Below are positions 1 through 64,000 of a stretch of DNA of 64,000 nucleotides, piece by piece. Both the position numbers and the translations under genes were made by a program. This DNA is from Leptolyngbyaceae cyanobacterium. GTDB lineage: Bacteria > Cyanobacteriota > Cyanobacteriia > Phormidesmidales > Phormidesmidaceae. The stretch covers positions 3,200,001-3,264,000 of the forward strand of contig CBDHHL010000032.1 of assembly GCA_965263355.1 (NCBI GenBank), in the 5' to 3' direction. The notes below the pieces were generated by a model that saw only the letters and a program-made list of their open reading frames with translations, had not been told where the DNA came from and made no database searches. Within the stretch, counting starts at the first letter, position 1. Each line of letters opens with the position of its first letter.

Positions 1-320
1 CAATCTAGTTCTGGTGTACTTTGCGGCAATCGTTCACAGGCACGACCATTGCCATCACCATCTAGGTTATGTGGATCGCCTTGAAACTCATCAAGCACTA
101 GTTGGGCTAAATCCTGACTCACAAAATCACCGCAGTCGCAGTTCTGCTCAACACAAGGAGGTAAGTGGGCATGGGGATCGCTCAGGTCGTTGGCCAAATC
201 CTCGCAGCCTGTTGCTGTCAGCAGTAGGAGAGCCGCCTGTATTGAATGCTTAAGCCACCATGGCCAAGGTGCTAAATTCCAGTGCCTCAACGTTTTATCC
301 AAAGGGTGATCTGCTCCCAT
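1..320 (-). CDS. Excalibur Ca-binding domain lipoprotein (3' end runs off the window; not in the ORF track)
   Basis: Manual translation from ATG at 320: MGADH...AALLLLTATG-C (lipobox-like)...CVEQNCDCGDFVSQDLAQLVLDEFQGDPHNLDGDGNGRACE, the Excalibur C..F...DP.xLDxDxxGxACE pattern; open to position 1. Confidence 0.75.
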   Translation of the reverse strand, partial: MGADHPLDKTLRHWNLAPWPWWLKHSIQAALLLLTATGCEDLANDLSDPHAHLPPCVEQNCDCGDFVSQDLAQLVLDEFQGDPHNLDGDGNGRACERLPQSTPELD

Positions 321-513
321 GAGTGTACCCTGGTGTTAGTACAAAAATATTATCAATATTACAAAATGCATCCTTATGCGTCCTTTGGTATCCCCCATGG
401 AGGGATGGGGAAACGGCAGTATACTGTTAACTGCGCTGGACGATTTCGCTAAAGGATTTTTCCAACGAAGCTTCTGGCAGACGACCCATCCACTATTTAA
501 CCGATTGGTGACT

Positions 514-981
514 ATGCTCAACAACGCAATTGCCTTACTAAACGCTTGGTTCCCGGCTACTGAGGTCCATGCCCACTGTGATGGTCCCTGTGGTGTTTAC
601 GATCCGTCTGCTGCTCGCATCACCGCTGAAGCTGTGCTCTCCATGACCAAGAAAATTTTGGCCCTTGAGGAGCCTGCGGATGCTGCTGGTAAAGTAGCCT
701 ATGCTAATACCCTTTCTCGTTACATTGCGATTAAGGAAGAGCAGGCTCAAAAGACTAAGGATGATTTGCTAATTCTGTGGACTGATTACTTTAAGCCAGT
801 GCATTTAGAGTCCCATCCTGACCTCCATGACACCTTCTGGAAAGCTGCTAAACTTTGCTCTGCTTGCAAAGTAGAGGTTAGTCAGCAGCATGCTGAAGAA
901 CTAATGACTGCAGTTGAGAAGATCCACACTATCTTCTGGGCAACTAAGGGCCGTGATGTGGCTTGGTATACCGCTAGCTAG
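514..981 (+). CDS. sodN: Nickel superoxide dismutase precursor
   Basis: Ni-hook HCDGPCGVYDP after a leader ending VHA; likely start ATG 514 (ORF track 376). Confidence 0.97.
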   Translation: MLNNAIALLNAWFPATEVHAHCDGPCGVYDPSAARITAEAVLSMTKKILALEEPADAAGKVAYANTLSRYIAIKEEQAQKTKDDLLILWTDYFKPVHLESHPDLHDTFWKAAKLCSACKVEVSQQHAEELMTAVEKIHTIFWATKGRDVAWYTAS

Positions 982-1005
982 TGGTTGTATAGTCAATATT
1001 TAAGG

Positions 1006-1041
1006 AAACCCGCAAGGTTATTAATGCTTTGCGGGTTTTTT
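1006..1041 (+). terminator. Rho-independent terminator after sodN
   Basis: AAACCCGCAAG...CTTTGCGGGTTT stem followed by a T-run. Confidence 0.75.
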
Positions 1042-1100
1042 GTATTTGCTTAGGGCATTACCGTAGCGCAGCGGAGGCATCCCCGGAGGGGTATCGGACA

Positions 1101-1556
1101 ATGGGCGGACAGTGGGCAAATGGGCAATATCTGACGGCAGGGCAATACCTTCCAGATGCTAGTTGGGGGGATTATATTCAGTGGTTTTTGGGGCGGCGGC
1201 AGCGATTTGTGGTGCGGGAAAATTCTATGCTGCCTACACTGATGCCAGGCGATACTGTTTTGGCAGAGCTGGGCAGTGCCGTAACCGTGGGAGATATTGC
1301 GCTAGTGCATTGGGGCGGTTTGCAAAAAACATCAGAGACAACCGATGCACCTTCTAACCGAGATGTTGCCTCCAGGAGTGCTCCTGCTATTTTGCTGGTT
1401 AAACGGGTCAGTGAAATCTTCTATGACGGTAGTGTCTACTTGATCAGCGATAATGCAAATGAGCCTAATGCCCGTGATAGCCGACACTTTGGTGTCATAG
1501 AATCACGACAGGTAATTGGCCGCGTGACGAGCCGTTTGGCTTCGTTACCGGAGTAG
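1101..1556 (+). CDS. sodX: Ni-SOD maturation protease (S26-like)
   Basis: SMLPTL..GD, LVKRV, DN..ARDSRHFG, VIGRVTS motifs; directly after sodN; start uncertain (1029 or 1101). Confidence 0.88.
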   Translation: MGGQWANGQYLTAGQYLPDASWGDYIQWFLGRRQRFVVRENSMLPTLMPGDTVLAELGSAVTVGDIALVHWGGLQKTSETTDAPSNRDVASRSAPAILLVKRVSEIFYDGSVYLISDNANEPNARDSRHFGVIESRQVIGRVTSRLASLPE

Positions 1557-1657
1557 TTTTTCTAAACCACGCCCAAGTTGAAACCCATAGCTTTTGCTAC
1601 AGAAAAACGATTTTTCGGGGTGTGGACAAGATTTATATTTCTTCACTTAACCGCCCA

Positions 1658-2146
1658 ATGGCAGTTCCCATTAATATTAGCCCCGCAACCCATGATGATG
1701 TCCCACTGCTCTTTGAGTTAGTTATGGCGTTGGCAGAGTATGAAAATTTAGCCCATGAAGTCACTGGGGCACCAGAAGACTTGGAAAAATATCTCTTTGG
1801 TGATGTTCCTAGGGCCCATGCTATCGTTGCCCGTATTGATGGTGCTCCTGCTGGTTTCGCACTTTATTTTTTCAATTTCTCTACATTTCTGATGAAACCA
1901 GGGGTTTATTTAGAGGATTTATTTGTTTTGCCAGGATATCGACGTCGAGGTGTGGGTACTGCGATTTTTCAATATCTTGCCCAGATTGCTTTAGCGAAAG
2001 GTTGTGGGCGTTTTGAGTGGAGTGTTCTGGATTGGAATCAGCCCGCCATTGATTTTTATATGTCTAAAGGTGCCGTAATGCTGAATGATTGGCGTACCTG
2101 TCGTGTTACTGGTAGGGCCTTAGAAAATTTGGCAATCAATGATTAG
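1658..2146 (+). CDS. GNAT N-acetyltransferase (SSAT-like)
   Basis: YLEDLFV.P.YRRRGVG, EWSVLDWNQPAIDFY. Confidence 0.92.
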   Translation: MAVPINISPATHDDVPLLFELVMALAEYENLAHEVTGAPEDLEKYLFGDVPRAHAIVARIDGAPAGFALYFFNFSTFLMKPGVYLEDLFVLPGYRRRGVGTAIFQYLAQIALAKGCGRFEWSVLDWNQPAIDFYMSKGAVMLNDWRTCRVTGRALENLAIND

Positions 2147-2181
2147 GCAGGACCCGGCTTACAAAATACATACCTGACAGA

Positions 2182-2640
2182 CTACTCGCCTGAAAAATAC
2201 TGATGTAGTGAATCAAACATAGTCTGTAGTTCTGTGGGTAATCGCCGAACAATTTTGCGTTGAGCGGTATTGATGGGCACCAGTAGGATTTGTCCTGTGA
2301 TGCAAAGCTGTTTGGCATTGTCCGTTGTATCGTAAATCTCGTAAAACCAGTTCAGTTTGATGTTACGCGTTAGTTCTAGCCGAGTTTTAACTAACCCTCT
2401 AGCCCCTAAGGTTAGTGACTGGTGATAGCGTAGTTGGAGATCGACTACTGGTAAATCGTAGCCTGCTCTAACAACGTCTTCGAATGGAAACTCAAGGGTG
2501 CGGAGACACTCTACCCTGGCTGTTTCCATCCATTGAATATAAGTGCCATGCCAGACAACACCGCTGTAGTCCGTGTGGTGGGGCTGTACCCGAAAACCAT
2601 AGTCAAACCAGCGGTGAGTCATAGATAAATCAACTATCAA
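2182..2640 (-). CDS. Acyl-CoA thioesterase (4HBT/YbgC family)
   Basis: HTDYSGVVWHGTYIQWMETAR. Confidence 0.88.
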   Translation of the reverse strand: MIVDLSMTHRWFDYGFRVQPHHTDYSGVVWHGTYIQWMETARVECLRTLEFPFEDVVRAGYDLPVVDLQLRYHQSLTLGARGLVKTRLELTRNIKLNWFYEIYDTTDNAKQLCITGQILLVPINTAQRKIVRRLPTELQTMFDSLHQYFSGE

Positions 2641-2736
2641 ACTACGAATTGTGAATCCTGCTTTAGTTTATAAAAACAGGTTGCGTATCATAGATATTTA
2701 TACATCCTTAAGAGCCTATTCAATAGGGTTTAGTCA

Positions 2737-3594
2737 ATGATTGAAAAGATTTTGCTCGCTAGTGTTGGTCCTGGCAACACGGAAAACATGTTTAAAGCCC
2801 TGCTGGAAATCCCTATGATTCAGCGATCGCAAGTAACTGTACTCAAGGTGGTTTCCCCTCAAAGAGGCGCTAGCAGCATGGAGGCGCAGCGCTCTGAGAG
2901 TGAGCAAGAATTAGCCGATACAATCGCTCGCTTGGGGATTGAGGCGTCAAAGGTAACCCCAATGTTGCGGGAGGGCGATCCCAAATCTGAGGTGTGTAAA
3001 GTCGCCGATGAAATTGATGCGAGTTTAATCATTATGGGCTCCCGTGGTTTAGGCGGGCTCAAGGCAATTTTGAAAAATTCGGTCAGTCAGTATGTATTCC
3101 AGCTGTCCTCAAAGCCTATGCTGCTGGTAAAAGACGACCTATATAGCATTCGCCCTGTCAAACGGGTCTTAGTGGCGCTCGATAAGTCCGATATGGCAAA
3201 AGAATCGCTCAAAGTTGCCATTGATCTGACCCGTGATGTCAAAGATAGCGAGCTGGTGTTTGTACACACCTTGTCTGATTTACGCAGTTCTCTAGCTGAG
3301 GCCATCAATGCCAATCCTGAGACTGACCCAGTGTTGGCACCGGCAATTGCCGAAGCAAAACGCTATCGAATTAACTACCGTTGTGTTGCTCCCGAGGGTA
3401 AGCCTGGTCAGCGCATTTGTGAATTGGCCGATGACTTAAATGTAAATTTGCTTATTCTAGGCTCCCCCGACCGTCGTCCGTCTATTGCGAAGGGGTTACC
3501 TGATATTGACCGGCTATTGGGCGGCTCCCTGTCAGACTATGTACGTATCAATGCTCCCTGTCCTGTTTTGCTGACACGCATTGAAACTGACTGA
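2737..3594 (+). CDS. Universal stress protein, tandem USP domains
   Basis: IIMGSRG..G..NSVS and LILGS...GSLSDYV..APCPVLL. Confidence 0.93.
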   Translation: MIEKILLASVGPGNTENMFKALLEIPMIQRSQVTVLKVVSPQRGASSMEAQRSESEQELADTIARLGIEASKVTPMLREGDPKSEVCKVADEIDASLIIMGSRGLGGLKAILKNSVSQYVFQLSSKPMLLVKDDLYSIRPVKRVLVALDKSDMAKESLKVAIDLTRDVKDSELVFVHTLSDLRSSLAEAINANPETDPVLAPAIAEAKRYRINYRCVAPEGKPGQRICELADDLNVNLLILGSPDRRPSIAKGLPDIDRLLGGSLSDYVRINAPCPVLLTRIETD

Positions 3595-3679
3595 TTAAAT
3601 CTTTCGTAGTCTTTCGTAGGGCTATCCCTTGGAGGTGCCCTACGCTATCCTTGACCCACCTTTGCAATTATTTGTAACT

Positions 3680-4315
3680 ATGGCGTCGTTATCCCACACC
3701 ATTGAAGCAATCCTCTACCTCAAGGCAAAGCCACTCACGATTTCCCAGATTGCCGAATATGCCAAGTGTGATAAAGATGCAGCGGCAGCGGGGCTGATTC
3801 AATTGATGGGAGACTATGCCCATCGTGAAGGGGCCTTAGAAATTGCTGAGACTGAAAATGGTTACAGTCTGCAGCTACGTCAGCCCTTTAAACCTCTCCT
3901 AGATGAGCTGATTCCCTTAGACATTGGCTTGGGCGCGCTACGGACCCTGGCCGCAATCGCTATGCAGGGGCCTATTAGTCAGACAGATCTGGTTGATTTA
4001 CGCGGCTCAGGTGCCTATGGCCATGTCCATGAGTTAGTTGATCAAGGATTCGTGCGGCGACGGCGACAATCCGATGGCCGTTCTTTTTGGTTACAAGTGA
4101 CTGAAAAGTTTTATCAACGTTTTGAGATTGATAAACTTCCACAAATTAATTTACCTGAGGTCCAGGATGATTCCTCAGAGTTTACAGACGATGCCGTTGA
4201 GGAAGCTCCAGCAACCGCTGATAATTCTGCGTCAGATTCTGGGGCTCAAAATACTTCTAATTCTTTTTCTGAGCCTGATGTAGCGATAGATTCAGGTCTG
4301 CTCTCAGAAGCCTGA
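3680..4315 (+). CDS. scpB: SMC-Scp complex subunit ScpB
   Basis: IEAILY, LRTLAAIA..GPISQ.DL..LRG, VTEKF; acidic tail. Confidence 0.92.
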   Translation: MASLSHTIEAILYLKAKPLTISQIAEYAKCDKDAAAAGLIQLMGDYAHREGALEIAETENGYSLQLRQPFKPLLDELIPLDIGLGALRTLAAIAMQGPISQTDLVDLRGSGAYGHVHELVDQGFVRRRRQSDGRSFWLQVTEKFYQRFEIDKLPQINLPEVQDDSSEFTDDAVEEAPATADNSASDSGAQNTSNSFSEPDVAIDSGLLSEA

Positions 4316-4473
4316 AAGTTTACTAAGGAGTTAATGGCTTATTAAGCTATCGTTAATCTATGCGATATGCTAGGGCATCTTGAAGATATGTTGTTCACAC
4401 TGATATTCATATAAGTGTTGGCTGAAATCGGCTTTATCACGCTAAGGTAATTAGAAGCAATACATACTCATTT

Positions 4474-4845
4474 ATGTTTAACCCTGATAGCGCCCAGTTC
4501 ATTGGCATGGGTTCTGACGATGCACAGGTCAACCAGTTATTAAAGTACCTCCAGCATCAGCCACCAGAGGTTCTGACTCGCGTTGCCCAGTCAGTGAGTG
4601 GTGAAATAAAGCAAATTATTTCTCAAAACGTTCAGGGGCTAATCGGGGTACTACCCTCTGAGGGGTTTAATGTACAGGTTACAACCGACCGTGAAAATTT
4701 GGCTGGATTGCTAGCGTCTGCCATGATGACTGGATATTTTCTCAGGCAAATGGAGCAGCGTATGGAGTTAGAGTCTACCTTAGCTGGCGTATCCCCCTTA
4801 GAGAATGATCTAGAAAGCGATAATCTGTCAGAGCTAGATAGTTAG
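4474..4845 (+). CDS. DUF760 family protein
   Basis: NLAGLLASAMMTGYFLRQMEQR. Confidence 0.85.
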   Translation: MFNPDSAQFIGMGSDDAQVNQLLKYLQHQPPEVLTRVAQSVSGEIKQIISQNVQGLIGVLPSEGFNVQVTTDRENLAGLLASAMMTGYFLRQMEQRMELESTLAGVSPLENDLESDNLSELDS

Positions 4846-4918
4846 TTGGAGCCTTATGCTCAACTCGTTAGCCTCAGGAAGTTGAAACGCTAGCGCAGTA
4901 AGTAGTTAGCCCACTGGA

Positions 4919-6154
4919 CTAATAAAGCTCATCAGGCATTTTTGTCGGTTTAACCTCCAGCGTTTTAAGCTGGCCTTTGCGATGAACTTCTACTTGTAGC
5001 GATTTTCCAATACTGCTGGCTTCAACCTGAGCTTGGACATCAGTTGCTGTAGCAACGTTTATTTCATTAACTTTGCTAATCACATCACCGCGTTGGATGC
5101 CAGCCGCTTCAGCGGGTGTGTCTTCCATGACGCGAATGACCATGACCCCTGAATCAGCTTCAATCTCAAAGTCAATATCCTCGCTCTCATTAATGCGCTG
5201 ACGCATTTCTGGATTGAGATTGACCATCTGAATGCCTAGGTAAGGATGCTGAACTTCACCATGCTTAAAAAGCTGGTCACCTATCCGCGTTGCCGTTTCA
5301 ATTGGAATCGCAAAACCCAGACCCTGAGCCCCGGCACGAATAGCTGTATTCATGCCAATCACCTTCCCTTTGGCATTAAGCAGTGGCCCACCAGAGTTAC
5401 CTGGATTAATGGCGGCGTCGGTTTGAATGAACTGCACACGCTTGTCAGAGATGCCCACCTGCGAACTGGTCCGGCCTAAGGCACTAATGATGCCAGCGGT
5501 TACAGTATTGTCTAGGCCCAGGGGGTTACCAATGGCAATGGCCCATTGCCCTGCCGCTAGATTATTGGTTGAACCCAGGGGGGCTGTCGGTAAGTTATCG
5601 CCATCGATTTTGACGACAGCGATATCCGTGACAGGATCGGTGCCAATTACGTCACCTTCAAATGTTCGTCCGTCGTTCAACGTCACATTAACTGTTTTGG
5701 CTCCCTCCACCACATGAGCATTGGTCATGACTTGGCCATCACTGCTGAGGATAAACCCAGAGCCTGTACCCTGTTCAAGACGTTCAGGGAATTCTGGCTG
5801 AGGTGGCAACTCGTCATCACTAAAAAAGCGCTTGAAGAGTGGATGTTCAAAGGGTTCTGACACACCTCTGACCGATCGTGAGGCATCGATACGCACAACG
5901 GCAGGACCTACCTGCTCAGCGGCGGCTGCAATAAAATTAGGATTGTCAATTGGGGCATAGCTATTTGGCTGGGGTTGAGCGACAGCCTCTGAAGACTCAG
6001 TTGCTGTTCTGACAATCGAAGTGGCAAGCGGCAACGCGTTATCCGGTTCCTCAACAACGGGCTTGAAAAAATAGCTACGACTGGCCCAGCCAGCTCCACT
6101 ACCAATACAGAGTAGGCTCGCATATACAACCAATTGTTTTGTAGAAATTTTCAT
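4919..6154 (-). CDS. HtrA/Deg serine protease with PDZ domain (HhoA/HhoB type)
   Basis: TNAHVV, DIAVVK, QTDAAINPGNSGGPL, C-terminal PDZ. Confidence 0.96.
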   Translation of the reverse strand: MKISTKQLVVYASLLCIGSGAGWASRSYFFKPVVEEPDNALPLATSIVRTATESSEAVAQPQPNSYAPIDNPNFIAAAAEQVGPAVVRIDASRSVRGVSEPFEHPLFKRFFSDDELPPQPEFPERLEQGTGSGFILSSDGQVMTNAHVVEGAKTVNVTLNDGRTFEGDVIGTDPVTDIAVVKIDGDNLPTAPLGSTNNLAAGQWAIAIGNPLGLDNTVTAGIISALGRTSSQVGISDKRVQFIQTDAAINPGNSGGPLLNAKGKVIGMNTAIRAGAQGLGFAIPIETATRIGDQLFKHGEVQHPYLGIQMVNLNPEMRQRINESEDIDFEIEADSGVMVIRVMEDTPAEAAGIQRGDVISKVNEINVATATDVQAQVEASSIGKSLQVEVHRKGQLKTLEVKPTKMPDELY

Positions 6155-6351
6155 GGCTGCTTTCTGAACGATTAGCGATGAGGGCTTTAATGAACTTACC
6201 TTAGCGAAGATTAACGCGAAAATGTGTTAGACACATCGTTTAGATCGCTTTGTTCATGGTACTGAATGTCGGTGCTGTGCTCAGGTAAATTTTTCTACCG
6301 TAGCTGCGGAATGCTGGTCTGCTGTTGTTTACAACCCTGGGTGCTTTAAAG

Positions 6352-7197
6352 ATGCATATATTTCAAAGATTTCATAAATATCTATTACTAATTTCTGGAT
6401 TTAGTCTGATTTTCGTCGGTGTTTCCCCATCTGTTGATGCGTCACCCTGTCCTCAATCCGCATTGTCTCAGGTTGTTCGGCATCGGGTTGAGAATGGCGA
6501 AACCCTAAGCGCGATTGCGGCTCAATATGGATTATTTCCGGCAACACTGATAGCCTTAAATCCTAATGTGTCATCCCAAGGAGCGTTATCTCGGGGGCAA
6601 GTGATTAAAGTGCCTCCTTTTAACGGTAGGGTGGCTCAGGTTGGTGCTGGCCAAACTTGGCAATCCCTAGCCGAACGCTATGAAACTAGGGCTGATTTAT
6701 TATTTGAAGTAAACGGTTGTCCTGCCACATTGCCTAGTCGTATTTTTATTCCGGGTGGTCATCGGGGCACTGCTGTGGCTGCCTCAGTTACATTGAAGTA
6801 TCCATTACCAGAGTTAACGAGGCTGGTCCTTAGTTATGGTTGGCAGCCTCATCCTCAGCGAGACGAGCTTACGTTTAACAGTGGTATTGCCTTCGCGGCT
6901 ATGCCAGGGACCGAAGTTAGGTTAGCTGCCAACGGTGTGATTGCGTTTGTTGGAGAAAATAACGACACTCTAATGGTCGTGGTTAATCATCGTAATGGTC
7001 TGCAAACTCGTTATGGAAACCTCAGTAATGTTGAGTTTGCCGTTGGTGATGCGGTTACTGAAGGTGTTCGTTTGGGTACCGTAGCGGGTGATGCTGCAGA
7101 ATCTTTTATGTACTTTGAAGTGCGTACAAATTCAAATGAAGGCTGGGTAGCACGGGATCCGGGTTTATATTTGCCAGAATTAGACTTGCAGCGTTAA
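6352..7197 (+). CDS. LysM-domain M23 family protein
   Basis: Two LysM repeats, M23-like C-terminus with degenerate Zn ligands (FNSGIAF, YFEVR). Confidence 0.85.
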   Translation: MHIFQRFHKYLLLISGFSLIFVGVSPSVDASPCPQSALSQVVRHRVENGETLSAIAAQYGLFPATLIALNPNVSSQGALSRGQVIKVPPFNGRVAQVGAGQTWQSLAERYETRADLLFEVNGCPATLPSRIFIPGGHRGTAVAASVTLKYPLPELTRLVLSYGWQPHPQRDELTFNSGIAFAAMPGTEVRLAANGVIAFVGENNDTLMVVVNHRNGLQTRYGNLSNVEFAVGDAVTEGVRLGTVAGDAAESFMYFEVRTNSNEGWVARDPGLYLPELDLQR

Positions 7198-7412
7198 TTG
7201 CCTGAGGTATGAAACCTTGTCTAAATCCGGAACAAACGTTTTTTCGTCGAAGAAACTACAGACTGAGGCTGGAACATAATCTGGGCAAAGTTGCTGAATA
7301 TCTGAAGAATTGCAGCGTAAAGCTAGTCATCTTGAGTAAGAAGGCTTACAATGCCGATATTCTATGTCCAATACCATGGGTGAGGGTGCTTTTGTAAGGA
7401 ACGTGTTGTGCT

Positions 7413-8354
7413 ATGGCTAGGCATCCAAGTTTGTCTGAGCGATTGTCTAAGACAGTAAAAGTTTTTTTTAACGGTGCTTCGAGGCGTAATACTCGTTCCC
7501 GTGGTACGCGATTGGGTCATCCACCGGCTGCACAACATAAAGCTGCTAGTACAAAAACGCCCCCCAAAAAGCCAACTCGTATTGCAGATAAGTCGGCCCA
7601 GGTAAATCAGAACAAGGCTGTTAGAAACGGCTCTTTTTGGTCAAGTTTGTTTTGGGTAAGGCCATGGTTGTTGGTGATTGCCCTATGGCTCACGTTTGTT
7701 TTAATGATTGTGATCGCCCTCGCAGGTCTTTCTAACCCTGGTCGTGAAATAGTGTTAGATCCAGTGGATAGTGCCATTGTGGGGCAACCTTTGAGTACAC
7801 CGGATACGGCGGCGGTTTCTCGCCTGATCCCTCGGGATGAAACGAGGTTGCCTCGCCGAGATCCAGCGGCTACGTTACCACCAGTGGAGGCTGAGCGTGC
7901 CATGCCTGTTTGGCCTTTGTTGGTGATGGTGGTGGCTTGTGCCGGGGGATGTATGCTGATGTCAAATCAAGGGCTGTTAGCACCCGAGTCTCGTCGAGGA
8001 CGGCGGCGGGTTGTGGTCTCACAGACAGGGCTTCGGCCTGTGGCAAATTCCCGGCCTGGGCGTTCGCTTAGCAAACGGCAACAACGGCGCTCAAAGCAGC
8101 GTCGTCTCGCAGCTCAGCGTCCGGCCTCTCAAGTGATGACTTTTCGTCCTGGCCAAAGGTTACGCAATACTTCCCCGCAGTCGAGACCCATTGAGTCTAA
8201 GTCTGTTTCCTTTGCGGTTAGCTCGCATGATCAGACCCCTACTTCCGTAACCGTTGTTCCAGACAATGAAAGCTCTTCCCTAGATTGGAAAGAAGGTAGT
8301 TTGGCCCATCGGTTAGATGTACGTCAGACCCGGTCGATTCGGTCGTTTCTATGA
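7413..8354 (+). CDS. Hypothetical membrane protein
   Basis: Two hydrophobic segments, basic low-complexity regions, C-terminal VTVVP...LDW..GSLA..LDVR motif. Confidence 0.65.
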   Translation: MARHPSLSERLSKTVKVFFNGASRRNTRSRGTRLGHPPAAQHKAASTKTPPKKPTRIADKSAQVNQNKAVRNGSFWSSLFWVRPWLLVIALWLTFVLMIVIALAGLSNPGREIVLDPVDSAIVGQPLSTPDTAAVSRLIPRDETRLPRRDPAATLPPVEAERAMPVWPLLVMVVACAGGCMLMSNQGLLAPESRRGRRRVVVSQTGLRPVANSRPGRSLSKRQQRRSKQRRLAAQRPASQVMTFRPGQRLRNTSPQSRPIESKSVSFAVSSHDQTPTSVTVVPDNESSSLDWKEGSLAHRLDVRQTRSIRSFL

Positions 8355-8407
8355 GCCCGTTATTTAGCCTAAGAGGGCAATTGTCTTTTCGTTAAGCAGG
8401 TTTTTTC

Positions 8408-9325
8408 TTGGCTGGCTTGCCGGTTATTTATCACTCTGACTATGTAACACCTCTGCCTGCGGGGCATCGGTTTCCGATGCCAAAGTTTAAGCTGCTGCGG
8501 GATTTGCTTGTGCGAGAGCGGGTGATTGCTGAAGACCAAATTTATCAGCCAGGGCGTCCGCCCCAAGATTGGTTAGAGCTGGTGCATGATTCATCTTATG
8601 TACAGGCTTACTGTGAAGGAGGTTTAGAGCCTAAGGCTCAACGCCGTATTGGCTTACCTTGGAGCGAGGGGTTAGTGAGGCGGACCTGTACTGCCGTAGG
8701 AGGGACTATTCTGACGGCTAAGCTAGCGTTGAACCATGGCTTAGCTTGTAATACGGCGGGGGGGACTCACCATGCGTTTCCAGGCTATGGGGCTGGATTT
8801 TGTATTTTTAATGATATTGCGATCGCAACCCGCCTGCTCAAGCGCCAAAACCTCCTCAAAACTGTCCTAGTAGTCGATTTAGACGTTCATCAAGGCGACG
8901 GCACCGCCTGGATTTTTCGCGATGACCCCAGCGTATTTACCTTTTCCATGCACTGTGCCGTTAATTTTCCAGGTCGTAAGCAAACCAGCGACCTGGATGT
9001 TCCCTTAGTAGAGGGCACTGAAGATGATGACTATTTAGCAAAATTAGCCGTCTACTTACCGAGTTTACTCACCCAGGTCAACCCTGATTTGGTAATTTAT
9101 GACGCCGGGGCCGATCCCCATCGAGATGATCGCCTGGGTAAACTGGCATTGACAGATGAAGGACTTTACCGACGTGATCAATACGTCTTGGAAACCTGCG
9201 TACGTGCAGGCTACCCAGTCGCCTGTGTCATCGGTGGTGGCTATGGCAAGGACATGAAAGCGCTAATTTATCGGCACTCATACTTGCATCGAACTGCCGT
9301 CGAAGTCTATCGAAAATACTGCTAA
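8408..9325 (+). CDS. Histone deacetylase family amidohydrolase
   Basis: HRFPMPKF, GGTHHA, GFCIFND, DLDVHQGDGT, GGGY. Confidence 0.95.
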   Translation: MAGLPVIYHSDYVTPLPAGHRFPMPKFKLLRDLLVRERVIAEDQIYQPGRPPQDWLELVHDSSYVQAYCEGGLEPKAQRRIGLPWSEGLVRRTCTAVGGTILTAKLALNHGLACNTAGGTHHAFPGYGAGFCIFNDIAIATRLLKRQNLLKTVLVVDLDVHQGDGTAWIFRDDPSVFTFSMHCAVNFPGRKQTSDLDVPLVEGTEDDDYLAKLAVYLPSLLTQVNPDLVIYDAGADPHRDDRLGKLALTDEGLYRRDQYVLETCVRAGYPVACVIGGGYGKDMKALIYRHSYLHRTAVEVYRKYC

Positions 9326-9389
9326 AAATTTAAGATGGAACAGTATCGACCCAACTGTTCCTCCATAAAAGCAATACAGTTTTTATTTT

Positions 9390-10289
9390 TTGCCCATGCC
9401 TTGGACCGTCATTACTTTTTATAAGTTTGTAAAACTCAATAATTTTGAGGCTCTGCGTCAGCCTATTTTGGAGTTGTGTCGGTCTCAGGGCATTAAAGGA
9501 ACAATTCTGCTGGCACTTGAAGGAATTAACTCCACAGTTTCAGGGACAGATACTGCCCTAAATGCCTTGCTGTCTCACTTGAAGCAAGACCCACGTTTAG
9601 CCGATCTGACCCATAAAACGTCATGGGCTGAGGACCAACCGTTCCCTCGGATGAAGGTTAAGCTTAAAAAAGAGATTGTTACCCTAGGGCAACCGGACGT
9701 GAGTCCGACTAAACAGGTGGGAACGTATGTCGATCCTAAGGACTGGAACCAGGTGATTGCGGATCCGGAGGTGGTGGTGGTGGATACCCGGAATACCTAT
9801 GAGGTGGATATCGGTACTTTCCAGGGAGCCAATAACCCACAAACTGAGTCATTTCGAGAGTTTCCTCACTATGCAAAAGAACAATTAGATCCCACCAAGC
9901 ATAAGAAAGTGGCTATGTTTTGCACTGGGGGTATTCGCTGTGAAAAAGCCTCTTCCTACCTTCTGGACCAGGGGTTTGAGCAGGTTTATCACCTTAAAGG
10001 TGGCATCCTAAAGTACTTGGAAGAGGTCCCAGCTGAAGAGAGTCTTTGGCAAGGTGAATGTTTTGTCTTTGACCAGCGAGTAACCGTACAACATGGATTA
10101 GAACCTGGTAACTACACCATGTGTCGTGGCTGTGGTAATCCAGTTTCTGGGGAGGCTATGCAGTCACCCCACTATGTGCCAGGGCTGTCATGTCCTAGTT
10201 GTTACGCCCAACTCACTGATAAGCAGCGTATGCGTTTTGCTGAACGGATCAAACAACGACAGCTAGAGAAACAGAGAGAATCTCTCTAA
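9390..10289 (+). CDS. trhO: Rhodanese-related tRNA U34 hydroxylase (UPF0176)
   Basis: [50 protein letters not shown]. Confidence 0.9.
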
Positions 10290-11123
10290 CTAACGTGCTA
10301 CAGCCAAGGCAGAGGGTAAAGGAATATTCTCTTCAATTCGATATCCTTGCTGCTCGATCAGGTGTTGCAATTTGCGCACACGTTTTCGGGAAGGTGGATG
10401 ACTGGCCAAAATTGCTAACTCAGGACGCTTTTCCTGACTCAAACGCTCAAAGAAATCAGTTGCTCCGCCTGCATGGCCATAGGTTTGGTTAAGTAAAGTG
10501 AGGCCTATCTGATCAGCCTGTTGTTCTTGCTGCTGTGAGAACTGGGCATTGGAAAGGGTAGAAATACTATTGGTTGCTATGGAGCCTATGGTCCCAAAGT
10601 CACCTAATAATGTCGAAAGGGAAAGACGGATTAAGACCTGGCGACTAAGACCGCGCAGATGGTCACGGTTGGCAAAATGACCAAGCTCATGGCCTAGAAC
10701 CATCATAAGCTCATTTTCGGAGGTGACTTCGGCTAGTAGTCCCTGGTAGATGATGATGCGATCGCCTGGAATCGCCAAGGCATTAACAGTCTCGTCTGGC
10801 ACATATAACACTTGATAAGCTCGATCATTTCTCTGCTCAGTAGGTAAATGCTCTTCTAACCGGTCTAGCAATTGATTTAGCGTATCCTGTGCTGCCGATG
10901 GCTCAGCTTGGGCCTCATAAGTCGGCACAATGGCTCTGCCCAACTGTTGCTCTACGCTGGTTGGAATGAGCCAGACCAAAACACCTGATAACCAAAATGC
11001 AAGGCCGATGGCTAAGCCGATACCTGCAAGAAACAAACCTAACAGTGTCAGTAACTGACGATTGCTAGGTGGTGGCGTTGTGTCACTGTAAGCTGCTGTG
11101 CCAGGAGGCAGTTCAATGGGCAT
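10290..11123 (-). CDS. M48 family Zn metallopeptidase
   Basis: NALAIPG, GHELGH, E.QAD, SHP; N-terminal TM. Confidence 0.92.
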   Translation of the reverse strand: MPIELPPGTAAYSDTTPPPSNRQLLTLLGLFLAGIGLAIGLAFWLSGVLVWLIPTSVEQQLGRAIVPTYEAQAEPSAAQDTLNQLLDRLEEHLPTEQRNDRAYQVLYVPDETVNALAIPGDRIIIYQGLLAEVTSENELMMVLGHELGHFANRDHLRGLSRQVLIRLSLSTLLGDFGTIGSIATNSISTLSNAQFSQQQEQQADQIGLTLLNQTYGHAGGATDFFERLSQEKRPELAILASHPPSRKRVRKLQHLIEQQGYRIEENIPLPSALAVAR

Positions 11124-11129
11124 ATTAAT

Positions 11130-11831
11130 CTAATCGTTGCTTTTTGTTGGTCGGAAAGGATTGAGGAAATTAATTAGCGAGTAGATGTTACGGGACTGCA
11201 CCCACAGGCGTCCTGAACCACTAAAACGAGCTACCAAACCCTCTCCACCAAAAATACCGGTTCTTAACCCCCTAAACGATAGGCCACTAATCATTTCTAC
11301 GTTATAAGTAAGGGTATCTTCAAACGCGACAATATAGCCCGTGTCTACGACATAGTCGCCTTCTACAGGAATTTCTAAAATTGCTCCAAAGGAGCTAAAC
11401 CAAAAGTCTCCTTGCCCTGTAACTTTGAGTAGAAACAGGGATTCTCCACTAAAGAACCCTTTAAATCCTTGAAATTTACTGTCAATGGACACCCCTGGCC
11501 CCGCTGCGACAAAGCCAGACGACTGTACCATCAAATTTTGACTACCATCCAAAACATAGTGCTGAATATCTCCAGGAACACCTGGTGATATATACAATTC
11601 TCCGGGTTGGCCGTTTGCTGTAAATTCGCTGATAAATAGAGATTCGCCCCCCAGCATTCTACCCAGGCCTTGTTTCCATCCTCCTTTCGCTTTTGATTTC
11701 ATGTCGATACAGCTATCCATGGCCGCCATCGCTCCAGCTTCCACAGATACTGTTTGATTGGGCTGGAGGCTGAGCTTGAGTGAAGCGTAGGCAGGGTTAT
11801 GTTCGATGGAATAAGTGATTGTGCTACTCAT
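11130..11831 (-). CDS. TIGR00266/AIM24 family protein (copy 3)
   Basis: EAGAMAAM, GGESLF, VDTGYIVAFE, GEGLV..F.G.G. Confidence 0.92.
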   Translation of the reverse strand: MSSTITYSIEHNPAYASLKLSLQPNQTVSVEAGAMAAMDSCIDMKSKAKGGWKQGLGRMLGGESLFISEFTANGQPGELYISPGVPGDIQHYVLDGSQNLMVQSSGFVAAGPGVSIDSKFQGFKGFFSGESLFLLKVTGQGDFWFSSFGAILEIPVEGDYVVDTGYIVAFEDTLTYNVEMISGLSFRGLRTGIFGGEGLVARFSGSGRLWVQSRNIYSLINFLNPFRPTKSND

Positions 11832-11876
11832 CTGGTGCGATTCCTAGTGGGTGACGGGTTAATGAATAGAGGGCGG

Positions 11877-12018
11877 GGTTCGACTGCGCTCACCCCTGAT
11901 TTTTTCCATGGGCTCAATCCTCGGTTTTTTCTCACTTTTGATTAGGTGAGCGAAGTCGCCATGTATTTACCAGGTGGGCAAAATCGCCATGTATTCGCTA
12001 GGTGAGCGAAGTCGAACC
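11877..12018. repeat. REP-like inverted pair enclosing a 28-bp tandem repeat
   Basis: GGTTCGACTGCGCTCACC (11877-11894) vs GGTGAGCGAAGTCGAACC (12001-12018); 28-bp units at 11944, 11972 and partial 12000. Confidence 0.75.
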
Positions 12019-12695
12019 TAGCGAGGCGGTAATTTACCACCGACTAATTGTCCAAAGGAGCCAGGATTATGGGTTTGGCAAAAGACCTTACCCTGTCCTC
12101 TAAATTGGCAGACAAACCCCTCTCCTCCAAAAAACGCTCCAGCCCAGCTTTTATTGGCTTTAGCGATGTTGTAGTTGAGGGTGTTTTCAAAGGCAACAAT
12201 ATGGCCTGTATCAACGATGTATTCTCCATCGACATCCACGTCATAAATGCCACCAAAGGCGCTGAGTAGGACTAAACCAGAACCGCTAGCTGTGAGCCAG
12301 AAAAGAGATTCTCCTGAAAAGAGACTTTTGAAGCCGGTAAAGCCTAAGTCAATGTCTACTCCAGGGGTGCTAGCCATATAGCCCGTTGATTGAACAATTA
12401 GTTCTGTGTCGTTGAGAGTATAGGGGAGAATGTCGCCAATCAATTTGGGGGCAAGGTATAGCTCTGCAGAGCTATTGCCTGAGCGAAAGACGCTCATAAA
12501 GAGGGACTCTCCCGCGAGCATGCGTTTTAATCCACCGAAAACGCCACCGCCCTTACCCTTACGAAGGGTAGTGCTGACGTTAACAAATCCGCTCATGGCG
12601 ACCATGGCTCCGGCTTCGGCAATTATTTCCTCTTGGGGCTCCATGAAAATTTTTGCGATCGCACTATCCGGCTGATGTAATAGTTCAAGTTTCAT
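12018..12695 (-). CDS. TIGR00266/AIM24 family protein (copy 2)
   Basis: AEAGAMVAM, GESLF, VDTGHIVAFE, GEGF. Confidence 0.92.
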   Translation of the reverse strand: MKLELLHQPDSAIAKIFMEPQEEIIAEAGAMVAMSGFVNVSTTLRKGKGGGVFGGLKRMLAGESLFMSVFRSGNSSAELYLAPKLIGDILPYTLNDTELIVQSTGYMASTPGVDIDLGFTGFKSLFSGESLFWLTASGSGLVLLSAFGGIYDVDVDGEYIVDTGHIVAFENTLNYNIAKANKSWAGAFFGGEGFVCQFRGQGKVFCQTHNPGSFGQLVGGKLPPR

Positions 12696-12747
12696 ACTGT
12701 TCCAAACTCATAAGATTTCAGGTTGGTTGTTGAGTCAGTTTTTTCAC

Positions 12748-13410
12748 CTATCGCAGTTTTGACCTGAGGAATCCAACTAATCCATCCATGCTGCGAGACT
12801 GAAGATATATTTTGCCTCGCCCCGTGAGCCGATTGATAAACCCTTCGCCGGAGGTAATGGAACCCAACATGCCACCGGAAAGGCCAATATTCATTGTGAT
12901 ACTGGGTTCATAGGCCACTAAATGGCCGTTATCGACAATAAATTCATTTTTGACATCTACTTCAGAGAGGCCTCCATAGGCACCAAAGAAGACTAGCCCC
13001 TGACCGCCCAACTTGAGTTTAAATAATCCTTCACCAGCAAACCAGCTAGAAAAGCCTGCCCACCGTAGTTCTACTTTGACTCCGGAACTATGGGCGATGT
13101 AAGCTCCCGGCTGCAGGCACAGCTCATTGCCGTTCAGTTCTATGCGAGTAATGTCGCCAATGGTAGATTGAGTCAGCACTAGCTCTTGGGCGCTATTGGT
13201 CCGATTAGCAAATTGATTTAAAAATAGAGATTCGCCACCGAAAAAAGCCTTTAGCAATCCTGGAATTAGCCCACCAAAAAAGCCTGTGCTCATGGCTATC
13301 TGGCCATCCATGCTAGCCATGGCCCCGGCTTCGGCAAAAATGCGCTCCCCTGGCTCTAAGGTAATAAATAAAGTGGCAAACGCTGGCTTGTAGCGAACTT
13401 CGTACTTCAT
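12748..13410 (-). CDS. TIGR00266/AIM24 family protein (copy 1)
   Basis: AEAGAMASM, GGESLF, VDNGHLVAYE, GEGF. Confidence 0.92.
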   Translation of the reverse strand: MKYEVRYKPAFATLFITLEPGERIFAEAGAMASMDGQIAMSTGFFGGLIPGLLKAFFGGESLFLNQFANRTNSAQELVLTQSTIGDITRIELNGNELCLQPGAYIAHSSGVKVELRWAGFSSWFAGEGLFKLKLGGQGLVFFGAYGGLSEVDVKNEFIVDNGHLVAYEPSITMNIGLSGGMLGSITSGEGFINRLTGRGKIYLQSRSMDGLVGFLRSKLR

Positions 13411-13468
13411 CGCTAACGCTCCCGTAGGTTTAGTCGTGAATGGGTGTAATCCATCTCAGACTACCTAG

Positions 13469-13494
13469 CTGAGGCTGTAAAATAACAGCCTCAG
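13469..13494. terminator. Hairpin downstream of the dehydratase gene
   Basis: CTGAGGCTGT-N6-ACAGCCTCAG perfect 10-bp stem. Confidence 0.5.
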
Positions 13495-13610
13495 TTGATA
13501 AAGCGCAACATAAACATCCATCTAGGTATATGGGGCGCTGAACTTAGTCAGGACTAAAGGGGAGTCCAGATAAATTGTTCTACATTTCAGATAGTTAACT
13601 AGCTCTTAGC

Positions 13611-13994
13611 TCAATCATTATGATGGGAGGGGGCTGCGACATCACTGGTCAACCCTTGTGCCGCTTCATCGGTTTTGGCCGCCATGATGAAATCATTACG
13701 GTGAAGTCCATTGAGGGCATGGGTCCACCAGGTTACGGTGACTTTGCCCCATTCGGTGAGCAAGGCTGGATGATGTTGCTCTGTTTCTGCGATCGCACCC
13801 ACCTTATTAGTAAATTCTAGGGCGGTCTTAAAATCGCCAAAGTTATAGATCCGCTGCAATTGAGAGACACCATCTACATCAATGATCTCCCAATCTGGAA
13901 TCTGAGGCTTGAGTTCTGCAATTTCAGTATCGCTGGCGGGCGGTACCTTTCCACTACAGGGAATACAGGTTTGATTTGTCAGTGAATCACTCAT
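13611..13994 (-). CDS. phhB: Pterin-4-alpha-carbinolamine dehydratase
   Basis: AETEQHHP, WWTHALNGLHRNDFIMAAKTD. Confidence 0.92.
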   Translation of the reverse strand: MSDSLTNQTCIPCSGKVPPASDTEIAELKPQIPDWEIIDVDGVSQLQRIYNFGDFKTALEFTNKVGAIAETEQHHPALLTEWGKVTVTWWTHALNGLHRNDFIMAAKTDEAAQGLTSDVAAPSHHND

Positions 13995-14016
13995 CTATTT
14001 CCCTCCTGGGTTTAGT

Positions 14017-14044
14017 AGGCAAGGACTTGTGTCAGTCCTTGCCT
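14017..14044. terminator. Hairpin 3' of acnB
   Basis: AGGCAAGGACT-N6-AGTCCTTGCCT perfect stem. Confidence 0.55.
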
Positions 14045-14055
14045 CAAGGTTCTCA

Positions 14056-16665
14056 TTAACCGGCTGCAACGGCTTCTTTTTCGATCTTTTCCTCTTCGTC
14101 TTTAGAGATTACCCGACCCTCATCTTCAAACCCTTTAAGTTGGTCAAAGTTGAGATATCGATATAATTCATCTGCAAAAGGATCGATTTTCTTAGCAACA
14201 ATCTCTAAATATTCATCCATATTAGGAATACGGCCTAACAATGCACAGGCTGCCGCTAGTTCAGCTGACCCCAGATACACCTGTGCGCCTTTACCCATGC
14301 GGTTGTTAAAGTTCCGGGTGGAGGTTGAGAATACCGTTGCGCCATCTTCCACACGGGCCTGGTTCCCCATACAGAGAGAACATCCTGGCATCTCAGTCCG
14401 GGCCCCCGCAGCGGCAAAGGTGCCGTAGTAACCTTCCTTACGCAGCTGTTGCTCATCCATGCGGGTGGGTGGACAAATCCAGAGACGCCCTTTGACCGTG
14501 CCAGCTCCTTCAAGCACCTTGGCCGATGCCCGATAGTGACCAATGTTGGTCATACAGGAGCCAATAAAGACCTCATCAACTTTGTTGTCAACAACATCTG
14601 AGAGAGTTTTAATGTTGTCGGGGTCATTAGGGGCAGCAACCAGGGGCTCCTTAATCTCATTGAGATCAATTTCAATCACTTCTGCATATGCCGCATCTTT
14701 GTCCGCTGACATCAGGCTGGGGTTAGCTAACCAATCTTCCATCGCCGCAATCCGTCGAGCCAACGTGCGCGCATCAGCGTACCCACGGGCAATCATATTC
14801 TTCATTAGGGCCACATTTGACCGCAGATATTCAGCGACGGTCTCTTCACTAAGCTTGATGGTGCAACCTGCGGCAGACCGTTCTGCTGTAGCATCAGTCA
14901 GCTCAAAGGCTTGCTCCAGCTTCAGGTCAGGTAAGCCTTCCATCTCAATAATGCGACCGGAGAAAACATTTTTCTTGTTCTTTTTCTCCACGGTCAATAG
15001 CCCTTTCTGAATGGCTACATATGGAATTGCATTAACAATATCTCGCAGCGTAATTCCAGGCTGTAGTTCACCTTTGAATTTGACCAGTACCGACTCCGGC
15101 ATATCCAGTGGCATGGCACCGATAGCTGCAGCAAAGGCCACCAGACCAGATCCGGCTGGGAAGGAGATGCCCAAGGGGAAGCGGGTATGGGAGTCACCAC
15201 CAGTACCAACCGTATCAGGCATCAGCATGCGGTTGAGCCATGAGTGAATGATGCCATCACCAGGTTGTAGCGCGACACCGCCACGGGACGCAAAGAAATC
15301 AGGTAACGTAGCATGGGTTTCCACATCCACTGGTTTCGGATAGGCGGCAGTATGGCAGAAGGTTTGCAGCACTAGGCCTGCACTAAAGCCAAGACAGGCT
15401 AATTCCTTCATCTCATCACGGGTCATGGGACCAGTGGTGTCTTGGGAACCGACAGTTGTCATTAGAGGCTCACAGGACATGCCAGGACGTACACCAGGTA
15501 GACCGCAGGCTTTACCTACCATCTTCTGGGCTAAGGTATATCCCTTGCCAGTCTCCGCTGGGGCTGCAGGCCGTACAAACACATTGCTGGGGTCTAGCCC
15601 TAACGCTGCACGCGTCTTATCTGTCAGGGCACGACCAATCATTAGAGGAATACGCCCACCGGCCCTTACCTCATCTAAAAGGGTGTCAGGGGTGAGACTA
15701 AAGGTGGAAATAACCGTACCATCCTTAGTGATTTCTCCTTTGCGCACGTGGATGGTGACGACATCGCCAGTTTCCATTTGGGAAACGTCACATTCAATGG
15801 GCAGCGCACCGGAGTCTTCTGCTGTATTGAAGAAAATGGGAGCAATTTTACCGCCGAGGATGTAGCCACTTGTTCTCTTGTTAGGAACGTGGGGAATGTC
15901 CTCGCCCAAATGCCAGATGACGGAGTTCATGGCTGACTTGCGGGAAGAGCCGGTACCGACAACGTCACCCACATAGGCAACTGGATTGCCCTTGGTTTTA
16001 AGTTCGGCAATGGTTTCCAGGGCCTTGGGCATTTTCGATTCCAGCATGACCAAACCGTGCAAAGGGATGTCTGGACGGCTAGTGGCATGGGGGGCAGGGG
16101 ATAGATCGTCTGTGTTGGTTTCGCCAGGTACCTTGAAGACTGTGATGTCGATGGTATCGGGGACCTCAGGCTTGTTGGTAAACCACTCTGCGGCGGCCCA
16201 TGCATCGATTACTTGTTGGGCGTAGTTGCTACCGTTGTCATTGCTCTGGGCCACAGCCAGGACATCATTAAAGGCGTCATAGACTAGCAGCGTTTTTTTC
16301 AGGGCATCCGTGGCTGCTTGGGCCAGTTCTGCGTCCGTCGACTTGAGGAGATCAACCAGGGACTGGACGTTATAGCCTCCTAACATGGTGCCGAGTAGTT
16401 GCACGGCGCTGAGGGGGGATATTAACGGACTGGTGGTTTCGCCTTTGGCAATGGCGGTGAGGAAGGAGGCTTTGACATAGGAGGCTTGGTCTACACCGGG
16501 GGGGATGCGATCGCACAGCAAATGCATCAAAAACTCCGCTTCACCCTCTGGTGGAGTTTTTAGAAGTTCACAGAGGTCAGCAGTCTGCTCCGCAGTAAGG
16601 GGTAAGGGGGGAATGCCCAACGCCGCCCGTTGCTCGACATGTTTGCGATAGTGTGTAAGCATCAT
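14056..16665 (-). CDS. acnB: Aconitate hydratase B
   Basis: [53 protein letters not shown]. Confidence 0.98.
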
Positions 16666-16787
16666 TTTTGCTGCGCTCTGAATATAAAGGAATCGGTGCT
16701 TTGCAAAGCCTAAATGCTTAAGGAAATCAGCATTTTAGGCCCATGATTTTACCATTAATCATATAGCAATTTTAAATTTTCATAATG

Positions 16788-16829
16788 ACAAAAAAGGTGC
16801 TGTAGCAGACGCCTGCAGCACCTTTTTGT
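16788..16829 (-). terminator. Intrinsic terminator after mscS
   Basis: AAAAAAGGTGCTGTAG...CTGCAGCACCTTTTT. Confidence 0.75.
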
Positions 16830-16879
16830 TTAGCAAAGTTGATTACTTGTATAAGCAATTTGAGTTGCCTAAAAGTTGT

Positions 16880-17716
16880 CTATGCCGCCTGTTGATGCAC
16901 AGTAAAGTGTTGTGCAGGGGCAGGGAAACCAGCTTGACCAAAGCTCTCACGAATAACTTTGTTGGTATCAAAGTATACCTGCCAGTAGTCGTTGTTGTTG
17001 CAGTAGGGACGTACTGCTAACACAGGCCCCATGGGTGTGAATTCTAAAATCTCTACATCCGGTGCAGGGTCTGTAGAAACATTAGGAATCTCTGCTAAGC
17101 GATCCTTGAGAAGTGAGATTGCTTGGTTTGGATCAACTGTGTTGTCTAGCTGGGCAACCAGGTCAACCCGACGGTAAGGATTGGCCGAAAAGTTTTGGAT
17201 AGTGTCCGAAAAAATGGTGTTGTTGCCGACAAAGGTTTTCACATTGTCCATGGTGTTGATAGTGGTAACAAACAGCCCAATCTCTTCAACAGTTCCAGTA
17301 ATGCCACCAGCTGTAATAAAGTCGCCCACTTTGAAAGGTCGCAAGACTACTAGGAAAGCCCCGGCTGCAAAGTGAGCTAACAAGCCACTCCAGGCTGCCC
17401 CGATGGCAATACCACCTGCTGCTAGGATTGCTGCGAAAGAGGTGGTTTCAACGCCAAAGAAACCTAAAATAGCGACAACTAAGATGATGTTCAGTAAAAC
17501 ACCAAGAGTGGACTTGAGGTAAACGATTAATGTGGGTTCAATCGTGGACTTCTTGAGGCTATTACTTACAAGGCCAATGGCAAACTTGATCAACCATCGT
17601 CCAACAACCCAAAGAATAATTGCCCCAATGATCTTGAGACCCACATCGGCCAGAGTACTCCCGGCACTCTCGAGAATGCCCGACCACGGTCCTGCTTGCA
17701 AAAGAATTGGATTCAT
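16880..17716 (-). CDS. mscS: Small-conductance mechanosensitive channel
   Basis: TTSFAAILAAGGIAIG, RPFKVGDFI..G..GTVEEI, NFS...RRVDL. Confidence 0.93.
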   Translation of the reverse strand: MNPILLQAGPWSGILESAGSTLADVGLKIIGAIILWVVGRWLIKFAIGLVSNSLKKSTIEPTLIVYLKSTLGVLLNIILVVAILGFFGVETTSFAAILAAGGIAIGAAWSGLLAHFAAGAFLVVLRPFKVGDFITAGGITGTVEEIGLFVTTINTMDNVKTFVGNNTIFSDTIQNFSANPYRRVDLVAQLDNTVDPNQAISLLKDRLAEIPNVSTDPAPDVEILEFTPMGPVLAVRPYCNNNDYWQVYFDTNKVIRESFGQAGFPAPAQHFTVHQQAA

Positions 17717-17878
17717 TGTGATTCTATCTAGCCATCAACTTGTTTCAGTGCGTAATTATAATATTGGTTGGTAGAAAGCCAGCTCTTCCGCTAAAACACT
17801 TAAGCTTCTAGCGCATATTGTCGTTTCAGTTGCTTACGCTGAGGCAATATTGTCAATTTACTGCCAGCCATACCGGCT

Positions 17879-18256
17879 ATGTGCTCTGTGAAACATTCGT
17901 CATCATCAAACGCCCTATTACGGCTACGCCTGTATCTAAATTTAGTACCTGTATTTGGAGTGCCGGCTTCTCTATGGACGCTTTACGGGACTAATAGACA
18001 ACCCGAACCAACGTTGAAACAGGTCAGTCGTTTAGCAGTTGTTTTAGGCATGGGATGGCTGTTGGCGACTGTCTTACTCAGTGCTGGTGCCCACAGCGAA
18101 TTTTCTCAAGCCGCCACTCTCCGACTTTGGCTGGTCAACGGGTTTGTCGGTACCGGATATTTTGTAGCAAATTTATGGCTGATGCTGCGGGTGTCCAGAG
18201 GTAAGACTATTAAGTTGCCGGGGCTCACTACGTTGAGTCGACGTCTGCCAGACTAG
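17879..18256 (+). CDS. Hypothetical membrane protein
   Basis: Three hydrophobic segments; LVPVFG...LWTLY; LPG C-terminal motif. Confidence 0.7.
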   Translation: MCSVKHSSSSNALLRLRLYLNLVPVFGVPASLWTLYGTNRQPEPTLKQVSRLAVVLGMGWLLATVLLSAGAHSEFSQAATLRLWLVNGFVGTGYFVANLWLMLRVSRGKTIKLPGLTTLSRRLPD

Positions 18257-18560
18257 TGTTGCGTTTTAATAAGATCCATCTTTTTAGAAAAATATTGCTA
18301 CCATGCTGCTAAAAAATAGACGGCGTTTCTGCGCGATCTTGATTTTTCCTTGCGTTGAGCAATGATAGCTATGCTCAGTCCTTGCGCATATTTAGAACTG
18401 TAGTTTTTCTGCAGCAGCGGTGACCGGTTTTAGCTTGGGCATGGTTTAATTATCCAATCGTAGCTGTGCCGATAATGCTTGCCCTGGCAGCTACAGTTCA
18501 GCTTTTTTACTTATCCAGTTCTATCTAGTTCCAATTACTATCCAGGCTTGAGGTCATTCC

Positions 18561-19970
18561 GTGTCCATTCCACACCGTAAAAATCAACCCGCTCGGCAGC
18601 CCATAAAGAAGAAGAGGGGAGTGGCTAAACATCGCCGTGGTTGGCTGGGCATCCCAAAATGGGCCTGGATCACGTTATCACTGGCTAGTGTGGCGACTAT
18701 TTCAGCAGGCACAGGGGCGTTGCTGGCTGTTTCGATGCATAGTAAGCCGTTATTACAGAGCCAACTTTCCCCTGAAGAGGCCGCTGTTTTTAGTGAAGGT
18801 GAGCCTATTCTCTCCTCCAGCAGCCTGCGCTTACCTCGGTTGACTCGACCGGTCAATATTCTAGTACTTGGGGTTAAGGTATTAACCTCCGATCTGGATA
18901 AACCCATTGAGGGTATGGAAGATCTTGGCTATCACGCTCTAGTCAATTCTTTTGAAGGGTTGTCTGATACCATGCTCCTGCTGCGCTTTAACCCTCGCAC
19001 GGGTCAGCTAGTGGTAATGTCTGTTCCTCGCGATACACGGGCATTAGTTAATGGAGTATTGACTAAAATTAATGAAGCCAATTTAGACGGGGGGCCTGCA
19101 CTCACAGCAGAGTCCTTGAGCGATTTGCTGGGTGGTGTGGCGATTGACCGCTATGTTCGCATTAATGTTCAAGGGGTGGAAAAGCTGATTGATGCCCTAG
19201 GTGGCGTGACGGTTAACGTGCCACAGGATATGAAGTATCAAGATGATAGTCAGCATTTATATATCAATCTTAAGGCCGGTCGTCAGACTCTAGATGGTGA
19301 TCAGGCGCTTCAGTTTCTGCGGTTTCGTTATGACGAAAATGGCGATATTGGCCGAGTGCAACGGCAGCAGACAATGATGCGAGCGGTGATTGAACAGACG
19401 CTTAATCCTACAACGATTGCGCGATTACCCAAAATTTTGTCAGTCATTCAGTCCCACGTAGATACTAATTTGTCTGTCGAAGAATTGGTCGCTTTAGTGG
19501 GGTACGGGGCTCAGACTAGCCGCTCAGATGTGCAGATGTTGATGCTTCCCGGCAACTTCAGTAACCCGTCAGAATATAGTCGCAGTTTCTGGCTGCCAAA
19601 CTATGCTGGGATCGACGAGATGGTAGAGCAATACTTTGGCTTGGAGGCTGCTCAGGTGATGGAGGCTGCAAGTCCTTCATACCTGCGTGTAGTAATTCAA
19701 GATAGTACAGGTGATGACCTTGCTATCCAGTCTTTGATGGACAGTCTGTATGATAGCGGTTACCGTAATGTTAGCCTTGGTTATGACTTAAATGAGGCGC
19801 TGCCGGAAACTCGGATTGTTGCCCAACGGGGAGATCGTGCTAGTGCGTTAATGTTACAGCGGTTCTTACGCGTTGGTGAGGTTCGCGTAGAAAGTACAGG
19901 CAACCTTGAATCAGATATTACAATTCAGTTAGGTGAAGATTGGCTAGGGGAACATGGAGCTGCCCTTTAA
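18561..19970 (+). CDS. LCP (LytR-CpsA-Psr) family protein with LytR C-terminal domain
   Basis: NILVLG, SDTMLL, SVPRD, KINEA, LRFR...DIGRVQRQQ, DITIQLGED. Confidence 0.94.
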   Translation: MSIPHRKNQPARQPIKKKRGVAKHRRGWLGIPKWAWITLSLASVATISAGTGALLAVSMHSKPLLQSQLSPEEAAVFSEGEPILSSSSLRLPRLTRPVNILVLGVKVLTSDLDKPIEGMEDLGYHALVNSFEGLSDTMLLLRFNPRTGQLVVMSVPRDTRALVNGVLTKINEANLDGGPALTAESLSDLLGGVAIDRYVRINVQGVEKLIDALGGVTVNVPQDMKYQDDSQHLYINLKAGRQTLDGDQALQFLRFRYDENGDIGRVQRQQTMMRAVIEQTLNPTTIARLPKILSVIQSHVDTNLSVEELVALVGYGAQTSRSDVQMLMLPGNFSNPSEYSRSFWLPNYAGIDEMVEQYFGLEAAQVMEAASPSYLRVVIQDSTGDDLAIQSLMDSLYDSGYRNVSLGYDLNEALPETRIVAQRGDRASALMLQRFLRVGEVRVESTGNLESDITIQLGEDWLGEHGAAL

Positions 19971-20494
19971 TGGCCAATGATCGTATTTATCAATTGAAGA
20001 TCACCTTAACTGACAGTGACCCCCAGATCTGGCGGCGGTTGTTGGTGAGTGCCAATACAAACTTAGAAGAGCTGCATCGGATTGTGCAGATTGCCATGGG
20101 TTGGCAAAATCTATCAAGTTATCACTATCGTATTGGCAAGCAGCGGTCTGATACGGAGCCTTGTCTGCTGCAAATGCCCTTGAATGAAATTGTACGTGAT
20201 GATTTGGTGCGATTTAGCTATGTGTATGATCTGCGCGATGGCTGGTTTCACACCATCGAGGTAGAAATGGTGCTACCTGCCGATCCTCAAGGGCACTATC
20301 CCCACTGTGTTACTGGGGAATTGCGCTGTCCGCCTGAGGGATGTGGCGGCATCTGGGGGTATAACGAACTCTTGGAAATCCTAAACGACCCTGACGATCC
20401 GCAATATATGGCCCGATGGGATGAAGTGGGTAATGACTTTGATCCCGATTATTTTGATTTGAGTTTGGTTAATATGCAGCTACACGCCGGTTAG
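19970..20494 (+). CDS. Plasmid pRiA4b ORF-3 family protein
   Basis: YQLKITL..IWRRLLV, LH..VQ.AMGW, YVYD..DGWFH, CPPEGCGGIWGY. Confidence 0.88.
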   Translation: MANDRIYQLKITLTDSDPQIWRRLLVSANTNLEELHRIVQIAMGWQNLSSYHYRIGKQRSDTEPCLLQMPLNEIVRDDLVRFSYVYDLRDGWFHTIEVEMVLPADPQGHYPHCVTGELRCPPEGCGGIWGYNELLEILNDPDDPQYMARWDEVGNDFDPDYFDLSLVNMQLHAG

Positions 20495-20505
20495 GGTGAG
20501 GCTAA

Positions 20506-20916
20506 TTATTTCCCTGAGTCAGAAATTTGCTTAAAGTCTTGAGCCGCTTGCTGCCAACCACGACGAATCTGTGGCCCTTGGTAGTGAATAAACCATTGGG
20601 CGCGGATAGCCAATAGCGCCATTTCCATTGGCAAGGTGAACTCGATTAGCCCTTTGCGTCGGAGGGTCCCTACGTAGGTGTCAAACTGCTGTTTTAACTC
20701 ATTTAACTCAGTCAAATACCAGTCAAGGCTGGCATGGCGCAGTGAAGCAGATTTTTTGATTCGCTCTAGCTCTGTTCTAAATGTACTCAGCGAGGCCATA
20801 AATATCTGATCCCGCATCTTATCTTGCAGCATATGCTGACTAAAAAGATGCTGGGTGCTTAAGGCTTGATAGTTCTTATCGGCGATGTGTTGAGAACGCT
20901 TAGAGATGTGCCGCAT
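20506..20916 (-). CDS. Hypothetical protein
   Basis: 136-aa helical ORF filling the gap; family not recognised. Confidence 0.6.
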   Translation of the reverse strand: MRHISKRSQHIADKNYQALSTQHLFSQHMLQDKMRDQIFMASLSTFRTELERIKKSASLRHASLDWYLTELNELKQQFDTYVGTLRRKGLIEFTLPMEMALLAIRAQWFIHYQGPQIRRGWQQAAQDFKQISDSGK

Positions 20917-20964
20917 ACCTATGTATATGAGTGATGAATAAGTGATGAGGACGATGGTGAGAAA

Positions 20965-21513
20965 TTACGATGCTGGCCAAATGTTAGCAAATTCGTTGCT
21001 AAGACATCGCCGTAGAATATCTTGGTGATTAAACGCTAATTCCATCTCCAAGGCTTTATCTAAGGTAAACCAGCCGACATCAGTCACCTCACCTGTACTG
21101 ACTTGGGGGGTCAATTTAGGTAGCTCTGCACCCTGACTGAGGAATACCATCAGCGGATAGTGCATAGTGACGTTCTGAGAGCGACGGGGTTCACTAAAAA
21201 CTAAGCTGGGTTGGTCAAGGGAACCTTCTAGACGGTGCTTGGCCTGGATTTCTGTTAAATCCAGGCCAAGCTCTTCCCACACTTCACGCACAACGGCACC
21301 ACCAATGGTTTCGTCATAGTCCAGATAGCCGCCAGCTAAACACCACTTGCCTACCTCAGACGGTAAGTCGGGACCGCGTTTATTTAAGGGGACGTAGGCT
21401 TTACCGTTGTAAATGACGACCAAAATGGCCAAAACGGTAACACTACGGCTGATCCAAAGCTCCTCACCGTCGACGATGACACAACGATTTGGAGTACTGG
21501 TGAACTTAGCCAT
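20965..21513 (-). CDS. NUDIX hydrolase
   Basis: Nudix box GGYLDYDETIGGAVVREVWEELGL, LAFNH. Confidence 0.92.
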   Translation of the reverse strand: MAKFTSTPNRCVIVDGEELWISRSVTVLAILVVIYNGKAYVPLNKRGPDLPSEVGKWCLAGGYLDYDETIGGAVVREVWEELGLDLTEIQAKHRLEGSLDQPSLVFSEPRRSQNVTMHYPLMVFLSQGAELPKLTPQVSTGEVTDVGWFTLDKALEMELAFNHQDILRRCLSNEFANIWPAS

Positions 21514-21534
21514 GGATTAACCCGAACAAAGGGC

Positions 21535-23490
21535 TTAGGTGCTCTGGTTGTTAAGATACGCTGCGATCGCATCTTCTGCAATCTGGGCCATGCTTACGCC
21601 CTTAGCGGTTGCAGTTTCCTTAAGCTGTAGATAGACATCGCCAGAGATACCCACACGGTGCTTGCGACGGCCTGATGCTTTCTTGTTTGCAGGCACATAG
21701 GATTCAGAGAAATTGTGGAGGGCATCGAAGCCGATGCGATCACAAAAATCACCAAAGCTTTCACTTGACTGACGACCTTTCTTAAAGAAGGCAAACATTG
21801 GCTCTAGGGTAGTTTCTAGCTCGTCAATGTTCATTTTTTGCATATAGGGCTGAGCCAGCCGCGTCTGATTGGGGGAGCCTCCTAGCCATAGTTGGTAAGC
21901 ATTGGGGCCACTACCGACAAAACCCAACTCAGCCATGTAAGGACGTGCGCAGCCATTAGGGCAACCGGTCATGCGAATCACAAAGTGCTCTTTTTTTAGC
22001 CCCAATTTGTTAAGTAATGATTGAATTCGTTCTAACACCGTGGGTATGGCTCGTTCTGACTCAGTCACAGCCAAACCACAGGTAGGTAGCGCTGGGCAAG
22101 CCATCGCATAGCGGTGGAGCAGATTGATTTGATCGTCTGCATCAATGCCATTGCTACGCAGGATGTGATCGATTTCAGCTTGATCGGCTGGGTCAATCTC
22201 GGTCAGTAGCAAACTCTGGTTGCCTGTTAGACGTATAGGAAGACGATAGCGCAGCTCAATTTCCTTCAGTGCCGACTTGATTTTGAAGGCACCATTGTCA
22301 TAAATACGTCCGTTTTCAATGTGAATACCGAGGAAAAGCTTGCCATCCCCCTGTTCGTGCCAACCTAAGTAGTCGTAGAACTTCCACTCAGGCAGGGGCT
22401 TAAAAGGTTGAATACTCTTACCAAAGTACTCCTCAACTTGGGCACGGAACTTCTCCACGCCCCAGTCATTGATCAGGTACTTCATACGGGCGTGACGACG
22501 CTGTACCCGATCACCATAGTCACGCTGGGTGGCCACAATGGCCTTCATCAGGTCATAAATATCGTCTTTATCGACATAGCCAATCTCATCAGCAATGCGG
22601 GCAAAGGTTTCTTCCTTGTTGTGGGTACGGCCCATGCCACCGCCAGCAAGGACATTAAAGCCCAATAACTCTTTATTCTCATCGACAATCACCACCAGAG
22701 TAACGTCCTGAGTGTAGGCATCAATGGAGTTATCACCTGGCACAGTCACTGAGCACTTAAATTTACGTGGCATGTAGTGGGTGCCATAGATGGGCTCAAC
22801 GCTGTCATTGAAAACAGTGCCACTGTCATTGCGTTGACGAGCGGCAACTACATCTGGGTGTTCTTCTGCGGTAACCGCCTTTTCACCATCTAGCCAAATC
22901 TCGTAATAGGCAGAGGTTTGAGGTGTGAGTAAATCAGCAATCCGATTGGCATAATCTCGGGCATAGACATACTCAGGCTTGTCCTTGAAGGGCGCAGGAA
23001 CTGCCATTACATTGCGGTTGAGATCGCCACAGGCTCCCAGGGTAGACCCCATGCTACGAATGATCGACGCCATGGTTGCCTTGAGATTTTTCTTCAAGAT
23101 GCCATGGAGCTGAAACGCTTGACGGGTAGTGGCTCGAATATTGCCATAACCGTACTTATCAGATAGCTCATCCAGCGTTAAATACAGCTCTGGTGATACC
23201 AGCCCCCCTGGATTGCGGGTTCGCAGCATCATACGATAATCCTTTTCCTGACCTTTAACCCGGTTATCCCGATTGTCCTGTTGATAGGACCCATGGAATT
23301 TAAGAATTTGGATGCCATCTTCACTAAAGTGGGTGGTATCTTGGGCTAGCTCAGTAGCAACGGGCTCGCGAAGAAACTGACTCCGCTCTTTAATGCCTTC
23401 CAGCCTTGACACTTTCTTCACAGAATTCTGAACAACAGGACCCGCAGCCTGAGCTACTTGCTTACTAGGAGAAATCGGAGTTTGAACCAT
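21535..23490 (-). CDS. sir: Ferredoxin-sulfite reductase
   Basis: [43 protein letters not shown]; start ATG 23490. Confidence 0.97.
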
Positions 23491-23875
23491 GATGTAGCGG
23501 TCGATAGCAGAACAATAAAAGGTGAATCCGAAAAGCATGCAAGCATTGGCAAAAAATGCTCAAGCCTGGTATGGGCGCTTCGGTCAGTGGACTGGGGGTC
23601 GGGAGACTAGCAAGGCTAAATTTTAATTGGGTCGCTAGCTAATGTTGGAATTACCAAGTAAATCGTTAGACTTTATTGCCCGGTAATCCGCTCGGGATAG
23701 TGGGGTATATCTAATGGTATCATTGCTAACCATTTTGTCTATGGGTAGCTTCGTAGTAAATGTTAGCTAACGCTGAAAATTAGCCTTGGACTTGAGATTG
23801 CAATACCCCCATCTCAACTAAGCCTTTAGGATTGAGCCAGGGTGTTGTCTAAATCAAATTTCTGGAGGTTTAGGG

Positions 23876-24133
23876 ATGGCAGATGCCATGATGTACAGCG
23901 AAGATATGTTTGTGTTACTAATGCCAGGCAGCGATGAGATCTTTGTGGAGCCCGATGAGCTGCTGGAAAAGCTAAGGGTTATGTTAGAGCACTATCCTGG
24001 TGTGCTTCCCAGAGACTTACAAAAGTTTGACTTAGTCGACCAGCAGGCCCAGCATCTACGGGATACCGCTTGTGAGTTTGAGGTGACCCCAGGCGTTTCA
24101 TGGCAATGGTATGCCGTACGATTGGAAAAGTAG
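23876..24133 (+). CDS. Chlororespiratory reduction 7 (CRR7)-like NDH-1 assembly protein
   Basis: LPRDLQKF, L.DT.CE, QWYAVRLEK. Confidence 0.85.
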   Translation: MADAMMYSEDMFVLLMPGSDEIFVEPDELLEKLRVMLEHYPGVLPRDLQKFDLVDQQAQHLRDTACEFEVTPGVSWQWYAVRLEK

Positions 24134-24230
24134 TAGCATTGCCTGCAATGCCCATCAGGCTGCCTTTTTTTTTAGAACTATGTAGAATAAAGAGCAAATA
24201 GTGCTGTTGTTCGGAGCGATTAGCTGACCT

Positions 24231-25109
24231 GTGGATGAACTCAGGACAGGGTTAGAGTTGGCAACCCATGACGAACTGGCCGCCTTAGCCGAAGTACTCT
24301 TTCGACCAAAGTTTAATCCTCTAGATTATTGGTGCATTCCTTCACCTCAGGTAGTGCAGGCCTGCGATCGCATCCATTGTATAAAGCAGATAGATGCTCG
24401 ACTGCGCTATTTGGCCGCTGATGGGCTGACGGTGCTGCGGCAAGATACTCAGCAGCTCAGCTATCGCCAGATCTTATTGCAGCTGGGTCGACAGCTTAAG
24501 CTCCAGCTATCAACGCGGCTTTCCACCCTCGATTTAGAGGCTGAAATTTTTTTGCAATTGCTGGAAAAAACCTGGTATCGGCTGACTCCACGTCAGCAAC
24601 GCCAGTTACAGAGACGGTTGACCAGTGAACTGGCCCAAATGGAAGAAGTCCAAGACGAATTCCAACGGCTATCCCCTCAGGTCAGACAAAATCCCATGGC
24701 CCTGGTGCTTAAGGGGGGCAGTGCAGTTGCGGTTAATTCAGTCATTCGCCCCTGGCTGCTCCAGCAGATCGCAAAGCAATTTGCCCTACAGTTTGCTCGC
24801 TATCAGGTGGCTCAACAAACCTTACGTGGGGCTACCGCGTTGGGCAATCAAGTTCAAGGTAGGGCGGTTATGCATCTAGCTTCTCGTGGCATGGCTATTA
24901 ATGCCGCCCGTTATGGTGCTGTGCGGAGTGTCTTTGCTTGTCTTGGTCCGGCCCTATGGGCTTGGTTTGTAGTTGATTTGGGTTGGCGGGCGATTGCATC
25001 GAACTACACCCGAGTGCTTCCTGTTGTATTTACCTTGGCTCAGATTCGATTGATCCGTGATCCGGGTAATGAGCGATCACGGGAAGCAACGTTAGAAGCG
25101 GCAGCATAA
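24231..25109 (+). CDS. YaaW-like conserved protein
   Basis: MDELR..LELAT, KFNPLDY, YLAADG, DLGWRAI..NY.R. Confidence 0.75.
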   Translation: MDELRTGLELATHDELAALAEVLFRPKFNPLDYWCIPSPQVVQACDRIHCIKQIDARLRYLAADGLTVLRQDTQQLSYRQILLQLGRQLKLQLSTRLSTLDLEAEIFLQLLEKTWYRLTPRQQRQLQRRLTSELAQMEEVQDEFQRLSPQVRQNPMALVLKGGSAVAVNSVIRPWLLQQIAKQFALQFARYQVAQQTLRGATALGNQVQGRAVMHLASRGMAINAARYGAVRSVFACLGPALWAWFVVDLGWRAIASNYTRVLPVVFTLAQIRLIRDPGNERSREATLEAAA

Positions 25110-25127
25110 TCTGGCACCTGAATAAAC

Positions 25128-25592
25128 ATGACAAACAGTGTCTCTGACGACAGTCCCAAAAATCACTATGAACTCCTGGGGGTGAAGCCGACGGCTTCTG
25201 CCCAGGAGATTCGGCGTGCCTATCGCGAATTAAGCAAACTCTATCATCCTGATACGACTGAATTGTCGAGTGCGATCGCAACCCAGAAGTTTCAGGCACT
25301 GAATGAAGCCTATGGCATTTTGAGTAATCCAGAGCAGCGGCTTAGCTACGATCATAAAATTGGCTATTCCCGTTTTTATGTCAGCCAATCCCCTCAAGAC
25401 GTGGATAATGGCTCTGGCAAGGTATCCTTTGAATCTCGCTATACCTATTTAGACCCCACCGATCGACCCCTATCTGCCGGAGAAATCTTTGCCCTATTTA
25501 TATTGGGGATCACATTTGCCGCCTGCCTAGCACTAGTATTGATTTTAGGGATTGCCGATAGTGACTTTACCCTATCTGCTCTGAAGTCCTAA
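25128..25592 (+). CDS. J-domain membrane protein
   Basis: HYELLG, YHPD, LNEAY.ILS; C-terminal TM. Confidence 0.92.
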   Translation: MTNSVSDDSPKNHYELLGVKPTASAQEIRRAYRELSKLYHPDTTELSSAIATQKFQALNEAYGILSNPEQRLSYDHKIGYSRFYVSQSPQDVDNGSGKVSFESRYTYLDPTDRPLSAGEIFALFILGITFAACLALVLILGIADSDFTLSALKS

Positions 25593-25625
25593 GCTAATAA
25601 TCTCAAAATTACATAGTCATATCCC

Positions 25626-25898
25626 ATGGTTCTTCCCTCTGCTGATACCCCTCTGTACAATCATACGCTGCCTGATATTGAGCTATGGCTGACCCAGCAG
25701 GGGTGTAAGCAGAATATCTCTGAACTCAACCGTTGGGAAATTTCTAAAGCAGCCTGGCGGGCAGACTTAGTCCTTGAAACAGATTCCCTCGTTGTCCGGT
25801 ATATGGAGGCTGGTGATGGGAGCGAGGATATTCAACGTGGTTTTAAGTATTCTCTTAGCCGTCAAGACTTAGAGGATGCGATTTTTACCGGACCATAA
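25626..25898 (+). CDS. DUF3143 family protein
   Basis: TPLYNH.LP.IE.WL, FKYSLSR.D.E.AIF.GP. Confidence 0.82.
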   Translation: MVLPSADTPLYNHTLPDIELWLTQQGCKQNISELNRWEISKAAWRADLVLETDSLVVRYMEAGDGSEDIQRGFKYSLSRQDLEDAIFTGP

Positions 25899-25975
25899 CG
25901 TTGTCACGAGAACTTTTTTTGGTTTTCGGGTTAGTGCAGACATAGCTTAGTTGCGTAACTCTTTGAAGATATTGG

Positions 25976-26389
25976 TTAGAAATATTGATCACATCGGTCT
26001 GATTTGCAGACACGATACGTTGATTCATAGGTGGATGGACGGCGGCCAAACAATCGATATCGATTATCTCTGATAAAGGCATAAAGCCTATCACCACTAC
26101 GCTTTAAACCTGGGAAGCTGCGATAGGCGGCAATAAATAGTGTGCCAACAGGTAGCAGTGCGCCAATTTCTTCAGCGGCATTACTTCCTTGCCATCGCCG
26201 CGTGGGATTAGTCTCATCAATCAGTAGCATACCCAACTCACAGTCAGTTGCTGTAACGTTAAATGTCTCTAGCATTTCAGTATCTTGCATCGAGACATAG
26301 CGAAATCGGGTTCCCTGATCAAGCCACTCTAACCACTGCACTAAAGTACTGCAGAGATTGCAGTCACCGTCGTAGATCACACAGTACAT
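25976..26389 (-). CDS. DCC1-like thiol-disulfide oxidoreductase (DUF393)
   Basis: YDGDCNLC, Y..IRDNRYRLFG; probable start 26389. Confidence 0.88.
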   Translation of the reverse strand: MYCVIYDGDCNLCSTLVQWLEWLDQGTRFRYVSMQDTEMLETFNVTATDCELGMLLIDETNPTRRWQGSNAAEEIGALLPVGTLFIAAYRSFPGLKRSGDRLYAFIRDNRYRLFGRRPSTYESTYRVCKSDRCDQYF

Positions 26390-26635
26390 AACATTTTGCG
26401 TAAAATTTTGATGTCTAAAAAAAGGATGCATCCCTAGCATTGAGTTCCGCAGAGGCTTGGCATAAAGCAAACACCCCATGAGCACCTTAATACTTACCCA
26501 TCACATATCCTTTCAAATTATGGAGTTAAGGGATTACAGGAACTCAAAATGTAGTCCGCTATACGTTAAGAAGGTTGTTAAAGGCACAAAATCACCGAAT
26601 AAAGCATGTTAGCTTAGGCACATTTTCTGATTTTT

Positions 26636-26654
26636 CTTAACCTGACCTTTACCT
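26636..26654 (+). promoter_or_regulatory. Pho box (SphR/PhoB site) upstream of pstS
   Basis: CTTAACCT-gac-CTTTACCT fits the cyanobacterial PyTTAAPyPy(T/A) repeat with 3-bp spacer. Confidence 0.72.
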
Positions 26655-26721
26655 TGAGTCGCTAGTTTTCACCAAGAATGTCTCTAGACATTTTTGGTGA
26701 GGAGTTTAATTTTAAGCAATC

Positions 26722-27744
26722 ATGGAATTCAAAGCACGGAAAATGCGCTACGCATACTCAGCGACTCTGCTTGCTCTATTAACTAGCCTGGCTGCTTGCG
26801 GCGGTGGCACTACTGATACCGCTGGCGCTCCTGCTGACGGTGGTACTGAAGTTGCGTCTGGTGGCGTATCTGGTGACGTTTTAATTGATGGTTCTAGTAC
26901 TGTATTTCCCATTGCAGAAGCAATGAGTGAAGAATTCAGTATTGCTAACCCTGGTGTGAATGTAACCGTTGGTGTTTCTGGCTCCGGTGGCGGTTTTAAG
27001 AAGTTCTGCGCTGGTGAAACTGATGTTTCTAATGCGTCTCGTCCTATCAAGGATGAAGAGGTTGCAGCTTGTGAAGAAGCGGGTATTGAGTTTATCGAAG
27101 TACCCATTGCTTTTGACGGTCTAACAATTGTTACTAATCAAGGTAACGACTGGGCTCAGTGCTTGACTGTAGAACAGCTAAATACCATGTGGTCCCCTGA
27201 TTCTGAAGGTTCAGTTGCTAACTGGAATCAGGTTGACGCATCTTTTCCTGATCAGGCATTGGGTCTCTATGGTCCTGGTACTGACTCCGGTACATTCGAT
27301 TACTTCACTGACGAAGTTAATGGTGAAGAGGGTGCAAGTCGTGGTGACTACACTGCTAGCGAAGACGATAACGTTATCGTTAATGGTGTAACTGGCGATG
27401 AGGGTGCTTTAGGCTACTTTGGTTATGCTTACTTTGAAGAGAATTCTGGCTCTTTGAAGGCTGTTGAGATTCAAAACGAAGATGGTGATTGTGTGGCTCC
27501 TTCTACGGAGACCATCGCTGATGGTTCCTACAATCCCATGTCTCGTCCCTTGTTCTTCTACGTCAAGAAAGAAGCCTATGACACTAAGGAGCAAGTGAAG
27601 GCCTTTGTTGACTTCATGCTTGATCCTAAGAACGGTGAGTTGATTGGTGATGCTGGTTATGTAGCGTTACCTGATGATATCCTAGCCAACTCCAAGGCTC
27701 GTGTTGATGAAGTCAAGCTAGGTACTGATCCTACTAACCTTTAG
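26722..27744 (+). CDS. pstS: Phosphate ABC transporter substrate-binding lipoprotein
   Basis: Lipobox LAAC, DGSSTVFP, GSGGG, NASR, DSGTFDYF, SRPLF. Confidence 0.96.
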   Translation: MEFKARKMRYAYSATLLALLTSLAACGGGTTDTAGAPADGGTEVASGGVSGDVLIDGSSTVFPIAEAMSEEFSIANPGVNVTVGVSGSGGGFKKFCAGETDVSNASRPIKDEEVAACEEAGIEFIEVPIAFDGLTIVTNQGNDWAQCLTVEQLNTMWSPDSEGSVANWNQVDASFPDQALGLYGPGTDSGTFDYFTDEVNGEEGASRGDYTASEDDNVIVNGVTGDEGALGYFGYAYFEENSGSLKAVEIQNEDGDCVAPSTETIADGSYNPMSRPLFFYVKKEAYDTKEQVKAFVDFMLDPKNGELIGDAGYVALPDDILANSKARVDEVKLGTDPTNL

Positions 27745-27786
27745 GGTTTGACGCCCATCAGCATATCTGTCTGATTAGGTGCTTTC

Positions 27787-27816
27787 AGCTGGAGGGGGTG
27801 ACTGCCCTCTCCAGCT
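27787..27816 (+). terminator. Stem-loop between pstS and pstC
   Basis: AGCTGGAGGGGG...CCCTCTCCAGCT followed by CTCTTT. Confidence 0.6.
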
Positions 27817-28042
27817 CTCTTTACTAAAAAGAAGTTCTGTTCTGCATTGCTCGATGCAGACTTCGAAGAGTTTTTGAGATAGTTTGTTTGTGCATCTAGG
27901 GCGTTTGCTTTCCGGAGGGAAAGACTAGTTAGCCGCTTAGATGCGTTTTATCATTGTCCACGTCCAAAACGGTTGTTTTGACCCATGGCGATGCAGGTGC
28001 CTGGACGTGGTTTAGCCCCAACCCGCGCTGAGGACTTTGTGC

Positions 28043-29023
28043 ATGACAGCTGAGCTTCCCATAACCGATATTGCTCCAGATGCCTGGAAACCGAATCGTG
28101 GTCGTTCTGAAACTATTCAGTTGATCATCAAAATTATTTGTGGAGCATTTGCAACGATTTCGATTTTGACCACTATTGGCATTATTGGAACGTTGATTTT
28201 TGAAGCGTTCTCGTTTTTTGGAGACTTGCCAGGTGAGCTTTCGAAGGATGGTGAGCAAGTTTCCTACATTCAAGGTGTTATTCACTTTTTGACTGCTGGG
28301 CGCTGGACCCCTTTGTTTGCCAGTAAGCAGTTTGGGATTTTTGTGTTAATCAGTGCCACGCTGATGATTACTTTTATCTCCATTATTGTGGCGCTTCCCT
28401 TAGGTCTATTGGCGGCTATTTGTTTGAGTGAGTATGCCAGTCCTAAGCTACGCCAAATCCTTAAGCCCGTTCTAGAGATTTTGGCGGGTGTGCCAACGGT
28501 AGTTTATGGCTACTTTGCGCTGTTAACGGTGACTCCGTTTTTGAAGGCATTTTTACCTGTGGAGGGTTTTAACTCCTTAAGTGCAGGCATTGTTTTAGGC
28601 GTTATGATTACGCCGATGGTGGCTTCTTTGAGTGAAGACGCTATTTATTCTGTTCCTCAAACCCTGCGAGATGGTTCCTATGCGTTGGGTGGGACTAAGC
28701 GTGAAACGGTTTGGTCCGTTGTGTTGCCTGCTGCTCTCTCCGGTATTGTTTCGTCATTGATTCTGGCGATGTCACGAGCCATTGGTGAGACTATGATTGT
28801 GACCCTGGCAGCTGGTGCAAACCCCACCCTGGGCTTTAATCCATTTGTTCCTGTGATGACTATGACGGCCTACATCGTACAGGTGACTAAGGGGGATGCT
28901 CCTCACGGCACAATTGCCTATGAAACTCTCTACGCCGTGGGTATGACGCTGTTTCTTATTACCCTTGCACTCAACATTTTTAGTTTCTGGTTTGTGCGTC
29001 GCTTCCGTCAAAAGTACGACTAG
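28043..29023 (+). CDS. pstC: Phosphate ABC transporter permease
   Basis: EILAGVPTVVYG, SLSEDA, SRAIGETM. Confidence 0.96.
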   Translation: MTAELPITDIAPDAWKPNRGRSETIQLIIKIICGAFATISILTTIGIIGTLIFEAFSFFGDLPGELSKDGEQVSYIQGVIHFLTAGRWTPLFASKQFGIFVLISATLMITFISIIVALPLGLLAAICLSEYASPKLRQILKPVLEILAGVPTVVYGYFALLTVTPFLKAFLPVEGFNSLSAGIVLGVMITPMVASLSEDAIYSVPQTLRDGSYALGGTKRETVWSVVLPAALSGIVSSLILAMSRAIGETMIVTLAAGANPTLGFNPFVPVMTMTAYIVQVTKGDAPHGTIAYETLYAVGMTLFLITLALNIFSFWFVRRFRQKYD

Positions 29024-29098
29024 CGAATTTGGCAAGGTTTTGTTGGCTTAGGTCATTTGGGCAGTAGTAGGGAAATTGAGCAAATAGGAATAAAGGAT

Positions 29099-30007
29099 AT
29101 GACGGCTCAAGGGATTGACAGTAAGGATGTAGCGATTGGCAACTTTAAGCAAAATTTGTCGGGTCGCTATAACTTGGATAGAGTATTTGCGACAGCAGCC
29201 TGGACCGCAACTATTATTGCTGTTCTGGTATTGGCATGGTTGTTGTTCACAATTTTGAAGGACGGTTTAGGAACTATAAACTGGAACTTTTTTAATGCTT
29301 TTCCGTCTCGGAAGGCTGAACAAGCGGGTATTAAGCCAGCGTTCTTTGGTACTTTGTGGCTAATGGCGGTTGTGGCAGCCACATCTTTCCCTATTGGGGT
29401 GGGCTCGGCTATCTATTTAGAGGAATTTGCCACTGATAACTGGTTTAGTCGCCTAGTGGAAATCAACATTGGTAACTTGGCAGGCGTGCCTTCTATCATT
29501 TATGGTTTGCTGGGTTTGGCTGTCTTTAAGCGAATTATGGAGCCAATTACAGGGGGGAATAGCGTACTCTCTGGTGGCTTGACGCTGTCATTGTTAATCT
29601 TGCCGGTCATTATTGTGGCAACACGAGAAGCGCTGAGGGCCGTGCCAAACAGCATTCGTCTCGCGGGGTTTGCTCTGGGGGCTAATAAGTGGCAGGTTAT
29701 TTGGAACCATGTTTTGCCCAGTGCTATGCCTGGGGTTTTGACAGGGGTGATTCTGGCATTATCCCGTGCAATTGGCGAAACAGCTCCCTTAATCGCCATT
29801 GGTGCAGTTGCGTTTATTCGTTCTACGCCTAGCAGTTTACAGAGCCCGTTTACGGCGATGCCGATTCAAATTTATAACTGGGTTGGCCGTCCTCAGGCTG
29901 AGTTCCACAGTATTGCGGCATCTGGAATTATTGTGCTGATGGTGATGTTGTTGCTGATGAATACCATTGCTATCTATTTCCGTAATCGTTTCCAACAAAC
30001 ACGGTAG
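29099..30007 (+). CDS. pstA: Phosphate ABC transporter permease
   Basis: [23 protein letters not shown]. Confidence 0.96.
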
Positions 30008-30069
30008 CTGTTGCTGCAACTACAGTTGCCATTTTTTCGACATTGGGTACTAGCAGGAATACTAAGACT

Positions 30070-30867
30070 ATGCAAGACACACGTCCTCAAACAATGACTG
30101 ATACGGCGTTAAAGGCTGAAAAAATCTCGGTTTACTACGGTTCTACCTTGGCAGTAAAGGATGTTTTCCTAGACATTCCCCGCAATCAAATTGTGGCTTT
30201 TATTGGTCCGTCTGGATGTGGTAAGAGTACTGTTCTACGTTGCTTTAACCGCATGAATGACTTGATCCCTAGCGCTCGTGTCGAGGGCAACATTCTGTTT
30301 GATGGAGAAGATATCAAGCGGTTTGATCCTGTGGAGCTGCGTCGTCGGGTAGGCATGGTGTTTCAGAAGCCTAATCCCTTTCCCAAATCTATTTACGAAA
30401 ATATTGCTTTTGGTGCTCGTATTAATGGTTACCAGGGTGATATGGATGAGCTGGTAGAGCGTTCTCTAAAGGGTGCAGCTCTTTGGGATGAAGTCAAGGA
30501 TAAGCTTAAAGAAAGTGGTCTTGGTTTATCTGGTGGTCAGCAGCAGCGTTTGTGTATTGCTCGTGCGATCGCAATCGAACCTGAGGTTATTCTCATGGAC
30601 GAACCCTGTTCTGCCTTAGACCCCATTTCTACCCTGAAAGTTGAAGAGCTGATGCATGATCTGAAGACGCAGTACACGATTGTGATTGTGACTCATAACA
30701 TGCAGCAAGCGTCTCGTGTGTCAGACAAGACGGCGTTTTTCAATGCTCAGGCCACTGAAGCTGGCGGTAAGATGGGTTACCTGGTTGAGTACGACGATAC
30801 CCAGGTTATCTTTAGCAACCCTCGCGAAGAGTATACCCGCGATTATGTGTCTGGCCGATTTGGTTAA
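30070..30867 (+). CDS. pstB: Phosphate ABC transporter ATPase
   Basis: [38 protein letters not shown]. Confidence 0.97.
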
Positions 30868-30956
30868 TTAACTGATTTGGTTTGGATATCATCTATCGTT
30901 AAAACGTTGCAAAAATTTTTGTAGGGGTGCTCTTTGTGGGTACCCTGTTTTTTTGA

Positions 30957-31002
30957 GTTATTTCAGTAGGGGCATTGCATGCAATGCCCCTACTGAAATA
31001 AC
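30957..31002. repeat. 46-bp perfect palindrome with GTAG-type REP-like core
   Basis: GTTATTTCAGTAGGGGCATTGCA|TGCAATGCCCCTACTGAAATAAC. Confidence 0.9.
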
Positions 31003-32219
31003 AAAATGCCTGTCTGTAGTAGGCCAATGGTCAATCCCAGAATTCCCCCAAGGTTAACAATGGCTTGTAGCTCATTGCGGACAATACCTTGAATGGCCAT
31101 TTCCAGGTTACGGGGCGATGTGGCGGTGACTCGGTCCATGATCACCTGATCGATATCAAGAATAGGGATAGCTTTAGCAACGATATTTTCTAAGTCTTCT
31201 TCTAAATATCGTTCTAGAATTAAGGCCATTTCTTGGCTAGCAGTATCCAAAGACTCCATCACTACTGGAGAGGTTTGTAACCGTTTAAGCAGCCGTTGGG
31301 CTACCTTTTGCCAATTGATGGAATCACTCAGCCCTTTAAACAGGGGGACTCCATCAGTTTGTAAATAGTTGCGAATAGTTTCACGTAGTGTGGTTCTTAA
31401 CTGTTGAACAGTCGATATAGGCAACTCCTGCAGGGAGAAATTTTGTAGCCATTCTTGAAACCGATTTTCCACTCGCAGAGCGGTAATCAGTTCAGAAACT
31501 CGATTATTGCATTTGGTTGGTTCATCGAGACAGTAGGTGCGCAAACGGGTGAGCGCATTGCGAACGCCAAAAATATTGGCGACTACCCAATAGGTGCCGC
31601 TAGTTTTCTCCCGTAGAGTTTCGTCGATCACCTTGATATTACGATCGGTAAGAAAATCTATGATCAATCGACGTAGACGGTCAGGCGGCACAATGCCTTG
31701 ACGTACCCAGATAGATATTTGTTTAGCCTGATCTTCGCTAAGACGAAAGTTCAGCAGTACCTGATCAAAAATATGGTCAATTTGGTCAGCGAGAAAATTT
31801 TCATCTTTGGCCCATACTTTCAGCATTTTGGGTAATGATTGGCCCAGCATGTCCTGGAGAATATTGCCGAGAATGTGGGCGGTTTTATCTTGATTAGAGG
31901 TTTGGGTTTGGGTGAGTGCTAAGTCTAATAACCAGCGAATAGCCCCTTCCATCCGTTCGGTTTTGAGTAGCCGTTTGGCTAGACGCTGTAACTCCTCTGG
32001 CGTTAGTAGTGACCCCATGATAGTGTCAGCAATCCGTTTAGCTAAGCGGTTTTGGTTGCTAGGAATGAGCCCTGGTGTAAACGGTAGCTGTTGGCCCAAT
32101 AGAAAAATAGGTCGATAGGGCCGAAATAGCATTTTGATGGCTAAATCATTGGTGAAATAACCGATAATGCCACCGGCAATCGGCGGCACAGCTAATAGGA
32201 TGGGAGAAATCGCGTTCAT
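30990..32219 (-). CDS. DUF445 family membrane protein
   Basis: [37 protein letters not shown]. Confidence 0.9.
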
Positions 32220-32923
32220 TTTTGGGCCACAAGGACACCCATCATCCCACCAATGAGAGAGTAATGGATAGCCTGATGAAATCCTGCCTCTTTGGCCAGG
32301 ATAATTTGCTTGCTGCCAATGGGAAAGCGATCCACGCTAGGACCTATATAAGCGTATTCCTCTGTCAGCCCACACCGTTCTGCTGTAGGTATGACAATGG
32401 TATCCAAGTACCATTGTTGAAACTGTTTGACTAAGGCAGAGCGAGGGCGATGAAAATCTAAAATAGCTGCCTTGGCACCCGGTTTTAAGACCCTGTGGAG
32501 TTCACTAAGACCTTTGGGAAGATTGATCAGGTTGCGGAGACCGTATCCCATGGTTAAGGCATCAAACTGATCTGCCTCAAATGGCAAATCCAGGGCATCG
32601 GCTTCAATCCAGGTAGTCCAGCTACTATACCCTTTGTTAGCAGCGCGTTGAGCGGCGATCGCAAGTTGCTCTACTGCAAAATCTGTGCCAGTCACCTGAC
32701 CCTGTGCACCTACTTGTCGGGCGAGTAAGAGCGCTAAATCGCCGCTACCGCAGCACACATCTAGCACGTTCATCCCTGGCTGCGCCCCTGCCCAATCCAC
32801 TGCCATTTGTTTCCAAATCGTATGTAGCCCAAAGCTGAGCGCTTGATTTAAGTCATCGTAGACTGGTGCAATGCGGTCAAATAAGTCACGGATATAGTTG
32901 GCGTCGGGGGGGGCCTGAGCCAT
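32216..32923 (-). CDS. menG: Demethylphylloquinone/demethylmenaquinone methyltransferase
   Basis: [39 protein letters not shown]. Confidence 0.9.
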
Positions 32924-33199
32924 CAGTCTTTTCCTATGGCAAGGGTTAGGTCGCTACTGCAGTAAATTTACTGGGAACTAGAACCGATTTTTATCATATC
33001 TGCTGCTGGTAAGCTATCTGCTGCAGATTTTTGTGTAATTCCTAGTGCCGCGTCAACGCTAAAAATTAGGATTCTGCATTGATGAAGCGTACTAGCGTCA
33101 GCCATGTCTCCAGGGCAATAGGGTAAAGAGTTTCTCTTTATCCCGTTTGATTCTTCACTCTTTACTGGCGTCATCCTAAATTTTAGGCTTGATAACCCA

Positions 33200-34102
33200 C
33201 TAGGAATGACGTATCGCTATTAGTGCTTGAGCCAGTTGATTAGTCGCAATAGTGAGAATATTACTAACATCAGCCAGCGTGCGATAGGGATGCCCCCAGT
33301 GGAGAGAAACCACCGCTAAGAGTCGATCTTGGAAAACTATGGGTGCGACTAAATGGGCGTGGGTGTTGGTCGCCTCATAGAGTGTGTCGTTGATATTGCT
33401 CGCACTGGTATCTGGTAGAGTTTGCAAGGTACGAGTTGCCACCACAGCTTGTACCAATGGGTTACTGTCTAAACTCTGACCATTGAGGTTACCAAATGCA
33501 CCGATTGGACCGTCATCTAAACACTGGATGACACATAACTGAGCTGATAGTGTTTGTCCCCAGCCATCAGCAACAAACTGGATCGCCTCACTTTCTGATA
33601 TTTGAATATGGGCAAGTTCAGCTACCCGATGCATTAATTGCTGCTGTCGGTCAGATACATAGAGTGAATGGTGACTTTCCTTGAGCAACTCATAGCTATC
33701 TGCTGCTTTTTGCACGAGTTGTTTCAGGGTGTGAGGTTCCCAAGGCTTGGTAATATAACGGTAAACCTGACCGTTGTTAATCGCCTGAACCAAATCCGTA
33801 ACGTCTGTAAACCCAGTCAGGATAATGCGAACGGTGTCAGGAAAGTCGGGCACTGTTTTACTTAGGAATTCAGTGCCACTCATATCAGGCATGCGCTGGT
33901 CAGAAATGATGACCGCAACTTCGCCATCATCTTCTAAGACTTCCAGCGCTTTCATGCCGCTCTCAGCTCTCAGCACCTGATATTCGCGACGAAAGGTCCG
34001 ATATAGCAAATCTAAGTTGTCTGGCTCATCATCGACAACTAAAAGACGAGGCTTTCGCCTGGTCAAAACTTGAGCTGCATTTAAAGGACTAACTGTATTC
34101 AT
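33200..34102 (-). CDS. Response regulator, receiver plus GAF-like domain
   Basis: LLVVDDE, ISDQRMP, ILTG, YITKPW; C-terminal GAF-like region; probable start 34102. Confidence 0.9.
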   Translation of the reverse strand: MNTVSPLNAAQVLTRRKPRLLVVDDEPDNLDLLYRTFRREYQVLRAESGMKALEVLEDDGEVAVIISDQRMPDMSGTEFLSKTVPDFPDTVRIILTGFTDVTDLVQAINNGQVYRYITKPWEPHTLKQLVQKAADSYELLKESHHSLYVSDRQQQLMHRVAELAHIQISESEAIQFVADGWGQTLSAQLCVIQCLDDGPIGAFGNLNGQSLDSNPLVQAVVATRTLQTLPDTSASNINDTLYEATNTHAHLVAPIVFQDRLLAVVSLHWGHPYRTLADVSNILTIATNQLAQALIAIRHS

Positions 34103-34301
34103 AATCGGTTGGAATACACAGAACAGAGGTTGTCCATGGGATGTTGGATATCCATGGTGACCACACAAGACTGCATTTGACTGATGTTATTAGTAAACCC
34201 AGGTGTATGGAAGAGTAACGATTGATTGGGACGATCGGTTTGGCGATGCAATATACCTGAACTATATAAGATTTAACTCAACTTAGGCTCGATACAATAG
34301 A

Positions 34302-34685
34302 ATGGCTGAGTATAAAAAACAAAAGATGTTACAGTCAGTGCTGCATGCCGCGATTAACGTTTCTAATTTGGAAGCAGCAGAGCATTTCTACGGTACCGTT
34401 CTAGGGCTGCCCAAGGTTGAGCGACCTCTTAAATTTGCTGGAACCTGGTATCAATTAGGTACCTTCCAATTGCATCTAATTGAAGCTGAGCATCAGCATA
34501 TAGGGCCATCCCCCCAGGAAAAGTGGGGTCGACGAACCCATTTAGCATTTGCGATCGCAGATTTGGAGCTTGTCAAACAGACATTGACCATAGCCAATGT
34601 GCCAATCCAAGCAAGTTCCTCGGGACGTGCTGCCATATTTATTCAAGATCCAGATGGTTATGTGATTGAATTGAGCCAACTTTAA
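34302..34685 (+). CDS. VOC/glyoxalase family protein
   Basis: HAAINV, FYGTVLGL, HLAF, DPDGYVIEL. Confidence 0.9.
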   Translation: MAEYKKQKMLQSVLHAAINVSNLEAAEHFYGTVLGLPKVERPLKFAGTWYQLGTFQLHLIEAEHQHIGPSPQEKWGRRTHLAFAIADLELVKQTLTIANVPIQASSSGRAAIFIQDPDGYVIELSQL

Positions 34686-34762
34686 TAAAGATATCAAATC
34701 AAACTGCCTCAGCATTGACGTTGGCAAAAGGTTCATGATTGGGCATGGTAGCGTAAAGATGG

Positions 34763-35740
34763 ATGTGTACTCTTAGTCTTATTCCTTTTCTTTGGGGGCT
34801 ATCCGTGAAGGTTGCTATTTTAGGATTGCCGCTTTTGTTAGCAGGGGTGCTCTTCATCGAGTTAGCTCTAAGGTTGCTATTTGGATTTGGTAATCCTCCC
34901 CTTTATATTGCTGATGAAACCATTGGATATCTTTTAGCACCTAATCAGCGAGTGCGTCGTTTTGGTAATTTAATTGCCATCAATCAATATTCAATGCGTG
35001 CTGATGAGCTTGAGAAATCTCGACCGTCGAACACCTTACGAGTACTGCTTATTGGTGACTCGATTGTCAATGGAAATTGGTGGACCGATCAATCTGCTTT
35101 ATTGTCGGTAATGCTTGAGCAAGTCCTTTTGAAACATGGCACTATCCAGGCTGCTGAAGTCCTTAATGCGTCGGCCAATTCTTGGGGACCTCGCAACGAG
35201 CTAGCTTATCTACAAAAATTTGGCATTTTTGACTCCCAAATTGTCATGTTAGTTATTAACACGGATGATTTATTTGGAGTGAAACCTAATTCACTTCAGG
35301 TGGGTAAAGACCGGAGTTACCCTGATAAGAAACCATTATTTGCCATTTTAGAACTCTCTAATCGCTTTCAAAAACAACAACCTATTGCCGGTCTAAAGGA
35401 GATTCAAAATGAGAAAGGTGACCGTATTGGGAAAAATTTAATGGCAATTGCTGACATCAAGCAATACGTCGATGCCCATGATGGTCTGTTGTTGTTAGCC
35501 ATGACGCCACTCAAACGAGAGGTGATCAATGGGCCGCGAGACTATGAGATGGCTGCACGTCAGCGGGTTGATGAATTTGTTACTCAACAACAAATTCCCT
35601 ATGTAGATTTTTTATCATCCTTTCAAGCTACGCCAGTACCCGATAGCCTTTATCGCGATCATATTCATCTCAGTCCTAATGGTAGTACCTTGGTAGTCCA
35701 ATCCTTAAATGAGTTAATTCTAAAAGCCCTGCCTGATTGA
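34763..35740 (+). CDS. SGNH/GDSL hydrolase
   Basis: IGDS, NASANSWG, DHIHLS..G. Confidence 0.88.
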   Translation: MCTLSLIPFLWGLSVKVAILGLPLLLAGVLFIELALRLLFGFGNPPLYIADETIGYLLAPNQRVRRFGNLIAINQYSMRADELEKSRPSNTLRVLLIGDSIVNGNWWTDQSALLSVMLEQVLLKHGTIQAAEVLNASANSWGPRNELAYLQKFGIFDSQIVMLVINTDDLFGVKPNSLQVGKDRSYPDKKPLFAILELSNRFQKQQPIAGLKEIQNEKGDRIGKNLMAIADIKQYVDAHDGLLLLAMTPLKREVINGPRDYEMAARQRVDEFVTQQQIPYVDFLSSFQATPVPDSLYRDHIHLSPNGSTLVVQSLNELILKALPD

Positions 35741-35782
35741 GATCGTTGTTTCCCCTGAGCAGGGGTGTGGTAATATCAACCA

Positions 35783-35865
35783 CACAGCTAGGGGTGCCCG
35801 CATAGCAGGCTGAGATTATACCCTCGGAACCTGAGTCTGGATAATGCCAGCGTAGGGAAGCAGCC
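35783..35865 (+). ncRNA. TPP riboswitch
   Basis: AGGGGTGC...GGCTGAGA..ATACCC..GAACCTGA..CTGGATAATGCCAGCGTAGGGAAG consensus, upstream of a symporter and thiC. Confidence 0.95.
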
Positions 35866-35982
35866 GATTTGATTGACTGTGTATTGCCAAGCGCATCCGT
35901 GGGCAAGTCAAAGGAGAGTTCTGTAATCTACAGACAATGCTCATTGCTCCTAGTGTTTTGCCTAACAAGATGAGGAAGGACT

Positions 35983-38930
<2,948 letters not shown>

Positions 38931-38975
38931 TAACACATCACTCCGATTATGGTTTGATTAGAGTTAGACGTGAGA

Positions 38976-39004
38976 AGAGACAGGTTTAGGATAGGCCTGT
39001 CTCT
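38976..39004. terminator. Hairpin between convergent genes
   Basis: AGAGACAGG...CCTGTCTCT. Confidence 0.55.
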
Positions 39005-39022
39005 GTTGTTGTATCTAGCTAG

Positions 39023-39391
39023 CTAAAGCAGGTGGTTTAATAGCAGTAGAGCACTGAGGACCAGGGTTAGAGCGACTAACCATTGCCAGGGTTGATCTAG
39101 ATTGCGTAAGAAACGTCCCCACTGTTTATAAAATTTAACCAAGTCTGCATAGAGATTGTCCTGGGGAGGGTGAGTAGAGGGAGGCCCTGCGTCGTTAGGA
39201 GGGTTAGCGGGAACCTCTCTATGTGGGGGACATAGAGGTTCCTGACCTCGAGGGAATGGTGCAGAACCATATGGGCTCAGTGGGCGACGTAGAGATGTAA
39301 TCGGCGCAAAGTTGCCACGATATTGTTGTGTCGCCGCCCGTCCCCGTAGGGGCGGTTTTACCCTCGATGTACGATGGGGTAAACGAGTCAT
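39023..39391 (-). CDS. Hypothetical Pro-rich protein with C-terminal TM helix
   Basis: ATG overlaps the haloperoxidase stop (ATGA); hydrophobic C-terminus; N-terminal part doubtful. Confidence 0.4.
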   Translation of the reverse strand: MTRLPHRTSRVKPPLRGRAATQQYRGNFAPITSLRRPLSPYGSAPFPRGQEPLCPPHREVPANPPNDAGPPSTHPPQDNLYADLVKFYKQWGRFLRNLDQPWQWLVALTLVLSALLLLNHLL

Positions 39392-41349
39392 CGGCGACCA
39401 ATCCTTACAACTTCACCATCAAACGTGGGTACAGAGAGTACAAAGGGATCGGTGGAGTAGGTCAGTGCCTGCTCTTCGAGAATACCCAGGGCAATTTCTT
39501 CACCCATGCGTAGACTGTCGAAGTAGTCACTAAAGTAATGAACACCCGCCATATCGCGACCAATGGAAATGTTGGCAGCGAGTTTATTGAGTTCACCTTC
39601 TAGGGTGAGGAATTTATCAGATTCCTCATCTTTTATTTCCTCTGCGATTAGCTTGGTGATGATGGTGTGAGTATCAGTAACCTGAGGAGCACGGAAGAGA
39701 ACAGCTTGATCCCCATGGGCTAACCGCTTAAAGGCAATCTTTTTGTCACCAGATTCCTCATCCTCGTATTTGACCAGGACAGCATTGGTGTCAAAGAAAG
39801 CCTTCAAGATGGTGACACAAGCCCCAGCAACGGTTGCATGACCTGCACCATAGGCCGGGTGCATTGGCGATCCCTCAGGAAAGGCCATAGGCAATAGATA
39901 GGTGCCGCCCTCATCAGGGTTATCGGCATTAGCCTTTTGAGTTAATTGACAAATCTTATCAAGGGTACCGTTTGCCTTTAGCTCCTCAGAAAACTTACCC
40001 ATGATATTGAGCAGTTGTGGAGAAACCTCTTTCTTGGCAATCTCACTTAATCCATCAAAGCGTCTTACCAGTTCAATTCGGGCAGCTAGTGCCTCTGGAC
40101 GTAGCCGAATATGGCTGTTGAACTTTTGAAAACGAACGGCTTTAAGTGCTCGGGTGGCAACCTCAGTCACGAGATTAAGAATGTGAGGGCCACCATATAG
40201 AGCAAAGCCACCTGCATTCCGTCTTGTTTTCACATCGCCTGCGGCTGCCCCCACACCAGATAGATGATCAAATGCAGGATCAAAGGGGGTGCCCATACCT
40301 AGAAGAATGATGCAAGCATTGAGGTACGCCTCGTAAAGTGCATCATAGTGAACATAGGTTGCCAGGTCGCGGGGGGTGGAAATAAAGCGACGGGCTGCCC
40401 GTGCTTTGCCAGTGTCTTTCTCCTCGGGCTTATAGCTCTCTGGACTGGGGCGAAGACCTCTCTGAGTGGCTACATAGGACTTCATGTCAGTCATGTAGTC
40501 TACACAGGGCGTGGCAATAGGAACTCGCTGATCAATTTCTAGAACACCGTAGGTAATCTTGCCATCGGCAACGTGGCCACCACCATTCACATCGGTATTA
40601 CCAATGAGTAGAAACTGAGAGAGGTAGGGACCCACTTCCACACCGGGGGATGAGCCGCGAAAGAGTGTTTGGGCATCAAATTCGGAATTAGCATTCACCT
40701 TACGGGGACGACCGGTTTGATTGCTGACGTAGCTAAGGTTGTTGAGACGGTCGATTGCATCTTTAACTTCTGGGGTGGAGTGTCCGTTTTCGAAAGCATT
40801 TAGGGGCTGATCCCTTAAAATCGCTAGCTCATAAACCTCTGCCATTTCCAAAACAAGCTCTGGATTGACATTGCCTGTTTCGTTCAACAGGGGTGGCGCA
40901 GGCGGCATAGTAACCGCTTGAGGGTCTGGTCCCTGCAGCTCAAAAACAATTCCTGCAGTAGGGGCTTCCCACTGTCGGAAGTTTTTACTAAGTTCGACGT
41001 TTTCTGTGTTTATAAAATCTATAGGGTCAACCTTAAAGCCTACAGGGTCAGGCTTATCGTCTGCCTTGACCTCATTAACCTTAAATTTTGCTCCATGGCG
41101 CACTCGATCACTAAATGGGTCAATAAAACCATCATCAATAGAGCGACGAAACTCTACAAAATCTTGTGGATCTTGAATTAACCCAGTCTCTTCGTTATGG
41201 GGTAGCCCCTTAGTGAAAGACATAAAATACTTAGAGTCAGCGTAACGCTGTTCGTCTCCATTTGCTAGATGGGTGGGGTACTCGCGGCTTCTGGCAAGTT
41301 CTGCGGCTTCTAGACGAACTGCATAGGACTCTTGGCGACGATCTGACAT
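39388..41349 (-). CDS. Vanadium-dependent haloperoxidase (bromoperoxidase type)
   Basis: SFTKGLPH, PRDLATYVHYDALY, RFQKF..HIRLRPEA, EGSPMHPAYGAGHA, ELNKLAANISIGRDMAGVHY; start ATG 41349. Confidence 0.94.
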   Translation of the reverse strand: MSDRRQESYAVRLEAAELARSREYPTHLANGDEQRYADSKYFMSFTKGLPHNEETGLIQDPQDFVEFRRSIDDGFIDPFSDRVRHGAKFKVNEVKADDKPDPVGFKVDPIDFINTENVELSKNFRQWEAPTAGIVFELQGPDPQAVTMPPAPPLLNETGNVNPELVLEMAEVYELAILRDQPLNAFENGHSTPEVKDAIDRLNNLSYVSNQTGRPRKVNANSEFDAQTLFRGSSPGVEVGPYLSQFLLIGNTDVNGGGHVADGKITYGVLEIDQRVPIATPCVDYMTDMKSYVATQRGLRPSPESYKPEEKDTGKARAARRFISTPRDLATYVHYDALYEAYLNACIILLGMGTPFDPAFDHLSGVGAAAGDVKTRRNAGGFALYGGPHILNLVTEVATRALKAVRFQKFNSHIRLRPEALAARIELVRRFDGLSEIAKKEVSPQLLNIMGKFSEELKANGTLDKICQLTQKANADNPDEGGTYLLPMAFPEGSPMHPAYGAGHATVAGACVTILKAFFDTNAVLVKYEDEESGDKKIAFKRLAHGDQAVLFRAPQVTDTHTIITKLIAEEIKDEESDKFLTLEGELNKLAANISIGRDMAGVHYFSDYFDSLRMGEEIALGILEEQALTYSTDPFVLSVPTFDGEVVRIGRR

Positions 41350-41490
41350 AAGAATCTCCCTACAAAAAACGGTAGGATGTTTCCAACCTTGGAACATCCA
41401 CAACTTAATAACAGAGGTGTGTGATTCAAATGTAAGAGCTGCAATTAAGATCGCCAGTACCCTGTAGGGTGATTTAAATTACCTCAAGGG

Positions 41491-42087
41491 CTATTTAAGC
41501 CCTTGCCAGCGAGCTTGGATGTCACTGATTGTGTAGACTGCCTTGAAGTCAATACCTTCTTTGGCATAGTACTCTGCGCCTCCCTGCTGACGATCAACCA
41601 GGGAAATAACTTGGTTGACTGTGTAGCCTGCGGCCCGCAGACGAACGATAGCTTTCATTGCAGACTGGCCAGTAGTGACGACATCTTCCAAAATCACTAC
41701 GTTGCTGTTGTCTGGTAAGGTAGGACCTTCTATGTAAGCACCCGTGCCATGACCCTTGGCTTCTTTGCGAACAATTAGAGGTGTGATAGAACGACCCTCG
41801 TACGCGGCGACAACGCTCACGGCTGTGACAATTGGGTCTGCACCTAAGGTGAGTCCGCCAACTCCTACAACGCTATCATCCAAATAGTTAAGCAGTACTT
41901 GACCTACCATCTGTCCCCCTTGGGGATGGAGAGTAACAAGTTTGCCATTGATGTAATAAGTGCTCTGCTGCCCAGATGACAGGACAAAATTGCCTTCCTT
42001 GTAAGCGTCGGTGCAAATTAAATCCAGTAACTGTTGTTTAACGATAGCTAGGTCAGCGGACATAGGAGCCATAGTAGTCGAGAACAA
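41491..42087 (-). CDS. pyrE: Orotate phosphoribosyltransferase
   Basis: F.LSSG..S.YY, VRKEAKGHG, ILEDVVTTGQS. Confidence 0.96.
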   Translation of the reverse strand: MFSTTMAPMSADLAIVKQQLLDLICTDAYKEGNFVLSSGQQSTYYINGKLVTLHPQGGQMVGQVLLNYLDDSVVGVGGLTLGADPIVTAVSVVAAYEGRSITPLIVRKEAKGHGTGAYIEGPTLPDNSNVVILEDVVTTGQSAMKAIVRLRAAGYTVNQVISLVDRQQGGAEYYAKEGIDFKAVYTISDIQARWQGLK

Positions 42088-42301
42088 TAAATTAGTGGGT
42101 ACTTTGGAAAAGTGTTAGCTAATAATTTTGAATTATGTAGTTCAAAAATGTTGCAAAAGTTAGTAAAACAGATAAGATAGAAGCCAGTTTTTGTTAGTAG
42201 CTAAGCTTTAATTTTTAGCGGATTTATATTAACTGCTGGATATTGCTTAGTTAGTGTATCGATTTTTATGAACCGGGGTACTATATGCCCCAAATTGTGA
42301 G

Positions 42302-42739
42302 GTGAAGCCCATCATGAAACTCAAGGGATTAGTACTCGGCACAGCGGTTGCGATCGCAGCTATATCAACAGTGGCAGCCCGTGCCAACGCTCAGAATGCC
42401 ACATTTACCGAACCCACCGTGCTGGAAACGATGGATGACATTGTTACTCGTCACAGTGGCAACTATGACAAAGACCGTAACAATTTTCGTCAAATAGCTC
42501 ACTACTTTGGTATCGGCTTACCGAGTTCTTACCCTGAGCTTGAACTGGATCGTAATGGTCGGGGAGTTCTAGAAGCTTACAATGAACTGATGTTCCTCCA
42601 AACCCGTAACACCCCAGTATTACGGGTGCCTGATTTAGCTAATCCTTACTCAACCTCATTGCAAATGTTACCTGGGGCTCAATCCCGTGGTCGCGTTGTG
42701 GGCACTGAGCTTAACTTTGAACCGCTACCAAGACGCTAA
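42302..42739 (+). CDS. Hypothetical secreted protein
   Basis: Signal peptide ending ANA; YPE...RVPDLANPY.TSL motif. Confidence 0.7.
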   Translation: MKPIMKLKGLVLGTAVAIAAISTVAARANAQNATFTEPTVLETMDDIVTRHSGNYDKDRNNFRQIAHYFGIGLPSSYPELELDRNGRGVLEAYNELMFLQTRNTPVLRVPDLANPYSTSLQMLPGAQSRGRVVGTELNFEPLPRR

Positions 42740-42744
42740 AACTA

Positions 42745-42775
42745 AATCCCCGGAGACTCAAGGAATCCGGGGATT
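42745..42775. terminator. Hairpin between convergent CDS and tRNA
   Basis: AATCCCCGGA...TCCGGGGATT. Confidence 0.65.
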
Positions 42776-42777
42776 AA

Positions 42778-42850
42778 TCCAGGGTGCAGGAATCGAACCT
42801 GCCTGAGGCGAATTATGAGTTCGCTGCCTAATCCGCTCGGCCAACCCTGG
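42778..42850 (-). tRNA. trnI: tRNA with CAT anticodon, most likely tRNA-Ile2 (lysidine)
   Basis: Reverse complement CCAGGGTTGGCCGAGCGGATTAGGCAGCGAACTCATAATTCGCCTCAGGCAGGTTCGATTCCTGCACCCTGGA; the AACTCATAATT arm resembles plastid trnI-CAU; CCA not encoded. Confidence 0.9.
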
Positions 42851-43023
42851 TTGAATGGCAGTAGAGCTACTAGACTCGTTATATCATAGCCAACTATCCA
42901 AAGTAGATGAGCAATAGTTTTTGATATATTTTAGATAAAGTGTGCTTTTCTAAGGGTACACTTCTACCTGTTAATATTCCGTCAAGTCCTCTTGTTGCTC
43001 CGGTAGATTTTTCCCTCACACCT

Positions 43024-43284
43024 ATGAGAGTTAATCCAGCAATTGCATTTACATTGATACTGCTGGCAGCCATGTTTGGCTCAGGGATTGTTAGCGCATC
43101 TTGGGGCTATTCACTGGGACGGCAGGCCCTTACCGGTATTCGCCAACCAGAAACTCGACCTGCTAGCGCCTCAACGGCTAGTCGAAGTACCACTCAAACG
43201 AGTGACTTTGTCCTCTTAAAAGAGGACGATATTCTCAAGAATGTCAAGGCTCGGATCGAAGGTGGTTTGGATACTGCTGAGTAG
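43024..43284 (+). CDS. Hypothetical membrane-anchored protein
   Basis: N-terminal TM, G..AL.GI.QP..RP, L.E..I..V motif; start probably 43024. Confidence 0.65.
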   Translation: MRVNPAIAFTLILLAAMFGSGIVSASWGYSLGRQALTGIRQPETRPASASTASRSTTQTSDFVLLKEDDILKNVKARIEGGLDTAE

Positions 43285-43326
43285 TTGGACGATGCAGCAA
43301 CTATATAAACCTAGCCCCTTAGGGGT

Positions 43327-44721
43327 TTGGCAATGGCTGGGCAGGATTTAGTGAGTAACGGTGGGTTACCAATTAGTGCTGCAGGTGTTGTGGTCCGTCT
43401 GCTTGTTATCGGAGCATTGATTGTCCTCAATGCCTTTTTTGTGGCAGCTGAATTTTCGATTGTATCGGTACGACGTTCTCGCATTAATCAGCTGGCTTCA
43501 GTCGGAGATGTACAAGCTCAAACCGTACAGAGTTTGCAGCAAAGTATTGATCGTCTGCTACCCACTACTCAAATTGGAATTACATTGGCTAGTCTGGCCC
43601 TAGGCTGGATTGGGGAAGATACCCTTGCCCTACTTTTACATCACTGGTTACGGCGGCTACCGATTCCTGTTTCAGTGTTGTCCCATGGCGTCGCCTTGAT
43701 CATTGCGTTTTGGAGCCTTGCCTATTTGCAAATTGTTCTGGGGGAACTACTCCCTAAATCTTTGGCGTTAAGCTATTCAGAACAAACATCTCGTTTATTA
43801 GGGCCAGTTAGTTTGACGGTGGCTCGCTTATTTTCACCCGTTGTGTGGATACTAAATCTTTCTACTCAAGGATTACTAAGTCTGGTTGGGTTACAGGAGC
43901 GGCGTCAATCAGATAGTCAACTGACTTCGGATGAACTGCAGATGATCATTAGTACCCCGACCGCTGTGCTCGACTTGGACCAGGAAGAGCGAGAAATTCT
44001 CAATAATGTCTTTGAGACGAGGGACTTTACCGTAGAAGACATTATGGTGCCACGGACACAAATTGTGGCCTTGGAGGACACAGCTACCTGGCAGGATTTG
44101 TTAAACATTGTGGTTGAGACTGGCTATTCTCAGTTCCCATTGCTGGGTGACTCCCTTGATAGTATTAGTGGCATTCTTGACTTTAAGGCGATGGCCGAAC
44201 CCTTGGCTAAAGGGCAGTTGACCGTTACGACACCAGTGAGTCCTTGGATGAAAGAAGCACGCGTTGTACCTACGGATGTGCCTCTGAGCGATTTGCTGAG
44301 TCGTATGCAACGGTCGAACAATTCCATGATGATCGTGGTCGATAACTATGGTGGCACAGCTGGTTTGGTGACTTGGTCAGATGTGACGTCTGAGCTAATT
44401 GGGGACGAGGATGAAAATATTCCAGGGGATATCGCTTATTTAGATGACTATTCGGTCTTGGTTCCAGCTCAAATGGAAATTGATGTGGTGAACAAGCAGT
44501 TTGCCTTGGCATTGCCAGCTACAGATGACTACCAAACCCTGGCGGGATTTGTTATTCACTCTCTGCAGAAAATTCCTGCAGCTGGTGAGCAGCTTGCTTA
44601 TAGTGATGATTTGGTCTTTACGGTAAAGACTGTCAAAGGGCCTAAACTGGAGCAAATTCAAATTACACGCCATCAGGTGCCTCTACGCTATCGACTGCCC
44701 CACAGACAACCAGGAAACTGA
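43327..44721 (+). CDS. HlyC/CorC (CNNM, DUF21-CBS) transporter family protein
   Basis: NAFFVAAEFSIV, QIGIT, GELLPK, IMVPR, VVDNYGGTAG, YQTLAG. Confidence 0.93.
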   Translation: MAMAGQDLVSNGGLPISAAGVVVRLLVIGALIVLNAFFVAAEFSIVSVRRSRINQLASVGDVQAQTVQSLQQSIDRLLPTTQIGITLASLALGWIGEDTLALLLHHWLRRLPIPVSVLSHGVALIIAFWSLAYLQIVLGELLPKSLALSYSEQTSRLLGPVSLTVARLFSPVVWILNLSTQGLLSLVGLQERRQSDSQLTSDELQMIISTPTAVLDLDQEEREILNNVFETRDFTVEDIMVPRTQIVALEDTATWQDLLNIVVETGYSQFPLLGDSLDSISGILDFKAMAEPLAKGQLTVTTPVSPWMKEARVVPTDVPLSDLLSRMQRSNNSMMIVVDNYGGTAGLVTWSDVTSELIGDEDENIPGDIAYLDDYSVLVPAQMEIDVVNKQFALALPATDDYQTLAGFVIHSLQKIPAAGEQLAYSDDLVFTVKTVKGPKLEQIQITRHQVPLRYRLPHRQPGN

Positions 44722-44877
44722 CACAACGTTAGCGGTTGATAATCCTCGACTTAGGCACAATTCTGAATAAGAAAAGCATTTCGCCAATATGCAACCAAAG
44801 AACTAAGGACTGCTGTGGTAATATCTGGTTGACTTTAAGGAACGTAAAGTCATTCTGGGAGCGAATAGCTCTCTGGT

Positions 44878-45951
44878 GTGAGGGACCCTGGCGTGCAACA
44901 ACGAGATTCTCAACTGGCAAGTGATATTCACGAGGACTTTATTCGCATTGGTGTGATTGGTGTTGGCAACATGGGGCAACACCATGCGCGTGTGCTAAGT
45001 CGCATCAAAGACGTTCAACTAGTTGGTATTGCAGATATTAACGTCGAACGTGGTTTAGCGACGGCAGGCAAATACGGTGTGCGTTTTTTTGAGGATTATG
45101 ATGAGCTGTTAAAGCATGTGGATGCTGTCTGCATTGCTGTGCCCACAAGGTTTCATCACCAGGTGGGTATGGCTTGTTTGCAGGCAGGGGTGCATATGCT
45201 GATTGAAAAGCCGATTGCGGCTAATATCGCTGAAGCTGAATCCTTGGTCAATGCAGCAGCAGAGGCTAACTGTATTCTACAAGTTGGCCACATTGAGCGG
45301 TTTAATCCGGCTTTTCAGGAGTTGCATAAGGTCCTTAAAACCGAGAAATTATTGGCACTTGAGGCTCGCCGTATGAGTCCATACTCCCAGCGGGCGAATG
45401 ATGTGTCCGTAGTTCTAGACTTGATGATCCACGATATTGATCTTCTACTAGAACTAGCAGAAGCGCCAGTGGTTAAATTGACGGCAAGTGGTAGTCGGGC
45501 TGGGGACTCACCTTATTTAGATTATGTGACGGCTACTCTAGGCTTTGCCAATGGCATTGTGGGGACCTTAACGGCGAGCAAAGTAACCCATCGCAAGATA
45601 CGGAGTATTGTCGCCCACTGCCGTAACTCGCTGACTGAGGCAGATTTTCTCAACAATGAGATTTTGATTCATCGTCAGACAACGGCCAACACCATGACTG
45701 ATTATGGTCAAGTGCTTTATCGACAAGATGGTTTGATTGAGAAGGTCTATACCAGTAATATTGAGCCGCTGCATGCGGAATTGGAGCATTTTGTTCACTG
45801 CGCTCGCGGGGGGGGGAAGCCTTCGGTTGGCGGTGAACAAGCGCTTAAAGCCCTACGCTTAGCCAGCCTGATTGAGCAGATGGCGCTCGATGGTCAAGCT
45901 TGGCGAACGGATGATGAGATGGCGGGGGTATTGCAGGCAGTTACGGTATAG
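44878..45951 (+). CDS. Gfo/Idh/MocA oxidoreductase
   Basis: GVIGVGNMG, EKP, GHIERFNP, DLMIHDID. Confidence 0.93.
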   Translation: MRDPGVQQRDSQLASDIHEDFIRIGVIGVGNMGQHHARVLSRIKDVQLVGIADINVERGLATAGKYGVRFFEDYDELLKHVDAVCIAVPTRFHHQVGMACLQAGVHMLIEKPIAANIAEAESLVNAAAEANCILQVGHIERFNPAFQELHKVLKTEKLLALEARRMSPYSQRANDVSVVLDLMIHDIDLLLELAEAPVVKLTASGSRAGDSPYLDYVTATLGFANGIVGTLTASKVTHRKIRSIVAHCRNSLTEADFLNNEILIHRQTTANTMTDYGQVLYRQDGLIEKVYTSNIEPLHAELEHFVHCARGGGKPSVGGEQALKALRLASLIEQMALDGQAWRTDDEMAGVLQAVTV

Positions 45952-46201
45952 CGGTAATGACTGCGGGTTCTATGGCGATCGCAACCAGGCCATTTTCTTG
46001 AGCTGCCACGCCAAAAATAACCTCACCTTCATGGGCGGTAAAAAAACAATGGCGAATGCCATCAACGACGCGACACAGGGCAACGGTACCTGAGCAAATT
46101 TTCCAAGCTTGATTGGGGACGTTGAGTTCCAGGATTTCATCTGGTTGAATGTGGCACGCCGTTTGGGTGATGTGCTGGGGCGGTGTGCTCAAGATAGACA
46201 T
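45941..46201 (-). CDS. Small hypothetical protein, cNMP-binding/cupin-like
   Basis: W.I.SG.VAL...RHCFFT...GEVIFG...LVAIAIE pattern. Confidence 0.55.
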   Translation of the reverse strand: MSILSTPPQHITQTACHIQPDEILELNVPNQAWKICSGTVALCRVVDGIRHCFFTAHEGEVIFGVAAQENGLVAIAIEPAVITAIP

Positions 46202-46347
46202 AAAGATAGTGAAGTAAGTCGAAGCTAGTCTTCTAGCATAGACAAGCAGAGCTGCTAATCGGAGGCTTTTCTGATTTATCTTAGAAATGTTCCAATAAAC
46301 TTCATAGAAATCTGATGTAGTGTATGGCTATGTAGGCCAGGTATCCA

Positions 46348-47418
46348 TCAGTCCGCTCCTGCCGTTGTCAATGGCTGTAAAGGAGGTATGTGAGTGCTTA
46401 AGGCTGAAGCTGTAATGCCTGCGCGCTGGGCTGCGATCACACCAATGGCTTCTAAGTAAGAGTTCACTGTCATTACCGTTAGGTTTAGGGCGTTGGCATC
46501 GACTTTAATGGCAGCAGAATTGTCTGCCACGGCAATAATCTGAGTAGATGTACCGCTGAGACTCAAGACGGCACTGCCCCCCAGGGTGCTGGCAGGAACC
46601 ACCAGGGCATCGACATCATGGGCACTAATGCTTTGAGCTGTGGCTGCGGTTGTAAACTGGGGGGCTTGACTGAGGCCAGCCAAGACACAGGGTAAAAAGG
46701 TATAGCCAATCTCTTCGGCAGCAGAGCGTGGAGAAATACTCGGATCCAGGGGTAAGGGCTGGAGAGCCGGGGCATGGGCACAAGGCACTTGAAACTCACG
46801 CACCACGAGATGGCTAATCACCGCTTCAGCCCCCGCGAGTGGATCCACTCCCTGGCCCTGACGATAGTTGGTAAGGGCGTCACTACCAAGGTCATCTGGA
46901 AAGCGGGCGATCACAGCAATGGCATCACAGCCTGCCTGACGTAAATGCGCCACAGCACGCAGCAGGCTATCAGGATGGGTTAAGGTTCCCCAGGTAGCTG
47001 TTTGGGCTTGTTTTAGCTGTACCCCTAAAGGTGTATCTGTCGTGATGTAGCGATGAATGGCTAAGCCTAAAGTAGCCCGAGCGGCATCGGCAGCTTGTAG
47101 ATGCCGCCAACGTAAATCGTCTTCAATGCCCTGGTCCAGTACTAATCCAATCGTATTTTGGTGAACGGGGCATAGATGCCAACGTCCTGCAGCGAACTGA
47201 TCGAGCCCGTACCCTTCAACATAGTAGGCATTGGCTAGGGGCCAATAGAGTTGGGCCCCGTTGAGAACATTGGGGTGGGTAATTAGCTGGTCGGTGACGC
47301 TTGCGATCGCACGAGCGACGGGCAATGCATCCCCAGCATAGCCACCAATGGCTGCCCCTACTCCAGTAGGAACAATCATCATAGTGGTATGGAGACAGGC
47401 GTTTTGAGATCGGTTCAT
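46348..47418 (-). CDS. DUF3326 family protein
   Basis: IVPTGVGAAIGGYAGDA, THPNVLNGA, EAVISHL, PCAHAPA; start 47418 overlaps the upstream stop. Confidence 0.88.
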   Translation of the reverse strand: MNRSQNACLHTTMMIVPTGVGAAIGGYAGDALPVARAIASVTDQLITHPNVLNGAQLYWPLANAYYVEGYGLDQFAAGRWHLCPVHQNTIGLVLDQGIEDDLRWRHLQAADAARATLGLAIHRYITTDTPLGVQLKQAQTATWGTLTHPDSLLRAVAHLRQAGCDAIAVIARFPDDLGSDALTNYRQGQGVDPLAGAEAVISHLVVREFQVPCAHAPALQPLPLDPSISPRSAAEEIGYTFLPCVLAGLSQAPQFTTAATAQSISAHDVDALVVPASTLGGSAVLSLSGTSTQIIAVADNSAAIKVDANALNLTVMTVNSYLEAIGVIAAQRAGITASALSTHIPPLQPLTTAGAD

Positions 47419-47630
47419 GGCTGGTTTGAGGCAGCCATTGTCACTACGGCTTCTACCTGGACAGTCGTCTGATGCACAGCTACAATCGCCCATCTAAGCG
47501 GTTCTCCGTAGTCGCTTAGATGGGTTTCAATATGGTCTCGAAGCGCGATGCCATCAGCCTGTAGCTCAACCGTTGTCAGGATGAACTGTGTGGTGAGGGC
47601 GGTAGGATTACTAGTTTTGAAATTGGCCAA
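47415..47630 (-). CDS. Small conserved hypothetical protein
   Basis: I...L..YGEPLRWAI...VEAVVT; coupled to its neighbours. Confidence 0.7.
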   Translation of the reverse strand: MANFKTSNPTALTTQFILTTVELQADGIALRDHIETHLSDYGEPLRWAIVAVHQTTVQVEAVVTMAASNQP

Positions 47631-47931
47631 ATTGGGCTTGGTATACCTCGTCTTCTTTTTCAGTTTCCAATTTGATGTCAGATGTGGGATAGGCTACACA
47701 AAGTAGGGCATACCCTTTGTCCTGGAGTTCTTGACTCACACCCATGCCGTCTGTTTGGGAGACGCTGCCCTCGGTAATCAAAGCAGCACATGTAGTGCAT
47801 ACTCCCGCACCACAGGATGTAGGAAGTTCAAGACCAGCCGTTTGGGCTGTGGCCAAAATTGTTTCCTGTTCATCGACAGCGATGGTATGAACAGTGCCTT
47901 GATGATGAATTTCGACAGAATAGGTTGCCAT
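47611..47931 (-). CDS. Plant-type 2Fe-2S ferredoxin
   Basis: SCGAGVCTTC...LLCVAYP, EDEVY..QFG tail. Confidence 0.93.
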   Translation of the reverse strand: MATYSVEIHHQGTVHTIAVDEQETILATAQTAGLELPTSCGAGVCTTCAALITEGSVSQTDGMGVSQELQDKGYALLCVAYPTSDIKLETEKEDEVYQAQFGQFQN

Positions 47932-48124
47932 TGAGATTGTGATTGAAAAAAATTAAAAAAGTATTGAAGGGTTCGCTGAGATTAGTAGTCTGTCAAAACT
48001 TAATTTTTTGGGGTGAAGAAGACTATCAGTAAAACGACTGTTACACCCAACAAACTACTCACCGTCTTACCTAAAAGTTAAGCTTGACACAGTAGCAGAC
48101 ATTGCTTAAAAAATCTGCAAACGT

Positions 48125-48307
48125 CTAGCCTTGAGACTTTTCTTTGAAAACACGCTCAAATTCCTCTAACAAATCATCCATTTCCTCTAAAGCTTGGTTG
48201 ACATCAATACGCAATGTACCGAGATTAGGCTGTTCTAGCAGCTGCACTAGGGACTCACGTTTAGCCCTAATTTGTTCAATTTGAGTTTTAATCGTCTCTA
48301 GAGGCAT
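48125..48307 (-). CDS. Small coiled-coil hypothetical protein
   Basis: LGTLRIDVNQALEE.DDL..EF; plausible helical hairpin. Confidence 0.65.
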   Translation of the reverse strand: MPLETIKTQIEQIRAKRESLVQLLEQPNLGTLRIDVNQALEEMDDLLEEFERVFKEKSQG

Positions 48308-48481
48308 GGCTATGTCTTATCTCACCGTCTACAGACTCCAGAATAAGCAACTTTGGGTGAATAATGCTACAGGGTGATGTTCTGAATAGTCGAGTTTAAT
48401 TTCTGGTCAAAGTTTAAACTCATATCCCTTTACTATAGAAATTAGGCCCATACATAAGTTTTGTAATCAACCATCCTGCAT

Positions 48482-49033
48482 ATGCTACGAAAAATTCCCC
48501 TTGGCGGTGTTTTATTGTCGATCGGTTCTATTCTGACCCTGGTTGGTTTTGTGGCCTATTTCAGGGATATGGCCACCTTAAATCTGGCAGGCTTTTTCTA
48601 TGGAATTCCAATTTTGCTGGGGGGAGCAGCATTGCGAGCGGCGGAGTTAGAACCAGTTCCCTACACTCAGTCTGCAAGCGATACTGTGATTGCTTTGCGA
48701 GATAAAACGGCCACCCAAACCCAAAACCAGGTGCGCAAAGATGTGACTCGCTATCGCTACGGTCAAGAGGCTCATTTAGATATTGCTTTAGAACGTCTTG
48801 GCCTGAGTCCCAATGATAAACAGCGACCGGTATTGAGCGGTTTGCGAGAGGAGCTGCGGAATGGTGCCTATGCCTTGGTACTGGAGTTTGATTCTCCATA
48901 TATGCCGCTGGAGAGCTGGCAAGAAAAGCACGGCAAGATCGAAAAATTCTTTGGGCCTAACATTCGCGCTGAGATTGATGCTAAGGCCGATGACCAAATG
49001 GAGTTAGCGCTGATTACGGCTTCAGCTGCATAG
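48482..49033 (+). CDS. DUF2854 family membrane protein
   Basis: FYGIPILLGG.AL..AEL.P, DVTRYRYG.EAHL, FFGP. Confidence 0.85.
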   Translation: MLRKIPLGGVLLSIGSILTLVGFVAYFRDMATLNLAGFFYGIPILLGGAALRAAELEPVPYTQSASDTVIALRDKTATQTQNQVRKDVTRYRYGQEAHLDIALERLGLSPNDKQRPVLSGLREELRNGAYALVLEFDSPYMPLESWQEKHGKIEKFFGPNIRAEIDAKADDQMELALITASAA

Positions 49034-49039
49034 ATTTCA

Positions 49040-49069
49040 GCAAACTGCTGACCACAGTCAGCAGTTTGC
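49040..49069. terminator. Hairpin between convergent genes
   Basis: GCAAACTGCTGAC-N4-GTCAGCAGTTTGC perfect 13-bp stem. Confidence 0.65.
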
Positions 49070-49129
49070 GTCGCGCCTATGGCTATTACCGTCTAAAGTC
49101 TTTAGCCAACTCTGTGTAGCACCGCCCCC

Positions 49130-49948
49130 TTAAATACTGACGATGCCAGACCACTGTACCTGCTTGAGTCGTGTACGCCGATAGGAGAAAAAGCGCTCAG
49201 GTTCTTGATAAGTGCAGTGGGGTGCAGTAGCTATTTGTTCTGGCTTAAAACCCATCTGTTCTAATTGGATTTCGTTAATGCGCCGCACATCCAAACGCAC
49301 ATGACCGGGTTTTGTATCAGAGAGCAGCGGCGGATTGTTTACATTGAGTAGGTGCTCAACCACGTCTGCTTCATTATCAAACTGGTCTGCATTGACGATA
49401 CTCAAACCAATTTGAGCGGCAACATCTTTGCCCACTTGGTAAACTTCACCGGTAATAGCTGGGCCTAGCAGGACGCGTAGATCCTGAAGTTGTGAGCCTT
49501 GGGACTGCAGCTTAGCAACGGCTATGGGTACAATTTTTTGGGCTGTGCCTCGCCAGCCTGCATGGGCCGCTGCCACAAGTCCAGTGCGTTTATCAGCAAT
49601 CAAAGCAGGTGTACAATCTGCAGTACATACCCATGTGGCTTGACCGGATTTATTACTAAAGCAGCCATCGGCCTGGGGGCGCTGAATATCCTCTTCTGTG
49701 ACCTGATGACCAATGCCGCCACTGGCTACTAGCGTTTTAGTCCCGTTTCTGACTTGCTCAGGCGCAAGGACGACATTACCGTGAACTTGCTTAGTTCTCA
49801 ACACTTCAGCGTCTGTAGCCAGAGCTGAAGTGAGGGCTTCAGGTCGTTGGGGGGTAAAGTCCGATGTAAAGAACCCGTGGGGCTGATTAATCAGATTACA
49901 GGTTAAATAGGACTTACCTTGCCAGGTTTGCCAGTTCCAGTTGTGCAT
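49130..49948 (-). CDS. pgeF: Peptidoglycan editing factor / purine nucleoside phosphorylase YfiH
   Basis: QVHG, TADCTP, AHAGWRG, GPAI, CT....FFSYRR. Confidence 0.92.
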   Translation of the reverse strand: MHNWNWQTWQGKSYLTCNLINQPHGFFTSDFTPQRPEALTSALATDAEVLRTKQVHGNVVLAPEQVRNGTKTLVASGGIGHQVTEEDIQRPQADGCFSNKSGQATWVCTADCTPALIADKRTGLVAAAHAGWRGTAQKIVPIAVAKLQSQGSQLQDLRVLLGPAITGEVYQVGKDVAAQIGLSIVNADQFDNEADVVEHLLNVNNPPLLSDTKPGHVRLDVRRINEIQLEQMGFKPEQIATAPHCTYQEPERFFSYRRTRLKQVQWSGIVSI

Positions 49949-49978
49949 GGGAGAGAACAGAGTAAAGGGTGAGTAGGG

Positions 49979-51643
49979 TCAAGATTGACACGCTACAAGC
50001 TTAGCCTTTACTTGAGAGTGCAGCTTGAGTAGACCATATTCTAGACCGTCAACGACAGCTTGATAGGAGGCTTCCAAAATATTGGGCGATAGTCCGACCG
50101 TTGTCCAACGACGCTCACCGTCCCCAAATTCAACCAGCACTCGAGTTTTGGCGGCAGTTCCCGCTGTACTGTCTAGAATACGCACCTTATAATCTGTTAG
50201 ATAAAACCGCTCTAGCTCTGGATAAAACTGTTCTAACGCTTTACGCAAAGCATGGTCCAGTGCTTCTACAGGACCATTACCCTCAGCGGCATGGAGTAAA
50301 TTTTTGCCATCTACAGACACTTTGATGGTGGCTAAAGAATAGCTGCTAGCCGAGTCTTCTGGTGAGCAATTAACCGTATTCCCGGCGTAGGGCATACGTT
50401 CACAATGTACTTGAAAGCCATGTACCTCAAACATTTTGGGACGCTGTCCCAAGGCTTCACGCATAAGTAATTCAAAGCTAGCCTCTGCCGCCTCAAATTG
50501 ATAGCCTTCGTCTTCTAGAAACTTTAATCGTCGTAGCAACTGGCGCGATGTCGGATTTGTCCGGTCAAGTTTAAGGCCAAAGCTACGGGCTTTAGCCATG
50601 ATATTGCTCAGCCCTGCCTGATCGGAAATGACAATGCGCCGGAGATTGCCGATAGCCTCAGGCTCAATATGCTCATAGGTTTTAGGATTGCGTTCTACGG
50701 CACTGACATGGATACCGCCCTTATGGGCAAAGGCTGATAAGCCTACATAGGGAGCATGATCGTCGGGTGCTAGATTGACTAACTCGCTGATGTCTCGGCT
50801 AGTGATAGTCAGGGTAGCCAGCTTGTCGGCGGTTAAGCAGTTATAACCAAGCTTGAGCTGTAAATTTGGGATTAACGAACAAAGATTTGCATTCCCGCAC
50901 CGTTCTCCATAGCCATTGATGGTGCCTTGGACCATCGTCACCCCTTCCAGAACTGCCGTCAGCGCATTAGCAACGGCTAGCTCGCTATCGTTATGGGTAT
51001 GAATACCCAATTGGGGAGGATTTTCTAAATTAAGCGTGGTTAACCATTGGCTGATTGTACGGACAATATCGGTGATCTGATGGGGGAGCATGCCTCCGTT
51101 GGTGTCACACAAAACCAGCCACTCCGCCCCGGCCCGAATTGCAGCTTCTAACGTTTGGACAGCGTAGGCAGGGTTATTTAAGTAGCCATCAAACCAATGT
51201 TCGGCATCGTAGATCACTCTGCGCCCCTGTTGTCGCAAATAGTCAATAGAGTCATAAATCATTGACAGATTTTCGTTGAGATCTGTTTTTAGCCCTGTGG
51301 TGACGTGAAGATCCCAAGATTTGCCAAACAGAGTTATCCATTGAGTTCTGGCTGCTAAGGCTGCGGCCAAAGTAACGTCTTCTGCTACTGGCAAATGGGG
51401 GCGACGGGTGGAGCAAAAAGCAACCACTTCAGCCTGACGTAGCGGCTGTAACTGCAGCTGGGCAAAAAACTGACCATCCTTAGGATTGGCCCCTGGCCAT
51501 CCCCCTTCAATAAAGGGGATGCCGAGGTCGTCAAGACGACGCGCAATATTGAGTTTGTCCTCAACGGAAAGGGATAGGCCCTCTCGCTGGGCACCGTCCC
51601 GCAGGGTAGTGTCGTAAATCCAAAGTTGAGTATTGGGAGACAT
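49979..51643 (-). CDS. cimA: Citramalate synthase
   Basis: YDTTLRDGAQ, EGGWPGANPKD, YDAEHWFDG, HTHND, AHKGGIH, GPVEALD. Confidence 0.92.
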   Translation of the reverse strand: MSPNTQLWIYDTTLRDGAQREGLSLSVEDKLNIARRLDDLGIPFIEGGWPGANPKDGQFFAQLQLQPLRQAEVVAFCSTRRPHLPVAEDVTLAAALAARTQWITLFGKSWDLHVTTGLKTDLNENLSMIYDSIDYLRQQGRRVIYDAEHWFDGYLNNPAYAVQTLEAAIRAGAEWLVLCDTNGGMLPHQITDIVRTISQWLTTLNLENPPQLGIHTHNDSELAVANALTAVLEGVTMVQGTINGYGERCGNANLCSLIPNLQLKLGYNCLTADKLATLTITSRDISELVNLAPDDHAPYVGLSAFAHKGGIHVSAVERNPKTYEHIEPEAIGNLRRIVISDQAGLSNIMAKARSFGLKLDRTNPTSRQLLRRLKFLEDEGYQFEAAEASFELLMREALGQRPKMFEVHGFQVHCERMPYAGNTVNCSPEDSASSYSLATIKVSVDGKNLLHAAEGNGPVEALDHALRKALEQFYPELERFYLTDYKVRILDSTAGTAAKTRVLVEFGDGERRWTTVGLSPNILEASYQAVVDGLEYGLLKLHSQVKAKLVACQS

Positions 51644-52148
51644 AGCAACAGAGAACACAATGTAGGAATGAAGCCTGAAAATGAAGATTAGAGAAGGATG
51701 CTACCTGTGGTTAAGTGCTGAGTTGCAAATTTTTAGTTTTATCCGATCTTTATTTCTTAGACGCATTTTAAAGACCCTGTGTACCGAGTTTAGACCTTTG
51801 ATAAAGATATTCACAACCCAAAATGGGAAATAAGTTTGTGTGCTTGATTCTATTGACCACAGGTGTTTGGTAGCATTTTTATACGCCTATTCTCATCATG
51901 TTTTTTTGATTCATGTCAGGTATGTCGTGCCTCCTATTTAGTTGGAACAAAGAAAAGTCAGGCAGTCTTGAGGTTGTGGCTCAATGGCCAGCTCAATTGT
52001 TGACGGATTAGAAAAATTTCTAACTTAGAATATCTCCGTGTTTTACGCAGCTAAACTGTTATTTATCAAACTATCTCCCCAAGGTTTAATGCTTTATGTC
52101 CCAAAAAACTTTGGGTTTAGTTTGAAACTCTTAACTTAAAGAATTCCT

Positions 52149-52475
52149 ATGCCAAACGTGATTGCTCAAGGAAAAACCTTTGAATGTGCCACGGGGGCAA
52201 ACCTCAGACGGGTGCTATTGGAGCATGACGTGGCTCTATACAATGGCAATGCTCGTTTGATTAATTGTCGGGGTATTGGTAGCTGTGGCACCTGTGCTGT
52301 GATGGTTGAGGGGGAGGTGTCGGCTGCCAACTGGAAAGATCGGGGGCGACGGTCACTGCCGCCCCATAATTCTGAGAGTCCTTTACGATTGGCCTGTCAA
52401 ACGTCCGTTTTGGGGGACGTGATAGTAACTAAATATGACCAATTTTGGGGGCAAGGACAAACCTTACTGTGGTGA
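52149..52475 (+). CDS. 2Fe-2S ferredoxin-like protein
   Basis: NCRGIGSCGTC...RLACQ. Confidence 0.88.
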   Translation: MPNVIAQGKTFECATGANLRRVLLEHDVALYNGNARLINCRGIGSCGTCAVMVEGEVSAANWKDRGRRSLPPHNSESPLRLACQTSVLGDVIVTKYDQFWGQGQTLLW

Positions 52476-52597
52476 GCATTAAGGCTTCAGGCCAAAGTTG
52501 TTGAAGTTATTGTCTCTATTTCTATTAAAATAGTGCATCCATTTTTTAGGAACTGGGTAATGATAAAAACCAGTGGTAGTCGGGAGGGGAAAGGTTT

Positions 52598-53065
52598 ATG
52601 AATAAGTTTATCTTAGGCAGTATTTTGGCTGCTATTTCACTAATGGCGATCTATGGCAGTAGTGCTTCTAATCGCGTGACTTCCTGGGTGGACGGGGAAA
52701 ACCCTGTGGCCACTCAAAGTAATTTTGGTCAGACCAATGGCCGTGTTAATAATCAAGGGACTGGTGATCAACTTGTTGCTCTAAATGAAACAGAGCAGGA
52801 TGCCATTGCTCAGATTGGGAGTCGTACACCCTTAGAAAAAGCGGGTGATATTCCTCAGCGTCAGACCCGTGGTGTGCAGAGTTCTCCCGCGTTTGGGACT
52901 AACGCTCAGTCAGCCAATACTGGGGACGATACTGATGGTGAAGTTGTTACCCCTGATCCATCGCCTGCACCGAATACACCAGCTCAGCCAGCTCCAGAGG
53001 CTACTCAGGGGCAGCCCCAGCCGCCGCAAAACCAAACTCAGCCCCCCGTGCGGGCACTTTGGTAA
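52598..53065 (+). CDS. Hypothetical exported low-complexity protein
   Basis: N-terminal hydrophobic signal, Pro/Gln-rich tail ending PVRALW. Confidence 0.65.
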   Translation: MNKFILGSILAAISLMAIYGSSASNRVTSWVDGENPVATQSNFGQTNGRVNNQGTGDQLVALNETEQDAIAQIGSRTPLEKAGDIPQRQTRGVQSSPAFGTNAQSANTGDDTDGEVVTPDPSPAPNTPAQPAPEATQGQPQPPQNQTQPPVRALW

Positions 53066-53079
53066 GGGGGGAGCCAGTC

Positions 53080-53097
53080 GGGTGGGCACTACCCACC
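53080..53097. repeat. REP-like palindrome
   Basis: GGGTGGGCACTACCCACC, related to the copy at 54317. Confidence 0.55.
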
Positions 53098-53167
53098 ATC
53101 ATTGGGTAATCGTCGGGTAATCGTCTGAATGGATCATAGTCAATTGCAGGGGGGTGGATAAACGTTT

Positions 53168-55186
53168 ATGGCGCAGGCAGATGTACTGGTGGTGGGTGGC
53201 GGTATTATTGGCCTTGCGATCGCAACCGAACTGCGCCAGCAAGGTGCGACAGTAACCATCCTCAGCCGTGACTTTAATGCGGCAGCAGGTCATGCGGCGG
53301 CGGGCATGTTAGCCCCTAGGGCTGAAGGGTTGACAGGCCCTATGCTAGAGCTAGGTCAGCGTAGTCTGTCCCTCTATCTCGACTGGTGTCGTAAATTAGA
53401 AGAGCTAACGGGCCAAGATACTGGCTTTTGGCCCTGTGGTATTCTTGCTCCGCTTTGGGAATTACCCGCTGAAACCAATGGACTAGCGAACACTACTTTA
53501 CTCGGCCAGACCGCCATTCACAGCTATCAATCCCATCTCAGTCCTCAAGTAGCCGGTGGTTACTGGTACCCCGAAGAAGGGCAAGTCAATAATCAGGCTT
53601 TGCTCAAAGCCTTACGGATAGCTTCCCAAGATCTGGGTGTGGAGATCCAAGAGGGGGTAAATGTCATCTCTTTTTTGCAACAGAATCACCATGTAACTGG
53701 GGTATTGACTTCCCAGGGGCAGCAGCAGGCGGGGCATTATGTACTGGCGACTGGTGCTTGGACTAGTGAGCTGTTGCCAATTCCAGTAAAGCCTTGTAAG
53801 GGGCAAATGGCTGCCCTGTTGACTCCCCTTGACTCTCCCTATGGCCTCAGTCGAGTTTTGTATGGCGAGTACAGTTATATTGTGCCGCGCAAAGATGGGC
53901 GAATTGTGCTTGGGGCTACGAGTGAAGATGTTGGATTTACTCCCCATAACACTTCTAGGGGAGTAGCCCAGCTGCTTAACGAGGCGATTCGGCTTTATCC
54001 GCCCTTAGCTGATTTTCCTGTGCAGGAGTCTTGGTGGGGATATCGTCCAGCGACTCCTGATGAGGCTCCTATTTTGGGTCCTAGCCATTGCGATAATCTA
54101 ACTCTGGCAACGGGGCATCATCGCAATGGTGTTTTGCTGACGCCGATTACGGCTAAGCTGATTGGTGAGGCGGTTAAGGGAAAACCTGATCCGCTGTTAG
54201 ATGCGTTTCATTGGGAACGGTTCATGGAGGCGAGGGGTACCCATGGGACGGGAATGGAGCGTACTGCTCCGGTTCAAAATGTTCAAATTCAAAATGTTCA
54301 AAATGCAATGCCGATAGTGGGCACTGCCCACCCTACGGTTTTACACAATTCTACAGATATGCAAACGCTTTCGGCTCCTGTTGTGACAACGTCTGATGAT
54401 GTGCTGGTGATTGCGGGACGGTCTTTTGCGTCTCGGTTGATGACGGGGTCAGGGAAATTTGAGAACTTTGAGACGATGCGGGCTAGTCTGGCGGCGAGTG
54501 GCAGTCAGATTGTGACAGTAGCTGTGCGGCGGGTGCAGACCAATGCTCCAGGGCATGAAGGATTGGCCCAGGCCATTGACTGGCAGAAGATTTGGATGTT
54601 GCCCAATACTGCTGGCTGTACTACGGCTGACGAAGCGATTCGTGTGGCTCGACTGGGGCGAGAAATGGCAAAGTTGTTGGGGCAAGAAGACAACAATTTT
54701 GTCAAACTGGAAGTTATCCCTGATGCTAAATATTTGTTGCCGGACCCGATTGGTACCTTGCGGGCTGCAGAACAACTTGTGAAGGAAGGGTTTACGGTGT
54801 TGCCCTATGTGAATGCAGATCCGATTTTGGCAAGGCATTTGGAAGAGGCTGGCTGTGCGACAGTCATGCCCCTAGGCTCTCCCATTGGCTCTGGCCAAGG
54901 GGTGCGTAATGCGGCTAACATTCGCATTATTGTTGAGAATGCCAATATCCCGGTGGTAGTAGATGCGGGAATTGGTAGTCCCAGTGAAGCAGCAGAATCG
55001 ATGGAGATGGGGGCGGACGCCTTACTGATTAATACTGCGATCGCAAAAGCTCAAGACCCGGTCAAAATGGGACGAGCCATGGGGCTGGCAACAGAAGCAG
55101 GTCGTTTAGCCTATTTAGCCGGTCGGATTCCAGTAAAAGCATATGCCAGCGCTAGCTCTCCACTAACGGGTACCATTACCAGCTAG
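53168..55186 (+). CDS. thiOG: Fused glycine oxidase ThiO - thiazole synthase ThiG
   Basis: [65 protein letters not shown]. Confidence 0.95.
54317..54336. repeat. REP-like palindrome inside the thiO-thiG linker
   Basis: GTGGGCACTGCCCACCCTAC (reverse strand begins GTAGGGTGGGCA). Confidence 0.7.
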
Positions 55187-55368
55187 CCAATATGTATGGA
55201 CGACACCTGACATCCTTTTAAGGATATCCACTATATTCGATACATAATCGAACCTATTGAGTTACTTTCTATGGGGAGTGTGCAGTTGACCCAACGTTTA
55301 GGAGCGATTGTTCCTTTGGTGCTCACAGTATTGGGACTGGGCGTACTAAATGCCGAGTGGTGAAATTT

Positions 55369-57081
55369 TTACTGAGGGCTGGGAAGAGAATTAGTCTGCA
55401 GACAAGGTGCTGAAATCAGAATTTTCCCCTGATCTTGAACAACTTTACAGGTAGGTAAAAGTTGTTGCAGTGCGGAAGGTTGTTGCCGTAGTTGATTAAT
55501 GGCTGCTGTCCATTCTGTTCTATATTGACGTAACCAAAGTTTAGGCAAAGTGTTCAGGTTAAAAGAATTTTCATCCACTAGCCAAAAGTCAATGTCATAT
55601 TTGTCAATTACAGACTGTAATACTGATCTGTCAGGGCTATACTGCGCTTGAATGAGATCCAATGTGCGCTCTCTAATTTGGCGATAATACTCCTGATGAT
55701 AGGCAATGCTGTGGCCACGACTTAAGAGCACTGAACGCCCCGTGAAGGCAGGAATGTTTTCGGCCTCATTGGCAAGAGAGGCAATGCGAATATCCTGTGG
55801 CTGTTGGTTTATATACTCATAGAGTGCCGTTCGATTTGACTTCACATAGACAACATTGAGAAAACTGTTGAGGAATAGGGGATAGCCCACCGTGGTGATG
55901 GTGATACCTGCAATTATTGCTAGGGCAGTAATCTGTTTCCAGAGGCTATAAGGTGCTTTATAGAGCCGTCTAAGGCCACTATCCAACCATGTTATTAAGA
56001 CCATGGCAGCTGCTAAGGCAACGATAACTTTGATGCCATGGCGGCTATAGCGGCTGGGTAAATGCAACCAAAATAAAGTGGCGTGAGATGCTAAAAACAT
56101 CAGAATTCCAGCCAAGCCAATCTGGACTATAAGAACACCATTGGGGGTGATTTTTTTGAGCAGTGGTGGACGAAACCAGAGCATTAAGGGTAACAGCAAT
56201 GACAGTGCTGTGGTGGTCGGGGCGACGGGGGGGAAGAATCCACTGCGACTGGAGAATAGCCAAAATTTCCACCATTTATCTCGGAAAAATGCATTGCGGC
56301 CACCCGCTTGAAATTCGGCCATGGTTTTGGCTTGTTCCAGGCTGACAACGGGACCATAGGGGGAGGTTTCTAAGGCATAGGGTAACAGCACCAAGATTGC
56401 GATCGCGCCACCCACAATCAAGAATTTCAGATGATGTTTTTTGTCATTTTTGTTAGTTGTTGGCCATACCACTCGTAGTGCCAGGACTACAACCGATATA
56501 AACACCAGGTGTGGGTAGAAAAAACCCTGCAAGGCAATGGCAATGGCACAGCCCCAAATATTACGGCGAGCGACATAAACCAAAAAGACAATCACCAGTA
56601 ACACACTAAATCCTTTGGGGGTGCCTGATGCCACTTCATCCCACATCCAAAGGGACTGATTGAGAATAACTGTATTAACAAATGCCACCAGCGGCACGGG
56701 AATGATGGCTAAAGCCAGATAAAACGTGTAGACAGTGCCTGCTAAGCAAATGAAGGGAGGCAGGAGTTTGTTAAATAGAAATGGATTAATCCCGATTAGT
56801 GATCCGAAACGATACAAGGCTTTATAGCCTATCGGGGCCACAGACTGAAAATAGTCAGCCATGAGGTCATCTGGAAACATCATTGGATCCACATAACGCC
56901 ACATCCAAAACACATGCTGTCTAGCATCATCCTGGATCCCATAGGGACCCTCGAAGGCAATGCGCCAGAATAAGATGCCATAAAGCATGGCAATGGCCAG
57001 ACTAGCCATTAGCCAAAGGTTTTGCGTTTTGGGGGTGGAACGCAGACCGTATTGGTGAATCCAGTTGACAAGAGTCTTCAC
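55369..57081 (-). CDS. Polytopic membrane protein, probable GT-C fold glycosyltransferase-like
   Basis: Many TM segments, DD motif in the first loop (IQDDARQH), soluble C-terminal domain. Confidence 0.6.
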   Translation of the reverse strand: MKTLVNWIHQYGLRSTPKTQNLWLMASLAIAMLYGILFWRIAFEGPYGIQDDARQHVFWMWRYVDPMMFPDDLMADYFQSVAPIGYKALYRFGSLIGINPFLFNKLLPPFICLAGTVYTFYLALAIIPVPLVAFVNTVILNQSLWMWDEVASGTPKGFSVLLVIVFLVYVARRNIWGCAIAIALQGFFYPHLVFISVVVLALRVVWPTTNKNDKKHHLKFLIVGGAIAILVLLPYALETSPYGPVVSLEQAKTMAEFQAGGRNAFFRDKWWKFWLFSSRSGFFPPVAPTTTALSLLLPLMLWFRPPLLKKITPNGVLIVQIGLAGILMFLASHATLFWLHLPSRYSRHGIKVIVALAAAMVLITWLDSGLRRLYKAPYSLWKQITALAIIAGITITTVGYPLFLNSFLNVVYVKSNRTALYEYINQQPQDIRIASLANEAENIPAFTGRSVLLSRGHSIAYHQEYYRQIRERTLDLIQAQYSPDRSVLQSVIDKYDIDFWLVDENSFNLNTLPKLWLRQYRTEWTAAINQLRQQPSALQQLLPTCKVVQDQGKILISAPCLQTNSLPSPQ

Positions 57082-57232
57082 AGCAATCAGAAAGAAACTG
57101 GGCGATGCCTAATCCATGTCCAAGGTCAACGGTTTCTTCTATAGAAAAAATCACTTGAGAACATGGGACAAAGCCTATCTTACTAAAGGCTATGCTCTAT
57201 CTATCGCTGTCTTGAACTACGAGTACCCTGGC

Positions 57233-57700
57233 TTACGTTGCTTTTATCAGTACCAAATCGCCGTCAATAATAGCTTCGTAGGGCGCTAGCGGTTGAGTTG
57301 CAGGGCCTGTGTTTACGCTACCATCAGTGTTGAATTTTGACCCATGGCAGGGGCAGGCCAAGAGGTTATCTTTCCACTCAACGCCACAACCCTGGTGGGT
57401 ACACATGGAGTTGAGGGCGATAATGCTATCGGCATTAGCTGGATCACGAATGACAATGACGGGACCGGCAATAAAGCCTTTTTTGCCGAGATACCCATTG
57501 GCATCCAAGTCAGCGACGGTGCCCAAGGCAGCAAACCCATCAGCTCGGGGTGTTTCGTCGATTTTTTTTGGAGCGGTAGCGGACTCTGCTTCAGGGGCTT
57601 CAGACGTAGTTTCGGTAGAGTTACAGGCTGCGATCGCAATTGGCAACGATGTAGCTAACAGGCCTAACCCAAACAAGCTGCTAAACTCGCGACGTTTCAT
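57233..57700 (-). CDS. Rieske 2Fe-2S lipoprotein (PetC3-like)
   Basis: Tat signal KRREF, lipobox IAAC, CTHQGC and CPCHGS. Confidence 0.92.
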   Translation of the reverse strand: MKRREFSSLFGLGLLATSLPIAIAACNSTETTSEAPEAESATAPKKIDETPRADGFAALGTVADLDANGYLGKKGFIAGPVIVIRDPANADSIIALNSMCTHQGCGVEWKDNLLACPCHGSKFNTDGSVNTGPATQPLAPYEAIIDGDLVLIKAT

Positions 57701-57852
57701 ATTCTTTCCTCTCTTTAGTTACTGGAATCTAGGGGGTGGATGTGGGTTTACCCACTAGTATTGTGTCAAGTTCTAATTTTTGGATAAGGCCGTGAATAGT
57801 GATATGCGTAAACGCATGGCCTTGGGCTTTTGTGGTGATTAGTGACAGACAG

Positions 57853-59628
57853 CTAGGTGCTGGTTTCAGCGGCTGGCAATCCGCTCAACCATCCTTGATG
57901 CCGAATGACTGTGATCAGCACGAATAGCAGGTCTAGACCCACGACACCAGCGATGATTAATTCAGAACCACCGGTCCCAAATCCATAGCTGTGTAGCCCT
58001 GTACCTAGCACAAAGTTAACGCCATACCAGGCCATTAGCACCGCATTAAAAGCCACTACACTGGCAACACTGATACCAAAATTGCCAATCCAACCTACTA
58101 AGCGACCATGGAGCGGTACCAGGTAGCAGAGTAAGGCAATTAAAGCCCAGGTTTCCTTTGGATCCCAGCCCCAGAAACGACCCCAGGAGAAGTGCGCCCA
58201 AATGCCACCTAAAATAATACCAGCCGTCAATAATAGGACACCAACCTGGAGGACACGATAATTTAGCTGGGAAAGTAGCTTGATACGTGACTGGGCATTG
58301 GGGGTAAACAGGTAGCTCCCCAGAGCGACATGACCCAGACCCAACGCTAGGGCAAAGCTAGCGTAGCTCAGGGCAATGGTGGGGACATGAATACTCAACC
58401 AGAAGTTATCACGTAGGACTGGTACTAGGGGTGAAATGCTAGGATCTAACACCGCCGGTAGGCTATCGGCCAAAATCAGACAAATAACCGATAGGGGAGC
58501 CGCTGCCAATACATAGTACTTGGACCGATACAGCAGCTCAAACATCAGGGCAATAGCAGCAATGCCAAAGCCAACCCACACTACGGACTCGTACATGTTG
58601 GTCACTGGTGGGCGACCGGCAATTTGCATCCGTAGCCAGAAGCCACAGCTTTGTACAGCCACACCCGCAACAAAGGTACCTATGGCAGTCCAATATAGAT
58701 TAAAGGGCTGTACCCATAGGGCCATCAACATTAAGACAAAGGCAATACCATAGAGCTGCCATGCTTTAGCAAAGGGATGAAAGTGGTTAAAAAACACTTC
58801 GCGCTGCATGACACCGTCTGCTGGATAAACCGTGGGGCTAAGACTCGCTAAGCCATCTTTTAGAGACTGGGCCAGGGGGGCCAGCATAGGCAGATGGTCA
58901 GTGCCTGATAAAACTGTCTGTTTAATAATGGCGAAGTTGGCTAACAGTGGAGCCACTGACTCGGCATCGTACAGGCTTTGGGCCTCGGTAATGCCAACCC
59001 ATTTGCCTTTGATGTCAGTGGGATGGGGGACGATTGCGATCGCATTATCATCCACCATACTCAGCATTAGTTGTAGCCGGTCTTCAATGGTTAAAGCTTC
59101 TCGCTCATCACGGGTCAAATCTTCCTCGTCAATTTGTTTCTGGTGTGCCGCTCTAACCACCTCCCCTAAGGACTGATTTCTCATCAACGTTGCGAAGGAG
59201 AAGTGTTTTTGTTCCAAATCCAGCCCCGCCAGCTCTTTCAAGGGGCGATAGCTAACCAACACAAAGGGTTCTTCGTTCCAGTTGCGATTGTTGAGCCACA
59301 GTGACATAAAGGTTTCCATGGCGCTTTCTTCAACCCCATTGTGCTTGTAGGTGGTGGCCCCATAGATTTTGGCAACCGTTTCCTGAGCCACCGTATCCAG
59401 TGGCTTTTTCCGCCCACCCTGTTGCACAGTTATGGTCTGTAGGCTGTCTAGAGTCGATGGCTGAAACTGGCTGATGGGCATTGCAATGAGCAACAGCCCA
59501 AGGCATAAACCAATGACAAATTTAAGAAGTTTCATGGGATGTGGCTTGTACATAGTGGTATGCGAAGCGCAGGGTCTTAGATCTTTAGTTTGATATTTTG
59601 ATGCGGATGGGATGATGTCGGTCGCCAT
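57853..59628 (-). CDS. ccsA: Long System II cytochrome c synthase CcsA/ResC
   Basis: RPPVTNMYES, WLSIHV, WAHFSWGRFWGWDPKETW, GLHSY; large N-terminal soluble domain (GRKKPLDT); start may be 59535. Confidence 0.92.
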   Translation of the reverse strand: MATDIIPSASKYQTKDLRPCASHTTMYKPHPMKLLKFVIGLCLGLLLIAMPISQFQPSTLDSLQTITVQQGGRKKPLDTVAQETVAKIYGATTYKHNGVEESAMETFMSLWLNNRNWNEEPFVLVSYRPLKELAGLDLEQKHFSFATLMRNQSLGEVVRAAHQKQIDEEDLTRDEREALTIEDRLQLMLSMVDDNAIAIVPHPTDIKGKWVGITEAQSLYDAESVAPLLANFAIIKQTVLSGTDHLPMLAPLAQSLKDGLASLSPTVYPADGVMQREVFFNHFHPFAKAWQLYGIAFVLMLMALWVQPFNLYWTAIGTFVAGVAVQSCGFWLRMQIAGRPPVTNMYESVVWVGFGIAAIALMFELLYRSKYYVLAAAPLSVICLILADSLPAVLDPSISPLVPVLRDNFWLSIHVPTIALSYASFALALGLGHVALGSYLFTPNAQSRIKLLSQLNYRVLQVGVLLLTAGIILGGIWAHFSWGRFWGWDPKETWALIALLCYLVPLHGRLVGWIGNFGISVASVVAFNAVLMAWYGVNFVLGTGLHSYGFGTGGSELIIAGVVGLDLLFVLITVIRHQGWLSGLPAAETST

Positions 59629-59633
59629 TGCGA

Positions 59634-61451
59634 CTAAGCAGCGGGTTTACCGGAACGGTTCGAGAAAAAGCTAAAAATTGGAATAGGTGTAGCAGCTCCG
59701 TCCTTGCTATCTTGGACCTCAGGCGAACCTAGAACGTCACCTAAAAACTGGAGCTTTTTGGCCACGGATCTACCATAGAACATGATAGCCACACCTAAGG
59801 TAACCATCAGTGACCCTAGCCAGGTCAGCCCGGTTACCCACCAGGGCTCCCGTTTAACCTGTAGCGTAGACTGAGCTAAATCACCAGGATTCCAGGATGC
59901 TTGAGCAATTTTCCAACCCTGAAACCAGGTAGGATGATTCATCCAAACACGACGTTCAAATAGCTCACCTGTTTGTGGGTCTATGAGGGTGACCAAACTG
60001 GTCCACATAGCGACAGACTCACTACCCTCATTGCGCTCCACAATAAAGTCATTGAGTTTAAGGGCAAAGGGAAGGCGCATTAATTTGGGGCTAAAGGCCA
60101 CATACCAATCCTCTGTTGATGTGGCGACTGTAGTCGGTTCACCCCAAGGAATCCATGCAACTTGACCATCTGTCGTTGCTACCTGTAAGGCCGGTTCTCC
60201 CCCACCAGCTCCCTCGGGTAAGGGCGTTACATCTCGTTCCACCTTCGCCTGGGGCACGTAGTCTTCAAGCGTGATTTCAAAGTCTGCCCAACCTGGCGTC
60301 ACAGATTGTCCGAGGGCAATCGGTCCAGATTTAAACCCTTTAGAAGACCTGGCTGCGTAATAAAGGCCACCCTTCATGTCTACGACGATTTTAAAGAACG
60401 CATCTGGTTGGGAGTTGGCATCGATTTCATAATCGATATTAAGGGCTAACGGTGCACCTCCCGCTAGCTGGGTACGAATAGAGTCAAACCCAGGGGTGCC
60501 AAAGATAAACCAACGTTCAACAACGTCACCTGTAGAGACCTCTAACTGCACTGCTGGATTCCGCAGCTGCTGGGTGACCGTTTCTGGCTGGCCATTACCA
60601 TCCAGTCTAAAATCAGGCCAAAAACCCTGAACCGTGAGATTTATATCACCCAGAACAAGGGATTGATTTAAATTGGACCTAACATCTACAGTCTCTGTGC
60701 CATTAGGGAGGGCAAGCTGTAAGTTCCCCCAAGGCGCTTCAACATTCTGAGCAGGAGCAGTTAGCGTCTGTTGCAACTCCTGCTCAGAATGTACCGTTTG
60801 AATTTGCAATTCAGCCGGTCCGATATCCATCCGATCATAGGCGGCTGGGGCAGCTGCTAACCAACGCTCAAGTGTTTGTCCCATGCGTTGACTAGTCAGA
60901 GAAAGACGCACAGCTGGATTATCGATGGCAGCACCATCGATAAAATGAACGGTTTTAATCGCATGTTTGGTATATCCCAACAGGGATAAATCTCCCAAAT
61001 GATCAGGAACAATATGACCACTGTCCTTAATAAACAGAGAAGTTTGTTGATTCTCTTTGCCGGGGATGGCAAGTTCCAAGAGATCGCCGTCCACTCGTAA
61101 TGTACTAACAGGACCGCCATCGGTACGGGCTAGCAGCATGCCTTCCACACTCAAATGAATAACAGCGGCTGAACCTGCAATAATCACAACTAAGCCCCAG
61201 TGAGCAATGGCAAAGCCAACCTTACGAGCACCTTTCCAGGGATAGCGCAGCAGTGTGGAAAGACTGAGATTTACTGCCAATAAAAACATAAGAGCCCCAA
61301 ACCACGGGCTTTTATAAATTTCTTGTTGGACAACAGTTGCTCCCACTTCGGACTCATAAAATGTGGCACCAATCAGAATAGAACCGATTACCACCAGCAG
61401 CGGTACAGCCAGTCGAATCGAGCCAATAAATTGGATTACAGCAGACGTCAT
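59634..61451 (-). CDS. ccsB: System II cytochrome c biogenesis protein CcsB/ResB
   Basis: Three N-terminal TMs with AHWG His, LPFALKL.DF, MNHP..F.G.KI.Q.S, EP + C-terminal TM. Confidence 0.85.
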   Translation of the reverse strand: MTSAVIQFIGSIRLAVPLLVVIGSILIGATFYESEVGATVVQQEIYKSPWFGALMFLLAVNLSLSTLLRYPWKGARKVGFAIAHWGLVVIIAGSAAVIHLSVEGMLLARTDGGPVSTLRVDGDLLELAIPGKENQQTSLFIKDSGHIVPDHLGDLSLLGYTKHAIKTVHFIDGAAIDNPAVRLSLTSQRMGQTLERWLAAAPAAYDRMDIGPAELQIQTVHSEQELQQTLTAPAQNVEAPWGNLQLALPNGTETVDVRSNLNQSLVLGDINLTVQGFWPDFRLDGNGQPETVTQQLRNPAVQLEVSTGDVVERWFIFGTPGFDSIRTQLAGGAPLALNIDYEIDANSQPDAFFKIVVDMKGGLYYAARSSKGFKSGPIALGQSVTPGWADFEITLEDYVPQAKVERDVTPLPEGAGGGEPALQVATTDGQVAWIPWGEPTTVATSTEDWYVAFSPKLMRLPFALKLNDFIVERNEGSESVAMWTSLVTLIDPQTGELFERRVWMNHPTWFQGWKIAQASWNPGDLAQSTLQVKREPWWVTGLTWLGSLMVTLGVAIMFYGRSVAKKLQFLGDVLGSPEVQDSKDGAATPIPIFSFFSNRSGKPAA

Positions 61452-61552
61452 AAGCAGGCAATAAGCAAAATTCCATTGAAGATCCCATTAGGGAAACCTT
61501 ACAGACGGTCAACAATATTCAACAATCTTCACTGTGAATCCAAGACTTTTTT

Positions 61553-61589
61553 GTATCTGTAGGTACAGAAAAGTTGTATTTTTTGTTAC
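61553..61589. promoter_or_regulatory. Two tandem NtcA-type boxes
   Basis: GTA-TCTGTAGG-TAC (61553-61566, extended TGTA..TACA) and GTA-TTTTTTGT-TAC (61576-61589). Confidence 0.6.
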
Positions 61590-62193
61590 CAACCCCAGTA
61601 TTATTCAAAAACTGAATTGATCTATGGCAATAAATGCAAGACGATTTGGGTTTAACTAAGTTTTTAGCGACTTCACTTAGATGAGGTTAGGTATCTTTTG
61701 CTGATTGAAAGTATATATTCAGCTAGTGTTTTAGCTTCCTTTATGGATGTTTATGGATGCGTGAAATACCCTTGCCCTAATTTTCTTTATTGAAAATAAG
61801 CTTGATTCTTTTCTTGCAACTGACAAATGCGATAAAGGAATTTTATTGTTGTTTTGGTAGCTGAAGTCACAAAAAAATAGTTGAGATCGCCATACTTTGA
61901 TACTCAACATGAGTAATTCCCGATCCATCAGAGTTAGCATTTTGTCTTTGCGAAATGCTTTTATGATGGGTTTTTGAGTTAATCATGCCTCTTCTTGTTA
62001 TCTAGGTTGCCGTCACTCTTGATTTGGTGTCGGTGAGTTTGCTTTTAGAGCCGTCAACTTCATCACATATGTAGTGCGTTAGCTGGGTTGTTTGAGTCTA
62101 AAGGGATTCTTCGGCTTGTTGCGCATGATGTTTTTTGAGGTTCTTTGCAACAAAGCATGTGATGAAAACTTGTTGAATTGAGACTTACCAGGC

Positions 62194-63192
62194 ATGTCCT
62201 TAAATGTTGAGTTGTTAGAGCAAAGTTTCGAACTCGTAAAGCCCCAGGCAGATGAGCTTATGAGCAGCTTCTATAACAACCTGTTCACAGACTATCCGGC
62301 GTCTAAGCAATTGTTTGAGCACTCAGATATGTCCAAGCAGAAGCAGATGCTTAAGGGTGCTTTGGTGATGACTGTTGAAAATCTTAGGAGACCTGACGTG
62401 CTCAGTGATGCACTTAAGGGTTTGGGAGCACGTCATGTGAAGTACGGGGCTTTGCCAGAGCATTATCCAATGGTTGGTCAGAGTTTGCTTAAGGCTTTGG
62501 CGCAGCATGCAGGCGATGCCTGGACTGATGAGCTTCAAGAAGCTTGGGCAGGAGCCTATGGTGTCATTACTGAGCTGATGCTTGAGGGTGCTGATTACGC
62601 TCCGGAGGAGGTGGCCTTAGAGAGTGCGCCTGCGCCGACTGCTGAGGAAGGTGGTCTGAATATTGAGGTTTTAGAGCAGAGCTTTGCTTTAGTGGCTCCC
62701 CAAGCCGATGATTTGGTTTCAACGTTTTACAATTATCTGTTTACAGATTATCCAGAGTCTAAAGCTCTGTTTGAGCATACTGATATGTCCAAGCAGGCAC
62801 AGATGCTCAAAGGTGGTCTAGTGATGGTGGTGGAAAATTTGCGCAAGCCTGATGTTTTAAGTAAGGCTTTGAAAGGGTTGGGGGCTCGCCATGTGAATTA
62901 CGGGGCTTTGCCCGCTCACTATCCATTGGTGGGTAACAGTTTACTAAAGGCCCTTGAGAAACATGCAGGTGCCGCTTGGACCGCCGAAGTTAAGGATGCT
63001 TGGGTAGATGCCTATGGGGCAATCACAGAGCTGATGCTTGAGGGGGCTGACTATGATCAGCAGGATATTCAGTTGGATTCTGCAGCGGCAGTCCTGCCTG
63101 AGCCACCAGAAGGTATTGGGATGGGGAAAGTAGCAGGCATCATTGGGGCTGGTTCAGTTGCCTTCATTGTTTTGTTGATAGTGTTTCTTTAG
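62194..63192 (+). CDS. Tandem two-domain globin with C-terminal membrane anchor
   Basis: Two repeats of LEQSF...FYN.LFTDYP.SK.LF..DMSKQ..ML...LGARHV.YGALP.HYP.VG..LL...AW..AY..I..LM; hydrophobic C-terminus. Confidence 0.93.
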   Translation: MSLNVELLEQSFELVKPQADELMSSFYNNLFTDYPASKQLFEHSDMSKQKQMLKGALVMTVENLRRPDVLSDALKGLGARHVKYGALPEHYPMVGQSLLKALAQHAGDAWTDELQEAWAGAYGVITELMLEGADYAPEEVALESAPAPTAEEGGLNIEVLEQSFALVAPQADDLVSTFYNYLFTDYPESKALFEHTDMSKQAQMLKGGLVMVVENLRKPDVLSKALKGLGARHVNYGALPAHYPLVGNSLLKALEKHAGAAWTAEVKDAWVDAYGAITELMLEGADYDQQDIQLDSAAAVLPEPPEGIGMGKVAGIIGAGSVAFIVLLIVFL

Positions 63193-63198
63193 TATTGG

Positions 63199-63849
63199 TT
63201 GCTTAGAGAGTTGATGGCTTTAAGGCAACGACTAGGTAAATTGTTGTCGCTCAAGACAGGGATTGTCTTAGCGTTATTAATTCTGCTTGTGTGGATTTCG
63301 GCAGCGTTTGCCCTAGATCAAAAACAGATTTTTTTGCCGGGTGAAACGTCTGAAGGTCACCATGTTTTTGAGGCATCCTGTGCGTCTTGTCATGAAGGGT
63401 TTAAGCCCGTCAGCAACGAGAACTGTGCACGATGCCACGAGGCTGAACTGGCTGATGATGTGCATGGGGTGAAAAAGTTTCGTGATCCCCGTTGGGCAGA
63501 ATATCGTGAAAGAGTAGATGTTTTAACCTGTACGGCTTGCCATAATGAGCACGTTCATATGTTTGGTCGTGGAGTCAATCTACAGCCAGATTTATGTATG
63601 GCTTGTCATGAGGAATTGACGCTGACGCAGCTCAAGAGTCATGAAGGATTTGCCCCTGATGGTTGCTGGACGGCGGGCTGTCATAACTATCATGATCATC
63701 GAACTATATCTACTGGTTTTTTACGGCAAAATATGGGGCAGCCCGATATGCTGCCAGTCCAGGAACTGCCGGATAGGGTTGTGACGACATCGCTGGAAAC
63801 TGCGCCTGAGCCCGATCTCCAGCAGGAGTTTTTGGGAGGTGGCTCATGA
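63199..63849 (+). CDS. Multiheme c-type cytochrome (cytochrome c3-like)
   Basis: N-terminal TM/signal; CASCH, CARCH, CTACH, CMACH and CWTAGCH. Confidence 0.92.
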   Translation: MLRELMALRQRLGKLLSLKTGIVLALLILLVWISAAFALDQKQIFLPGETSEGHHVFEASCASCHEGFKPVSNENCARCHEAELADDVHGVKKFRDPRWAEYRERVDVLTCTACHNEHVHMFGRGVNLQPDLCMACHEELTLTQLKSHEGFAPDGCWTAGCHNYHDHRTISTGFLRQNMGQPDMLPVQELPDRVVTTSLETAPEPDLQQEFLGGGS

Positions 63850-64000
63850 TGCGTCAAGTCATAGGTTTGCTGCGTTCTGTTGCTGTGATTATCCTGGTGC
63901 TTCTGCTGGTGTGTGGTACGGTTCCAGTTGCTAGTGCTACGACAGAGCAAGATTTGAATGACATCACAGTCCTGTGGCAAAACAGTGCTCACGCGCTTAA
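63846..64000 (+). CDS. Exported protein, probably a second multiheme cytochrome c (partial; not in the ORF track)
   Basis: ATG overlaps the previous TGA; MMRQVIGLLRSVAVIILVLLLVCGTVPVASA signal, then WQNSAHAL (WxxSxHA motif); no CxxCH within the window. Confidence 0.62.
   Translation, partial: MMRQVIGLLRSVAVIILVLLLVCGTVPVASATTEQDLNDITVLWQNSAHAL

Follow-up and report, generated by a model that had tools for sequence, protein, structure and literature searches.

The divergent locus at the end of the window (the 64-kb stretch of DNA analysed here) is in our reading the cyanobacterial version of a widespread chain of haem proteins that spans the membrane and helps to handle nitrogen oxides (NO), and we put the probability of this reading at about one half. 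The minus arm encodes an additional System II pair of divergent sequence, ResB2 and CcsA2, followed by a Rieske lipoprotein of the PetC3 type. On the plus arm lie the genes for a di-globin with a tail anchor, for a pentahaem cytochrome anchored in the membrane (MHC5) and, incomplete, for a hexahaem cytochrome (MHC6). The block is conserved and syntenic in related cyanobacterial loci and is homologous to a fused operon of other phyla, and its predicted haems may conduct electrons across the membrane. In an ORF reading, the divergent arrangement described in the sequence-only reading was found again with all its ORFs and coordinates.

The divergent locus and its products

ResB2 (CcsB-like; 59634..61451, minus strand, 605 aa) scored 53.9 bits with Pfam ResB against a cut-off of 24.6, the match spanning a 72-residue stretch only, and CcsA2 (57853..59628, minus strand, an ORF of 591 aa) scored 107 bits with Pfam Cytochrom_C_asm and 158.5 with TIGR03144, under the cut-off of 187.6. 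CcsA2 carries an N-terminal extension of roughly 300 aa and its start is uncertain; relatives start at MKLLKF, residue 32 of the window ORF, and Met32 may be the true start. Each of three relatives (G001-G003) has a canonical ResB/CcsA pair elsewhere in addition to the divergent one, CcsA2 being a second copy next to a canonical CcsA of 340-376 aa. ResB2 was present in 4 of 301 sampled genomes and the pentahaem gene in 4, with 3 genomes common to both. These double sets and this co-occurrence bear out the proposal of a dedicated second System II set. The housekeeping maturation system of cyanobacteria normally handles monohaem cytochromes only, and ResB2/CcsA2 together with a membrane thioredoxin would be dedicated to the maturation of the multihaem proteins.

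The Rieske ORF (57233..57700, minus strand, 155 aa; Pfam Rieske 46 bits) begins 152 bp after CcsA. Its membership of the block had been doubtful but is supported by synteny, since 49 of the 50 loci holding both genes have CcsA2 and Rieske adjacent on the same strand. The protein carries a twin-arginine signal (RREF), a lipobox (IAAC) and the [2Fe-2S] cluster-binding motifs CTHQGC and CPCHGS, and among solved structures it is closest to Synechocystis PetC3 (5CXM, E 7e-18, entire soluble domain covered). The description of the system as undescribed holds for the chain but not for the Rieske component, which, with 5CXM as top PDB match, belongs to the already known PetC3 family. This family was found in 69 of the 301 sampled genomes, most of them without the chain, and the chain in 4; therefore PetC3 also has a chain-independent role.

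The di-globin (62194..63192, plus strand, 332 aa; Pfam Globin 128 bits, 2 stretches) consists of two domains of the VHb/flavohaemoglobin lineage (residues about 1-140 and 155-291) and a Gly-rich hydrophobic helix that closes the protein. No signal peptide was found in its sequence, and 74 of the 79 cluster globins carry a hydrophobic tail. Among PDB structures it is related to Methylacidiphilum Hb, VHb and FHb, and relatives of the window globin have single or triple domains where this one is double. The invariant residues of domain 2 were read as PheB9-TyrB10, PheCD1, GlnE7, LeuE11, HisF8 and TyrG5, in what we take to be the correct globin helix numbering.

MHC5 (63199..63849, plus strand, 216 aa) follows the globin after a 6-bp gap and has an N-terminal TM helix. 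The cytochrome c had been credited with 4-5 haems and has five motifs, four CxxCH and one CWTAGCH (CX4CH); six further His, candidate ligands, are conserved with these motifs in 80 sequences. The coupled ORF downstream overlaps it by ATGA (63846..64000, plus strand) and is interrupted by the window end; by the match of its 51 residues to the N-terminus of the L006 hexahaem protein (full-length homologue L006:10630-11439) it is the start of MHC6, an exported hexahaem cytochrome c. In the alignment of relatives MHC6 has six motifs and six further invariant His, and all its haems are probably bis-His ligated. Among solved structures, 6H5L, a Kuenenia HAO-like protein, gives the best sequence match (E 1.3e-5), and the nearest folds are 6H5L (E 2.4e-4), the octahaem nitrite reductase TvNiR and HAO (E 2e-4 to 3e-3, TM on query 0.34-0.46). 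These closest solved folds are nitrogen-cycle multihaem enzymes, an observation that was counted for the nitrogen-oxide reading. The alignment gave no counterpart in MHC6 of the CxxCH of the catalytic haem 4 of HAO, MHC6 contains no CxxCK motif, and no substrate-binding or catalytic site was identified among the outer-side components. The chain looks like a wire because no catalytic haem is apparent.

Relatives carry downstream a haem-c Cache lipoprotein (DUF3365/Tll0287), a five-helix membrane protein and the membrane thioredoxin. Reading past position 64000 through these relatives gave further CxxCH proteins (MHC6 and DUF3365), but neither a reductase nor a catalytic multihaem enzyme. The DUF3365 protein matched Pfam Tll0287-like with 74.9 bits and has a conserved CxxCH; Cys/His ligation of the Tll0287 type is doubtful in it, because the only other conserved Cys is that of the lipobox. 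From the two His-13-His pairs of the five-helix protein, invariant H92/H106 and H175/H189 on two helices, we infer that it binds two b haems. It reached no Pfam cut-off (Ferric_reduct 16.6 bits against 28; E 0.008), and its fold searches returned generic helical bundles only. A ChaN-type haem/iron lipoprotein (PF04187, 242 bits) comes after the cluster in 17 loci.

The arms are separated by an AT-rich intergenic region of 742 bp (61452..62193). It contains the only perfect copy in the window of the palindrome TGTA-N8-TACA (61552-61567), a second candidate site GTA-N8-TAC (61576-89) and a conserved block of ~55 nt (61850-61905). The palindrome is retained as TGTA-N8-(T/C)ACA in 3 relatives listed of 10 aligned, and we liken it to what is presumably the NtcA consensus. 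In the DNA upstream of 77 loci GTA-N8-TAC was counted 39 times, where shuffles gave 5.0 +/- 2.1, and its density there was 0.81 per kb, other intergenic DNA having 0.36 per kb; only 34 of the 77 loci have the NtcA-like motif, and related loci are not independent. By eye, no canonical -10 box was seen at the right spacing from the motif. Taken as a hint, the palindrome is a candidate regulatory site.

Conservation in cyanobacteria and the fused form of other phyla

Relatives are encoded on 94 stretches, of which the best 80 loci were retained, 78 of them labelled cyanobacterial, and the block is syntenic across these best 80 of 94. Complete ORFs were counted for the globin in 78 of the 80 loci, MHC6 in 74, DUF3365 in 72, the b-haem protein in 70, the thioredoxin in 64, ResB2 in 63, CcsA2 in 57 and Rieske in 53, many of the missing ORFs falling at contig ends. 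The ResB2-CcsA2-Rieske trio stays together despite four placements: upstream and divergent in 51 loci, downstream and co-oriented in 6, upstream and co-oriented in 4, and convergent in 2. The ATGA overlap is found in 50 of 74 MHC5-MHC6 pairs; because it recurs in relatives, as does the same-strand CcsA-Rieske adjacency, the arrangement is not due to chance, in line with the gene coupling proposed earlier. The synteny and the co-occurrence of components in the 80 loci also corroborate a conserved membrane-bound electron-transfer module. Literature searches found no characterised equivalent and no description of the chain, in agreement with the sequence-only reading, which knew of no characterised cyanobacterial equivalent.

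The module is not a cyanobacterial peculiarity: it is widespread outside cyanobacteria, and the cyanobacterial block is a rearranged form of it. With MHC6 as query, 281 proteins out of 1.84 billion representatives matched at E<=1e-3, many of them of 400-480 aa with the MHC6 match in the C-terminal half and an MHC5-like N-terminal half; MHC5 aligns with the first 200 or so residues of these fusions. Judged by these alignments, MHC5 and MHC6 are a split version of an 11-haem protein that other phyla have in fused form. In the 80 metagenome loci surveyed, the gene order is b-haem protein, 11-haem cytochrome, DUF3365 and single globin; DUF3365 neighbours the 11-haem gene in 65/80, the globin in 39/80, and an upstream protein ending in the b-haem domain is present in 66/80. 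Two of three scanned upstream fusions have Pyr_redox_2, Rubredoxin_C and a BFD [2Fe-2S] domain, and the third has cNMP, BFD and FAD_binding_6/NAD_binding_1. The fused operon often adjoins nasT/nrt/nasA/nir genes: the neighbours, with families named from one scanned member each, include an ANTAR response regulator (15), NrtA-like NMT1_2 (12), an ABC ATPase (10), molybdopterin NasA (6) and NIR_SIR (4). The N-terminal 495 aa of the flavoprotein matched in none of the 80 cyanobacterial loci and its C-terminal TM part in 69.

Proposed function and alternatives

In the proposed chain, a globin of the flavohaemoglobin lineage would be tethered on the cytoplasmic side of the membrane by its C-terminal tail anchor, and the small five-helix protein would hold two b haems within the membrane through its two His-13-His pairs. 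Eleven bis-His c haems, across the membrane-anchored pentahaem and soluble hexahaem proteins, would lie on the outer side (most likely the periplasm), as would the haem-c Cache lipoprotein and the low-potential Rieske lipoprotein PetC3. The chain would handle nitric oxide or related nitrogen oxides arising in nitrate/nitrite assimilation, with the globin working as an NO dioxygenase and requiring one electron for each turnover. Outside cyanobacteria, electrons would enter from NAD(P)H via the NirB-like flavoprotein fused to the b-haem domain; the cyanobacterial form would have lost this flavoprotein and tethered the globin instead. Either ferredoxin-type donors would feed the tethered globin and the b haems, with electrons leaving to the periplasm, or the periplasmic chain would send electrons inward and re-reduce the globin.

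Nitric-oxide or nitrogen-oxide handling is suggested because, in other bacteria, the related operons are surrounded by genes for nitrate assimilation. These neighbours give indirect support to the NO/nitrite handling proposed from the sequence; no specific support was obtained for its companion, microoxic respiration. The cyanobacterial flanks have no conserved nitrate-assimilation linkage (1 NIR_SIR and 2 urease accessory genes among 112 non-core ORFs scanned), which counts against the nitrogen-oxide reading, as does the absence from cyanobacteria of the flavoprotein that makes the heterotroph version intelligible. Also weighing against it are the PetC3-type genes in genomes that lack the chain, the limited spread of the NtcA-like motif, the sub-threshold Pfam match of the five-helix protein, the outer side without an identified active site, and the stand-alone Pseudomonas putida DUF3365 protein, a poor binder of O2 and NO. 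The missing nitrogen theme of the cyanobacterial flanks would suit a valve for electron export or import unrelated to nitrogen, reducing periplasmic or extracellular acceptors, such as Fe(III) for reductive iron uptake, or repairing oxidised envelope proteins as MsrPQ does, with the globin as an O2- or redox-buffering accessory. The two His-13-His pairs and the weak Ferric_reduct match recall an MsrQ/NOX-like design, the eleven haems resemble a wire and not an enzyme because each has a candidate second His ligand, and the ChaN-type lipoprotein in 17 loci would also fit. We nevertheless consider a valve unlikely: the cyanobacterial block has no conserved outer-membrane porin-cytochrome or iron transporter, and this explanation accounts neither for the flavohaemoglobin-type globin beside the chain (cyanobacteria 78/80, other phyla 39/80) nor for the nasT/nrt/nasA/nir neighbours of the heterotroph operons.

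An oxygen device seems distinctly improbable. Here the tethered VHb-like globins would catch O2 and the chain would supply electrons for its reduction, or the O2 would be passed to oxidases, for microoxic respiration or for scavenging such as nitrogenase protection in mat-forming filamentous cyanobacteria. The globins have their nearest kin in Vitreoscilla-type and Methylacidiphilum haemoglobins, occur in multiplied form (di- and tri-globins) and are tethered to the membrane, and the carriers, judged by record titles, are mostly benthic or marine filamentous taxa; yet nif, oxidase and hydrogenase genes are absent from the 112 scanned flanking ORFs, and the heterotroph operons adjoin nitrate-assimilation genes, not oxidases. 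That MHC6 is a catalytic HAO/ONR-like periplasmic enzyme for hydroxylamine, NO or nitrite, with the remaining chain as its electron supply or sink, would agree with its top sequence match and folds, but appears very improbable given the missing counterpart of HAO haem 4, the missing CxxCK, the six further invariant His that suffice for six haems, and a size half that of HAO/ONR. Hardly credible, finally, is a redox or NO sensor in which the DUF3365 haem-Cache and the globin sense ligands on both sides of the membrane and the chain only poises them. The available text of 10.64898/2026.02.01.703092 gives DUF3365 a Cache-type sensor fold and reports tight NO binding by a signalling-type member, but the protein of the cluster belongs to the stand-alone type, redox-like in the same text; moreover, the block has no conserved kinase, cyclase, MCP or HAMP output, and eleven wire haems with dedicated maturation are a heavy outlay for sensing.

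Comparison with known systems

The di-globin shares its lineage with Hmp and Vitreoscilla haemoglobin, and its distal and proximal residues are read as identical to theirs. Hmp has a fused FAD/NAD reductase domain that the di-globin lacks (NF009805 165 bits, cut-off 432); the tandem domains and the C-terminal membrane anchor are new in the di-globin. The HAO/octahaem nitrite reductase/NrfA superfamily contains the closest sequence and fold kin of MHC6, although HAO/ONR proteins are twice its size and have the catalytic haem motif that it lacks. The putative b-haem protein resembles MsrQ of MsrPQ and NOX/FRE, which we take to be ferric-reductase-domain electron shuttles, in its two b haems, His pairs 13 apart on two helices and no evident quinone site, and NOX also in the fusion, in other phyla, to a cytoplasmic NAD(P)H dehydrogenase. 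It differs from them in having five helices rather than six and a Pfam match below cut-off, and, in other phyla, in a dehydrogenase that is NirB-like and N-terminal; its acceptor would be the 11-haem cytochrome.

An extra CcsB/CcsA set beside multihaem cytochromes, whose maturation it presumably serves, is as here also known from Wolinella NrfI/CcsA1, which we take to be a dedicated System II paralogue for a special cytochrome, and from the uet cluster of Tenderiales. The available text on uet (10.1101/2022.05.06.490989) places ccsAB in that cluster; unlike at this locus, the undecahaem protein it describes is extracellular, with a porin and triheme cytochromes and no adjoining globin, the uet and present proteins being compared by description. 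PetC3 is described, in the portions available of PMC10172866 and PMC12341915, as a periplasmic lipoprotein of low potential (+135 mV) whose mutant proteome shows a nitrogen-related disorder, a point counted in favour of the nitrogen-oxide reading. The window protein shares the twin-arginine signal and lipobox of Synechocystis PetC3, but its gene is locked in the present loci to CcsA2/ResB2 and the haem chain, a context that genomes of the Synechocystis type do not have. For the stand-alone DUF3365 protein of Pseudomonas putida, the accessible part of 10.64898/2026.02.01.703092 reports no strong O2 or NO binding, and for stand-alone sCache_haem members no gene-context pattern; the cluster DUF3365, unlike these stand-alone Tll0287/sCache_haem proteins, has a fixed gene context.

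The NasT-controlled narK-bjgb-flp-nasC operon of Bradyrhizobium, as presented in the available text of PMC4724949, encodes a single-domain globin and an NAD(P)H flavoprotein that detoxify NO while nitrate is assimilated, and so offers a precedent for the nitrogen-oxide reading. Bjgb-Flp is a soluble system of the cytoplasm, without b-haem membrane domain, multihaem cytochrome or DUF3365 protein in that account, and the cyanobacterial form differs from it further in having no flavoprotein and a globin that is tail-anchored and duplicated. Nevertheless, Bjgb too is a globin of the flavohaemoglobin lineage without its own reductase, encoded beside its electron supply, and Bjgb-Flp and the non-cyanobacterial module are alike in their NAD(P)H flavoprotein partner, the latter with nasT/nasA/nir neighbours.

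Gene content and distribution of the cluster

The ORF list and the Pfam and NCBIfam scans agree with the gene anatomy proposed in the sequence-only reading. On the minus strand, a ResB-like gene (ResB2, 59634-61451, Pfam ResB) is followed by a CcsA-like gene (CcsA2, 57853-59628, Pfam), which encodes an N-terminal extension of about 300 residues, and, 152 bp beyond CcsA, by a Rieske gene (57233-57700), whose product carries a RREF twin-arginine (Tat) signal and an IAAC lipobox in place of a transmembrane anchor. An AT-rich spacer of 742 bp lies between this arm and the plus-strand arm, which encodes a two-domain globin of 332 aa without signal peptide and with a Gly-rich hydrophobic C-terminal helix. 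Six bp after the globin comes a cytochrome c of 216 aa with an N-terminal anchor helix, four CxxCH motifs and one CX4CH motif (the pentahaem cytochrome MHC5), and an exported protein starts in an ATGA overlap with the pentahaem gene and is interrupted by the window end. A 570-aa multi-pass membrane protein adjoins the Rieske gene (55369-57081, minus strand) and has no Pfam or NCBIfam match; it was considered as a module member and dropped because it is kept only in the 9 closest loci. The window also holds a 672-aa ORF at 53168-55186 (plus strand), whose homologue in L001 has DAO (ThiO-like) and ThiG in one protein, a thiO-thiG fusion, whereas the ThiG of L006 (Leptolyngbya PCC 7375) is a separate 292-aa protein.

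With the pentahaem protein as query, at least 94 encoding stretches were obtained from a collection with one genome for each species, and the best 80 of 94 loci were kept. All except two, titled 'uncultured bacterium', are titled as cyanobacteria (78/80). The carriers are Leptolyngbya PCC 7375, Adonisia, Leptothoe, Moorena, Acaryochloris, Geitlerinema BBD, Roseofilum, Spirulina, Prochlorothrix, Phormidesmis and many MAGs. In the synteny comparison that the sequence-only reading had called for, the block recurs across these genomes: complete ORFs were counted for the globin (78/80), the exported hexahaem cytochrome MHC6 (74/80), the DUF3365 lipoprotein (72/80), the b-haem membrane protein (70/80), the thioredoxin (64/80), ResB2 (63/80), CcsA2 (57/80) and the Rieske protein (53/80), with many of the absences being contig ends. 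The content past position 64000 was taken from relatives alone, and these do have further CxxCH proteins there, as the sequence-only reading had proposed to check. The order downstream in L006 begins with the hexahaem cytochrome (269 aa) and continues with a haem-c lipoprotein of the DUF3365/Tll0287 family, a membrane protein of five helices and 197 aa, and a membrane-anchored thioredoxin (WCTTC). Of the 74 MHC5-MHC6 gene pairs, 50 share an ATGA overlap. ResB2, CcsA2 and Rieske form a trio whose placement varies: in 51 loci it lies upstream and divergent, in 4 upstream but on the same strand, in 6 downstream on the same strand, and in 2 it is convergent. Fifty loci have both a CcsA2 and a Rieske gene, and in 49 of them the two adjoin; the Rieske gene, whose membership had been doubted, is therefore part of the block. 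A 72-aa Cys-containing membrane protein (39 loci) and a pentapeptide-repeat protein on the opposite strand (41 loci) are often present, and a ChaN-type haem-binding lipoprotein was found in 17 loci.

Across 301 evenly sampled genomes of the phylum, searches recovered the pentahaem gene from four, one copy having stop codons, and ResB2 also from four, three of which have the pentahaem gene as well. A pentahaem-gene remnant (G175:C2:53833-54276, 51% identity) has 4 in-frame stops in a sampled genome with no ResB2 match, a sign that the module may be decaying in this lineage.

Cytochromes, maturation pair and Rieske lipoprotein

Searching 1.84 billion representatives with MHC6 returned 281 matches at E ≤ 1e-3, many of them proteins of 400-480 aa aligned in their C-terminal half. 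The N-terminal half of these homologues is the pentahaem protein, and the full-length form is therefore a membrane-anchored 11-haem cytochrome. Besides the motif histidines (five in MHC5, six in MHC6), six other His are conserved in each protein, and the fused proteins conserve all haem motifs and 11 further His. MHC5 and MHC6 look like a wire and are the split form of one gene. Ten fused homologues were looked up, and the sole names recorded (two members) were 'predicted CXXCH cytochrome family protein'; a tblastn search of a plasmid collection with the fused 11-haem protein gave no match.

Two known families were weighed as models for these cytochromes. MHC5 is like NapC/NirT/NrfH in architecture, with an anchor helix and haems, and a role as a quinol dehydrogenase of the NapC/NrfH kind was considered; it was dropped since the family is absent from the Pfam and NCBIfam matches of MHC5 at E ≤ 0.01 and MHC5 has five haems against four. 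For MHC6, the closest solved sequence is the HAO-like protein of Kuenenia (6H5L, E 1.3e-5), and the top folds for its AlphaFold model (pLDDT 83) are 6H5L (E 2.4e-4), then TvNiR, then HAO, a likeness to HAO and octahaem nitrite reductase (ONR) folds that is weak but consistent. Those enzymes have eight haems, including a five-coordinate catalytic haem (haem 4, or CxxCK), whereas MHC6 has six and, when aligned with 6H5L, shows nothing that corresponds to the catalytic haem-4 motif. Because this motif is absent and the same family tops the fold matches, MHC6 appears, as modelled, to be a scaffold of the HAO/ONR type that lacks the active haem.

ResB2 matches PF05140 at 53.9 bits (cut-off 24.6) and has no NCBIfam match. 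CcsA2 matches PF01578 (Cytochrom_C_asm) at 107.2 bits (cut-off 29.9) and falls below the housekeeping equivalog TIGR03144 (158.5 bits, cut-off 187.6). In each of three genomes (G001-G003), canonical genes for ResB (462-477 aa) and CcsA (340-376 aa) lie outside the cluster with its divergent pair, and the cluster pair is a second, presumably dedicated maturation set. It is plausible that the housekeeping System II serves monohaem cytochromes only; a substrate with 11 haems and a CX4CH site, possibly located in another membrane, would then need its own lyase. In two cyanobacterial loci the ORFs matching ResB2 are 1198 and 1226 aa long, about twice the usual length, which suggests a fused ResB2-CcsA2 protein of the CcsBA type.

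The Rieske domain (PF00355) was matched at 46.2 bits, with the cluster motifs CTHQGC and CPCHGS in the sequence. The top PDB match, covering the whole soluble domain, was Synechocystis PetC3 (5CXM, E 7e-18); the Rieske subunits of full b6f complexes were weaker (E 5e-12 or worse), and the PetC equivalog NF045928 reached 57 bits against a cut-off of 250. Judged by these comparisons, the window Rieske protein is of the PetC3 family, closer to it than to PetC1/2 of b6f. The available portions of two papers describe PetC3 as periplasmic, with a midpoint potential of +135 mV, a nitrogen-related disorder in the mutant proteome and no known function (PMC10172866, PMC12341915). The family is far wider than the chain, since 69 of the 301 sampled genomes hold PetC3-type genes. 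An Acaryochloris-like MAG has its PetC3-type gene on another contig than the haem chain (region G003:C202:10348-11895), adjoining a 459-aa ORF that is weakly matched to generic pyridine-nucleotide-disulphide oxidoreductases. In another locus, about 2 kb downstream of the cluster, Pfam found a 355-aa fusion of a Ferric_reduct transmembrane domain with a Rieske domain (L062:13651-14715, plus strand), another b-haem/Rieske pairing.

Globin, b-haem protein, DUF3365 and the divergent spacer

The window globin matches Pfam Globin at 128 bits, and the closest solved structures are Methylacidiphilum haemoglobins, Vitreoscilla Hb and flavohaemoglobins. Unlike flavohaemoglobin (Hmp), it has no FAD/NAD(P)H reductase domain, the globin stretches alone being matched; the flavohaemoglobin model NF009805 gave 165 bits over this part against a cut-off of 432. 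In domain 2 of 43 di-globins the residues F175, Y176, F190, Q198, L202, H230 and Y240 are invariant, which we take to be B9, B10, CD1, E7, E11, F8 and G5. With this predicted proximal His and TyrB10/GlnE7 pocket, domain 2 fits the 3-on-3 single-domain lineage of the flavohaemoglobins (VHb, Cgb, Bjgb type). Of 79 cluster globins, 74 (61 double, 10 single and 3 triple) carry a hydrophobic C-terminal tail. We infer a tail-anchored design, with the domains on the cytoplasmic face, because of this terminal tail and the absence of a signal peptide. The triple globins (L067, L079, L080; 515-522 aa) have the same tail anchor, and a single globin (187 aa), likewise tail-anchored, occurs in the Moorena loci. 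Two loci (L046, L050) have one more globin, single and about 175 aa long, inserted between the b-haem and thioredoxin genes.

In the b-haem protein, encoded beyond the window end, 67 sequences keep H92/H106 and H175/H189 without exception, as does alignment A1, and these residues lie on two transmembrane helices. Two His pairs 13 residues apart are the classical signature of a di-haem b protein. The match to PF01794 (Ferric_reduct) was weak (E 0.008, 16.6 bits, cut-off 28), and Foldseek against the PDB gave nothing at E ≤ 0.001. A wide VIA-align search returned talin-like and designed helical bundles alone, in a Z range that is unspecific for helical proteins, and the ESM Atlas gave two cyanobacterial clusters and a 0.86 match to Myxococcota, which is a lead only. 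Docking of the b-haem protein with globin residues 150-329 scored 0.00 in two runs and speaks neither way.

The DUF3365 protein matches PF11845 at 74.9 bits, and C188, C191 and H192 of its CxxCH motif are invariant in 72 sequences. Tll0287 is reported to have a Cys as second axial ligand, whereas here the sole conserved Cys outside the motif is C37 of the lipobox, and conserved His and Met residues are candidates for the second ligand. For a stand-alone homologue of P. putida, the accessible part of one report gives a potential of +123 mV, and it describes the stand-alone haem-Cache members as lacking a gene-context pattern, with their function open (10.64898/2026.02.01.703092).

The window's only perfect TGTA-N8-TACA lies in the divergent spacer (61552-61567; shuffle mean for the whole window 0.76), with a second GTA-N8-TAC 23 bp from it, and we read this palindrome, by the NtcA consensus, as an NtcA-like site. 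TGTA-N8-(T/C)ACA is kept in the three relatives printed of 10 close relatives aligned. Upstream of the globin the GTA-N8-TAC motif occurs 39 times in 77 loci, against 5.0 ± 2.1 in dinucleotide shuffles (0/200 reach 39), although no more than 34 of the 77 contain it and loci that are related do not count as independent. Its density there is 0.81 per kb; the intergenic DNA elsewhere in these loci has 0.36 per kb. By eye, no TAN3T box was seen 22 nt from either NtcA-like site. A scan of 56900-64000 for consensus promoters and terminators gave counts at or below the shuffle means, and Rfam gave a single match in 61300-62300, to TEG147, under the gathering score (E 0.064). Seven sequencing runs from three studies are on record for the stretch, all of DNA or unknown type and none of RNA. 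A stretch of about 55 nt at 61850-61905 (TTTTGGTA.CTGAAG.CACAAAAAAATAGTTG.GATCGC.ATAC.TTGATA) is almost invariant across 10 close relatives, the remaining spacer having diverged; it could be a promoter or leader element of the globin operon, about 290 nt before the start codon. Evidence tying the cyanobacterial module to nitrogen is indirect. The 112 non-core flanking ORFs scanned in the cyanobacterial loci include one NIR_SIR (L073) and two urease accessory proteins, and no nif, oxidase or nas genes recur among them.

The module outside cyanobacteria and its possible function

A metagenome scan with the fused 11-haem family confirmed 360 stretches, and 80 loci of the 360 were kept. DUF3365 adjoins the 11-haem gene in 65 of these 80 loci and a globin in 39; the globins are single, of about 137-150 aa, and no hydrophobic tail was seen in 8 printed sequences. 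ResB/CcsA and Rieske genes were each found in 1/80 loci and thioredoxin in 0/80. The upstream gene in 66/80 loci encodes a larger protein whose last 180 or so residues are the b-haem domain, and 45 of the 69 members are 642-771 aa long. Two of three fusions scanned have Pyr_redox_2, Rubredoxin_C and BFD-[2Fe-2S], a domain set resembling NirB in its N-terminal half; the third (L081:6376-8985, plus strand) has two cNMP-binding domains, BFD [2Fe-2S] and an FNR-type FAD/NAD module replacing the NirB-like one. A few loci (L083, L088, L104) have a stand-alone b-haem protein of 201-223 aa. Neighbour families, defined by clustering with one member each scanned, include an ANTAR response regulator (NasT-like, 15 loci), an NrtA/NasS-like NMT1_2 protein (12), an ABC ATPase (10), a permease (7), a molybdopterin nitrate reductase (6) and a NIR_SIR nitrite/sulfite reductase (4), and NirB is also among the scanned neighbours (L140).

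The C-terminal membrane part of the b-haem fusion matches 69/80 cyanobacterial loci and the flavoprotein part (495 N-terminal residues) none of the 80; in five carrier genomes there was only one full-length NirB-like ORF, on an unrelated contig. The cyanobacterial form is a distinct variant of the module: the flavoprotein is missing, the 11-haem gene is split and the globin is multiplied and tethered, and PetC3, the second System II and the thioredoxin are additions to the block. In cyanobacteria ferredoxin, not NAD(P)H, is the donor for nitrate and nitrite reductases, and the loss of the NAD(P)H module fits this.

What we observed are the parts of the chain, their ligand patterns, their synteny and their homology. 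The most economical function, to which we give a probability of about one half, is that the globin acts as an NO dioxygenase while the chain supplies or shares electrons and has some periplasmic nitrogen-oxide or redox task at its far end. The b-haem protein would move electrons between the cytoplasmic face, with its tethered globin, and the outer face, where the chain would consist of the anchored pentahaem and hexahaem cytochromes, the DUF3365 haem and PetC3. The flavoprotein fused to it in heterotrophs makes NAD(P)H the point where electrons enter, from which both the globin and the periplasm are within reach; in cyanobacteria electrons may flow in either direction. The module is probably located in the plasma membrane. 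A bolder proposal, on balance unlikely, is that this is a new class of system, a quinone-independent trans-membrane haem wire that couples a tethered cytoplasmic NO-dioxygenase globin to periplasmic partners, with a single electron chain serving the detoxification of nitrogen oxides on either side of the plasma membrane. On this proposal ferredoxin, as photosynthetic reductant, or donors in the periplasm would take the place of NAD(P)H in cyanobacteria.

Of the interpretation given in the sequence-only reading, the real, conserved module stands, while the reading as a whole holds only in part. Its statement that it knows of no characterised cyanobacterial equivalent agrees with our full-text literature searches (cyanobacteria, multihaem, globin, maturation, Rieske and haem-Cache themes), which turned up no paper describing this cluster. 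Two candidates for a prior description proved to be different systems, the uet undecahaem cluster of Tenderiales, as far as the accessible part of its report describes it (10.1101/2022.05.06.490989), and the 'novel haemoglobin' of Acinetobacter (PMC11836069). The module is confirmed as real, conserved and undescribed in the searchable literature, a new arrangement of known families.

It comprises 9 to 12 genes, about 16 haems and a Rieske cluster, with its own cytochrome-maturation machinery, and it links proteins of unsettled function (PetC3, stand-alone DUF3365/Tll0287 and single-domain globins without known reductase). Cyanobacterial electron transport is described almost wholly by monohaem cytochromes and thylakoid complexes. 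If the bolder proposal of a quinone-independent wire is true, some cyanobacteria run periplasmic multihaem electron transfer with a second, dedicated cytochrome-maturation system, and three orphan families, the PetC3 Rieske proteins, the stand-alone DUF3365 haem-Cache proteins and the 11-haem 'CXXCH family' cytochromes, would gain a first physiological role. If the nitrogen-oxide reading is true, mat-forming and marine filamentous cyanobacteria and many nitrate-assimilating bacteria would have an unrecognised route of NO handling. The same chain with the NAD(P)H flavoprotein in heterotrophs and without it in cyanobacteria is a natural experiment.

A known parallel lies in Bradyrhizobium, where, according to the part of the report available, a single-domain globin plus an NAD(P)H flavoprotein, encoded by the operon narK-bjgb-flp-nasC, detoxify NO from nitrate assimilation (PMC4724949). 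While the cyanobacterial loci differ from this Bjgb-Flp-NasC unit in having neither the flavoprotein (0/80) nor conserved nas/nir neighbours, the non-cyanobacterial operons follow the same logic, many of them combining globin, flavoprotein and nitrate-assimilation genes.
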